From positions 30,938,001 to 31,002,000 of the forward strand of contig NC_043014.1 in the NCBI RefSeq assembly GCF_006345805.1: a DNA stretch of 64,000 nucleotides. The letters run 5' to 3'. Position 1 is the stretch's first letter. Every line of letters begins with the position of its first letter. Of the stretch, positions 1-64,000 are shown one piece after another. Source of the DNA: Octopus sinensis (Eukaryota). Under the pieces are notes generated by a model. It did no database searches and was not told where the DNA came from. It was given only the letters and a program-made list of their open reading frames with translations. The translations under genes were made by a program, and so were the position numbers.

Positions 1-334
1 TATATTATATACATTTGTGTATATATATATATATACATTTGTGTATATATATATATATACATTTGTGTATATATATATAGATATATACATTTGTGTATAT
101 ATATATATGTATGTATATATATATATACATTTGTGTATATATATATATATATGTATATATGTATATATATATGTATATATGTATATATATATGTATATAT
201 ATGTATATATATATATGTATGTATGTATGTGTATATATATGTATGTGTATATGTACGTATGTGTATATATATGTATGTTCTATATATATACATTTGTATG
301 TATATATATGTATGTATATATATATATACATTTG

Positions 335-381
<47 letters not shown>

Positions 382-450
382 GTGTATATATATGTATGTG
401 TATATGTACGTATGTGTATATATATGTATGTATATATATATATACATTTG

Positions 451-482
<32 letters not shown>

Positions 483-731
483 ATAATATATATATATATA
501 TTTATATACATATACATTTAAATAAATATATACATATATAACATACATATATATGTATAGATGCTTATATGTATACTAATGTGTTTATATATATGTGTGT
601 GTTTATGTGTGTGTGTATTTATTTATATGTGTGTGTGTGTGTGTGTGTATTTATATATATATATGTGTGTGTGTATTTATATATATATGTATGTGTGTAT
701 AAATATATATATATGTACATGTATGTGTATA
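1..731. repeat. Compound (TA)n/(TG)n microsatellite with higher-order repeated blocks
   Basis: TATATATATACATTTGTG recurs several times, and a ~65-bp block containing ATGTACGTATGTG occurs at ~213-278 and ~365-430. The ORFs here are YI/VC artefacts. Confidence 0.95.
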
Positions 732-733
732 TA

Positions 734-2281
734 CTGTAAAAAGCCATGTAATTTGCACTTGTGATTTTCAGGACAAAAATTGTTAAGAAAAGGTACTCAT
801 GTAAAATTCGCACCCAAAAGTTTTCAGAATTGCTGATATGGCGAGGGAGAAATGGTTTTCAATTTAGTTGTATTTAGCATAATTTCACTTACTTATGATT
901 AGATTTTTATAAGTTTTCATTAAATAAAAATAATTTCTGTTTAACAAGTATCACATTGAAAGCTGTTAAATTACGAAGTCTTTGTGTTGTTTATAATAAA
1001 ATTTGTTTTACATTTCTTCCCCACAAGAGATTATGTCCAATCTTTTGCATACTTCTGTACGTCTTCTTAAATCACCATCACAGGAAAAAATTGTTGATAA
1101 TTCTTATCAACTAAAACAAAGCTGATAAATATGCACAAGTGTTGCAAACTAAGTTTAATTACAAATAAACATCAGCTTGGATGACACTTTACTCAACTGA
1201 CAGAGGAAGGTAGCTGATCAAACTGATTATGTAAACAGAATTCTGATTGGTCAAAAGTGTCTTCTTGTCTCAAGCTCTGATTTTCTACCTATTCTTGTTG
1301 GAACCTTTGATACGGAATATCGAAATTTTAATCCCTTTCACACTTATAAAATGTCAAGCAAACTTTAAAATTTGTCATTACTGTTTTAGCCAGGAGACCA
1401 AACTGATAGTTTGGCAACCCATTAAAATAAACTTTAAAAATCGACAAGGAGAAAATAAACAGCTTTGCTAGCTTAACTTGGTGTTTATTGAGCAAAAGAG
1501 GTGCGAAATTTTAGAAGTGACTTGTTAGAATATACACATCTGTGAGGAGACATAAAAAAGAATAGTAAAAATCTACTATTCCAAAAAAACTGGTAATACA
1601 TACATTACAAGTGTTCTATGAAGTGAACATAAGATTGCTGCATAATTCGACATGAATGTGAAATGACATTAAACATTGTATAAGGTAAATGAAGGTTTCT
1701 GTAGGAACGCTAAGTCATATTCACTTAGTGAGTTTACATGCACAAGGATGAATTATGATGTTGTCGTTGTTGCCGTTAGATGCTGTAAGAGCTGATAATG
1801 GTGATACCGGCAATGAGGAATTTCATTGTGTCATAACATAGAGAAAGCTAGCGAATAGCTTCCTGGTGCAAATGCACGCTAGACTCCCCAAGCGTAGAAA
1901 AACTGATCTATTTAAGGAAATTGCTTGTCTCCTTTGTAATAGGAAGAAACTCCAAGCAATGTAAAATATGGCCCAGACTGTGATTACCAGCATGAAAGTC
2001 AAACTTCAAAAAGTAATTAACCATTTAATGATTTTAGTAAATTTATACAGAAAATGTAAGCATTATACCGTCCAGCATAAATAAAAGTCAACTGCATTAT
2101 ATTTTTTTCTGTAAAAACCTATTTTGACATTAAATGAGTCAACTTCCCGTACATCATTTACAACAAAAAAAGTTTCTAAAAAAATTCTGGAAACAATCTA
2201 CTCATGTAATTTATGCACCCCCCTTAAAGTTTATTTTTGTTTTTGTGGAAAAATTTGCGTAAATTACATGGGTTTTTATGG
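734..2281. mobile_element. Non-autonomous Tc1/mariner-superfamily (pogo-like) DNA transposon, ~1.55 kb
   Basis: 25-bp terminal inverted repeats: left CTGTAAAAAGCCATGTAATTTGCAC, right reverse complement CCATAAAAACCCATGTAATTTACGC (20/25; four of the five differences fit CpG decay). TA flanks both ends (732-733, 2282-2283). A subterminal direct repeat TACTCATGTAA..GCACCC lies at 794-815 and 2199-2220. Confidence 0.8.
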
Positions 2282-2445
2282 TACATATGTGTGTATATAT
2301 ACGTATGTGTGTGTGTGTATATATATATATATATTTGTATGTATGTATATATATATATATGCGTGTATATGTATATTTAGCTAAATGATAGAAACTTGAC
2401 TGAATATTCTGTATTTAAAATCACTACAATTGTTTCGACACTAAC

Positions 2446-2553
2446 CTTTACACCCATAGTACATTGGTTAAATATTGTGTAATCATTAACATGCATCCAC
2501 AATGTAAAATCCTTCTCTTCTGGTAATTGTTTGAACAAGACCTTCAGTAAATC
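2446..2553 (-). CDS. Candidate internal coding exon, unidentified gene (DLLKVLFKQLPEEKDFTLWMHVNDYTIFNQCTMGVK)
   Basis: 108-nt open frame ending in a good donor AAG|GTTAGT. The acceptor (GAATTGATGGTAG) has a poor pyrimidine tract. No homologue recognised. Confidence 0.3.
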
Positions 2554-2644
2554 CTACCATCAATTCACTCAGTGTGGGAATGCATAGACAAAGTGATGTG
2601 TCATTTCCAGTAGCTTACAGAAAAAAACTAAACTTACATATGTT

Positions 2645-2699
<55 letters not shown>

Positions 2700-2778
2700 G
2701 TTGCTCGACTAAAGGCGGTGCTCCAGCATGGCCGCAGTCAAATGACTGAAACAAGTAAAAGAGTAAAAGAGAGTAAAG
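2700..2778 (+). mobile_element. 3' fragment of octopus SINE family A, relatively young
   Basis: TTGCTCGACTAAAGGCGGTGCTCCAGCATGGCCGCAGTCAAATGACTGAAACAAGTAAAAGAGTAAAAGAG matches the 3' end of other copies in the window (reverse complement at 14668-14730), with CpGs intact. Confidence 0.85.
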
Positions 2779-2922
2779 AGTATATATACAAACCAAAGAC
2801 CTATACACACACATGTAAATACATACATACATGGCGTAGAAACATTGCCAGATCAAACTGGGCCTGGTGCAGCCTTCTGGAAAGCGGACGCTAAATGATG
2901 ATGATGTATGCATGCATATATA

Positions 2923-2969
<47 letters not shown>

Positions 2970-3693
2970 ATATGCATGTATGTATGTATTTACATGTGTA
3001 TGTATAGGTTTTTGGTTTGTGTTAGCTATCACAATGAAGGGTTTGCACAGTAATTGCCTACATTGGGCACTATTGTGTTTCTTGTGTTATTTATGTTGTA
3101 TTTACCAAGTTCCCTTTTAATTGTTGTTTCTCTGCTGTGTAGCTAATTTTTGTGATGTGCATGTTGCTGAGACGAGCTTTTCTCTGATTCATAGCATTTT
3201 AGAAGTGGATTGTCTAAGATCCCATGTAAAATGTACATATATGCTTTCTAGAATATAAAAAAATTCTAATGGTGAAACTCTCATTAAGTTTCTTCAAGTT
3301 TTTTGGAGGACAATTGCGTAATGGTAGGCATTATATTCTGAACTGTTGCTGTGTAGGATTTGCAAGAGTGCAAAGTGCAGAAATGGGAAATTGAGCATAG
3401 CAACAGACTAAAGCTTTCGCTTCAAATAAATTAGCACACACACTTATGCACATAGAATGTGTGGAAAGATGCACAAGGGATCTTACTTATGGAAAGTATA
3501 ATTATGGAATGGTGCAGTGATCTGATAAATATATACTCTAATCTACAGGTAGCACAGTTCTGAAATTATGGTCAATTGAAGAACCTACTCAGCCAAATTT
3601 GAATGGTCTTTTAATTTCTTTCATTCTTTGCCATATGCTTCCACTGTTACTACACTGTACCATTCACTACAATTCTGAGTATCTGTTTATTAA

Positions 3694-3914
3694 CCCGTTC
3701 ATTATCATATTCCTACCCCAAATACACTGTATTTGTTTCAGATAATTTTGGAAATGATGAATTTTGTAAAATAACTTTCCTCTCATTAAGCTGGTGTTTC
3801 GAACATAAATTAACATGAAATTTTGTTGAAAGGTTTTAAATTTAGATCGCTTTAAGACAGGACATTCGCATCATTGAACTGTGGGCAGTCTCAGGCAGTT
3901 TGGTATCGAAAGTG
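3694..3914. mobile_element. TTAA-flanked piggyBac-type MITE, family 2
   Basis: TTAA|CCCGTTCATTATC ... GGTATCGAAAGTG|TTAA; internally similar to 23544-23758. Confidence 0.7.
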
Positions 3915-4309
3915 TTAAAGATATATTCCAGTTATATACTGGGGTAAATCAACTAGCTGGATGTCACCTAGCTTGCTCCTTCCCCTCTCATTCTTGGCAT
4001 TGTGCCAAATCAATAAATCAGTATTTTAATCTCTGATGAGGGAGGAGACTGAAATCTCTTCAATAATAGCCTCTCTCATCACACCCCAAAACAATAATAC
4101 AATGTTATGTATTAATTAGCATATGTTGGGGAAATAGAAAATGTGTGTGTGTGTGCGTGTGTGCGTGTGTGTGCTGCACGTCTGTGATTTGCTTCATTTC
4201 ATTAACTATTAATGAATTTCAAAAAAAAAACATCTAATAACAAAACAAAAAAATAAACACTATTCATCTCTTCTTCTTTCACTTCTGTCTGCCTTAATAC
4301 TCTCTATAT

Positions 4310-4317
4310 TTATATAG

Positions 4318-4356
<39 letters not shown>

Positions 4357-4361
4357 GTCCT

Positions 4362-4393
<32 letters not shown>

Positions 4394-4401
4394 TCTGTCC
4401 T

Positions 4402-4433
<32 letters not shown>

Positions 4434-4470
4434 TCTGTCCTTCTGTCTGTCTGTCTATCCATCTATCTAT
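4310..4470. repeat. (TCTA)n/(TCTG)n array with a ~36-bp higher-order unit x3
   Basis: ATCTATCTGTCCTTCTGTCTGTCTGTCT repeated three times. Confidence 0.9.
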
Positions 4471-4729
4471 CTATCTAGATCTCCTTATCTGATTATATCT
4501 TATCCCTCTCTATGTTGTCTCTGTCTTTCTCTGTATCATCTGTCTGTCTATTTCTTTAAGTGTTTATGTATCTATCACTATTTTCTTCATATCTCTCTTT
4601 CTCCCAATCTGTCTGTCCATAGAAACTATATGACCATGCATACACACGCACAATGTGTGTGTGTCTCTATGATTATGTATGTATTTGTGTATATGTAAAT
4701 ATGTGTGTATGTGTGTGTATATGTATGTA

Positions 4730-4810
<81 letters not shown>

Positions 4811-4864
4811 CATTATGCTAAAGGTAGAATGGAAATATCCCTAAGCTGGCTGTCTGGAACTTAC

Positions 4865-5123
4865 CTTTCCTTCTTTCTTTTCTTCCATCTGTCTTTTCCT
4901 CTTTTTTTTTCTGTCTTGCTTCACTTTTTGGGAAAAAAAATGTGAAGATAGACAGAAATGATGATGTTGATAGTGATGGTGATATGTTGTTGGTTGTGGG
5001 AGTGATGTTTGTGGTAGTAGGTGTGATATTGGTGGTTGTGGGAGTGACGTTGGCGGTTGTGGGAGGAAGGTTGATGGTTGTGGTGTGTTGTTGATGGTGT
5101 CTATTGTTTTTCGAGGATTGTGG
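4865..5123 (-). CDS. Candidate coding exon: Thr/Pro-rich mucin-like repeats followed by a Lys/Glu/Arg-rich tract
   Basis: 259-nt open frame ending in a consensus donor AAG|GTAAGT at 4865. Four 21-bp units encode INLPPTT/ANVTPTT/TNITPTT/TNITPTT. The acceptor CCAG at 5124-5127 is weak (CA-rich). Confidence 0.4.
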
Positions 5124-5182
5124 CTGGTGTGTGTATATGTGCACATATACACACACCAGCCATATATATATATATATATATA

Positions 5183-5213
<31 letters not shown>

Positions 5214-5218
5214 TATAC

Positions 5219-5263
<45 letters not shown>

Positions 5264-5884
5264 TATACATATATATATGAATATGTATTTGTGGTGGAGA
5301 CTCGATGTGCATCTTTGTATATACTTATTTTTGTGTGTATGTATAGGTGTTTCCCTGCGTGTAATTTTCTCTGCATATTGATATATATGTGTGTGTGTGT
5401 ATGTGCGCCTGTCTAGGTATGCATAGATAGCACTAGGTTTATTTATATATGTAGTTACATATCCTTCTCTGTACATACATACATATGCATGCATGTGTGT
5501 ATGTGTATATACATATGACTATATGCATTTATTGTTGTTTATTTGTGTTTGCATGCATGCATGTATCTGTGTATGTGTGTGTGTGTGTGTGTGTGTATGC
5601 TTGCAATGTTCCCAGTTACCGGTACTTCCTGTCTTGCTCCCATATATAATGTATGTTGTCTGGTGTATCTGTAATATATGTGTGAGGTATGATGTAATAT
5701 ATATGTAGAGAGGTACATAATGTATCTGTGAGAGGCACTGCTGCCACCATGTAATAAATTCAACTCATGTGATGTCATGTGATGTAATGTTTGGCCTGTA
5801 CGCAGCAGCCTTGCTGCCTCTTATCCACTTGTCTGCATCAATGTCTTCTTTTGCTGTTTCCTCCTCCTCCTCCTATCTCCCCAC

Positions 5885-5928
5885 TACACAGCTGCAGTTT
5901 TGCTGTCTATCTATCCATCTATCTATCC

Positions 5929-6012
<84 letters not shown>

Positions 6013-6045
6013 CTCTGTCTGTCTATCTGTCCGTCTAACTATCTG

Positions 6046-6084
<39 letters not shown>

Positions 6085-6800
6085 CTCTGTCTGTCTGTCT
6101 GTCTGTCTATCTGTCTGTCTATCTGTCCGTCTAACTGTCTGTCTGTCTGTCTATCTGTCCGTCTAACTGTCTGTCTGTCTGTCTATCTGTCCATCTATCT
6201 ATCTATCTATATATCTATCTGTTTCTGTCTTTCTATCTGTCTATGTATGTATGTATGTATGTATGTATGTATCTATCTATCTATCTATCTATCTAACTGT
6301 TTGTCTGCCTATCAATCTGACTGTTTATCTATCACTCTTTCCATCCATGTCTGTTCATATGTCTGTCTGTTTGACTATTCGTATGTCTGTCTATCTCTCT
6401 CTTTCTGTCCGTCTGTCCGTCTCTATCTGTCTCTGTCTCACTTTCTCTTTCTTGGTATCTGTTTGTCTGTGCCTGTCTAGCTATCTGTTTATATTTGTTT
6501 GTCTATCGACCTGTTTGTTTGTCTGTTTGTCTGTCTGTCTGTCTATCTCTGTCTGCTTGTTTGTTTGTTTGTCTATCTAGCTGTCTATCTATTGTTTCTC
6601 AGTTTTTCTGTCTATCTTCCTGTTTGTCTATCTCATTGTCCTATCTCCCTGATTGTCTATCCATCTATCTGTATGTCTTTCTCTATTTGACCATCTTGCC
6701 ATCCATATATCTATCCATCTCTGTAATGTTGCCTGTCCATTGATATTTGTCTGTCTGTCCAGCAATTAATATCTATCTATCTGTCTATCCATACATATAT
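5885..6800. repeat. Long compound (TCTA)n/(TCTG)n/(TGTA)n tetranucleotide array
   Basis: Direct inspection; CTGTCCGTCTAACT recurs at ~6027, 6123 and 6156. The LSIY/VCLS ORFs are artefacts. Confidence 0.95.
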
Positions 6801-6877
6801 TTACCTATCTTGCCATTAACATATCTTTCCATTTATTTATTTTTTCAGTACTTACACCCCCCCCACACACACACGCA

Positions 6878-7255
6878 GGTATAGCCATATGGTTTTGGTT
6901 TCAGTCCCATTGTGTAGTACCTTGGGCAAGTGTCTTTTACTATAGCTTTTAACTAAGTATTGTGAGTGGGTTCTGTAAATGGAAACTAACAGAAGCTCAT
7001 ATGTATGTATGTGTGTGTGTGCATGCATGTTTGTATCTCTTTGCTTTGTCTTGACACCTTGCATTAGTAGCAAACAATGCATGCAGTGCTGTTTATTTTC
7101 AATCTTCCATGAAAACATGTCCAGTCTTGTGGAAACATTACCTTGCGTAGAAACAAGTGGAGGTTGGCATCAGGATGGCCATCCAACCATATGAAATCTG
7201 CCTTAACAAATTCTATGCAAGAATCGAGAAGTGAACATTAAATGATGATGATGAG
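6878..7255 (+). mobile_element. SINE family A variant: tRNA/CORE-like head, alternative body, RTE-type (GAT)n tail
   Basis: Head GGTTTCAGTCCCATTGTGTAGTACCTTGGGCAAGTGTC; tail GGTTGGCATCAGGATGGCCATCC...ATTAAATGATGATGATGA. Confidence 0.75.
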
Positions 7256-7280
7256 ATGTGTGTGTATATATAGAGAGAGA

Positions 7281-7690
7281 TCTTTTACTTATTTCAGTCA
7301 CTTCAATGTGGCCTTTCTGGGGCACTGTGTTGAAGGGTTTAGTTGAGCAAACTGCCTCTGCTACTTATTTTACCTTTTTTTTTTAAGTGTGGTACTTATT
7401 CTGTTCATCTCTTTAGCCAAACTACTAAGTTACATGAGATGTAAACAAGCCAACATTGGTCGAGTTATGGTGGAGGGGGAGACAAACGCAAAGCACACAC
7501 GCGCACACACACAAACACACACACGCACACACACAAGGCTTCCACACAGTTTCCACATATCAAATTCACTCATAAGGCTTTTGATGTCCTGGGCTTATTG
7601 CAGAAGACACTTGTCCAAGATGAGATGTGGGATTGAACCTGAAATCATGTGGTTGCAATGTGAGCTTCTTAGTCACAAAGCCAATACCTG
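7281..7690 (-). mobile_element. SINE family A (tRNA-derived, CORE-like; octopus OR-type), near full length
   Basis: Collinear with 14668-14998 and 55995-56392. The CTTGGRCAAGTGTCTTC motif resembles the CORE domain. The family name is assigned from memory, not by search. Confidence 0.8.
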
Positions 7691-8524
7691 TTTGTCCTGT
7701 TCCACTACCTACCAGTCTATATATGTATCAATAGTTTTATCCATTTTTCAGTCTGCCGCTTTCTTTTTTACATTTATGCCATTTTTCTGGTGTCCATTCA
7801 TCTGCCAGTATTTCTCTCCAATTTTCTCTATCCACCTTCTCTCTCTCTCTCTCTCTCTGTGCATATATATGTATGTATTTCTAACTATCTTCTTCTTTCA
7901 CATATATCTGGCAGTCTCTTGCTATGTCTGACAATCTCCTGTTTGTCTCATTTTCTGTATGCATCTATCTGTCTTTCTCTACCATATACTTTCCATATCT
8001 CTCTGTCTGGTGATGTTGATAAAAAAGAAAATTCTTCGAAAAAAAGATAAATTCATCAAGTCTTCATTTACCTGCTCACCATATACAGACTACATGTTAC
8101 ATGTTTGTTCTTTCTGCATTTTGTATTGGTACCTTGACAGATTTTATCCCCTAAAAATGGCAACTCTAATCCATCCATCTGAAATTTCTACCTTTCAAAC
8201 TTAAAACACTCTCTGTCTCACCTCACTTTCTTACCTTGTTCTAATCAAGTTAACCTTTCCACAGGGTCTGTTTCTAGAATTCACTAACTTTCATCAATTA
8301 CAAACCTGCAAATACCCACAGTTATTATTAACCACATTATTTTTACTCAGTCAGTGTTTTCACACTCTAGCAGAATATGATGGAAGTGCTTGAGATCAGC
8401 CCTATTCTTTTGTCTTTAGATATACATATTGAAGAAAAAAAAAGAAAGAAAAATCATCTGGTCCAGTCAGACAGAATACCTAAATTTCAGGCTTTGTGCC
8501 AATGTTAGAAACAATTATTTTTCA

Positions 8525-8925
8525 GTGAGTCGGCAGAATTGTTAATGTGCTGGATGAAATTCTTAGCGGTATTTCACCCATTGCTACATTTTGAGTTCAA
8601 ATTCTGCTGAGGTTGACTTTGCCTTTCATCCTTTTGGGGTCCATGAATTGAGTACCAGTGAAACACTGAGGTCAATTGTAATCAGCTAGTCTTCTCCTCC
8701 CAAATTTCAAGCCTTGTGCCTTTAACAGAAAGGATTATTTCTAACATACAGGTGGCAAGCTGGCAGAATCATCCTCAGTACTCACCTGGTACTTATTTTA
8801 TTGACTATCAAAAGATGAAAGGCAAAGTTGACCTCAGTGGTATTTAAACTGAGAGTGTAGAGAGCTGAAAGAAATGCTTCCAAGCATTTTGACCAATGCT
8901 TTCATAATTCTGCCATCTTGTTACC
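8525..8925. mobile_element. Two adjacent, oppositely oriented SINE family B copies (Meta/MESC-like central domain)
   Basis: Plus copy with GAGTTCAAATTC (B-box-like) and GTTGACTTTGCCTTTCATCCTTTTGGGGTC; minus copy with GATGAAAGGCAAAGTTGACCTC. Confidence 0.8.
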
Positions 8926-10220
8926 TTAATAACAATAAGAATAATTTCATCATTTTTATTTACCACAAGGTCCCATTCGTTCCTACAATATGTTAGAAAT
9001 ATGGTTTACTTGGCATGTGATGATGTACAATCATAAAAGAGAATGAGAAATTAGTAAAAACATTATATATTGAAACACTGTAAAAAATTGTTGATATAAA
9101 TGCTAACTACACAAAATAGATATCTACAAATAAAGGTACTCCAATCATGCACAGAAGAACTGCATCCAAAGTTAAATCAAAACTCTCCATGATTCTAATT
9201 ACACTCCACCTTCATACATTTTTCACCTAAGTACTGAAAATTTGAGCAACTTGAGTGTTGGAGTGGGTAAGCAGGGGCTCATGCTCCCATGGTGGTTCAG
9301 CTGTCACACTTTGTAATGGTGTAAGTTGATGCTCATATGTACATATGTATCTTTCCATCTGAGTCCATTTTTTGCCAATCTGCACTTTTTGTTAATTGCT
9401 CTTGCAATTTGTTTAAATTTTTTCCCCGCTGGTTGGTCATTATTCAAAGTTTTGTGGACTTCATAACTACCGAGGTGATGTGTCCTTCTTTGTACATTCT
9501 GCTTACTTTTTGTTTGACTTCGTTTATTTTCTCAAGTTTAACACTCCAGTTCATTCTTTATGCTTTCTTCATTGTTGCAAGATGATAGAGTGCTACTATT
9601 TGTTGTAGTTGGGTGGAGGATACCTGATTATTGGCTTCTAGCACTTGGATGATGCATGTGTGTCTTGCAGTTAGTTACTGTTGTAGCTTGTGTGAGTGGG
9701 TGTGTGTTAATTTTTTTTTAATGTTTTTGCTTTTCCAGCTCCTAATTGGGCAGAAAACCCCTAAAGTGGCTCTTACTGCTAATGGTATAACACGTGATCT
9801 TTCTGCCCCACACCACCAGTGTTATCACATTTTTATATGTAGCCACAATTAGATACAGTTTAGGAATGTTCTGAGATCTTTGGAGGTCATCAGGGTTTGT
9901 ATGTCCATGTTGAATGCAGATCCCACCCAACCACATGTTACTCAATGTTGCCCTAGTGCTTACTACCTGCTGGTTCTGTACTACAACAATTATGATAATG
10001 GGCCAATGTTCAGCATTATCACCAGTGTGTCTTGATGTGACTCATGATATATCATTTCATGCATTATGACACTAGCCTGTGAGTAGTTATGCAATTCACA
10101 AGCTTTGCCTGTTCTCTTGCTTCATCCTCAATTTTCAAAGAATATGCACACAGTTCCTAAGCTCTGCTCCAGTTGATAGAACTGCAACATTTCACACATT
10201 GGTCAGGGTGTTTTTCTTAA

Positions 10221-10410
10221 CCTTTTAGCATTCAGATTACTCTGTCAAATGTAATGTATATTTAATCACATTGTCTTAAATTAATCATGCATTATCTTGG
10301 AGACTTGAGATGTCTCCAAAATGACATTGTAGGGTTGGTGTGAAAAGCCATGTCTGGCTGGTTTGAACATAAAATAGGTAGAATATTTGACCTGTTTGAA
10401 TGCTAAATGG
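10221..10410. mobile_element. TTAA-flanked piggyBac-type MITE, family 1
   Basis: TTAA|CCTTTTAGCATTCAG ... GAATGCTAAATGG|TTAA. Confidence 0.85.
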
Positions 10411-11959
10411 TTAAATATCCTGTTGTGTCTAGAGAGAGTCATTACACCAATAGTAGGTTAACTGTTCCTTTGATAGTGTATTAAAAGCGCCTCTGTTTTT
10501 GTTGAGGCTGAAGTATATCATTTTCCTCATTACTCTTTTTTCAATGAAATCATCAGACAAAGAAGCAGAACTGTTTGTAAAAAAAACCTGTCCCGTGTAT
10601 TCCTTAAGGAGGGCTAACTCATAGTATTTCTCTCCGTCTCGTAACACTAGCAAAGCTGTTGTTGTTATTGCTTTTATTGTTAAAATTTTTCTATTTGTGT
10701 GTGTTGCAGTACAAAGGAGTATATTAATGTATGCATTCCTTTGCAATTGTCATACTTATTAAGGTATTAATGTCTCTGTTTGTAATTATGTATTAGGGTT
10801 AAGGTTAGTTTGTTTAATTGTCATATTTTTTGTTTCTTATTTTCATTTTATTTTTTAAAATAGTCTGTTTTTGATTTCATAGTTTTTTAAAATTTCCTCA
10901 AAATTCATGGGAATGTATATGCTACTACTACCTTTGCAGAGAAAGAAGCCATATTATGTCACATTATGTCTGCCTATAAAGTATAGTAAAAAAAATGTCA
11001 AGGACCTACCCTATTTTACTCTCTCAGGGTAAATAAAGTGGACAGTGATATGTTCCAGAGTTGTTGGTAAAATAATCCAAAGAAAAAGAAAATTTTTCAC
11101 TCAGTGAAATTTGGTAATGATCTAAATCCATTAGAGTGAGTCTAAAGACACCTGCAAGATATAGCAGCTAAATTCTTGACATCTAGTGATAGTCTTAAAC
11201 AGGTGTCACAGTCATGCAAGGTGTGTTCTCTGTTTCCAGTCTTCTGTGAAAATATGTTTGGTTATGGAGAAATATTAGCTTACTTGGAAATAAAATGGAT
11301 GGAGGTTGGCAACAGGCAGGACATCCAGTTGTAGAAAATTCACCTCAACAAATTCCATCCAACCCTTGCAAGCATTGAAAAGTGGACGTTGATGATGTTA
11401 CACACTCGTGTGTGTGTGTGTGTGGTGTGTGTGTGTGTGTGGAGGGCACAGGCATGGTTATGTGTTTAAGCAGTTGGCTTCAACTTCATGTGGTTTTGGG
11501 TTCAGTCCCACTGCACTGTACCTTGGTGTTTTCTACTATAGGTTCATTTGTCCAAATCCTAGTGAGTGAATTTGGTAGATGTAAACTGAAAGGAGCTCCT
11601 CGTGTGTGTGTGTGTGATACATTTGTACTGTATGATAATCACAAAGTTATGAATGATGTCACATCTCTTGTCAACATCATCTGTTTCCTTTGTGTTTTCA
11701 ATGACATAGGAAATAAAAGATCTCATGCTTGAAAAACGGGTAAGGGTTAACCATAGGAAGGACTTCCAGCTGTAAAACAAAGCTTTGATAATAGTATTGA
11801 CATCAAGAAGGGCATCTGACCATAAATTACTGCCTCAAAAATATACTAGCCAACCCATACTAATATTAAAAAAAAAAAAACAGTTTAAAAAAACCCATCA
11901 TGATGATAATGATGATGAAGGTAAAATGTTGAAATATGTATATGTTCCAAAGCACTCAC

Positions 11960-12024
11960 CTCAGGTAAAATGGAGTACCTGACAAAATTTTTAATGTCCT
12001 TTAACACTGACAAATGCCTTCTTG
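11960..12024 (-). CDS. Candidate internal coding exon (xRRHLSVLKDIKNFVRYSILPE); alternative acceptor at 12045
   Basis: Consensus donor GAG|GTGAGT and acceptor ATTTCATTTGTAATTTCATAG; open frame, phase 1 to 0. No homologue recognised. Confidence 0.4.
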
Positions 12025-12806
12025 CTATGAAATTACAAATGAAATCTAGGAGTGCAGACATCCAGTCATACCAATTTTACTATTCTTACGTTTCACAAAC
12101 AAGTCAGTGGAGAAAGCCTCTATGCAAATGTTTGACCTGCTAGAATAGCTGCCAAATTTCCCTGAAATCACACCCTATACATCTTGAAAAGAAAAGATGT
12201 GTAGTTTTTTGTAATCTTGTGTGGCTGGAAATCCTTTTAGAGCAAAGGTCTGCTTGATCAGCAACAACAACAACAGTTGCTTTTCCTAAAATTTACTTGA
12301 GGGTAGCACCCTAACTTCTTTAGTGAGTAAGATTTTTAACATTGGCACAAGACCACATATTTTGGGGGAAGAAAATAGTTGATTAAGTGAACCCCAATGT
12401 ATAATTTAATTTGTTGGACACTTAATTCAAAACAACGTGAATATATAAGTACTACATTTTGACAGAGTAATTTGAATGCTAAAGGATTAAATATATTGCA
12501 AAGCATTTTGTTCAGTGCTCTACTGGTTTAACCTTCCCGCCAATTCATTGAGGTTTTCCAACACTGGTGTTTGAAAAAAAAAACAAAGCAATTAAATATT
12601 GCAAGGTGTTTTACTAAGTGATTAACAGATTCAGGTGTAGGAGGAAGGTACCAGCCATTTTTTACTTGGGGTTATAAATAACTGCATTTCGTATCAATTA
12701 TCTTTTACGTGTTTCAGTCATTTTGATGGTGGCCATGCTGGGACACTGCCTTGGAAAGTTTTAGTCAAACAAACCAGCCTCAGGACTTACTTTTTTAAGC
12801 CTAGTA

Positions 12807-12986
12807 TTAGTCATGGGTCACGTGTGGGCAGTAGATAGAGAGGAAGGAGCATGAGAGAGAGGAGAGAGAGAGAACAGGGAAAGAATGAAGAGAGAAAGTC
12901 TACAATTATGAGTGAGAGGATGAGAGAGAAGAGAGTAAATTGGGATACTAGGAAAGGAATATGAAGACAAGAGAGAAAGAAGATAG
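12807..12986. repeat. GA-rich ~180-bp direct repeat, copy 1
   Basis: Begins TTAGTCATGGGTCAC and is collinear with 13436-13622. Confidence 0.85.
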
Positions 12987-13435
12987 TCACATAAAATATA
13001 TAAAATCTTACTGTTAACAAAAGTCGGGATGCATGGCGTTCAGTTAATAAATGAAAAATGCATTAAATACTAAAAAACATACACGTAAGACAGGCACAGA
13101 TGGACCCTAATTCTTCAGTTATCAACTGAAATACTCAGTTTCATGCCTTTAATTATAAGACCAAGAACTTCGCATATCGGTGGCACAAAGATTGAGGAGA
13201 ATTAGGGCTCAAGCAAACAAAACGATGCAGAGTGGATGTACAAAAGTAAACAAATGTAATTTAAAACAATTGATGAAGATGGAATAAATACAGCCTTTTG
13301 GCCAAACAGACATGAATGCTGGGTAACACCTGGAAGAAACCCTGAATGGATATAGAAAGAGAAATAGCAAGAGAGGAGATAGATATTGACCGGCAAGCTA
13401 AGCGTCCAGTGCCAAAAGGCAGAGAGATGAGAAAA

Positions 13436-13622
13436 TTAGTCATGGGTCACATGTGAACAGTAGATAGAAGGGAAGGAGGATGAGAGAGAGGGAGAGAGAG
13501 TGGCAGAGTGAACAAGGAAGGAGAATGTCTATAGTTATGAGTGAGAGGACGAGAGAGCGGAAGAGAGGATGATGGGATGCTAGAAAAGGAATATGAAGAC
13601 AAAAGAGAAAGAAAGAAGATAG
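13436..13622. repeat. GA-rich ~187-bp direct repeat, copy 2
   Basis: Begins TTAGTCATGGGTCAC; shares ATGAGTGAGAGGA and AAAGGAATATGAAGACAA with copy 1. Confidence 0.85.
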
Positions 13623-14292
13623 AGGTCCAACATCCTGAGTCTAGTCCTTACCACTTCATCCCATGTCTTTCAGGGTCTCTCTCTTCTGCGGGTACCATCC
13701 ACTTTCAGTAATTGGCACTTCTTCATTCATACGCATCACATGTCCCAATCTACACAGTCTTCTCTCTTGCATGCTACATTTGGTTCCTCTTATGCCCAAC
13801 TTTTCTCTCTATACATTTGCACTTTGTTGTACATGCATACTGATGTTGCACATCCAACAGAGCATACTACTTTCATTTCTCTTCAGTCTGTGTATGTCTT
13901 CTGCATTCAGAGCCCATGTCTCACTACCATGGAGTATAGCCGTTCATACACAAGTTTCATACAATCTATCCTACACTCTGAGAGAGAGTCCTTTTGTTGC
14001 CAACAGAGGTAATAGTTCTCTGAACTTCCTCCATCCTATTCTTATTCTAGAAATAATACTTTCAAATCATCCTCCACCATTGCTAATTTGGTCACCTAGG
14101 TAACAGAAACTATCTGCTACCTCAAGAGAGCCTTCCGAGTGTTTGAGAGAGACTAAGTCCTGTGTGCTCTTAGTGCTTATTGTTCCTGCACATCTGCCAC
14201 ATATGAAGACAACTTTATCTGTTAATCTACTTGTGATTCCAATGCCCCTCTTATGTGTCTATAGCTTACATTGGGTGCAATGAGTGGAATGG
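13623..14292 (-). mobile_element. Decayed RTE-clade LINE fragment (Cys-rich insert plus RT C-terminal region)
   Basis: Minus-strand translation HCTQCKL*THKR..GITSRLTDKVVFICGRCAG..LEVADSFCYLGDQISNGGG..RIRIGWRKFRELLPLLATKGLSLRV..LHGSETWAL carries the RTE hallmarks YLG and LxGSETW, with stop codons. Confidence 0.9.
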
Positions 14293-14667
14293 CTTCTGTC
14301 TACTAAATCCACTCAGAAGGCTTTTGTCAGTCCAAGGCTATAGCAGAAAACACTTTCCCAAGGTGCCATGCAGTGAGACTGAACCTGGAACCATATGGTT
14401 GGGAAACAAGCTTCTGACCACACAGCCATGCCTGCTAACTTTTTTTCTCTAATGTCTTTCCTTGTTTTGCTGCTGGTCTTGTGCCCTGTGCGAACAACAA
14501 TGTTTTCAGGAATTTTGCATTCTCCTTGAAATTCTTCATGCTGTTTACTGAAAAGGAATTGTCAGGAACATTCTTTATATGTATCATCATACTTCCTTTG
14601 GACCTGTGTGTGTCCATATTATATATACATAGATATATATGCATCCATATATATATACACACTTTTA

Positions 14668-14998
14668 TTCTTTTACTTGTTTCAGTCATTTGACTGCAGC
14701 CATGCATGCTGGAGCACTGCCTTTAGTTGAACAAATCGACTCCAGGACTTATTCTTTGTAAGCCTAGTACTTATTCTATCAGACTCTTTTGCCCAACTGC
14801 TAAGTTACAAGGACGTAAATACACCAGCATCAGTTGTCAAGCGATGGTGGGGGGACAGACACAAACGCACACGCACACACGACGGGCTTCTTTCAGTTTC
14901 CATCTACCAAATCCACTCACAAGGCTTTGGTTGGCCAGAGGCTATAGTAGAAGACACTTGCCCTAGGTGCCACACAGTGGAACTGAACCCGGAACCAT
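14668..14998 (-). mobile_element. SINE family A, near full length, low divergence
   Basis: Complete match to the family layout, including the internal CA tract and GAAGACACTTGCCC. Confidence 0.9.
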
Positions 14999-16152
14999 AA
15001 GAATTGGGAAGGGCATCAAGTTGTAGAAACCATGCCAAATCAGACTGGAAACTGTTGCTGCTCTCTGATTTACCAGTTCCAGTCAAATTGTCTAACCCAT
15101 GCCAGCATGGAAAGCAGACCCTATATGATGATGATGATAATATATACAAACATATATATGTATAAAATTCAGGTAATATGTCTGATAATATGAAACGTAT
15201 ATGATTAGCGCTCAGGTTGACCTGTTGCCTGGACTTACTATATAACTGTTCAAAGAGAATACCAGATATACCATTCAACATTCCCCAACTGATCTTTTAT
15301 CGACCTCTTGTGATCTAAACTCCTGTAACATTCAGTTCCACTCTCATGTTGTGTCAATGTTTAAATATATAAATGTCATAATCTAACCTGATACCAGTTT
15401 GCCTGTTTAGACTTTTATACTATTATATATATGTGTATATACACACACACACACTTATATATATACACAGACATAGATACAGATGCACACACAGACTCAC
15501 ATTTGTGTGTGTATATGCATGTATTTGTATATATATGTGCATTTGTGTCTGCTGCATCCTCGTGATTAATTTTCACTCTCTTTCTCTCTCTCTCTCTTTT
15601 ACTCACCTCTCTCCCTCTTTCTCTACCCACTCCTTTCTCACTACTACTGTATTCTTTTTGTTATAAAAGAGTCTGCCATATCTGATTTTTCATTATTTGC
15701 ATGTCTGTCTGCCTGCCCTCGTGATTTATTCCTTTTTCTCTCTCCTTCTTCGTTTCTGTTGCACACATACACACAATCTCACACATGCACACACACACAC
15801 ACACATACACACGCATGCACACACGTGTCTGTCTGTGCATGTGCTTAATTGCTTGTATGTTTCTTTTTAAAGCATGTGTGGTTGTGGGTGTGTTGTGTAG
15901 GTGTGACTGTCTGCACCCACCTGATTTTGTTTTTCTATGTGAAGAAGGTATCTTTGCTTTTACTTTGTTGTGTTACATGCGTGCAGTTGTATGTATGCTT
16001 ATGCAAGTGTACATGTCTGTGAGTTTCTATGTTGTGCTTGTGTTTTTGTTTCCCTGAAATTCTTGATATCTGTATGTGTGTGCATGAGTGCATCTACATT
16101 TCATCTCACTGTATGTGTATACATACATATATATTTTCTGTCTGTCTCTCTT

Positions 16153-16242
<90 letters not shown>

Positions 16243-16247
16243 ATATA

Positions 16248-16306
<59 letters not shown>

Positions 16307-16437
16307 TACATACACATATACACACATGTATATACATATACATACAATCTTCATTTTCCTTGTGTGTATATATGTATATCTTCACTCCATCCATGAGTAT
16401 ATGTGCATGTCTGTATGTATACATTTAAACATACATA

Positions 16438-16479
<42 letters not shown>

Positions 16480-16507
16480 GATATATATATATATATATAT
16501 AGATAGA

Positions 16508-16539
<32 letters not shown>

Positions 16540-16904
16540 TAATCTTCACTTTTTCCTTCTGTGTATATACATATATCTTCACTCCATCTATGTGTGTCTG
16601 CTATCAGCTTAACTTGCAGTATACGATAGAAATTTGTTGATCAGCTGTCCCTGATTTCTGTTTGGGTCCCTTACAAGATTATTGTGGCGGTGAGGACATG
16701 TTGGTAGTGGTGAGCTGCAAAAGGGGTAGTAGTTATGGTATGGTGGTGTGTTGTGGAAGTGGTAGTATGTGTGGTAGTGATAGTGAAGGGTGGAAAAGTG
16801 TTGGCAGCAGTGCATCTTTGAGCTTTCCATGTAGATGTTGATGGAATTTTTATGAATGTATATTTGAGTCTGTTTATGTCAGTGTGTGTGTGTGTCTGTG
16901 TATC

Positions 16905-17268
16905 TTTTATCTTGTTCCAATCATTAGACTGCAGCAATGCTGAGGCACCACCTTGAAGAATTTAATTTTTTGTTAAGTCTGGTTCTTATTTTATCTGTCT
17001 TTTTGCTGGACCTCTAAGTTATGGGGACATAAACATACCAACACCACTTTTCAAGCGTGGGAGAGGGACAAACACAGAGAGAAAGTTGCATACACACATA
17101 TTTGTATGCATATATACAACAGGTTTCTTTCAGTTTCTGTTTATCAAATCCATGCAAAGCTTTGGTCAACCCGAGGCTATAGCAGAAACACTTGCCCAAG
17201 GTGCCATGCAGTGGGTGAACCCAGAACCATGTGGTTTGGAAGCAAACTTTTTATCACACAGCCACACC
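16905..17268 (-). mobile_element. SINE family A
   Basis: Collinear with 14668-14998. Confidence 0.8.
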
Positions 17269-17870
17269 TGTGTCTATATGCACGCACACACACCACTACC
17301 ACCACGACCATCATCATCATCATCATTATTATTTAGTATCGGTTCTCCATGCTAACATAGGTTGATGAGAACTGGTAAGGCCAGGGACCACACCAGGTTC
17401 CATAGTCTAGTTTGGCCTGGTTTCTACAGCTGGATGCCCTTCCTAACACCAACCACTTTTATAGTCTGTACTGCGTGCTTTTTATGTGGTACCAGCACCA
17501 ACACCAATGCTTTTTTGTGTGGTGCATTGGTTTTAGGATATCAACTCTGTTGTGGTGGGCAATGCAACCAGCCATTTTATAGAATATGTGGGGGACATTT
17601 TATTCTGCCACTGACACTAGAGAGTATCTGTTTTTCATGTGTGCACACATCCATGCATCTGAATATGTTTATGTTCAAAATCATATACACACAAGTTGAT
17701 AGTCCAGTATTACTCACATACACACTATGTGTGTGTGTGTGTGTGTGTGTGTATAAATATGCAGTTCAGTATTGTAAAATACAGTCATAGTCTCCTGTGT
17801 TATATAGCACCTTCACAGCTCTTTCTTGCCGGCAAGTATGACTTAGTAATGTGTACTATGCCTTCATTAA

Positions 17871-18541
17871 CCCTTAACCCTATAGTATTCAGATTACTCT
17901 GTTAAATATAATATTTTTTTTACTCAAATTGTTTTGAATTAATCAAGCATTATCTTATAGCTTTGAGGTTTCAATGATGTGATTGTTTATTTTTAGAATG
18001 TTAATGTAGGTTAGGTGTGAGAGGCTAGATATTGCCAGTTTGAATAGAAAACATGTAGAATATCTGGGCCAGATATGGCCAGTTTAAACACTAAAGGGTT
18101 AAACAGTGGACATCATCAATTGATGTTTCAAAAGTTTTACATGGATACAGCCATCACTATTTGGTGCCTGAGTGTCTACTTCTACAAAATGCACATAGGT
18201 GTAAGTAGCCCTTATCATTGACAGAAATCAAGTTGCAAATGGAAGATTTATACAGTGATAAAGAAGTTTTTGCTAATTTTCCTTTATCATCAGATGATGA
18301 TGATAATGATGACATTCTAGATAACACGAAAGAAAATGATTCTTCAACTAACTCTGGATGGAAAATGTGCCACAATATTTCTCCATTTCTGCATTTCTTT
18401 GATAATAATGTGGGAATCTCAAATGAATCTATACTCACATCAGATGCAAAGGAAAGTGAATATTTTACAGCATTTTCAGACGAGATGATAAATTTTTGTT
18501 TTTGCATATTTAAAGTGAATATAAGTAAAAAAAAAAAATGA
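17871..18541 (+). mobile_element. piggyBac-like transposon left end and N-terminal transposase remnant, interrupted by a MITE
   Basis: ORF 18218-18541 has an acidic tract, then W..P.L.FF...GI...EYFTAFSDEMINF, resembling the piggyBac DDE_Tnp_1_7 N-terminal xYFxLFFTDExI motif. Removing the MITE restores TTAA|CCCTTAAACAGTGGAC. Confidence 0.6.
17878..18098. mobile_element. TTAA-flanked piggyBac-type MITE, family 1, complete
   Basis: TTAA(17874-17877)|CCCTATAGTATTCAG ... ACACTAAAGGG|TTAA(18099-18102). Confidence 0.9.
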
Positions 18542-19189
18542 TTTTTGTGTTTTGCCCATTTAGCTCACATATTCATGCGACCCTTTGGTTTAGGGTGCCT
18601 TTGTAGTTGCAAACTAGATACAGATGTCAGTTTAGACTTCCTATCTTTGACCAAGCAGCACATTCAGGATGAGGCAGCTGGAGGAAGAGAGGGCTGTACT
18701 TGCACTTGGCTGGCAGTTATTTCAGCTGGAGCAATGATAAATGAAGTTTCTTACTCAAGAATGCAATGTGCTGTCCAGTCCAGCAATTGAACTCAGAACT
18801 TCAATCCAACACCCTGACCATACACACACACAAAATTACACAGCCCAGTATTATAAGTGTGCATACACAGCTGTATAGCTCAGCATTATACACACAGCTA
18901 CACTGTCCATTCCAATATTATACATACACACTTAGTGTTACACACACAGTGTTTCGCAGTCTAGTCCATCGTCTATTTTTCTGTCTGTCTCCGTTTCTCT
19001 TGTGCATACACACACACACACACACACCTACACACTTCAGTGTTATACAAACACATACGTAACTATACAGTCCTGTGTTACACTAAAACTGTGAGGTAAG
19101 AAACTACTTGAAATTGTTTGTTAAACAGCTTCATTACTGGTGATAGCTTAATGATGCTATATAGTAGTACATCTGTTATTGTTGCTGCT

Positions 19190-19205
19190 CTTCTAGCAGC
19201 AGCAG

Positions 19206-19271
<66 letters not shown>

Positions 19272-19330
19272 TTGTTGTTGTTGTTGCTATAGTTACCACC
19301 ACCACCACCACTGCAGCTGCAACTACTAAT
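19190..19330. repeat. (CTA)n-centred trinucleotide array
   Basis: Direct inspection; the poly-T/poly-V ORFs are artefacts. Confidence 0.95.
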
Positions 19331-19672
19331 TGCTTTGTTTTTGCCAGTCTCACTAATTTCTTTGCTGACCTTAGTCTACTAAAATCACTGTTGATGGACT
19401 GTCATTGTAATTATCTATCATCTTTGAAAGAGGCTACTACTGCTTGCCCTCCTCCTCCTCCATAAACAACTAAAGAATCTTCCTCCTTATCAATGCTACC
19501 ACACCAACCAGCATCAGTACTTATGCTGTGAAAAAATATGGTGGATTGGTGGTGGTTAGATGAAACCCTTAAGGTCATCAAATAGTCACTTTAGTATCAT
19601 TTGACCAAAAAAAAAAAAGTACACCACTGTGATCACCTACCGTTAGTTATATGCTAACTAATGAGGAAGTTT

Positions 19673-20090
19673 CTATGCGGACATTTGATTTGCTAGGAAT
19701 AGCAACAACTCCTTCAAATCACACCCTATCATCTTATGAAAGGAAAGACGGTGCGGTCGGTAGTCTTTGGTGTCTTCTATAAAGTTGCTAAATTTGAGTC
19801 TTGCATACTTGAGACTGTAGCTTGTGATGTTTACTGCAAGTTCTTTAGCCTTGTTTAGATCATTCTCTTCTATCATTTTGAGAACTTTATCCATATATCT
19901 TCATTCATATAATCGCTTTCGGGCTCCAATTTTATCTTCATTTATTGGTTGGATTTGAAGGTAACATTGGATAGCAAGGACTTGTACTTTATTTTACCAT
20001 CATTACTGACAAGTTACAACTAACTAGGTTGATCTATTGCATTGTCCAAAATTAGTATTACTTTTACTTCATTAGCAAAAACTTTGAGGA
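19673..20090 (-). pseudogene. pogo/Tigger (TIGD/Jerky-like) DDE_1 transposase remnant
   Basis: Minus translation VILILDNAIDQP..LVSNDGKIKYKSLLSNVT(fs)IQPINEDKIGARKRLYE.RYMDKVL parallels the family motif LLILDNAPAHP..LPPNTTSLIQPMDQGII..KRLY. Contains stops and a frameshift. Confidence 0.8.
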
Positions 20091-20324
20091 CATTTTCCTG
20101 GCACTACAGGAATGAAACATGAGGGGGGAAAATGCTGATGGGGGAACCAACACACTGAAAGCAACCTAAGGGGTCATCCTGCTAGGACATTTATTGACAA
20201 ACTGGTTAAAAATTCCAGTCTATTGAAGAGCTGCCTACCAAGAGCAATGCAGGTTAAATAATTCTGGAGACTAGTGGTTGATAATATTCATGTATAAATG
20301 AAACAGTATTATTATTTATTAATA

Positions 20325-20540
20325 AGGCTGTGAGCTGGCAAAATTGTTAGCATGCTGAGGAAATGCTTAGTGTTATTTTTGCCTGTTGCTCTGTTCTGAG
20401 TTCAAATTCCACTGAGGTTGACTTTGCCTTTCATCCTTTCGGGGTCAGTGAAATTAGTACCAATTGAAGACAGATCGATGTAATCAACTCATCCCCTCTC
20501 CCCAAATTGCTGCTTTTGTGTCAAAATTTAAAACCATTAT
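20325..20540 (+). mobile_element. SINE family B
   Basis: GAGCTGGCAAAATTGTTAGCATGC..GAGTTCAAATTCC..GACTTTGCCTTTCATCCTTTCGGGGTC followed by a (TAT)n tail. Confidence 0.85.
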
Positions 20541-22999
20541 TATTTATTATTATTAAAAACGTCACACAGTATCCAATATCATGATGTTGATTGAAGATAT
20601 TGTGTGTACGGGGGGGGGGTTTATTGTCTGTCAAGCCACAACAAGGACCTCAAACTGACATTACTTTATGCAATATGCATGCATTTCCAAGTAATGCTAA
20701 TTTTTGTAATACTCTTATATTGTAGGCTATTTCTAAAGTTCCCAGGTGTTTCTTCGGGTTGGGTGGTATTGAACCCAATGCTCCAATGACATATCATCAT
20801 CATCATCAGTAGTAGTAGTAGTCGTATATTCCATTTCTAAATCACTACAATCCTCATCCTAGTTTCAACATTCTTGATAGCCATATACTTAGCTTGTGCA
20901 GCAGTGCAGTATTTGGAATTTTTGCATCTTGGAATGGTGTTACTGCAGTATCATTGGTGAATAAAAATCATTTTGTCACAACCTTCTCAGGATTATCTTT
21001 TGCAATTCTTATATGTTTCCTTGCCCCAGCAGTTAATGATTTAGAATTTACATCAGTATCCTATTTCAAAGAAAATTTAATGGGCTTGTCTTTAGCCTTG
21101 TGTCTGCCTAAAACTTTACTTTTTATCATCATATTTCTCACAAACTCTTTATGCTGAAGCACTGGCTTCTGTCTTACTTTAATAAGATGTAGTTTCTAGT
21201 TAACAAATAGTCACATGTTTCATGTTTAGATTATTCCTTTCACTTGAGTACCCGATCTAAAATACAAGGCTGAAAGATGCATTTTCACTGAAATATGAAA
21301 AAATACTGAGAAACATAAATTATGTTGCATATAGTGGTTATTATTACAATGTGCACTGTGTTACTGCGCTGAATCTACTAGTCTTGCATAGTAGTATAAT
21401 TCGATAATAAACATTAACTTGAAGCTGTTTTGACCTGACTTAATTTTTGTTTCTTAGCATGTATTAAATTTCAAAGTAAATAGTAGCCAGATTGTATCAC
21501 ATTACCCCAAAACAAATATTATTATTAAAAACGGTCAGTTTCATGTAATGAATTTTCAACAAATTTTTATATAAAATGTAGTGTTTATTGAAAGGGAGTG
21601 TGAGAGCTAATAAGAAAAATTGAATATAAACAAAGAGAATCCGGGAGAAGAAAGCAACATCTGAATTCAAAAGATAAATTAACTCTGCTACTAGTGATGA
21701 CAGCAGGTGCAGTGATGATGATAATATCATTGAAATATCTCCAAAAAATTATAAGGAAACTAAGTTGTGTTGTTTTGGTGGTTATTTATCATGATGTGCA
21801 CCATTCTGAACCTACACATCTTGCACAAGTATTTCTTAAAAATAAATGTGCAATCTCCAACAGAGGATGATAATGGTACATCATCAACAGTTATGGTGAT
21901 TGTGACAATGATATCATCAGTTATAATGATATCAGCAGTTATTATATCATATATTAGTAGTTGTAATAAGGTCACACTTTCAATACCACATGTCTCAAAT
22001 CACCAAGCAATCAGGAAGGAGGTACCAAATCATATTAATGCTGATATAAACTGGCATCATATCAAGTGGCAGATCTGTAAGCATTGGCCCATGACATTTA
22101 GTTGTTGTTCCAGAGGCATTCACATTTACCTATAGACATCCAGACACACCATCTTCTTCAGAACAATACTATAGAAAAAAAAAAAAAAGAATACTCCCTA
22201 TCTCCCATCTAATCAAACAAGATTGCATTGATGAGCTAATGAATCAGCATGTATGCTAGAAATAGCAGTCAAATCCCCTTCAGCTCACATCTTAGCTTAA
22301 AAAAAGACATTAGATAATATAGTCTTAGATAATATAGTCTAAAAAGATGGATTGGTCATGATTGGAATTCCTTTGATTATAGTTCTTCTCAGTGATGATC
22401 AGGAGCTTGACAAGAACAGCAACAAACAAACCTGGCAAGAAAAAGTTGTGATTTGATCCCAGCTGCCTTGCTGCATACTTTATTGGTCAACTACTGCATA
22501 CAGAAACAACATGACTAACTTGGGCTACAAACTCAAAAGTTCAGCTGTGTATTTCAGCAATACTCTTAATTCTGCATATGTAACTGCCAAAAGGTATCCA
22601 CCAGATGATCAGAGATTGTTGTTTGAGACACACTGGTCTCTTATCAGTTAAAAATTTCACAGGTGTGGCTGTGTGGTAAGCAGCTTACTCCCCAACCACA
22701 TGGTTTTGGTTTCGGTCTCACTGTGTGGCATCTTGAGTGTCTTCTAATTATAACCACAGGCTGGTGAAAGTAGCGTGAGTGGATTTAGTAGAATGAAACT
22801 GAAAGAAGCATGTGGTGTGTGTGTGTGTGATGCTGTCCTCTTGCCTGGAAACAAGTGAGGGTTGGCATGGGAAAGGGTAGCCAGCCTTAGAAAATCTGCC
22901 TCAGTAAACTCTGCCTGACCAATGTAAGCATGGAAAAGTGGGTGTTAAACCAGTGCTGATGATCTCATTTGCTTAAAGCCATAAAACTGGAGCTAAGTA

Positions 23000-23520
23000 C
23001 TGATCCTTGGGTAAAAACAAAACAAAGCAAGCACATCGTCACTGGTCCCCAGAGACATTTTAATCAATGTGAGGTGGGAATATGTGCTATAGCTCTAGTT
23101 TGGGCTGACACATGTTAGATGTGATATTGTTAGAGTTAAAAGTTGCTTCCAAATCATATTGGTTGGTTGTCTTAAAATTGTAGGTCTCTTCTGATTAGCA
23201 ACTAGTTGGAATCTTTAGGGTAACAGATAGAATGCCTTGTTGTGTTTGTTCTGGTTTTTTACATTGAGTTCAAATACCATTGTAGCCTATTTGGGTTGGT
23301 AGGCTTAATCTGTTGCCTGGTTTAACATCACCACTTGGTCCTCGAGGGACTTTATCAAAGCCCACTCTGCTGCAGGCATTTGGCCTTGGTCCTTCTTTCT
23401 TTACCAAGTTTCATGGGCCATGAAAAGGAGCATTGATATGGTCATTCAATATGACAAAGCACCCAACACCAGAGAAGAAAACATTAATGTCAAGTTTAAA
23501 GCTGTCATCTACTGTAGAAA
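23000..23520 (-). mobile_element. Probable decayed LINE AP-endonuclease domain
   Basis: With frameshifts, the minus strand gives VILNDHINA, ALIKSLEDQVVMLKPG..PT and NVSGDQ, loosely matching GDFNA / L..LN..PT / SDH. Highly degenerate. Confidence 0.35.
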
Positions 23521-23543
23521 TGCTGTTGATAAAGGTGCTTTAA

Positions 23544-23758
23544 CCCTTTCATTACTGTATTTATTTTGAGATACTTTGTTTTTAATTACTCTAAATATAA
23601 CCAAGAATTTAGTAAAATAACTTAGTGATCATTCAGCTAGTGTTAGGAACATAAATTGTGTCTAAGGTTTGGTGGAAGATTTTAATTCAAAACTTAGGAA
23701 AATTAGACATTTGTACTTAGAGCCAAAGCTGGTTTCAGTTGGGTTGGTAACGAAAGGG
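23544..23758. mobile_element. TTAA-flanked piggyBac-type MITE, family 2
   Basis: TTAA|CCCTTTCATTAC ... GGTAACGAAAGGG|TTAA. Confidence 0.85.
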
Positions 23759-23824
23759 TTAACATAGTCACATGAGTCCACCCAATATAGCACCCAAAAT
23801 ATTCCGTCTACAATAAAGTCTGTC

Positions 23825-24155
23825 CAATCTTAAAATATCTCGAGTCTTTTTTTAAAAAAAAGAAACACTACCCCCACCCTCACAGCTTCCTCAGTGATAA
23901 TTATTGAATGAGTTGAGTTAGAATGCTAATCCTAACACAATGAATGTGACTCAAACTGATACCGCACACATATTTGCATGTGGTGCATATTTGTAGGCTG
24001 AAGTTGCTAAGTGCTTTGATGAGCAGTCTCTGTGACATTGGTTTTTGTTCACTTGAAGCTGATTAGGACCTCTCAGCAGAAGTTAACAGCAACAATAGTT
24101 GTTAGACCAACACTGCAGGCTGGATAACTGGTGTCTTAATTCAATACAGCTTTGA
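23825..24155. repeat. Near-identical ~330-bp direct repeat, copy 1
   Basis: Matches 26336-26688 with 3 substitutions and 2 small indels by eye. Confidence 0.95.
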
Positions 24156-25149
24156 TGCTGCACTAATTGTTACCTATGGTATTAACTTGCTGAGTTGTTG
24201 CACTTACTGATTAGCAGCACTGATGTGCATTTGTAAATAGTTGCAGTCTTTAAGATGCTATTTGTTTATGCTTTTGTTGATGATTGTGATTATGGTGGTA
24301 CTGATTATGATGTAGGTGGAAATGCTGATGGTGGTGGTGGTAGTGATTATGTTATTATTGCTGTTAAGTTTTTTTTTTGTTGTAATTGCATACACAGATG
24401 CACATGTGCAAGCATAAGTATTCATGCAGATACACATTCACATAATTCATGCATACAATCACATTTATAGACAGCTATGCACATACACATGTTTTACATA
24501 TCCAGTTATACACTTTTAGATGCAGACACGATCCTACACTTTATGTCCATGGTAGAGACTCCTATGTGGTGGCTCAACCTGTTAAAGTGGTTAATCTCCT
24601 TCAAATGATATCCCATCATCTTTAAAGGTAAGACATTGGATGATATCACCTTAGATACATTGCAACAAAATAACAAAAAAAAAGGAAAAGAAGAAAAACC
24701 ACAATGGACACAGAATGCTTTTCATTGTAGACCTCCTCAATTAGGGTTGACCATTCACATAGAAATACTGTACATGAAAAAAAGAAAGATACACACATAT
24801 ACATATACCTACATAGTTTTCTGCTACTAATGTTGCATATACACATTATCATTTGTAGTGCCTAACCATTCTGATCTTGAAAATGGTTGATGTTTGGCTG
24901 TCATTTAAAGTGTGAGTCAGTTCATATCACAAGTCATTAGAGCTCTAATGTTCTTTTTAATGACTCTGTTGATGATAATGGTGGTGGTGGTGGTGTGTGC
25001 GCTCGCACAGACACACACACACACACATTTGTGTAACTGCTACTGTGTATCTTGCATTACATTCATATATTAAGAGATAGAGTAGTAATGAAGTCATTAT
25101 GGTATTGACTGATATTATATTGCGGTGATTGCTGTTGGTACCATCTTTG

Positions 25150-25830
25150 CTGCAAATTAAATGGCATTAGTGCCAATAGAAATGTCTTAGCTCTACATTG
25201 CCCCAGTTCATCTGGTTGTCTAGAGATGTATAGGTATCAGATCATCTGCCAGTGTTGCTTGACAAAAGCATGGATGCCATTCTATTTCATTAGGTTACAA
25301 GTGATAAGAGTTGTAGAATAAGATGGATGCTCCAGATAAGGGCCAAGCCTAACGAATCAGCTTCAGTTCACAGTTATGTGGAGACAGCTTCTGAGAGCTT
25401 TATGTTATTATCTTTTAATGGTATGGCTGTTCCAGCATATCTCCTTTGCTATCCTCCAGGGCAATGCCTTTCCCATTTTGTCTGCTGGGAAATGTGATGG
25501 TCTGAATTATCAAAAGGGTTAAACTCATACATAACAGGTTAGGAAACACACCAGAGTTTAAGCCTTCTAATATGAGCATGCATGTATTGATCCCTTTATA
25601 GACATCTGAGCTCCAGCATCCTGTGTGCAAGCATTTTAGTGGGAGACCCAATGTGTCAATACCTGTTCTTAATGTTGCTAGCTTGTTCTTGTACACCTTT
25701 AGCAGAGGTAACTTTGTTGCAAGCGTTAGAATAGTTCCAGTTCCTTTGTCTATATTTCTCCTTGCAGATTGGGCATTATAGCTACATCAAGCTTACCAGT
25801 CTGGAAGTGCCTGCAGATGTGATGGCTAAC
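25150..25830 (-). mobile_element. Possible decayed CR1/L2-like LINE ORF2 fragment
   Basis: Higher-complexity, more GC-rich sequence whose frameshifted minus translation loosely resembles the endonuclease-RT linker. No single decisive motif. Confidence 0.3.
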
Positions 25831-26335
25831 ACCTTTTCATGCAGACTTATTCATATATGCATGGACAACCACTCCACTCCTAATTTATAAAAATAGGAAA
25901 AAAGAAACAAAAATAGCACTAACATTCTATGAAGGATGAAATTTGTCTCTGTAAGGACAAGTCTTGTTAGGAATTTGCTGAAACGGCTGTGTCTGCTACT
26001 CAGAGTTGATATAGCAAACAACATAGAAGTCCTATGGTGATTCACCATAACTTGATTGTTCTATTATTGCATTTGGATTGATTTAAGGGTAGTTTCTACC
26101 TTGCTGTTCCTCTTTTAATTTTTTTTTTAGGGTCAGTACTATTAACTAAAACCCATGAAGTAGTGTCTCCTATGGATGTAGGCCAATAATGAAAAAATAA
26201 AGGAATACATAAAAGTTTTTATATACTCTTCAAGTTTTTAAGGACTGATGCTTAGCCCTGGTTTCACTGTATTAAGTGAATGACAGATAAATCTCTTTTT
26301 TGATAGGATACCAATAACATAACCTTATGATCTGA

Positions 26336-26688
26336 CAATCTTAAAATATCTTAAAATATCTCGAGTCTTTTTTTAAAAAAAAGAAACACTACCCCCACCC
26401 CTACTAAATCAAGCACAGCTTCCTCAGTGATAATTATTGAATGAGCTGAGTTAGAATGCTAATCCTAACACATTGAATGTGACTCAAACTGATACCGCAC
26501 ACATATTTGCATGTGGTGCATATTTGTAGGCTGAAGTTGCTAAGTGCTTTGATGAGCAGTCTCTGTGACATTGGTTTTTGTTCACTTGAAGCTGATTAGG
26601 ACCTCTCAGCAGAAGTTAACAGCAACAATAGTTGTTAGACCAACACTGCAGGCTGGATAACTGGTGTTTTAATTCAATACAGCTTTGA
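26336..26688. repeat. Near-identical ~350-bp direct repeat, copy 2
   Basis: As copy 1, plus a 10-bp tandem duplication TTAAAATATC and an extra ACTAAATCAAG. Confidence 0.95.
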
Positions 26689-27419
26689 AGGTCATATACA
26701 ATAAAGAAGTATTCTGCTGAAACAATGGACCAGGTCTGCTTGAAACACCTACAAGGATATTTGAACAAACCATTCAGGCATCTCCTCTCTTCACTATACC
26801 AATAAGGGGGTCTATGTGTCTTCTCACCCCACTAAAAATAGCAGCCAAATTTTCCTGAAATCCCTATCTTAAAGAAGAAAATGTCATATAAGATATTGTG
26901 ATCCTGCAAGCTCTTAAGACAGGGTGGTTGGTTCCAAATGGAATACCTTTAATTATAGTTCTGCTTGATCATTGTTGATCTGGGATTAAACACCATCAAA
27001 TTTCATGGCACACACCTAAACCTTTTCAGTCATTACTCATTGATACATCCTCATCTGTATCTCACACAGTTATGTAATATTTGTATTACATAACCAACAT
27101 GGGTACAGGTAAGGCTGTGTGACTTAGAAGTACATTTTGTAACTATGTGGTTCCAAGTTTGATCCCACTGCTCCACACTTAGGGCAATTGCCTTCTCCGT
27201 TAGCTTTTGATTGATCAATGCTTTGTGAGATGGAAACTGTACAGAAGCCCATTGTATGTATGTATGAAGATATGTGTGTGTGTGTGTGTGCTAACATATA
27301 TGTGTATATTGATGAAATATATAAAATATATATATACATATGAATGAGAAAATAGGGTAATGGACATCAATACATTTCACCTATCTGACTTGCCTATATA
27401 TATCTTAAGGGGATCTATA

Positions 27420-27520
27420 ACCATGAAAAATTGTCATTGCTGCTACTACTATCACCACCACCAATACTATTATTACTCACACTACTACTACTACTGCTGC
27501 TGTTGCTGCTGCTGCTGCTA

Positions 27521-27575
<55 letters not shown>

Positions 27576-27610
27576 CACCACCACTACTGTTGTTGTTGTT
27601 GTTGTTATTC
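27420..27610. repeat. Compound trinucleotide array (CTA/CCA/CTG/TTG)
   Basis: Direct inspection. Confidence 0.95.
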
Positions 27611-29267
27611 AAAATAAAACAAAAGTTAAAATTTATATATTATATATTATATTATATTACTTGAGTAAAAATTTTGTAAAATACTAAGAACATTCCAGAC
27701 TAAAATCGACATGTTTTATTGAATTTATGGGGAAATATTATTTAGTGAAGATGGGGTGTGGATGGGCAATGAATTGATGTAGAATGAGGAAAGATGATAG
27801 AGATAGAGAGAGAGAGAGAAGCTTCGACTGAATGAAATCTCTTAGCAATTATTGCGGCGGCTGAGATATTTTTCTGTCTGTGGAAGATGTCAGTGGAATC
27901 TTTTGTGCTAGGGTTAATTTTTATTTGTGTTGCACTGTGGTAACTTTAATGGGTTGTGGTCTGGTAAGTAAGAAAATGTTCTGCATGTAATAGTATCGAA
28001 CATTTGTAGACAATCGATACTAGAGAACAACTTTGCCAAAATTGGTGAAGGGGGGGAAATAAACATTATATGTATATTGAAAAGAAAAAGAGGAGAAAAT
28101 TCCACTAAAAACGTCTACTTATTTATTTATTGTTTTTCTATTTCACCCTAAACTATGAATGTGTTGAGGGTTGGAGTTTCAAGGTAGAGTAGGAGTTATA
28201 AAGGTAAGGGAGATGGGGAGAGGCAACAAATCAATATTTCTGTCATTGTGAAATTAAATAAGATGAACATTAATTAACCTTCTTCGTTAAAGATTGTAGA
28301 AGAAACGAGAGTTTGCAGCTGGCTGAATCGATAGGGTGTTGTCGCTGCTATTGTCGGACTACAACTTAAATGGGGGTATAGGGGTGTGGGCTGTAGGGTT
28401 CTGTGACTTATGTTCCTTTCATCTGAATCGCGACACTACTGTGAGCTCCTCTGTATTGGGCTGTGAAACTTAGCAGCTCTAATTTAGCCCAGTCCACTTG
28501 ACTGTAATGGCTGTAAATTAGGTTGTTGTTATTGATGTTTAGCTTTACCTAAATTCTGATCAGTCAGACAGCTAATCAAAGGTGTTCTGGCCATGTTCTA
28601 GCATTTCTAGTATCTCTGCATAGAGATTTCCTCATTGGTTTCTCTGAAATAAGTAGTGTCATGATATGGAAGTAAAGGCTTCACTGTTTCAAGTCAAAGA
28701 TTCTCATTTAGAAAGGGGTGTGTAATGGTTGGACTGAGTTCAGCTCTTTTATGTGGTCAAAGCCTATGGTGGACTGGTGTGCCCTCTAGGAAAGGTATGC
28801 ACAGTGCCTTGAAAGATATACTCCTCTATACAGTGATGCCTGGTGATGGCAGTGGGTAGATAAAATGTGGAAGTGAGGAAGGAAAATGATCACTCAGATG
28901 GTGGAAGCACTCTTCATAGCATAATTGTTGACTTAGTGGCTTAAGCTGGGATTGGCATATGGAATATAGAATCTATCACAGGTTCAAATTTAGCTGCAAG
29001 CATTAGTTGCACATACTATTAGTCTGTACCCTCTGCTTTTACAACAAAGGGAATTTTTGAAATGGTCTCTGGTGTAACTAGTCTGTAACAGTGCATTTTG
29101 AGGTTAATGAAGAAACATTTCAAGCTTCACAAGGAGATATCTATATTGTTATTTGGCTCTGTTCAAAGCTGCAGTGAAATTTCTCTTGTCAAACTAATGG
29201 ACATTTGTTTTTTTATAAAGTCTGATGTTTTAAGTTCTAAAATTGTATGGATGACCTATTTCATTAA

Positions 29268-29474
29268 CCCTTTAGCATTTAATCTGCCCTTATCCAGCCC
29301 ATATCCACCTGGTTTATGTTAAAACTAACCAGATCCAACCTCTCACACTTACCCACAATGTCATTCTAAAAATATACAAACACACCATTGAAATCTTGAA
29401 GCTACAAGATGTGTGATTAATTCAAAATAATGAGAATAAATAAACAATACATTTGACAAAGGAGTCTGAATGCA
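29268..29474. mobile_element. piggyBac-type MITE family 1, opposite orientation, one end truncated
   Basis: TTAA|CCCTTTAGCATTT start; body is the reverse complement of the 17878 copy. Confidence 0.8.
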
Positions 29475-31607
29475 TGTCTTCTCTCATCCACTCTTTGTGC
29501 TGTCATAAATACATATACCCTAATCATATAAAGATAGTTTAACCTACGAAAGTAACCAGTAAAGATTTATTTAATATGAAGAGAAAGGTGGTTGTTAGGG
29601 GCTGTTCGATAAGTTGGTATCAATGTCATAATTTAACTTTTTTTTATGAATTACGTTTTGTCGTACAACCATCATGAAGTGGTGTTAAGGGCTTGACGAC
29701 AAGGGAAACAACTGTGTAACACCACATCGATAACCTTGATCATTACTTTGGTTTCTGTTTTAGTTTTCTTTTGTTATTTTGACATGAAACTTTATATTTA
29801 TTCCTAAATGTTTATACATCTCTCCATACATTCTTCACTTGCCTGATCACTAAACCCCAAAAATTTAATAACAGTATTTTTTTCCAAGTCATATTCCAGA
29901 TTATCTCCCTTAGACGTGCCTAGGGATCTTACACATTTTTACACCCACTTTTAAAAGTGTATACATTTTCATAAGTGGTTGATGGCAAATACTGAATCAA
30001 CCTGTACTGAAATTATTTTATTGGTTTTGGATTTGAACTAAAAAAAAAAAGTAGAGAGATGAAGCCAAATACTGTCAGACATTTAATATGGCATTATTGT
30101 TTCTGACACTATCCTCAAAGAGATTTTAAAGTGTAAAGTATCTCAAACTATGAATAGTGTCTGTGATTTAATAGTGAGTTGTTTGAATAAATGAGGATCA
30201 AAAACAACAACAAAGAATGTGTATGGCTAAAGTATTGGATTGCTGTTGAACAGCAATTTGCATCTGTCATAGACCAGCCTTGGTATCTGAAGATATTACA
30301 GCCCACTTCATAGTTTCAGGAAAGAACAGTCTTTAAAAAAAATAAATATGCAACTAGTATTTATTCCTTTCATATAAGATCAGCATATATTGTATATCAT
30401 GTTATATATTTCACTTCTCAAAACAGAAACAAACAAATGTGTAACTCTGTATATCTTCTCATAAACAATTTAAAGCCATTATAGCTGTAATAATTTCTTG
30501 ACTGTACAATTATCAAGAACATTTCTATACCAACTATAAGCTCTCTGCACAGTCGGTATTGGCTCATAAAGACTTAGTTTCCCTTTTCACAGCTATAAAA
30601 TACTTCAGCCCAGAATTGCTGCTAACTTTGAAATAAAATGTAATTTCACTCAACCTCAAAACAAAAAATTGAATACCTCTTAAACTAGAGATACACCATG
30701 AACCTACCCACTTCATAAGGCTGTCATTATTTGCCAATACTCTGCAACTCTTGGCTTGGCTCACTATCAAAATGTGTCTGCTCTCACATTATCTTAGCTT
30801 TCTACATTTATTTAAGCAGTTCTGATCTGACAGCTTACCTAAGAACAACAACAACATTAAATGTAATGTTGAACATTAGTAAAATAGCCTATCCAGCTAC
30901 TGCTAAGTGACTGATGAATTATATTGTAGGAATAAAATAATATAGTTAAAATAGTGTAAACCACATTAGTTAAAGTATGAAAATGGAATAGCAAGTAGTC
31001 CATTGTGTAATTAGTAACATGATTAACAAGCAAGTTATAGTTATGCACTTCAAGCCCCATCAATGGACAAGTGAAAATATTTTTCTACTGCAGATTGGTG
31101 CCTACAATGTCTGATATCATAAGGTGGTGAGCTGGCAGAATTATTAGCATGCCAGGAAAAATGCTTCGCAGCATTTCATCAATCCTTATGTTTTGAGTTC
31201 AAATTCCGCCTAAGTCAACTTCACTTTTGGGGTCAATAAGATAAGTACCAGTTAAATACTGAGGTTAATGTTATCAACTTACCCTCTCCCACAAAATTTG
31301 AAACCAATTTCATAAACATTCATGAATACTGGAAGTAAAAGCTAAAGGGATGCTTGCTGTGAGATAAAGTATGGATTAATTTTTCAAACAGATTTGCCCT
31401 CCATCCACCCAACAAATGTTCTTTAGTGGAAACATTAGTTTCTATATCATACCATGAATAACATATTATGAAACAACAAAGGAACCTCTGTATAGTTATA
31501 CATGTTGCTAGAAACAGAAGCTAAATCTTCTTCAAATCACATCTGTTTTACAAAAGGACACAGCCAAAAAGGTATGCAAAACTACAGTTTGGTCACAAAT
31601 AGAATAC

Positions 31608-31707
31608 CTTTAAATACTAATTTGTTTGATTGGAACGAAACAACAGCAGCACGCAATAACTCTTCAGTTTCTCTTTCATACAGTGTGCAGACAATTACTA
31701 ACTGTTT
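31608..31707 (-). CDS. Candidate coding exon (KQLVIVCTLYERETEELLRAAVVSFQSNKLVFK)
   Basis: Open 100-nt frame, donor AAG|GTATTC, protein-like composition. The acceptor is weak and a MITE sits ~20 bp upstream. A competing plus-strand donor AAG|GTATGC lies at 31572. Confidence 0.25.
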
Positions 31708-31727
31708 CTGGTGAATAGCCTCACTAA

Positions 31728-31868
31728 CCCTTTAGCATTTAGATTTCTTTGTCAAATATGTTACTTACTTATATTATAGGGTAGGTGTGATAGGCTGGAT
31801 CTGGTCAGTTTTATCATAAAACAAGTAGAATATTCGGGCTGCATATGGCTGGATTAAATGTTAAAGGG
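31728..31868. mobile_element. piggyBac-type MITE family 1, internally deleted
   Basis: CCCTTTAGCATTT ... ATGTTAAAGGG|TTAA. Confidence 0.85.
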
Positions 31869-33123
31869 TTAACATAAAGCCTCTTCAACTTTAAATCAGA
31901 AATCTTACTGACTGGTTGGTTTATTGAATCATCAAGGCCCTATTTTTGATAATACTAATAATAACAATAATGATGCCTTCATTTGGTGCAAGAGCATACA
32001 CTCCAAAGAAATCGCTAATTAAATCAACACAATTATGTATAACTATTACTTATTTTACCATCTGTGAAAAGATATGAGGTAAAGTTGACTCCTGCAAAAG
32101 GTCATAACTAAATAGTTCAAGATGTCTAGTTCAGTCCTCAACCATTTGTACTTTCAATTAGGAGGTGAGTGTGAGGAACATTTGACAATAGAAAAATGAA
32201 AGCAAAGTGAATTCAGGATATAGAGATGTAACTAATCTGTACAGTGCTTTATTAACTTTGGTAATCAACAAATTTTGGTTCAAATTTTGGGGTAGGGTTA
32301 AGCTGATTCTTTGACCCCAGTGCCCAGCTGGTTCTTATTTCTTTAACTTCAAAGGCAAAATTTGAACCTAGAATGTGAAGATGGAATAAATATCCCTAAG
32401 AATTTTGTCCAACTTGCTAATGATTCTACTGGCTCATTACTTCCATAATAATAATAATAATAATACACTTTTATTTCAGTAGCTCAACTCAAATACTATG
32501 CTCAGAACACAACAAATCCTCTACTTAATCATCACCTTCTCAACTAACATAGCAATACCCTATATGATCACCACTCAGTAACACAACACATACCTGATGC
32601 AGTTGCCTCAATAAATTAGCTCATACAATAATACACAATCCATATATCATATACTGTATACAATCACTACCTTGCATTAAAGCACATAACACCAACCATC
32701 ATGTGTGTCTGTTGGAATGGTGAGGACCATCTAGTCATCCTTAGGGATAATTGGTGACTTGCATGGTGACATTGTTTAAAGTGAAGATGAGTTGCATCCA
32801 TGAACCTCACACTCTTGTCCATATCTATCATCAGTCCAGTGACAAGGCCAGATCAAAATGACTAGGGATGGAGAAGGATGCAGTGGATGACCAAGATGTC
32901 TTCAATCCACAATGCATCGTTGCAGCTGCCTTCTCCTCTGTTGGACTATGATAGTTTCGTCTACAGTGTCCACTGGATCCAGTTTTCATACGCATAGGTA
33001 GTCAAACTCTAATATGCTACTTAGCCCATAGATGGGACCCTGACAGGTGCAAGTACTATGGGCCAGAATACACCTGGGAACAAAAATGGATAACTGGTGG
33101 TTCCACACTCCTCAAAGCCAGAT

Positions 33124-33464
33124 CAGTGGCTCTTAACTGGGGTTCATATGTCCCTTGTGGGTCCATATGAGATTCTTGAGCATTCACATAACAAAGTAGT
33201 AAATTGGGGATCGCAATAGTATTTTAAGGCCCCCTGAAAAAATTTTGCTTTAGATGTATTTATTGCAAGAAACAGCTAGGTTTCTTACTGTATCATTTTA
33301 CGTAGTTCAACCTACATAAGTTAATGTGTGTGACAAACAAAATAGGAACTTTGAAAGAAGTTTCTATGAAACTAGTTTTTAAATATTGAATGGTTATGGG
33401 GGTCCACCAGAATAAAATAGTAATGAAAGGGGTTAATAGATAAAAAAATGGTTGGGAACCCCTG
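33124..33464. mobile_element. hAT (Charlie/MER5-type ends) MITE
   Basis: Ends CAGTGGCTCTTAAC and GTTGGGAACCCCTG; the right ~100 bp is homologous in reverse to 44754 onward. The 8-bp TSD is not well preserved. Confidence 0.7.
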
Positions 33465-33639
33465 CACTGGACCTCCCAAACCACAGCTCATGTGAAACAT
33501 AAATCTCTGCCTAACAAAATATAGCGTGACATCAAAATCCTAATATCAAACATAACAGCATATACAAAACACAATCCCCAGCCAACAGAATAACTCAACT
33601 CCCGTTGTACAATCTTTTATACAACAAATGAAAAGTTAA

Positions 33640-34056
33640 ACCACTAGCATTCAGATTATTCTGTCAAGTGTAATGCTTATTTACTCATGTTGTTTTGAAT
33701 TATCATACATTATCTTGTAGCTTTGAGATTTCAATGATTTTGATGATGTGATTGTTTATATTTAGATTGAGTTTGTAAGGTAGATGTAAATGGTTAGGTC
33801 TGGCTTGTTTGAATATAAAACAGGTAGAATATTTTGACCAGATATAGCTGGTTTAACCCCTTAGCATTCTATCAAATGTAATGCTCATTTATTCACATTG
33901 CTTTGAATTATGCATTATCTTGTAGCTTTGGGATTTTGAAGATGTGATTGTTTAGTTTTTTGGAATGACATCTAGTAGGTGTGAGAGGCTGGATCTGGCC
34001 AATTTGAACATAAAACAATAATTAAAGCAGATATGGCTGGTTTGAATGCTAATGGG
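33640..34056. mobile_element. Two head-to-tail piggyBac-type family 1 MITEs
   Basis: The first copy runs to GGTTTAA (33856); the second starts CCCCTTAGCATTC at 33857 and ends AATGCTAATGGG at 34056. Confidence 0.8.
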
Positions 34057-36687
34057 TTCAAATAATGTCAGGATCAACTAAACAGATTCCCACAACAAAA
34101 GTGAAACTGGTGTAGTATACATGCACAAATTTACAGTCTTAACAGACTATATTGTATACATTTCAAGAATATAGAGGTGCATTTAGTGATATAGAAGAAG
34201 CACATATAAAGTTGTTGAAACAGGATGATGATGATGATTGTTTAAGTAAGTGCTGGTATGGCTGTGTGGTTAAGAAGTTTGCTTCCCACTTACATGGTTT
34301 CAGGTTCAGTCCCAATGTTTGACACCTTGGGCAAATGTCTTCTACCATAGCCCCAGGTTGACCAAAGCCTTGTGTATGTATGTGTGTGTGTGTCCTTGAC
34401 ATTGCATGATAATTGTAAATAAGTGTCACTGTCATTTTAGCAGTGTCTTTTGTTTCCAGTCTTCCATAAAAACAGGTCTGGCTATGGGGAAATGTTACCT
34501 TGCTTGTAAGTAAGTGAGGATTGGTGACAGGAAGGGCATCCTGTTGTAGAAAATCTGCCACAACAAATTCTGGTTGATCCATGCAAGCATGGAAAAGTGG
34601 ACTTTAAGATGATGATGAGGATGTTTCTAGCATAGGCACAGGGCCTGAAATTTAGGGGAAAGAGAATAGTCATTTCTAAAATTCCCATTTACTTGACTTT
34701 ATTTTATTGACTCCAAAAGGAGGAAAAACAAAGTTGATTAATGTGAGATTTGAACTCAGAATGTGAAGAGCTAGAGCAAGTACTGCAAAGTTTTTTTACT
34801 CTTCTGATGCTCTAACAATTCTGCCAATCTGCTCTAAATAATAATTGTATAAAGCTTGGTTTTATGTTCAAACTGTCAAGATCTGCTCTCTTACACCTAC
34901 TCTACAATGTCATTCTAAAAATATGCAATCACATCATCAGAATCTCAAAGCTTTGAGAATATGCATGATTAATTCAAAATAATGTGAATGTATTTGTTGC
35001 CCACTTCTGCTTGACAACCAGTGTTGGTCTGTTTATGTCCCGTAATGTAAACAGTTTGGCAAAAGATACTGATAGAATAAACACTAGGCTTAACAAAATA
35101 TGAGTACTGGGGTCAATTCATCTGACTAAAAAATTCTTCTATGTGGTGCCCCAGCATGGCCACAGTCTAATGACTGAAAAAAGTAAGAGATTAAAGATAT
35201 AAGCACTATATTTGATGGAATAACCTGAATGCTAAAGGGCTAATCAAATTGTCCATAGTACTTGAGTGGTAGTTTATTATATCAGCTCTGAAAAGATGAA
35301 AGCCAAAATCAACCTTGGTGGGATTCAAACTCCTAAATACCACTTGACAGTTTGTCCGCTGCTCTAACAGTTCTGCCAAATTGCTCCTCAAGTATTTCTA
35401 ACATAGGCACAAGACCACACATAATGGTGGTTGGGAAGGAGAAATGGAATCAATTGGACCACTCCTAGTAATTGACTGATTCTTATTTGATCACCACTAA
35501 TCAGTCTATAGTGGCAGTGGTCACAGACTAATGTGGAAAACGGCAAAGAGCAAAACAGATGATGCAACACCGTCCCTACCATTTATCATCAAAGTTGTTT
35601 TCCCCTTCATCATCATCATCATTTACATGAGTGCTAAAAACTCTTTGTCACATCAGTATGAAATCTAGTCAATAACGGAATAATTAGAAATTAGATTTGT
35701 CGTAAATTTTTATTCTTTCTTTTTCTTGTTAATGTTAATTTTATTTTTAGTCTGTTGGATTAAATATTGTATTTAAAAAAAAAAATTTTTTTTCTTATTT
35801 GTTTCTAACTTTTATAAATGTCAACATTTTCTTTTTCTCTATTGATTTATTCTTTCTTTCTTCAATTATGTTCTATTTAAGTGTGATAATTTGTATTGCA
35901 ACCTATTCTCCACCCCACCTCTCTTTACTCCTTGATACTGTGTCCAGTAATTGTCTTCGGGTCTTAATTCTGCTTTCTGTTCTTTTTCTGTTTCTGCTTT
36001 TTTTTTTCCTGTCTGTTTGGTTATTTTTTAAAAATATTTGTTTAAATAATGCTGCAGTTGTTTGTTTTATAAATTTTAAATCTGTCTTGGTATTTTTACT
36101 GTTATTATTATTTTTATTTCACAGTTGTAAGAATACTTGATTATAATAATGATAATAATAATAGTAATAATTATAACAGTGATGATAATGGTCTGTGAGT
36201 GACGCGCAAGAAGCAATCTTTGTAGAAGTGGTTATTAGGTGGGGGAAAACAATTTGATAATATTCACTGGTATATATTTTAGTCACATCCAAAGAAATGG
36301 AAGAGAAATTCTACCCTGGGTGAGATTTTGAACTTGGAACATTGATGTAAAAAATTAAGTATTTATTATAAGTCTGATACCGTAGCATTTTGGTCATTTT
36401 TCTACCTGGTGAAGCATTTTTGGTCAGCAACACTGGTATTCACCTTTCTGTTACCATATTTCTTTTGAAATATACAACTTTTGTTTCAGTTAATTTTATA
36501 AATTTTGAAAAGTTTATTGATAACTTTGTCATTATGAAGCTAGTTTTTTGAACAATTTAGCATGAAATTTTGATGGAAGATTTTAATACAGGTAATTTCA
36601 AAACAGGAAGTTTTGAACTAGAAGGCAGTTTCTGGCAGGTTGGTTTCAAGAGAGTTTGTCTGCTAGGCTTAGCCGGCACCTTCAGTT

Positions 36688-36889
36688 CCCTGTAACATTT
36701 CAACCAGCTATATCTAGCCCAAATATTCCAGTTGTTTTAGGTTCAGACTAGCCAGATCCAGCCTCTCACACATACTCAATGCTATCTACATCATTGAAAT
36801 CTTGAAGCTTCAAGATAATGCATGATTAATTCAAAGAAATGTGAATAAATAAGCCTTACACTTGACAGAATAATTTGAATGCTAAAGGG
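36688..36889. mobile_element. piggyBac-type MITE family 1
   Basis: Ends GAATGCTAAAGGG|TTAA; body matches the family. Confidence 0.8.
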
Positions 36890-37514
36890 TTAAGTTAGTT
36901 TTTCTGATAGAGGTGGGGAGGCTCCTCTGGGTATGAGACCCATTTAAATTGAAAAGATGGTAGATAAATTGCCATGTTTGTTGAAATCAAGATAGTTTTA
37001 AACTCTTATCACATCGTAGTGAATAATGAAGAGTTATATGATTTAAACTCAGTCCACTTCATTGCAGCTCCCGATTCAAATGTGGGATTGAGTTTATGAG
37101 TGCCATATGGGTGAAGGTGTCTGCAGGATATTATCATACATGAGTCGAAGCCCCATGAGTTAGAGTGGCTATTCTAGAGCATCTCCCTCACTGTCCATTT
37201 TGTATGCTGTGGCCATGAGACTGAATTACTGGAAATTGTATGTTCTATTCTTTAATGGAAAGTTACTCCATACAGTTTGTAAGTGTGATTCAGAGATCCA
37301 GCAGACTGGTGAACCTTCCCTCAGCCCTCCATTAAAAACTAACAATGCACAAACTCATACTCAATATGGGCTGAATATTTACAGTTTTGCAAATTAATTG
37401 AAACAGTTTATTTTATGAGAAATATGATCAAGAAGACTTTATAACACAAAAGAATGTGATAGAAAAAAAACAAAAGCAGTAAACTATCACAAGCTTACCC
37501 CAGGGTACTAATTC

Positions 37515-37848
37515 TTTTACTTGTTCCAGTCATTTGACTGAACCAATTGAGCCCAGGTCTTAATTTTTGTAATCCTAGTACTTATTCTATCAGTCTCTTA
37601 GGCTGAACCGCTAGGTTATGGGGACATAAATTCACCAACATCGGTTGTCAAGTCATGGTGAGGGAGGGCAAACACCCCCCCACACACATACGATGGACTT
37701 CTTTCAGTTTCCATCTACCAAATCCTCTCACAGGGCTTTGGTTGGCCCAAGGCCGTAGTAGAAGACACTTGCCCAAGGTGCCATTCAGTGGAACTGAACC
37801 CAGAACTATGTGGTTGGGAAGCAAGCTTCTTACCATACAGCCACGTGT
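37515..37848 (-). mobile_element. SINE family A
   Basis: Collinear with 14668-14998. Confidence 0.85.
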
Positions 37849-38697
37849 GCATTTATATTTTACATATTATTTGTTAGTTGTTTGATTCTTAATCCTGTGC
37901 CCATATATCTACTGGGCTTGTCAGCTGGTAATATAGTTCTTATAGATGATGGAGGGGGTTCAGCTCTGCAGTGTGGGTTGACAATTACATAATTACAGCT
38001 AATTATGAATTGTTTCTATTGGTTTGAATTTATAAACCAACCAGAGAAGGAGGGAGGTAGTACCCATGCTACAGGCCTCACTCCCATCCTTCTGGGATTG
38101 TTGTAAGACATTGCCTAGCTAGAACATCTGCTGTAAGAAATGGATATCTATAATTGAATGCCTGCAACAAATGTTTTGGCTAAATGCACCCAAGGACCAG
38201 GGTGTGGCTTGTTCAGCAACACAAGAATGCTTTTTCAATTAGGTAGTACTCTGATAACACGAACTTTATACATTTTATACAGCATGTTTACACACTCACC
38301 TCTTTGCTCCTCCTCATTCTCTCTTCTCACACACACACACACACGGACTTTCAAATATTCATACTCAATCTGAAATACACATATACTATCTCTCTTTCTT
38401 TCTCTCTCACTCTCTCTCTCTCTCTGACATTTACACACACACACACATACAGACATTCTCTCATATTCTCTCTCATACATATGCACACACTAAGGCACAC
38501 ATTAGCATATGCATCTTGCATAGAAGAAGGTGTTTATTCCTTTTGGATTGCAAAACAGCTAGAAAATATAGATATGGTATAGTGGTGATGACGAGGATGC
38601 TGATAATAATGACATTGGCTGTTGTTATTGTTCTTCTTGTCTTTAATGCCTTCATGGTTGTTGTCTTTCAATGTCATCATCGTCGTCATTATCACAG

Positions 38698-38777
38698 GTG
38701 GATGTGCACCGGAAATAGCCAAGCTAGCAAAAACTACAGAACAAAGACACATAACAAGCCAACAGTTTCCTCTGCAT
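38698..38777 (+). CDS. Candidate plus-strand coding exon (xGCAPEIAKLAKTTEQRHITSQQFPLH)
   Basis: Acceptor CATTATCACAG|GT, donor CAT|GTAAGA, open frame of 80 nt. No homologue recognised. Confidence 0.25.
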
Positions 38778-39909
38778 GTAAGAGATGTGTAAGAAATGTG
38801 TTAGTTCACTAGTATTTTGCCACATTAAAGCCATATCCATAGACATTCTTCTGATTGTTTCCAGCTTCTTCATTCACTTGCACTACCATTTTGAAAACGA
38901 AAATGAAAGCAACAGTTGGCTTTTACTACAGTTTTAGTTTTGCTTTTGTTTCATTTATATTTTTCCTAATGTCTTTTTGTTTTTGTTATTCAGTGTTTTT
39001 GAGGTTGTTTTTGCTTTTTTGTCTCCATTTTATAAAAAAATTTACAATATTTTGTTGATGTCCTTATTCTCATTATTGTTTAATTGAACTTATATTATCA
39101 TTAGTGTGTTTTTTTTCTTTCTTTTAATTTTTACTTTTAATTGAAAAAGATACCTGTCATCATTTATGTGCATATAAATATATTTCCATGATTGCATGTG
39201 TAGACACAATAATTTTATTACCTTCGTTTGTCTGATTAATGGTATGTACTTACTCACAAACATATACATTGTGGTTGTCATCATCGTCATTTTAACGCAC
39301 ACTTTTTCATACTTGCATGCATTGGATGGAATCTATTGAGTCAAATTTTCTACAGTTGGATGCCCTTCTTGTTGTCAGCCTACACCTGTTTCCATGCAAG
39401 GTAATATTTTCTCATGACCAGGTGTGCTTCTCGTACAATATCGGTAATGAATGACACTACATGTTTGACAGTGACAATCATTTTATAACTACCTTGCAAT
39501 GTTAAGACGAGAGAGACACACACACACACACTTCTTTCAGCTTCCATGTACCAAATTCCAGTCACAAGGCTTTGGTCTACCTTAGGCTATAGTAGAAGAC
39601 ACTTGTCCAAGGTGTCCTACAGTGGGATAAAATCCAGAACTATGTGGTTGCAAAACAAACTTCTTACCACACTGTCACATACACACAAATGCATGTTAAT
39701 ATGTGTGTGTACCTGCCTGTATGTGTGTCTTGCCCACATATCCAGTGCTGTCTAGGTATTTCCCCCTGTCTACAAGTCAATAAAACTGTCACTTCATGTT
39801 TACATCACAAACGAAATTCTTTTTACATTGTTATACATATTTTCTCTATGTAAGCCCTGGATGTGTTTGCATATTTATGTTTGTGTGTGTATTTATACAC
39901 ATACACACA

Positions 39910-39952
<43 letters not shown>

Positions 39953-39969
39953 GCCTGTGTGTATATATA

Positions 39970-40010
<41 letters not shown>

Positions 40011-40027
40011 GCCTGTGTGTATATATA

Positions 40028-40065
<38 letters not shown>

Positions 40066-40084
40066 ATATATATACACACACACA

Positions 40085-40211
40085 GAGGGTGTCCACAAAG
40101 TTTGGGTACATGGGGATTAGCACATACTTTAAGAAATTATTATTTCTTATATTTAATTGTCTATGTTATGATTTTATTTACTCCATGTACCCAGACTTTG
40201 TGAACACCCTG
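40085..40211. mobile_element. Tc1/mariner-type MITE (~127 bp)
   Basis: ~28-bp inverted repeats AGGGTGTCCACAAAGTTTGGGTACATGG vs right reverse complement AGGGTGTTCACAAAGTCTGGGTACATGG (26/28). The right end CACCCTG|TA is a typical CAGGGTG terminus with TA. Confidence 0.85.
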
Positions 40212-40244
40212 TATAATATGAAAGCCTCAGTCCCTCCTGTGCCT

Positions 40245-40812
40245 TCAAGTTTATTGACCATAAAATTGATGCCACTGATTTCTATTGACTGCAATTTTCT
40301 TTGCATCTAGCTAAGTGATATTGGCCTCTCTCACATCAGCTATGAATGCTCTGCACCATGGAACTCTGGTCTTGTTGTCTTTTTCTCTTTGGTGGTGTCC
40401 GTTTGAAAGCTGCTTTAGAATGTTCTAGCATCCAAAGCTTGTAATCTGTTGGTTTTATTCTTCAGTCTGTGATGGTTTAGCTAAGTGATCCTGTGTTGCC
40501 TTTCTTTAGAATATCTTCATTTGTTATGTGGTCTTTCCTGTACATTCTCAAAAGCCTTCACAAGCATCCTTCACAGATTGCATCTAGCTTTGTGTTGACT
40601 TTCATGCTGTTCTTCCATGTCTCACTAGCATAAAGAACTATTGGTAGAACTACGCAGTTATGCAGCTGGATCTTTGTGTGTAGGGTGGGATGGTGTTGGA
40701 AGATCAGGTTCTCTGGAAGATGGCTGCAGTTTTGTCAGTTCCATCATTGCTGTGTATTTCGATATCACCTTTGTTAGTGATGATGCTCCCTAGATAGATG
40801 AATCTGGCTACT
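40245..40812 (-). mobile_element. Decayed RTE LINE 3' fragment, type lacking the Cys-rich insert in the visible part
   Basis: Minus translation FIYLGSIITNKGD..VVLPIVLYASETWK..RKDHITNEDIL shows RTE hallmarks, with stops. Confidence 0.85.
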
Positions 40813-41137
40813 GTCACGCACACACACACGTGTATATATTTGTGTCTTTGTGTCGTCTGAGTTTGCCCTGCCCCCATAACTTAGCAGTTTGGTGAAAGAA
40901 TTGGGCTTCAGAAATAAGTGCCATAATTAAATGGTATGTATATAGGTCTTTTACTTTAAATGAGGAATATGCACTAGTTGGAAGTTGTGGAGGTTCATAT
41001 TTGCAGAGTAAGTATATATTAAAACCAAAAAATAGAAATTTTGGTATATTTTTAATTCTATGTTACATGCGTTTCATTACAGTATAGGAAATCCATTATG
41101 TCTATAACTAATAATAATGATAATAATAATAAAAAGG

Positions 41138-41345
41138 CAAGCTGGCAGAATTGTTAGCACCCCAGGCAAGATGCTTAGTGGTGTTTTGCTTGTCTTTATG
41201 TTCTGAGTTCAAATTTCACCAAGGTTGACTTTGCCTTTATTCCTTTTGGGGTTGATAAAACAAGTATGAGTTGAATGTTAAAGGTCTGTGTTATCAACTT
41301 CCCCCTAAATTGCTGGCCTTGTGCTAAAATTTCAAACCAGAATTA
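41138..41345 (+). mobile_element. SINE family B
   Basis: GGCAAGCTGGCAGAATTGTTAGCAC..GAGTTCAAATT..GACTTTGCCTTT. Confidence 0.85.
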
Positions 41346-42195
41346 ATAATAATAATATTATGAATATAATAAATTCATAATAGGTAATATACATATAGAA
41401 AGTGCATATAAGATCTATTTGTAATTCCTTGGATAAAGAATAAAAAAAATAATATTGGGTTGACTAAAAAAGTTTGTTTTTTCCTTTGCGCATGCATACT
41501 CATCAGATTCCTCTCCTCCAGACCCACATACTCCCACTCACATTCTCTCACACTCACTGTTGGAGCTGATTGTTACTTCTGTTATTTGAGTTTTTCACTT
41601 ATATGCATTCATTCACGAGGCATATACCTACAAACAAGAAACTTGGAGTGGTAGCAAAGTATATCAACAACTACAAAAGAATAGATAATAATTATCTACA
41701 ATAGAATTTGTGTGTGTGTGTGTGTGTGTGTGTATACACACACAAACATATTTTTTTTTTAAATAGAAGAAATTCAAAAAGCAGAAACAAAGTCTAGAAT
41801 CAAGTGAGTAAAGGTAACAAAGACTAAAGTTTATTGTTTGCAGGAAAGAAAAGGAGACTGCTATGTTTGCTATGCAAAAATAGGAATAACAAGGAATTCC
41901 ATGCAATGCACCCAGTGTAAACTATGTGTGCTAAAGGGATGCAGTGATAACTGGGGCAAGGTGATAGAAAAGGACTTCATATGTATCAGATGCACAGGAG
42001 TAGTTAGCAGTATGGGCACCCATGGAATAAATTCTTTCAAATATTTGAAGTACTCCCAAGAAGTAATTGATAGCTTTCATTACTTAAGTAACTTATTTAG
42101 CAGTAGAGGTGAATGTTCTGAAAGTATAGCCAGAGTAAGAACAGGGTTGAAAAAGTTTGGGGAACTATTACTTCTGTTAAGTGACAAAGAGATTA

Positions 42196-42620
42196 CACTG
42201 TGTAATATGACTTTTGTCCTTGGATAGCAACTGTTATTTTCTGTTTGCTTAGTCTTAGAAAGTGTGGAAAATGGCTAATATTTCTTTCAAATTTTGCTTT
42301 TCTCAAACTTGTCTCTGCTTGGACAGCTAGAAGTAAACTGAACTGTTGAGCTTATCATCCCTGTATTTATGTTGCCAGAACATTCTAGAAATTCTGAAAC
42401 TTTTAGAAACTTCTTGAAAGTTCTAGAAAATTGCACTTCAGCAACTCAGCACTGAATCTATCTGAAATGTAATGGAAAATAGGTCAGTTTCAAAACATTG
42501 ATGTCCAGGTCACAAAAGCAAAGTTTGAAGGGAATAGTAGTCATTTCCTTTGATTTCTAGATAGAACCATATAGGAAATAACACTGACTGACTAAAGACA
42601 AAAAAAAAAGGTATACAGTG
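42196..42620. mobile_element. 425-bp non-autonomous TIR element with CACTG ends and 3-bp TSD (CACTA/EnSpm-like)
   Basis: TTA|CACTGTGTA ... TATACAGTG|TTA, plus an inner 31-bp inverted block matching 23/31. Removing it restores the LINE reading VTKRLYL-RVK versus TKGLSLRV in the 13.6-kb copy. Confidence 0.75.
42377..42429. promoter_or_regulatory. Heat-shock element (nGAAn inverted-repeat) array
   Basis: aGAAc aTTCt aGAAa (42377-42391), then tGAAa cTTTt aGAAa cTTCt tGAAa gTTCt aGAAa (42395-42429): five consecutive perfect pentamers, or seven with one mismatch. Function is untested. Confidence 0.7.
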
Positions 42621-44017
42621 TTATATCTGAGTGAAACACAACCAGGTAACATATGATGCAATGTTACCTGGTTGCCATACACGGCCTTTGAATATGGATG
42701 ACAGACAAAGGGGTAGGGGTGGGGGGAATGAAACGAACATGTTCAGCTGGATATATGAATGAACAACGTAGCATAAATGAGCTGATAGAAAAACTGAGTA
42801 TAAGATGTCCTGAGCAAAAGAAAATACTGTGGTAGGGGTGTGTAATGTGTTGGGAGGATAACAGTGCCTGATTGTGAAGAGGTGTTGAATGGGAATATGT
42901 AGTGAAGACTGATCTCAAGAGGCTGGACTTCCATGAAGTTAAAAAAGGACCGCCAGAAGTGGTGATGCTTTGTGCCAGGGTAAAGACCTTTCCAATTTAA
43001 AACAAGCATGGAAAAATGGACATAAAATATTGTTGATAATGATGATCACACAAATATTTGGTTTGAAGTATTAATTGGATGTCTAACTTAGCAAAAGTAT
43101 CCAAATTGCATTGTTATTAGACAAAAATGTCATGAGGATTATTCTATCTATTGCTTTAGTTTTTCTTCTTTTTCAAATTCTTGTTAATTGGTTACAAACT
43201 ACTGTCATGTAGATGGTTTCATAACTTGTGCATGTAATGTCACAATTTATGTACATGCATTTGCACTCTCTCTCTCTCTCTCTCCTTTCTTTCCCTCATA
43301 CACACAAGGGTCATTAAGTAAAACCTACTTCTGCTACTGAACAATATCATGGTATAAATCACAGCAATAAAATGCTAAAGGTTGAAATGTGAAGGCAATT
43401 ACAGAATGAAGAATGAATAAAAAACATAGGATATTAAGAAGTAATAGAATCACAAAAATAACAATCCTGAAAGTAGTGCAGTAGTTGGGTAAAGGTTTCT
43501 GGTGGAGTCTGTCCTACCTGAGTAAAATTTAATGCATAAAGTTATTGTTACCTGTAGGGTAAAGTTCTGGATTTATGGTAGAGGAAGAATTCTGAGGCTC
43601 TCTTTGTACAAAGAAATCCTTTGTTATGTTTATTTAGTAGGTTTATGTTTAGTAAATAAAACCGTAAAGCTTTCCCTTGAACATAAATTACAAGATTTCA
43701 CATTTCCACTACAGGACTTGGTCATAGAATACTGAGCAAAACATATGGCCTTTTGTCAAGGATCATTTTAATTTAATGCAGTAAATAATATAGTTCTAGT
43801 GCCATCTCAATTTCTTTTTATTTGAAAGTGGCTTTTAGTACATGGCTACTCTTTCATTAACATACTCACTCATACTTCCACATGCAAATATGTACGTGTG
43901 TTTGTATATATTAGTAGGGAACTAGGTGATAATCAATAGACAGAACTATTTAGTAGATTCATAGACAGAAATTATTGGTGAAGAAAGCAGTCTTTAAGTG
44001 AAGTTAGTGTCAAGTTT

Positions 44018-44099
<82 letters not shown>

Positions 44100-44295
44100 C
44101 AGACAGACAGACAGACAATCAATCAGAATGACAGGCATAAGGAAAAAGATAACATGTAATTATAATTTCAGAGATATTACAACGGAACCATTCACTCACT
44201 TCTCTTCATCCCCATGATGTATTTATTACTTTGATTAGTCTTGTGTTAAATACATTGTCCTAAAAAAATCTTATTACCCAAATTAAATGTTAAAC

Positions 44296-44440
44296 TGCTT
44301 GAATATCCCATTTAAACACCCATCAATCAGCCTTGTTAAATGCTACCATTAAACAGCCATTAACCAATGTTGTTAAATATCACTATTAAACACCCATTTA
44401 TGAACCTTGTTAAATGCTACCATTAAAACATTGTTAAATT
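44296..44440. repeat. 37-bp-period minisatellite with alternating A/B units (74-bp dimer)
   Basis: TTGTTAAAT at 44333, 44370 and 44407; exact 23-mer CCTTGTTAAATGCTACCATTAAA at 44331 and 44405. Confidence 0.85.
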
Positions 44441-44753
44441 CATTCAAGTCATAATAAATACCCCATGAAACTTCCTGCTCAACTGACATCCAATTAGACA
44501 TCCATCTTGTTAATTACAACATAAAATGTTTTGTCAATTGATCTATTACATATTTGTTAACTATTTCCTGAAGCACCCTGTTTTCATATCCTATTAAACA
44601 TGTTTTATCATTCCCTTTTTTCTCTCTCTCTTTTTTTCCCCCACCAATGCCTCAGTTTCTTGCCAACCTTCTAAGGATGACAACATGTTTTTGTTTCGCT
44701 GAAAATAAGACAACACTATAAATATACTTTTTAAAAAAAATCAAAATCTAAAA

Positions 44754-44986
44754 CAGTGGTTCTTAACCATTTTCCACCTATGGACCTCTTTAATTCCTAT
44801 TTTATCCTACTGGACCTCCATACATTCAGTGTTTTAAAAAAATCTTACTGCATTTTCATAATTAAATATTATCAGGAATTGGATTAAAAAATTGTTAAAA
44901 TATTTTGTATTGTAGAAGTATAACCAATTTATTGTACATAAATTTCAACAGCAAAATCTTACATGAACCCCATTTGAGAACCACTG
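44754..44986. mobile_element. hAT (Charlie/MER5-type ends) MITE
   Basis: CAGTGGTTCTTAA ... TTGAGAACCACTG inverted ends; same family as 33124-33464. Confidence 0.8.
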
Positions 44987-45817
44987 ATTGAAGTATATTA
45001 TAACCATGAGAGAGACTGTGTGTATATGTGTGTGCAGTCAAAATGGGTAATGAATGATTAATTTTAATGTACAGATGTGAAAATCAGAGATAAAATATTC
45101 TGACCTTGAATAAAATTGCAACACAGATTATGCAACAGTTGCATTAGACAGACATGCGGGCCTGATTTCATGCTGTAAAATGTTGCTACAGTTTGGCCAT
45201 GGATGCAAGGTATAGCTATGTGGTTAAGAAATTTGCTTTATAACCATATGGTTTGGGGTTCAATCCCACTGTGAAGCTCCTTGGGTAAATGGTTTTTTAC
45301 TATAGCCTTTGGTTGGCCAATACCTTGTGAGTGCAATTTCATATGGTAAATTTAGAGAAATATGCTGAATGTGTGTGTGTGTATGTGTATATTTACTCAT
45401 GTAAAATTGTAAGTTAATGATTTGATAAATATTGATAAAATAAATCCTAGTGTTGGTATGATTGACTATAAACTGTTAAGTCTTGTGGTTGAATCCAGTT
45501 AATAACATATCAGAGAATGCTGTTGGGATGAGTGCTGACTCACCTTTATATAATCTATTATCATTATTATTATTAACATGAAAGTGGCAAGTTGACATAG
45601 AGTAACTAAGACTAAATTAGTCAATGTGTTGAGTTTTAAAAGATGGTTGAGCGTAATTTGTGGGACATTCAACTGCTAATTTTAAGTGTGTCTGGCTATA
45701 TAGAAGCAATAAGAGTAGTTATGTAAGATTTTGGTAGCAGTGGTGGTCATGGTGGTAGTGGCAGCAGTAGTATTGGTAGGTGTAATAAGTATTCAGAAGT
45801 TAAAATTTTTATTATTT

Positions 45818-46187
45818 TTTTTTACTTGTTTCAGTCATTATACTGTGGCCATACTGGGGCACTGTCTTGAAGAATTTTAGTCAAATGAATTGACCTCAGT
45901 ACTTACTTTTTAAAGATTAGTACTTATTCTGTCAATTCCACTAAGTTACAGGGATGTAAACACACCAATACCAGTTGCCAAGTGATGGTGGTGGGGGAAA
46001 CAGACATAAAGACACATACACATACACAATGGGGTTATATCAGTTTCCATCTACCAAATCTACTTACAAGGCTTTGGTTGGCCTGAGGCTATAGTAGAAA
46101 ACACTTGGCCAAGGTGTCATGCAAGGGAACTGAACCCAGAATCATGTGATTGGGAAGCAAACTTCTTACCACACAGCCATATCTGCA
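45818..46187 (-). mobile_element. SINE family A, near full length
   Basis: Collinear with 14668-14998. Confidence 0.85.
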
Positions 46188-46644
46188 CTTTATGTGTATG
46201 TTTGAGATATGTATACTTGTGAGTGGAGCATAGCTTGTTTGGTTAAGAAGTTTACTTAGCAACCCTATGATTTTGGTTCACTCCCTCTGTGCATTTGGTT
46301 ACCACATGTATTCTATAATAGTCTTGGATCATGAAAAGTTTTGTTGGAGATGGAAACTATGTAGAAGCCTGTTATAATAATCACTCTTGGTTTTGGAGAT
46401 GATAGTCTTAATCCATCACTCAATTTAACACCACCAACTTTTCCCCTTGATGCTTTATTATTAATTTAATAGTTGTCCAAACTTCAAGTTGTTGTTTTGA
46501 CCCAGGTCAAGACTAATAAAGTCCATTTATGAGCAGAGCATTTCTTCCATGATCATCTTACTGTATTTTCTGATAGTATGTTCTGGACTAAATTATTCAA
46601 CTGAAATTGTAGTCATGGCCAGTGCCAGTAACATATGAAAGGAA

Positions 46645-46885
46645 CCCATGTTAGTGACACATGAGAAGCACCCGTGCTGGTGACATGTAAAAGGCACCTG
46701 TATTAGTGACACATAACAAACACCCAGTACCCCCTGTGGAGTGGTTGGCATTAGGAAGGGCATCCAGGTGTAGAAACCTTGCCAAAACTGACTGGAGCCT
46801 GGTGCAGCTCCCCAGCTTATCAGCTCTAGTCAAACCATCTAACCCATGTCCGCATGGAAAATAGGTGCTAAATAATGATGATGAT
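46645..46885 (+). mobile_element. RTE-tailed short retroelement 3' part (family C)
   Basis: GGTTGGCATTAGGAAGGGCATCCAG..AACCCATGTCCGCATGGAAAATAGG..ATGATGATG; similar to 63380-63615 and (reverse complement) 17310-17500. Confidence 0.8.
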
Positions 46886-46904
46886 TATGATGTCCTTCCA
46901 TTTT

Positions 46905-47122
46905 GGGCATTTAAAAACCAGCCACATCCGACTTGAATATTCTACCTGCTTAACATTGAAACTGACTAAATTTGGCCTCTCATATCTACCCTACTATGTC
47001 ATTCTAAAAATAAGCAATCACATCATCAAAATCTCGAAGCTATGGGATAATGCATGATTAATTCAAAACAATGTGAATAAATAATCATTAAAATTTGTCA
47101 GAGTAATCCAAATGCTAAAGGG
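46905..47122. mobile_element. piggyBac-type MITE family 1
   Basis: Ends AATGCTAAAGGG|TTAA; body matches the family. Confidence 0.8.
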
Positions 47123-47344
47123 TTAAGCAGAGTTTACTTAGTTGTAAGTATTCAGGCAAGGTTGTTGATCCAAAGATCAAACCCCAGCTCCTTTCTTCCA
47201 CAAATCTTGGAGGCCTTCTGAAAGCTTATAGTTACTACTATGGATGTAAGTCAATGCAGTGTGTGTGTATAAAAGCTTAACTGTCACTTGCAAGTGGATA
47301 TGACCTGATAAAACAATAGTGGAAAATTAATTGTGTCAGATATG

Positions 47345-47580
47345 TATCTAGTCGCAGACAGACATAGACACCCTCTTGCCCTTGAAACAGTGGAACATTG
47401 AAGGTATAGTTGGATAGAGAGGGTTGCACTGGCAGTCAACCAGTAATCATTTATAGCTGAATAGTCTGGAGCTATGTGAAATTGTGTTCCTTGCTCAAGG
47501 ACACAGCACACCACCTGGCTCAGGAATCAAGCCCATGGCCATATGGTTGTGAGATCAATGCCCTAACCATGAGGCCACAC
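47345..47580 (-). mobile_element. Further tRNA-derived SINE (family D)
   Basis: The minus strand has A-box-like TGGCCTCATGGTTAGGGC, B-box-like GGGCTTGATTCC and GTGTCCTTGAGCAAGGAACAC. Single copy seen. Confidence 0.55.
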
Positions 47581-48628
47581 ACTTTTCACACGTGCATGCA
47601 CACAAACATTTATATATTGAGTATATGTATGCATGTCTGCGGGTGAGTGTATACATATATGCTGTTGTGTGTGCATATATACATATCATCAGTTAATGTC
47701 TGTTTTCCATGCTGGCACAGGTTGAACAGTTTGACAGGGGCTGTCTAAGTAGAAGACCACACCAGGCTTCACTGTCTGTTTTGGCAGGGGTTTTATGGCT
47801 GGATGCCCTTCCTAACACCAACTACCTTACAGACTGGACATATATGTATATATTTGCATGCCTGTGTGCATGTTTGTGTGTCTGTGTAAATACATGTATG
47901 GTACATGCTTTTTCTTCTGAGTGAGGGTACATGAATGAGTGTATGTTTGTAAGTACCTCTGAATATACATGCTATTGCTGTATAGCCCTAGGCTAACTCT
48001 GGTCAAGCAGACTTATAAGGCATTCCAGCTACAATAATCTTTTTTGTACACATTTTAAAAGTGTATTATCAAATAAAATCCCTACCATTCTTTTAAAATA
48101 GTAAGATGTGATATAAGAGATTTGGCTGCTATTTCTGGCAGATGGAGGGACCATGTTGAAACTCCTCATCGGTTTGTAGAAGCATGCATTTCTGTGTGTG
48201 CATGTATATGTATAGACATATGTGACTGACTAAATATATGACTAAATGCGTATGTTTGTAAATGATCTCTATATATGCCTGCATATCTCTCGGTATTTGT
48301 GCATATGTGTGTAGATATTTTTTTAAAAAAAAGGCTGAAATAAAACTAACTGTAGTAAAAGGAAAGATGGATGCAGGTAAATTGATGAAGTGGAAGGAAA
48401 GAAGAGTGTGAAAGTAGCCCTGGCCGTGTGTGCACGTGAAAGAGAGAGTGTGTGTATAAATCAATTGATGTTTGGCTCAACTCCAGACGGAAGGTGCATA
48501 AGTATCCACTGCACCATTACTTCATAGCATCATCGCAGTAAACTACTGTGCAATCTGATGTTTTAGCAGGGAGGTGGGGGTAGAATAGAAAAAGAGTGGG
48601 GGACGATGTGTGCATATATATATATATA

Positions 48629-48683
<55 letters not shown>

Positions 48684-49231
48684 TATATATACATACATAC
48701 ATACACGCACACATACATGTGTGTGTGATTTCAGAGGGAGAGATTTGTGCAGCAGAAGAAGGAGTCTTAGACAAGAGTGGGGAGGGGGATGTTTGGAAGA
48801 AGAGAAAACAAAAGTGAAGGGGAGGGTCACATGGTCACATGTTGAGTTGAGGAGAGAGGGAGTGAGAGAGAGAAAGAGAGATTGAAGCAGTTGGGGAGAG
48901 ATGAAAAAGAGAGAGACAGATTTACGCAGAGGATAACACAGATGGACATATGCAGAGTGAGATATATATATATATGTATATACACACACAGGTAAAAAAG
49001 TGACTTGATTCATATAGAGTGCAAGACATGCATGCAGAGAGAGAGAGAGATGGATGGGTTGGAGCATAGATAAACAGAAGGATTCAAAGAAAAAGGAAGG
49101 GGAAATTGGTGAAAGAAAGAAAGCAGACAGGAAGAGTGAGGGAATTTTTTAAATAATGTCTTAGAGAAGGAAGACCGATGTCCATGTGTCCTTTCACGGT
49201 TTCTGCAACTGGGTTGGAGGTAGAAGCTAAC

Positions 49232-49341
49232 CTCAGATGAGACATCTGGCCCAAATGTTTGCAGCAGGGCAGACTCTGTTAAAGTCAGCCGAGGCCTGTT
49301 GGTGGTGTTCATTTGGATGACATGCTTAGAGAGAGAGATGT
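49232..49341 (-). CDS. Candidate coding exon (xISLSKHVIQMNTTNRPRLTLTESALLQTFGPDVSSE)
   Basis: Strong acceptor CACTTTCTTATCTTCTCTGCAG, donor GAG|GTTAGC, only one of three frames open, locally GC-richer. No homologue recognised. Confidence 0.45.
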
Positions 49342-49367
49342 CTGCAGAGAAGATAAGAAAGTGCAAG

Positions 49368-49412
<45 letters not shown>

Positions 49413-49599
49413 CACGTATACAGAAAGAGACATTGAGAAACTTGCATATAGGAGAAGGTTAAAGAGAGAGTACAAGAGTTGCATACAGAGATGCATGGAA
49501 AGAGAGAAGGACGGACATACAGATAGAGTTAGATATATAGGTATATTTACTGATATATATGGTGAGAGGAAGGGAAAGATATGTACATGTGTGTGTGAG

Positions 49600-49641
<42 letters not shown>

Positions 49642-49924
49642 GTCTGCAGAGATGTATGGAGACAAACAGGCAGATGAAATATTGCTTGTAGTTACTGTCT
49701 TAGTAATGAGTTAGCACTAGTGTAAATACAATAAACTGGCATTTTGTGTCTAGTGTAGTGCTGGTTGTGGAGTGTAGTGACATTGGTGTGGTAGTGGTGG
49801 TCGTGGTGAGAGCTGCAACACATTTCAGAAGTAAAAGGAAGAAGAGGAGCAAGCTAAAGAATTCGGTGTAAAAACAGCAAAATGAAACTGAAGTGCCATC
49901 TTTTTTTATTTCATTCTGCTTGAA

Positions 49925-49973
<49 letters not shown>

Positions 49974-50965
49974 GTGTGTGTGTGTGTCTAAGCAGGTATG
50001 TTTGTGTTTATGGGGGTGGGTGGTTTACATGTGTCTGTCTAAGCATAATTTTGTGTTTGTGTATCTGCTCTAGGCATGTGTGAGTGTGTGTAAAAACATG
50101 TGTGTGCATGTATAGGAATCTATGTTCTTGTGGGCAGGTGTGTGCGTGTGCAGGAATGTATGCTCATGTGTGCAGGTGTGTGTGTGTGTGTGCAGGTATC
50201 TATGCAGTCCCATGATAGCTTCTTGTAATAGTCCATCTTCCCAGCTTGCAACCACCTGTAGAGAGATGCAGGCTGGTACAGTGTGGCTGCCCACAATCAG
50301 TCTATGGTCTGTGGTCCTCAGGCATGGAGTTGTTTTGCTTATATCTCTTTTTATTAATTGCTTGGTGGCATAGTAGTTGAGTAGTGTTGAGGGTTGGTAG
50401 AATGACAATATGCAGTCACAGCACTTGCAGGTAGCTCAAATAATATCTTTTTTTTATGAATTGTCAAAGATGTTTCTCAATGCTTATATGAGAAAATTTT
50501 AATATCCGTCATCTCACACACCTGCCTTGTGTTATCGTACCTAAGTAGAAACCTTTTCCCCACCTTGACCCAACCACTGGCAGCTTATTTCCTCATTTAT
50601 TCTCCCAGTCCCTCACCTATTTAACCAGCTTGCTAAGTTTGGTGCAACACATTGCGATCTATCTATTTATCTGTCTGCCTGTCTAACTATGTCTATATTT
50701 AGAAATATATAGACATATGTGTCTATCTATATCTAACCTGTCTGTCTATGTCTATTGATCTGTCTGTCTGTCTCTCTATACATCTATCTGCTTATCTGTC
50801 TGTCTTTCTGTCTATCTGCTTATCTGTCTGTCTTTCTGTCTATCTGTTTTTCTGCCTGTCTATTTGCTTGTCCGTCTGTCTATTTATCTATCTGTCTATC
50901 TACACACACACCAGTCAAACTCTCTATATATTCATCTATATTTCTATGTATTCATATGTCTATCC

Positions 50966-50999
<34 letters not shown>

Positions 51000-51059
51000 T
51001 ATATATATATATTTATATTATATATAATATATATTTATATTATATATATTATATATATT

Positions 51060-51098
<39 letters not shown>

Positions 51099-51241
51099 AT
51101 ATATATTTATATATATATTTATAATATATATATTTATATATATATAATATATTATATATTATATATATAATATATATATATATTTATAATATATATAATA
51201 TATATTTATATATATAATATATATATATATATATATTTATA

Positions 51242-51340
<99 letters not shown>

Positions 51341-51484
51341 ATATATATATAATTTATATATATATATATATTTATATAATATATATATTATATTTATATA
51401 TATATATATATATTTATATATATTATATATATATATATTTTATATATATATATATATATTTTATATATATATTATATATATATT

Positions 51485-51517
<33 letters not shown>

Positions 51518-51704
51518 ATTTTTATATATATATATATATTTTATATATAATATATATATATATATTATATATATAATATATATTTTATATATATATATAT
51601 TTTATATATATATATATTTATATATTTATATATTATTATATATTATATATATATATTTATATATATATATTTATATATATATATATATTATTATATATAT
51701 TTAT

Positions 51705-51739
<35 letters not shown>

Positions 51740-51917
51740 ATATTATTATATATATTATATATATATATTTATATTATATATATATTTAATATATATATTA
51801 TATTTATATATATTTTATATATATATATTTATATATATATTTATATTTATATATTTATATATATATTTATATTTATATATTTATATATATATTTATATTT
51901 ATATATTTATATATATT

Positions 51918-51949
<32 letters not shown>

Positions 51950-52018
51950 ATATATTTATATAATATTATATATATATTTAATATATATATATAATTATAT
52001 ATATATATTATATATAAT

Positions 52019-52064
<46 letters not shown>
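50966..52064. repeat. ~1.1-kb interrupted (TA)n tract with no G or C
   Basis: I saw only A and T between 50966 and 52064. Confidence 0.95.
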
Positions 52065-52083
<19 letters not shown>

Positions 52084-53098
52084 CCATCTATCCATATATG
52101 TGTCTATTCATCTATGTATTTCTACACCTGTCTACCCATATTTTCTATTCATCTGCATACTGTATATCCGTTATGTATATCCATATAACTGTCTGACAGT
52201 CTGTTGCTGTACCTTATTTGTGCGCTATATCTGTTTTATCTGTCATAATGACCCACACCCCCAGTACAAAAATCATTGTAAAGGTCAGGGAGGGATCTTG
52301 TGCCCTTGTCTACAATAACAGTGGTGATGACAATGACACTGTCTGCTGCTGCTGTTTGTCTGTTCTAGGTGGCGCCAGTGAATGCCTGGCATTGGTGCTG
52401 TCGTTGCAGACAGCTTGATCGTCTGCACTTACTATGATTTTTGTTTTTGTTTTTTTACGGCAATAATTATAAGAGTAATGGTAAAGATAATGAAAATAAT
52501 GATTGTAATAATAACGATAACAATAATTATGAAGATGATTTCTTTAATAATAATTGTATTAATGATATTATGGAATGATAATATACACCAATATCTTTGT
52601 CAATTTCATCTCTTTTTCTGTTATAACTACTTCTCTCTCTCTCTCTCCACACATACACACACACACACACATGCACATACACACTCTCTCTCTCACCGAA
52701 TATGTACACATACACACACTAAATATAATGCGCAATTGTGCATTTACATACATTATAGAAATTGGATAGAATGCTTGAGTTTGAGGGAAGAACAGTAACA
52801 CCAGACAGAAGGATGGTCTACGTAAAACTCGGAAAATTGCAATAACAGAAGTATAAAAAAAAAAACCCCAAAAAAACAAAAATTACCAGTCGGCGAGCAA
52901 GGAATGGTAAAAAAAAGAAAGATGACAGAAATGTCAAAAGGGGAATGACAAAATAATATTAATGATACCTATATAGAAAGAAAAAATTAAATTGACAGGA
53001 ATAACTGAATGAATGAATGAAGAAATCACAAAGGAAAGAAGAAAAAGTATAAACAGCATGAGAGGTCACACACATACATAGACACACATTTATGCGTA

Positions 53099-53129
<31 letters not shown>

Positions 53130-53197
53130 ATTTTCTCTCTATTACATTTCATCTTCTCTCTATAGTGATTTTGTTATTTTGCTCATTTACTTAAGTT

Positions 53198-53234
<37 letters not shown>

Positions 53235-53445
53235 GTTTGTATGCACATACACATGTATGCAAGCTTGTATTTATGTATGTGAGTGTTGCACATTCACATA
53301 TACGTAGTCACAAATAGTGAATTATACATATGTACATACGTATACTTGCAGTTTCCTCAAGAAACCTTGCAGAGGAAATATTTTTCGAGTCAGCAGACAA
53401 TATGTACTTAGCAAAATGGAATTAATTATATATATCATAAAATCA

Positions 53446-53632
53446 TTACTGCTTCTTCTGCTGTCGTTGCTGCTGCTTCTGTTGAAATGACCATGCACTT
53501 AATGATGATGTTGATACTGGTGTTGGTGGTGCTCCTCTTGATGATGTTTTCTGCAGTGTTACAGACGACAATGATGATGATAATGATATTGATGATGATG
53601 ATTGCATTGCTGATACCTGGCGGCTTACTATG
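53446..53632 (-). CDS. Candidate Ser/Gln-rich terminal exon (IVSRQVSAMQSSSS..SWSFQQKQQQRQQKKQ*-like)
   Basis: Strong acceptor TTTTGTTTTTCTGTCCTACCTTTCGTCTGTTAG and an open frame to TAA TGA. The sequence is trinucleotide-like and the plus strand is also open, with a donor AAG|GTAGGA. Confidence 0.25.
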
Positions 53633-54779
53633 CTAACAGACGAAAGGTAGGACAGAAAAACAAAATTAAACACTCCAATGCTGTCAACATCTCTGCAACT
53701 ATTATCACTTGTCATCATCATAATCATTGTTGTCATCAGTATTACTACTATCATCATCGTTATCATTAGCTGCAGCTGTATTGCACTTATACAACATTAT
53801 CAGCATCATTATTAATATCACCATCATCTTTGTTTCCATCATGCACCACCACCACCACCACCACCACCACCACTACTGTCACTACTCATCATCATCTTCA
53901 TCGTCATCATTGTTCCTTTTATTATCAACTTCACTAATAAGTGGACAAAGGATCTTCCTTGTGGTTGATCAACTTGCAAAAAATAGCTGTTCCCATCTCC
54001 CTCAGATCACACCCCACCATCTTAAAGGAAAAGGACCTGTTGAATAATGCAGTCTTAGGTATATTAAGCCTGGAAAAAAAAGGCATCCCCTAGATAGGAC
54101 CATCATGGCTGGACTGTGCTTGATTAAGGCTGTTACAGGGCTAAACTACAACTTTTCTAATACGATCACATGTCAACATTTCCACCAGCATTTCCACCGT
54201 CATTGTTATTGTCATCACTATAGTTTACACCGTTATTATCAACTTTGACATTATCATCATGTTAACATTTCCGTCATCATCATCACTGTTACTGTCAACA
54301 TTTCCACTGCAATTGTCATCATTATCACAATCATCATCCTTATTATCAACCTCGCCATTATTACCATCACATGTCAGCATTTCCGTCATTATCACTATTA
54401 CCGTCAACTTTGCCAACATTGTTATCACCATCATTATTACCATCAACACTGCCATTAACATCGCATGTTAACTCCATCATCATCCTCATCATCATTAAAA
54501 TCAGAATCATTAGCAGTAGCACAATTGCCGTTGCCATCATCATAATAATAATAATCTTCAGTAATATCATTCAGTAAGGATTGCTACCATCATACTATAA
54601 CTAATTACATAATACTTTATTCAAATGTAAAGTGTACTGTGTAATTTCATACACACATATATATGCTAGCTTGCTTAAGATTGACCATCATATTCGATAA
54701 CAATCTCTTCTATCAACTGCGAATTCTGTAATGGCTATACTTTTTAAAGAGTAGCAGTAACAGGTGATATAAGTGTATG

Positions 54780-55060
54780 GGCAACCGGAGGATTGTGACT
54801 GTTACTATCGCCTGTGCCAAACCTACCATATGCCCTCATGAGCAACGAAGCTACAGAAGTGGTAGTGTCTCGTCATTGTGTGATACACTGACTGCCACAA
54901 AAGTCACCACCACTGAGATCCAAGTTCCAGTGATACACATTGCAGGAGATGTTACCAATCCACTGAAGTGTTGTAATGTTCTATGAGTTTTTCACTGGTA
55001 TGGATTTCTCAGTATCACGGTCTTCCCTGTGAAAGGGATAGAGATCCTTAGGTGGTCAAA
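54780..55060 (+). pseudogene. Possible hAT (Buster/Charlie-like) transposase remnant
   Basis: Plus frame EATEVVVSRHCVIH*..FYEFFTGMD resembles the hAT HCxIH (CxxH) region; several stops. Confidence 0.35.
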
Positions 55061-55994
55061 ATAAGGCTGATACCCCTCCTCCCGCTGCGCCAAACTGCCA
55101 GAAGCTTCCTGGAATCCAGTTAGTTAGAAACAGCTTTGAAGCTGACTTCCATGCCTTGTTTTTTTTTCTCTTTTTCTCAAGATGCACTCTTGTAAACTTT
55201 GTCGTCTTGGGTTCACCCACAAGGCATCGAGACAGTGCTTATAGGTCAGTTTCATCATAGCTAAGGTGCTCTATCTACTCTTCTCCTAAATAAACCTGGT
55301 AGGTCACTTTGTGACTGGTAACTTGTTACATGGGATCACCAGTGAGTAAACTAGTACTCACCATCTGGTTAACCTATTGAAGATAGTTATTGAAACTCCA
55401 TCAGGACCAAAAAAATATGACCTGTCCGAAGATAGATGAACCCAGTATATAAGGTCAATAAGAATCTTGCAATAGTATACGAGGACATAGGAATATTAGA
55501 GATGATAAATGAGTGTGCAGTATGATCCTATAAGAAGTGACATACTTCCAATCCTTATCAGAACACGCATAAATGCATTCACCATTCTTATTTTTAGATC
55601 TGCTTCAGTGTAGACTGGGCAAAATTAATTGAGGTAGTATTTTATGGTTGCATGCTTTACCTATTGCCAGTTCTTTCTTGATTTTTCAAGTAAAGTATTC
55701 TTATTCGACTATGAAACCAAATTCACTGAACTACAGGGTGTATTGTTTACTGGAGATGAAATTAACTCACCTCTGCTCAAATGATGTTGGTGTAAAAATA
55801 CATTGACACAAGCACGTGTGTGCACGCACACACACACTTCTGCCAGATAGGCTTCTGTAAAAGTCCAGACTAATGAGTTATATCAATTAAAAAACGTAAA
55901 TCGAATTTATATTAATATAAAGAATCTTGGGTAAAGGCTCTGTGATCAACATTTGTTCCATAAATAGTTGTATGCATTTGTAATAATAAATTCT

Positions 55995-56392
55995 GGTATG
56001 GCTGTGTAATAAGAAGTTTGCTTCCTAACCACATGGTTCCAAGTTCAGTCCCACTGCATGGCACCTATGGCAAGTGTCTTTTGCTATAACCCCAGGTTGA
56101 CCAAAACCTTGTGAATGGATTTGGTAGATAGAAATTGAAAGAAACCAGTTGCTTATATCTGTGTATGTATGTATGTGTGTGTGTCTTTGTGTCTGTGTTT
56201 GACCACCACCACTTGACAACCAGTGTTGGTGTGTTTATGTCCCAGTAACTTAGTGGTCCAGCAAAAGGTATTGATAGAAAAGTACCAGGCTTTAACAATA
56301 AAATAAAAACTGCAATTAATTTCATTCGACTAAAATTCCTCAAGGTGGTGCTCCAGCATGACCATAGTCGAATGACTGAAAGAAGTTAAAGA
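55995..56392 (+). mobile_element. SINE family A, full length
   Basis: Head GGCTGTGTAATAAGAAGTTTGC..GTTCAGTCCCACTGC through tail GCTCCAGCATGACCATAGTCGAATGACTGAAA. Confidence 0.9.
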
Positions 56393-56864
56393 TATTACAT
56401 ACCAGGATGAGAGGATAAGAACGGAAAGAGCAGAATATTAGAAGAAAACCAATTTTGATTTTTATAGAAAGATTTAAGCTCTTGATTTCTAGTTCAAGGG
56501 CAGTAACTTTCTTTGTGGTATTTGTTTTTTTTTTCACAGCATCTTCCATTCTTGCCCCACATGTAGGCAGATAGAGATGTGTGTTCACATATGCATCTAT
56601 TCATTCTCCAGCATGACATACAAATATATTACACATTTTATGTTCATAAGTGTACAGAAATTGAACATGCATGCATTTGCATACTTATCTAGATACACAC
56701 GTGGCCTTTCATAAAAAAAAACAAAAAGCAAAAATGCCACAAGTAAAGTTATCCCCTTTGACCAATAATTGAGAACTAAAATCCTTTGTCAAAAATCAAA
56801 AGTTTTTCTCAGAATACTTTGTTGTTATATGATTAATGAATTAATATAATATCTTTAAGTTTTT

Positions 56865-57077
56865 ACTTGGTTCAGTCTTGAGATTGTGGCCATCCTGGGG
56901 CACTGCCTTGAAGGGTTTTCATCAAACAAATCTACTACAGTACTTACTTTTAAGCTTAGTACTATTCTATCAGTCTCTTTCTACTGAACTGTCAAGTTAA
57001 AAGAATGTTAATGAACCAACACAGGTTGTCAAGTAGTGCTGGGGGGCAAACACTAAGACACATATATACATGTATGT

Positions 57078-57126
<49 letters not shown>

Positions 57127-57180
57127 ATGGACTTCTTTCAGTTTCCATCTTTGAAATCCACTCACAAGGCTTTGGTTGAC
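56865..57180 (-). mobile_element. SINE family A, 5'-truncated
   Basis: Collinear with 14668-14935; contains an internal (CA)n. Confidence 0.8.
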
Positions 57181-57429
57181 CTTTCATGCTCATGCCTATA
57201 TAAATTATAAGAAAACAAAATCATATAATTATTTCCATGACAAGCATTGTTGATGGAACCTTTTCTGATATTCTGTCTATAGATATAGAATTAGTTGATT
57301 TCATCATATTTCCTATATTCTTATGACAGTGATTGACTGTCTTCAGGATTGATATACTTTGATGGACTTCATCATATAAGCTCATCATCACAGGACTTCC
57401 ATCCATCCTTACCCACAATTCCTTGAAGG

Positions 57430-57955
57430 GTCATGGGATTAGAGTCCTCAGGCACCTCCTCCATCTCCTCCACAGGTTGCTATCAAAAGCAACTGTCATT
57501 AGGCTTTTTGGTTGGATTCCCAAACAGGACCAACAGAGACTAAGAATATTATCCAGCCATTGTTTTTGGTCTACCCTTAAGTCTCTTGCCAGTTGGCATG
57601 GCTTGAAGAATCTATGTTGCAATCCATTCTTGCGACATCCTAATCATACATCCATAATACTAGAGCTATGATCTCTTAATTCAGAGAATTAGCTGTTTGA
57701 CTTGGAGAGACCCCCTAGTCTCTGAGCTACAGACCCTGTCAAGTAAGATTACCCCAGAAACATTTCAGAGAAATCCCATTTCGGCCACTTGTATTTGTGA
57801 TAGTACTCTTTTGGTCATTACCCAACATTCATGACCCTAGGTGAGGAAATGCAACAGATGGTGCATTACTGTCAGTTCCTGCAATTCTAGTTTCTAGTTC
57901 AGCCTTCTGCCCTCCATCACTTGTGAATATGACCCTGAGATACTTAAACTTGCCA
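57430..57955 (-). mobile_element. Decayed RTE LINE of Expander/Rex3-like type
   Basis: Minus translation KFKYLRVIFTSDG..T*GHECWVMTKRVLSQIQVAEMGFL*NVSG..LDRVCSS..PTGKRLKGRPKT parallels the Expander/Rex3 TYGHELWVMT..IQAAEMSFLRRVAG..PTGRRPRGRP as I recall it. Confidence 0.8.
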
Positions 57956-60900
57956 CAAAACATGGTTCATCAACTATTTCTTATATTTTACAAGTGTGTA
58001 TGTCCTTTAACAAAGCAAAAGCAACTTATACATCTATAGTGTCATCCCTTCTCACTTAGCATGTTCACACAAACATACAAAACACAAGATGATAACTTTC
58101 TCTTTCAACAACCAATAAAAGTCTAGTATCAATTTCAAAGATAATTTTGAGTTTTCTTTAATAGGGCATGTTGTAAGGTGGTTTCTTTATCCTTTGGAAA
58201 ACTATGTAGACTAGCTGTCGTCACTCTAATCTCTTTTACCATCTGAAAATCAGTGGCATAAAACTCAGAGTAATGATTAATAGTATTTTCAACTTCTCAG
58301 AGATATGATGAAACTCTACACTCATATTGAGTACATCCTTTTCTCTGCTCCAGCACATTTCTCTATACTACGTCAAAAGCACACACACACAAACACACAC
58401 ACACACACACACACATCTTTTACTTGTTTCAGTCATTAAACTGCTGGTTGTGAAGCAGTGGTGGGAGACAAAGAAACACATATATTTGCATGAATGACTT
58501 CTTTCAGTTTCCACCTACCAAATCAATTCACAAGGCTTTGGTTGGCACAAGTCTACAGTAGAAGACTCTTGTCCAAGGTGCCAAGCAGTGGGACTGAACC
58601 TGGAACCACGTGGTTGAGAAGCAAGCTTCTTACCACACAGCCATGCCTTCACACACTCACACACACACACACATTTTATCTTTTCCTTGTTTCAGTCATT
58701 GGACTGTGGTCATGCTGAAACCCAAGTTAACCTCAGTGTTCAGTTTTTTTAATTTTGTACTTATTTCGTCCAACCCATGCTAGCATGGAAAACGGACGCT
58801 AAATGATGATGATGATGATGATTTACCAAACCCTTTCAATGAACCACTAGGTTATGCAGATAGATATAAGCAAATCAACACTGGTTGTCAAGCAGTGTGA
58901 GTGGGGTACATGACAAACAAACTCAGACCCACACACTCATACACGCATGCATACATAGTGGACTTCGCACAGTTTCTGTCTACTAAATTCACTTAAAAGG
59001 CATTGATCAGCCTGGGGCAGTAGTAGAAGACACTTCTCCAATGTGGAACTGAACCCAAAATCATGTTGTTGTAAAGCAAGCTTCTTAACCTCACAGCCAT
59101 GCCCCTGTGTTAGCATAAGTGTGTGTATGTGCATGCATTTGTGCATACACACACATATATATGGATAAACTGATGTTAAAATTGTGGATCCTGGAGGTAT
59201 GTATGTACACATAACTGGTTGCTCAATTAATATGTGACTATCGAATCCACACCACTTGTTCCCTTTTCTGCACCATTAATCCTTCCATCAGTTTCCTATC
59301 TCATGTGTTGTTTTGTTACTGTAATTAATGAAGGCAGAACTCATTACATATTCTGTTGCCTTTTCTGTACTGTGAAATCCTTTTCTCCTAAGCTCCTCCC
59401 TGTTATGTCCATCCTTCATTCTTACCAATGACTAGCAACCCTTACTCTCATCATTCACTCCCTATTTACCCCTGGTCACCTCCACCCTTATCTGCATCTG
59501 TCACTCATTCTTTCACACACACACTCTCCCACTCATGCTTGTAACTTTTACCTACAATTCCATATCTTTCTCTTATCACATTTAAAAAAAAAAGTTTTTG
59601 TTCCTTTGATATTCACATTGGGCTTCTCAGAAATAAGATTGGATAGGTGTGAACTTGTCTTAATCCTCTCCACTGTTCTTATCTTGTTCTTTCCTTTCTA
59701 TTTCTCCCTTTCCCAATACTCTCTCTATTAGTCTCTTTTCTAATTCACTCTCATAACAACAAATTTGGTTCTTTCATCACACTTCTAACATCCCAACATC
59801 AACCAAAGATTACAACTATTATGGGAATTCTGTGGTCTTGCAAGTTCTAATGTTTACTTCACTGGTATGATGTCATGAAAATTGCACCTAGTACACTCTG
59901 TTAAGTGGTGAGCATTAGGAAAAGCATCAAGCTGTAGAAACCATGCCAGAGCTGAGACTTAGGGTGTGACATGATACACCAATTCATTAGATCCTGTCTA
60001 ACAGTCTATCCCATGCCAGCATGGAAAGTAGACATTAAAATGGTAGTGGTGGTGGAAAATGGTAGTTGCAAGAAACACACACACAGACACAATCCAGAAA
60101 ACTTAATATATATTCATAATATACAATTGTGTATACACACACACACACACATACACACACATGTATACATGCATGCTATATGTAGGATAGCCATGTTTAT
60201 TCATGTAAAAATATGTATATATATATAAATGTACTTGTATAAATGTGTAAGTATAATATATTTATAGATCTGTAGATATATGCTCTTTTGAATGTATAGA
60301 ATAACAAAGCCCCTACTTGAAAAACAGGTAGGATTAGCAACAAGAAGGGCAACTGGCTGCAAGCCAATGCCTCAATAATATTCATCTAACCCATGCTTGC
60401 ATGGAAAAATGGAAGTAAAAATGAAGTAACAATAGAACAAATATGCACATATATTTTTCCATGTAACCAGCAAATTATTTGCTGACAAGGGAAGTGCTTA
60501 CAGCACAGCATATTTTCTTGTAAAGTGTGTGCATGTACACATGCACACATATGTTTGCACATACCCCTCCACTCTCCTCCTCTGCCCCCACACAGACACC
60601 ATCATTATCATTGTTTTAATGTGCACTTTTCCATGCTTGTATGGGTCAAATGGAATTCATTGAGGCAGATTTTACTATGGCTAGCTGTCCTTCCTGTCAC
60701 CAACCCTCATCTGTTTCTGAATAAGGTAATGTCTCTCCCTGTTCTTTGAACACAAATGCCATGATGACTGGAAACATGTCTTTAGAAAACTGCAAACAGA
60801 CAATACCTCTTCTATGAAGGTGGCATTTATTTACACTTAGTGTGCATGTCAAGATAAGGAACTATAAACATATACAGAGATGAATGTGTACATGTATGCA

Positions 60901-61266
60901 CCCCAGGATTCTTTAAGTTTCCAACTATCAAATTCACTCACAAGACATTGGTGGGCTCAAGAATACATTTAGGAGAGGTGGTGATGGTTATCATCACCAT
61001 TTATTTTCCACTTTAGCATAAAGATTCTTGCCCAGAGTGTTTTGATAGACATATATGTCTATGTACATACATACATACCTACATGCATACACAAAGCCTG
61101 GATGTACTATGGCTAAAATTCACTTCCCAACCACTGTGTGGCACTTTCACAATAACTGCAGACCAACCAAAACCTTATAAGAGAATTTGGTTAACAGGAA
61201 ATAAAAAAGAAAATCCTTGTGTATGTGAATGTGTACCCTTGTCTTGATATCATGTGGTCATTTTAA

Positions 61267-61486
61267 CCCTTTAGCATTCAGATTACTCTGTCAAGTGTAA
61301 AGCTTATTTATTCACATTGTTTTGAATAAATCATGCATTATCTTGTAGCTTCAAGATTTTGATGATGTGAATGTTTATCTTTAAAATGACATTGCAAGGT
61401 AGGTGTGAGATGTTGAATCTGATCAGTTTGAACATAAAACATGTAGAATATTTGGGCTGGATATGGCCAGCATAAATACTAAAGGA
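61267..61486. mobile_element. piggyBac-type MITE family 1
   Basis: TTAA|CCCTTTAGCATTCAG ... ATACTAAAGGA. Confidence 0.85.
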
Positions 61487-62184
61487 TTGTACAAATTATG
61501 TTGCCCATTTCCAGTCTCCTGTGAAAGCATGTCTGGCCATGGGAGAAATATTCCCCGGATTTGGAAACAAGTATGGGTTGGTGACAGGAAGTTCATCTGG
61601 CTATAGCAAATCTACCTTATTGAATTCTGTCTTAACCAAGGAAGCATGGAGAAGTTAACATTTTAGGAGAAGTAGTGGTGGTGGTGGTGGTCGTCGTCAT
61701 CGTCGTCATTTAGTTTCCAGTTTTGCATACTTGATGAGTTAGATGGAAGTTATTTGAGGCTGATTTTCTACATCTGAATGATAATTATAATGATAAAATA
61801 TAGCACTTCTAGGTACAGCACACAAATTACACAGAGCACTTTGAATATGATAAAACCAAAAAAGCATAGCTCTGCACATACCCAAGACATGTAGAGCTGT
61901 GCTGTGAAAACACTCAATAAAAATTAAGATAATCATAGTGATAGTTCCTTATTTTGAACTGATGTTACACATTTTTTATTTTATGAAAGGGGAGGTAGAT
62001 GTATAGAAGATATAATTTGCATCCGTACTTGATTGGTCAGTACCATAGATAGATGAAAAGTAATCTTAGCAGCATTTGAATTCATAACATAAAGGAATAT
62101 AACTAAATGCCATGAGACATTTCAACTAGCTCTCTACATATTTTGTCAGTCAGTTATAAAAACCACCACAACAACAATTGTTTC

Positions 62185-62610
62185 TAATTTAGGCACAAGA
62201 CCAGCAATTTTGAGGGGAGAGTGTTAGTGAATAACATAGACTCCAACACTTGTCTGGTACTTTACTTTTGCAACCCTGGCGGGATGAAAAGCAAAATTGA
62301 CTTTGGTGGGGTTTGAACACAGAATGTTGAGAGCTAGAAGAAATACCGCAAGTCTAATGATTCTGCTAACCCACTGGTCTAGCAACAGCAGTAATAATCA
62401 TCCTTTCTACTATAGGCACAATGCCTGAAACTTTGTGGGGAGTGAGGATAATTGATTTCATTGATCCTGGTGCTCAATTGATATTTATTTCAGCAACCCT
62501 GAAAGGATGAAAGGAAAGTCAACCTCGGTGGCATCTGAACTCAAACATAAAGAGCTGAAAGAAATTCCACTAAACGTTTTGCTTGGTTTGCTAATGATTC
62601 TACCACCTTG
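62185..62610 (-). mobile_element. Two tandem SINE family B copies
   Basis: Each contains the reverse complement of GACTTTSCYTTTCATCC and the tail motif AGGCACAA. Confidence 0.75.
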
Positions 62611-63379
62611 TTGCCCTAATCATAATAACAATAATAATAATAAAATCCATGTTAAAAAAAATTTGAAATAAAAATCGAAGTAAATATATATAATTTTATT
62701 CTAATACTAAATAATAAGAAAACATTTTATCCAGTTAGAATGAAAATAAATAAATAAACCCTGGATAAACTAAACATAGTTAATGAAAAGAAAACCTGTT
62801 AAATTGCTTTGAGAAAAATATATATATAATAAAAAAAAAAGCAGCCATTAAACAAACATTTAAGGAAACCAAATTGTTGGTTGTTTAGATTTCGTTAGAA
62901 TTCAGTCAGAATTTTAATAATGTCTAAGTTGATTTCACCGGAAATTATTTGATTACTATCAAATAATTTCCATGCAACCTGTCATGCTCTCTCCTGCCCT
63001 GCTCTTCCTTCCTTTTGTCTCCTCTTTTCTCTCTTCCTTCTCTTCTTCTCAATAAACTAATAAAGCAAACTGAAATAGGTTAATTCTCTAAGATATATCA
63101 AACCAAACAGTAAAAGTAAACAGGTCATCAGTTGCAAGAGATTGAAAGACTGAAACAAGTGTTTAGTTCTCAATTCCATAGGATTAAGCAATCAGCAGTT
63201 AAGAAAGAGCCACAAATGAGACCAATTTATTGAGTATTGTCTTGACCAGTAGGAAAGGACTTGCTGGATATAATCTTTAAATCTTAATACTGTCTTTTAA
63301 TATAAAAGAAAGAAAAAAAAACAGAACCACACATACAAGAAGAATAAATTAGAGAATGTAGTTACATTATTTTCTGAAA

Positions 63380-63615
63380 TTTTGTGCTGGTGACACATAA
63401 AAGGCATCTGTGCGAGAAACACATAAAAGCACCTGTGCTGGTGACTTGTAAAAGGCACCCACTGCACTTTGTGGAGTGGTTGGTGTTAAGAAGGGCATCC
63501 AACTGTAGAAACCAAACCAAAACAAACTGGAGCTTGGTGCAGTTCTCCAGCTTACCAGTTCTAGTCAAACTGTCTAACGCATGCCAACATAGAAGCTGGA
63601 CACTAAATGATGATG
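63380..63615 (+). mobile_element. RTE-tailed short retroelement 3' part (family C)
   Basis: TGGTTGGTGTTAAGAAGGGCATCC..CATGCCAACATAGAAGCTGGACACTAAATGATGATGAT. Confidence 0.8.
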
Positions 63616-63809
63616 ATAGCTAGAATACAATTTAATCATATAAGTCTGCTTAATCAAAGCTGAAGTGGGAATAAACAACAACAGCACCAACAACAACCAC
63701 CATCCTGTATATTCATGGTTCTTAATCAGCTGCTATTACTGCTGGCTTGTGCCCATGGTCAAAATACTTAAACCATGATGGTTGTGTTGTAAATATACAG
63801 GTACCACAT

Positions 63810-64000
63810 AATCTTTTCTACTCTAGGCACAAGGCCTGAAATTTTTGGGAGGGGACCAGTCGATTAGATCGACACCAGTATGCAACTGGTACTTAATATA
63901 TTGACCCCGAAAGGATGAATGGGAGAGTCAACCTTGGCAGAATTTGAGCTCAGAACATTATGACTGACGAAATACCGCTAAGCATTTTGCCCGGCGTGCT
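63810..64000 (-). mobile_element. SINE family B, relatively young, cut by the window edge
   Basis: GACCCCGAAAGGATGAA..GAAATACCGCTAAGCATTTTGCCCGGCGTGCT with CpGs retained. Confidence 0.85.

What the first reader, a model, noticed from the sequence alone, without database searches (positions are those of the whole stretch)
42196..42620. CACTG-ended MITE carrying a central high-affinity-type heat-shock element array
Seen: a 425-bp insert with CACTG/CAGTG ends, a TTA duplication and imperfect ~47-bp TIRs splits an RTE LINE exactly. Near its centre lie a 3-unit HSE and a 7-unit HSE with five consecutive perfect nGAAn pentamers. Known: HSF1 trimers bind such arrays cooperatively; CACTA/CACTG ends with 2-3 bp TSDs define the CMC/EnSpm superfamily; HSE-bearing transposons (C. 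elegans Helitrons, Arabidopsis ONSEN) confer heat inducibility on neighbouring DNA. Inference: this may be a cephalopod MITE family that distributes heat-shock enhancers. I know of no description of one but cannot search.
Basis: partly seen in the sequence, partly recalled or inferred. Interest (0 to 1): 0.8.

Follow-up and report, generated by a model that had tools for sequence, protein, structure and literature searches.

The report
Old octopus MITE, HSE-like central repeat
A 425-bp dead DNA transposon in an octopus genome carries at its exact centre a 10-bp tandem repeat that spells a long heat-shock-factor binding array, but the one related copy found with that centre has only a minimal site, so it looks like local repeat expansion in an ordinary transposon, not a family that spreads heat-shock enhancers.

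Summary
Window 42196-42620 is a 425-bp element with CACTG/CAGTG ends and TTA on both sides. Its inverted arms are longer than reported (about 106 bp, 70% complementary). It interrupts a degenerate LINE whose protein homology resumes across the join. The HSE units are real: 3 perfect units, then 8 units of which 6 are perfect and 5 consecutive.

It belongs to a real family. Related fragments occur in Octopus vulgaris (two) and O. bimaculoides (one). A Logan contig carries the same LINE/MITE junction at about 80% identity, so the insertion is old.

Ends and TSD fit Chapaev3-type CMC transposons (CAC... termini, TWA duplication).

The array is a 10-bp minisatellite (TTCTAGAAAC x4.9) lying on the element's dyad axis. 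The only other copy with this central segment has just GTTCTAGAAAATTCT. It differs from the window by exactly the repeat units. Three other fragments lack the segment, and the Logan contig has it deleted.

Best reading: a neutral, decayed foldback-like MITE in which slippage of a palindromic seed produced an HSE-like array. HSF binding is plausible from sequence but untested. Family-wide HSE dispersal is unsupported, though the sample is only about 265 kb of octopus DNA.

The parts
42193..42195 (.). left copy of the TTA target-site duplication
   Evidence: same junction GAGATTA|CA(A/C)TGTGTAAT in L002
42196..42620 (+). 425-bp non-autonomous TIR element (MITE, foldback-like, Chapaev3/CMC-like ends); longest ORF 52 aa
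   Evidence: related copies in L001 and L005
42196..42301 (+). 5' inverted arm (starts CACTGTGTAATATG)
   Evidence: I1, I3; homologous to L001 88077-88189 and L002 1349-1399
42514..42620 (+). 3' inverted arm (ends GGTATACAGTG)
   Evidence: homologous to L001 88587-88782, L001 95864-96050 and L005 10937-11093
42377..42391 (.). three perfect HSE pentamers AGAAC ATTCT AGAAA
42395..42434 (.). eight-unit HSE-like run, six perfect, five consecutive perfect at 42405-42429
42383..42429 (.). 10-bp minisatellite, consensus TTCTAGAAAC, 4.9 copies; its midpoint lies within 2 bp of the dyad axis (42407.5)
42621..42623 (.). right copy of the TTA target-site duplication
41838..42195 (+). degenerate LINE fragment upstream of the insertion (PHD-finger region and post-RT region, ...LLLLLSDKEI)
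42624..42990 (+). continuation of the same LINE downstream, with frameshifts and stops; the 3' limit is approximate

Best explanation
This is an old, immobile copy of a non-autonomous cut-and-paste DNA transposon: a MITE with about 106-bp imperfect inverted arms, Chapaev3/CMC-like CACTG ends and a TTA duplication. It inserted into a LINE in an octopod ancestor.

The element is nearly a full palindrome. At its dyad axis this subfamily carried a short palindromic seed, roughly AGAAC-nTTCT-AGAAA-ATTCT. In this copy the seed expanded by replication slippage in 10-bp steps into a small minisatellite.

An HSE is itself a 10-bp-periodic palindrome (GAAnnTTCnn). Any such expansion therefore produces a correctly phased multi-unit HSE array.

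The array is most likely a neutral by-product. By sequence it should bind HSF trimers cooperatively if the chromatin is open, but nothing indicates that this was selected or that the family spreads such arrays.

Shown here: anatomy, family membership, age, tandem-repeat nature, axis position, and the unit-number difference between copies. Inferred: the slippage mechanism, neutrality, and HSF binding potential.
For: Anatomy.

Family copies:
- Two in O. vulgaris (L001).
- One in O. bimaculoides (L005).
- Pairwise identity is 72-86%.
- Other MITEs are nested inside two of them.

Age: L002 shares the same LINE/MITE junction at about 80% identity.

Repeat nature and position:
- TRF finds a 10-bp repeat, 4.9 copies, 79% matches.
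- The dyad axis is at 42407.5 and the array midpoint at 42405.5.

Unit-number difference between copies:
- L001-B1 reads ...GTCAAAAC GTTCT AGAAA ATTCT GCTTCAG.
- The window reads ...CCAGAAC ATTCT AGAAA [39 nt = four 9-10-nt units] ATTGC ACTTCAG.
- This is a VNTR-type difference.

No excess conservation:
- 9 of 11 cores are intact, against about 7-9 expected under 7-14% neutral decay (P 0.17-0.63).
- Two 1-nt deletions break the phase.

Other points:
- The array is deleted in L002.
- No convincing coding ORF of 70 aa or more in the 64-kb window; short exons and a target gene not excluded.
- Termini and TSD match the published Chapaev3 signature.
- CMC elements are reported across molluscs.
Against: - Only two copies carry the central segment, so expansion in the window cannot be told from contraction in L001-B1. 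There is no outgroup.
- Both of those copies keep at least 3 perfect units. Their two-copy consensus is a 4-unit perfect HSE, which is unlikely by chance and could be a real family feature.
- Within the array, changes fall more on spacer than on core positions (2 against 6, P about 0.05). This count is fragile, because position 10 of the unit has no clear consensus.
- A five-unit perfect run is rare: none elsewhere in 265 kb.
- No functional data of any kind.
Confidence: 0.6

Rival explanations
1. The MITE family or subfamily carries an HSE module as a family trait and has dispersed heat-responsive enhancers across octopod genomes, as Helitrons did in Caenorhabditis.
For: - Both copies with the central segment hold at least 3 perfect HSE units at the homologous position.
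- The inferred two-copy ancestor is a 4-unit HSE.
- The family is fairly abundant: 4 insertions in about 265 kb.
- Helitron-borne HSEs are likewise tandem and repetitive (PMC6927752).
Against: - The long array is private to one of two informative copies, and the difference equals whole repeat units.
- Three of five fragments belong to variants without the segment.
- The array is deleted in L002.
- The palindromic seed sits on the dyad axis of a foldback element, where a palindrome is expected anyway.
- There is a large look-elsewhere effect: one motif noticed after the fact in a repeat-rich window.
Confidence: 0.12
2. Only this copy matters. The expanded array is bound by HSF1 and acts as a local, possibly lineage-specific, heat-responsive enhancer or HSF sink, whatever the rest of the family does.
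For: - There are 3 + 8 phased units with extended-consensus features such as AGAAnnTTCT.
- Arrays of this length are very rare in the sampled octopus DNA.
- Established knowledge: HSF trimers bind three or more inverted nGAAn units, and bind cooperatively on longer arrays.
- HSF1 also binds non-genic tandem repeats such as human satellite III (PMC9032817, abstract listed).
Against: - No convincing coding ORF of 70 aa or more anywhere in the 64-kb window; short exons not excluded.
- The array shows decay: two mutated cores and two phase-breaking deletions.
- The region is dispensable in the L002 lineage.
- No accessibility, binding or expression data.
Confidence: 0.2
3. The long hairpin is the functional feature. 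The element is transcribed as part of a host transcript and gives rise to hairpin-derived small RNAs, and the central repeat is merely the loop.
For: The element folds into an extended hairpin better than all 100 shuffles.
Against: - The arms are only 70% complementary.
- No Rfam family reaches threshold.
- There is no evidence of transcription at this locus.
- Any inverted-repeat transposon folds like this.
Confidence: 0.04
4. It is not a transposon insertion at all, only a chance inverted repeat inside the LINE.
For: No empty allele was available. About 10 nt of LINE may be unaccounted for near the join, depending on the alignment.
Against: - Homologous arms occur at unrelated loci in two species.
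- Terminal match, TTA duplication and LINE continuity all fit an insertion.
Confidence: 0.02

Closest known systems
Chapaev3 elements of the CMC (CACTA-Mirage-Chapaev) superfamily, e.g. Chapaev3-1N2_AC of Anolis (PMC3014272)
   Same: 3-bp TWA target duplication (TTA here). TIR begins CAC: ours is CACTGTGTAAT, against the published CACTATGTAACAAAATTT and CACTGRWAAACA. Non-autonomous, old and decayed.
   Different: No autonomous partner or transposase was seen. The arms here are much longer (about 106 bp against 11-19 bp) and the element is almost fully palindromic. The resemblance rests on about 10 terminal bases and one clean TSD.
HSE-carrying Helitrons of Caenorhabditis (Garrigues et al. 2019, PMC6927752)
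   Same: A DNA transposon with tandem, overlapping HSEs.
   Different: In Caenorhabditis the HSE clusters are a family-wide feature, bound by HSF-1 and linked to heat-inducible genes. Here one copy has an array, one has a minimal site, and nothing is known about binding.
ONSEN/ATCOPIA78 LTR retrotransposon of Arabidopsis
   Same: A transposon bearing HSEs.
   Different: ONSEN's HSEs drive its own heat-activated transcription and copying. A MITE needs no promoter of its own. This comparison is from my own knowledge and was not tested here.
HSF1-bound tandem repeats such as human satellite III (review PMC9032817)
   Same: Simple tandem repetition of a GAA-containing unit creates multi-unit HSF sites outside genes.
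   Different: Satellite III spans megabases and its HSF1 binding is demonstrated. This array is 58 bp and untested.
Foldback-like / long-TIR MITEs with variable centres
   Same: Nearly full-length dyad symmetry, a heterogeneous internal region between copies, and a central repeat.
   Different: This is a descriptive class rather than a transposase family.

Membership tests
MITE (non-autonomous TIR DNA transposon) | terminal inverted repeats | tested here: met
   The terminal 9 nt match 8/9, and 90-nt arms are 70% complementary.
MITE (non-autonomous TIR DNA transposon) | target-site duplication flanking the element | tested here: met
   TTA on both sides in the window. The 5' flank of L001 copy A is also TTA. 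The 3' ends of the other copies are too decayed to read.
MITE (non-autonomous TIR DNA transposon) | small size and no coding capacity | tested here: met
   425 bp; the longest stop-to-stop ORF is 52 aa.
MITE (non-autonomous TIR DNA transposon) | multiple dispersed copies | tested here: met
   Four independent insertions in about 265 kb from two Octopus species. The genome-wide count could not be obtained.
MITE (non-autonomous TIR DNA transposon) | host sequence continuous across the empty site | tested here: inconclusive
   LINE protein homology stops at 42200 and resumes at 42637 with a frameshift. No empty allele was found, since L002 carries the insertion.
CMC superfamily, Chapaev3 group | TIR starting CAC... 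(CACTA/CACTG) | tested here: met
   CACTG/CAGTG in the window. L001 copy A has TACTA, and other 3' ends read CAGGTG and AAGTG.
CMC superfamily, Chapaev3 group | 3-bp TSD of consensus TWA | tested here: met
   TTA/TTA here. The definition is taken from PMC3014272. Only one complete TSD was seen.
CMC superfamily, Chapaev3 group | shares termini with an autonomous element encoding a CMC DDE transposase | not testable with these tools
   No bulk cephalopod DNA was accessible, and no transposase was found in the loci fetched.
PIF/Harbinger (Tourist-like MITE) | TWA TSD and Harbinger-type TIRs or transposase | tested here: inconclusive
   The TTA TSD fits, but the CAC termini fit Chapaev3 better. 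No transposase was available.
Heat-shock element (HSF binding site) | three or more contiguous inverted nGAAn units in 5-bp phase | tested here: met
   Three perfect units, then an 8-unit run with 6 perfect and 5 consecutive.
Heat-shock element (HSF binding site) | bound by HSF and confers heat inducibility | not testable with these tools
   Needs EMSA, CUT&Tag or a reporter assay.
HSE-dispersing transposon family (Helitron/ONSEN-like) | HSE array present in the family consensus or in most copies | tested here: inconclusive
   Two of two copies with the central segment have at least 3 units, but only one has an array. Three of five fragments lack the segment. n is too small.
HSE-dispersing transposon family (Helitron/ONSEN-like) | copies associated with heat-induced genes or HSF occupancy | not testable with these tools
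   No expression or binding data.
LINE, RTE clade (host of the insertion) | non-LTR RT with the characteristic post-RT region | tested here: met
   83 homologues at E <= 1e-3. Full-length ones carry RVT_1 plus a PHD finger.
LINE, RTE clade (host of the insertion) | phylogenetic placement within RTE | not tested
   Plausible, since RTE-BovB is expanded in cephalopods (PMC10294476), but no tree was made.

The most novel reading that the evidence does not exclude
An octopod Chapaev3-like foldback MITE subfamily has an HSE palindrome as its dyad centre. Because the HSE period equals the slippage unit, copies repeatedly grow and shrink their HSE arrays. This would create a genome-wide, copy-number-variable set of HSF-binding sites, some of which act as tunable heat-responsive enhancers in a marine ectotherm.
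Probability: 0.1. Interest if true: 0.65.

Novelty: new member of a known kind. Interest (0 to 1): 0.25.

Why it matters
If the family really seeded phased HSE arrays, it would be the first case in a mollusc of transposon-borne heat-shock enhancers. It would also be a neat mechanism, with minisatellite slippage tuning HSF affinity, relevant to thermal adaptation in cephalopods. As the evidence stands, it is an ordinary decayed MITE. Its value is as a documented example of how a palindromic transposon centre plus 10-bp slippage can mimic a high-affinity HSE, and as a caution against reading function into such arrays.

Tried and rejected
**Searching for more copies**
1. A second copy inside the window: none found by blastn, nhmmer or profile nhmmer.
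2. Copies through called ORFs: a concatenated six-segment translation of the MITE against 5.8 billion proteins gave one hit, P0001. That hit led to L001.
3. The LINE flank as a protein query gave only P0002, hence L002.
4. To pull in more octopus DNA I queried translated pieces of the abundant SINE.
   - Thirteen O. bimaculoides proteins came back, but only three had contigs on record (L003-L005).
   - P0006 was not on record.
   - All cluster look-ups returned singletons, short contigs or metagenome contigs.
   - L006 is a 1.3-kb metagenome contig. L007 is a metagenome contig, apparently eukaryotic, with no octopus SINE.
5. Exact-pattern scans of JGI metagenomes, GTDB genomes and IMG/VR with a 35-base degenerate 3'-arm pattern found 0 matches.

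**Ideas dropped**
6. I first thought about 50 bp (17 codons) of LINE were missing at the join, reading LYLSETQ as MLYGSETW. tblastn against homologues places the continuation at 42637 (...VTYDAMLPGCHTR), so the idea was dropped.
7. An alternative boundary with a 7-bp AGTGAMA duplication eight bases outside the ends was considered. It was rejected because KEI (AAA GAG ATT) is LINE sequence (P0038 has KKEIAL) and because other copies share nothing beyond the CACTG/CAGTG ends.

**Other checks**
8. Rfam: nothing near threshold.
9. Literature: no paper combines heat shock element, transposable element and octopus. SRR11869390 is not mentioned in any paper searched, so the species of L002 is unknown.

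Full report
**1. What is at the coordinates**

The window is AT-rich, repeat-laden DNA of about 35% GC. At 42196-42620 lies a 425-bp segment that begins CACTGTGTAATATG and ends GGTATACAGTG. TTA sits immediately outside both ends, at 42193-95 and 42621-23.

- The repeat finder pairs 42212-42301 with 42514-42603, 90 nt at 70%.
- blastn finds the same pairing (E 1e-5 against the whole window).
- nhmmer aligns almost the entire element (positions 17-410) to its own reverse complement (E 4e-16).
- As single-stranded DNA it folds into one long hairpin (-50.7 kcal/mol, z -2.7, none of 100 shuffles as stable).

No reading frame inside it exceeds 52 codons.

**2. The host sequence**

Upstream, frame +3 reads ...CYVCYAKIGITRNSMQCTQCKLCVLKGC...VIDSFHYLSNLFSSRGECSESIARVRTGLKKFGELLLLLSDKEI.
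- An exhaustive HMMER search found 83 relatives.
- The full-length relatives carry RVT_1 followed by a PHD finger. The flank is therefore the post-RT part of a non-LTR retrotransposon.
- tblastn of these relatives ends at 42200 and picks up again at 42637 (...VTYDAMLPGCHTRPLNMDD against YDACVRTAMLHGCETWAVTADD).

The LINE thus continues across the join, with a frameshift and at most about 10 nt unaccounted for. That is ordinary for a copy full of stops. My first impression that 17 codons were missing was wrong.

RTE-clade membership was not tested, although RTE-BovB is reported as expanded in cephalopods (PMC10294476).

**3. The HSE units**

Read in 5-bp phase, the centre is:
- AGAAC ATTCT AGAAA (42377-42391), three perfect units.
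- A 1-nt slip.
- TGAAA CTTTT AGAAA CTTCT TGAAA GTTCT AGAAA ATTGC (42395-42434), six of eight perfect and five in a row.

Dinucleotide shuffles of the window expect 0.5, 0.02 and 0 runs of >=3, >=4 and >=5 units. In all about 265 kb of octopus DNA I could assemble, no other run of >=4 exists. So the array is not a composition artefact.

It is, however, a tandem repeat. TRF reports 42383-42429 as 4.9 copies of TTCTAGAAAC at 79% match. An HSE is by definition a palindrome with a 10-bp period. Iterating one TTCnnGAAnn unit therefore yields a correctly phased array with no selection needed.

The inverted arms place the element's dyad axis at 42407.5, and the array midpoint is 42405.5. The array is the apex of the palindrome.

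**4. It is a family, and an old one**

The tools hold almost no eukaryotic DNA, so I searched for copies through proteins.
- Translated MITE segments hit the C-terminus of an annotated O. vulgaris protein (P0001, 92% over 27 aa). Its 106-kb locus, L001, holds two related elements.
- Translated pieces of the window's abundant SINE retrieved three O. bimaculoides loci. One of them, L005, holds a 3' arm.
- Copies are 72-86% identical to the window element.
- piggyBac-type MITEs (TTAA/CCCTTT ends) are nested in the L001 copies.
- The internal regions differ. Copy A has the 5' arm, a nested MITE, an unrelated 'X' segment and the 3' arm. L005 has X in the other orientation. Only L001 95381-95602 ('B1') shares the window's central segment.

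A Logan contig, L002 from run SRR11869390, is colinear with window 40902-42246 at about 80% identity. It contains the identical LINE/MITE junction (GAGATTA|CAATGTGTAATAC) and the first 51 bp of the element. It then jumps to window 42782. The insertion therefore predates that divergence, whether L002 is an orthologue or an old duplicate. In that lineage the rest of the element, array included, was deleted.

Four insertions in about 265 kb suggests on the order of 10^4 fragments per genome. This is a rough inference, biased by how the loci were found.

**5. Is the array a family trait?**

The only informative comparison is window against B1:
- Window: CCCTGTATTTATGTTGCCAGAAC ATTCT AGAAA [TTCTGAAAC TTTTAGAAAC TTCTTGAAAG TTCTAGAAA] ATTGC ACTTCAG.
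- B1: CCCTGTATTT--GTCAAAAC GTTCT AGAAA ATTCT GCTTCAG.

They differ by exactly the repeat units (39 nt), a VNTR-type difference.

Both keep three perfect units. Their consensus is a 4-unit palindrome, AGAAC nTTCT AGAAA ATTCT. A minimal HSE-like seed may therefore be ancestral to this subfamily, but the long array is private to one of the two copies. With no outgroup I cannot tell expansion here from contraction in B1.

Within the array, 9 of 11 cores are intact. Under 7-14% neutral decay, 7-9 are expected (P 0.17-0.63). Changes fall 2 on core and 6 on spacer positions (P about 0.05). That count is fragile, because unit position 10 has no clear consensus and the seed's spacers already differed. 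Two single-base deletions break the phase. I see no convincing sign of selection.

**6. Which transposon superfamily**

The TTA made me consider PIF/Harbinger. [quoted passage not shown] The first ten bases here, CACTGTGTAA, match the former at 9 of 10.

CMC elements are reported in all molluscs surveyed (PMC10294476). No transposase-bearing partner could be sought, so this remains a resemblance in defining end features, not demonstrated membership.

**7. Function**

No convincing coding ORF of 70 aa or more lies in the 64-kb window; short exons were not excluded, and Rfam finds nothing near threshold. By established knowledge of HSF, three or more inverted nGAAn units are needed and longer arrays bind cooperatively. 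The 58-bp array should therefore bind HSF in vitro.

Precedents for transposon- or repeat-borne HSF sites:
- Caenorhabditis Helitrons, whose HSEs are also tandem and overlapping (PMC6927752).
- Human satellite III (PMC9032817).
- ONSEN in Arabidopsis (from my own knowledge).

Whether this array is bound in vivo is unknown.

I rate the readings as follows:
- About 0.6: a neutral, decayed Chapaev3-like foldback MITE whose palindromic centre expanded by slippage.
- About 0.2: this copy alone is an HSF target.
- About 0.1: the family-wide enhancer idea.

**8. Verdict**

- Right: it is a MITE, it belongs to a family, and the CMC assignment fits.
- Not supported: a family that distributes high-affinity HSE arrays.

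The element is a new member of a known kind. Interest is low to moderate. It would rise sharply only if a genome-wide census, which I could not run, showed arrays in many copies.

Noticed in passing
window 14658-15141, 55995-56394, 45813-46192, 34859-35201, 37545-37857 (and many more): A very abundant SINE-like repeat of about 350 bp with an internal CA/TA microsatellite. There are 19 copies of at least 60% length in window + L001. Translated pieces of its consensus match the ends of 13 annotated O. bimaculoides proteins at 68-97% identity, which suggests frequent exonisation or annotation read-through.
   Followed up: partly
L001 88205-88425 and 95634-95853; also an element end at L001 ~95375-95384: piggyBac-type MITEs (CCCTTT...AAAGGG ends, TTAA flanks) are nested inside both O. 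vulgaris copies of the family. One of them truncates copy B1 at its 5' side.
   Followed up: no
L001 ~95890-95986 (O. vulgaris OX597841.1): The last 32 residues of the annotated CHTOP-like protein CAI9743197 (P0001), NLSEMLWKIGQFQNIDVQVTKAKFERNFSHFL, are a translation of the MITE 3' arm. This is either exonisation of the MITE or a gene-model artefact; the gene model spans 86 kb.
   Followed up: partly
L002 1349-1430 vs window 42196-42782: A Logan contig from run SRR11869390 keeps the same LINE/MITE junction and 51 bp of the MITE. It replaces the next ~535 bp (the rest of the MITE plus 160 bp of LINE) with 27 unrelated bases. The species is unknown and the run is not cited in any searchable paper.
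   Followed up: partly
window 42640-42673: A perfect 13-bp inverted repeat, AACCAGGTAACAT / ATGTTACCTGGTT, with an 8-nt loop lies inside the LINE 20 bp downstream of the MITE. It gives only a sub-threshold Rfam miRNA-like hit (27.6 bits against a 70-bit cut-off).
   Followed up: no
window 40615-40686 (minus strand): A second fragment of the same kind of LINE (TLHTKIQLHNCVVLPIVLYASETW) in the opposite orientation, 1.5 kb upstream.
   Followed up: no
L001 88430-88585 and L005 10590-10745: A ~150-bp segment ('X') accompanies the MITE 3' arm in two species but in opposite orientations. Its end resembles the MITE's internal ATATTTCTGCTTCAGTAGCTCAG motif. It may be the inner part of a longer ancestral foldback element.
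   Followed up: no
window 48001-52000: A strong composition swing: GC skew +0.45 at 48-50 kb, then GC 19% at 50-52 kb. The ORF translations there look like low-complexity, microsatellite-type blocks.
   Followed up: no
window 18209-18538 (+): An acidic 110-codon open frame (…SSDDDDNDDILDNTKENDSSTNSGWKM…FFDNNVGIS…YFTAFSDEMINF) that from memory resembles the N-terminal region of piggyBac-type transposases. It has no Pfam hit at E <= 0.01.
   Followed up: partly
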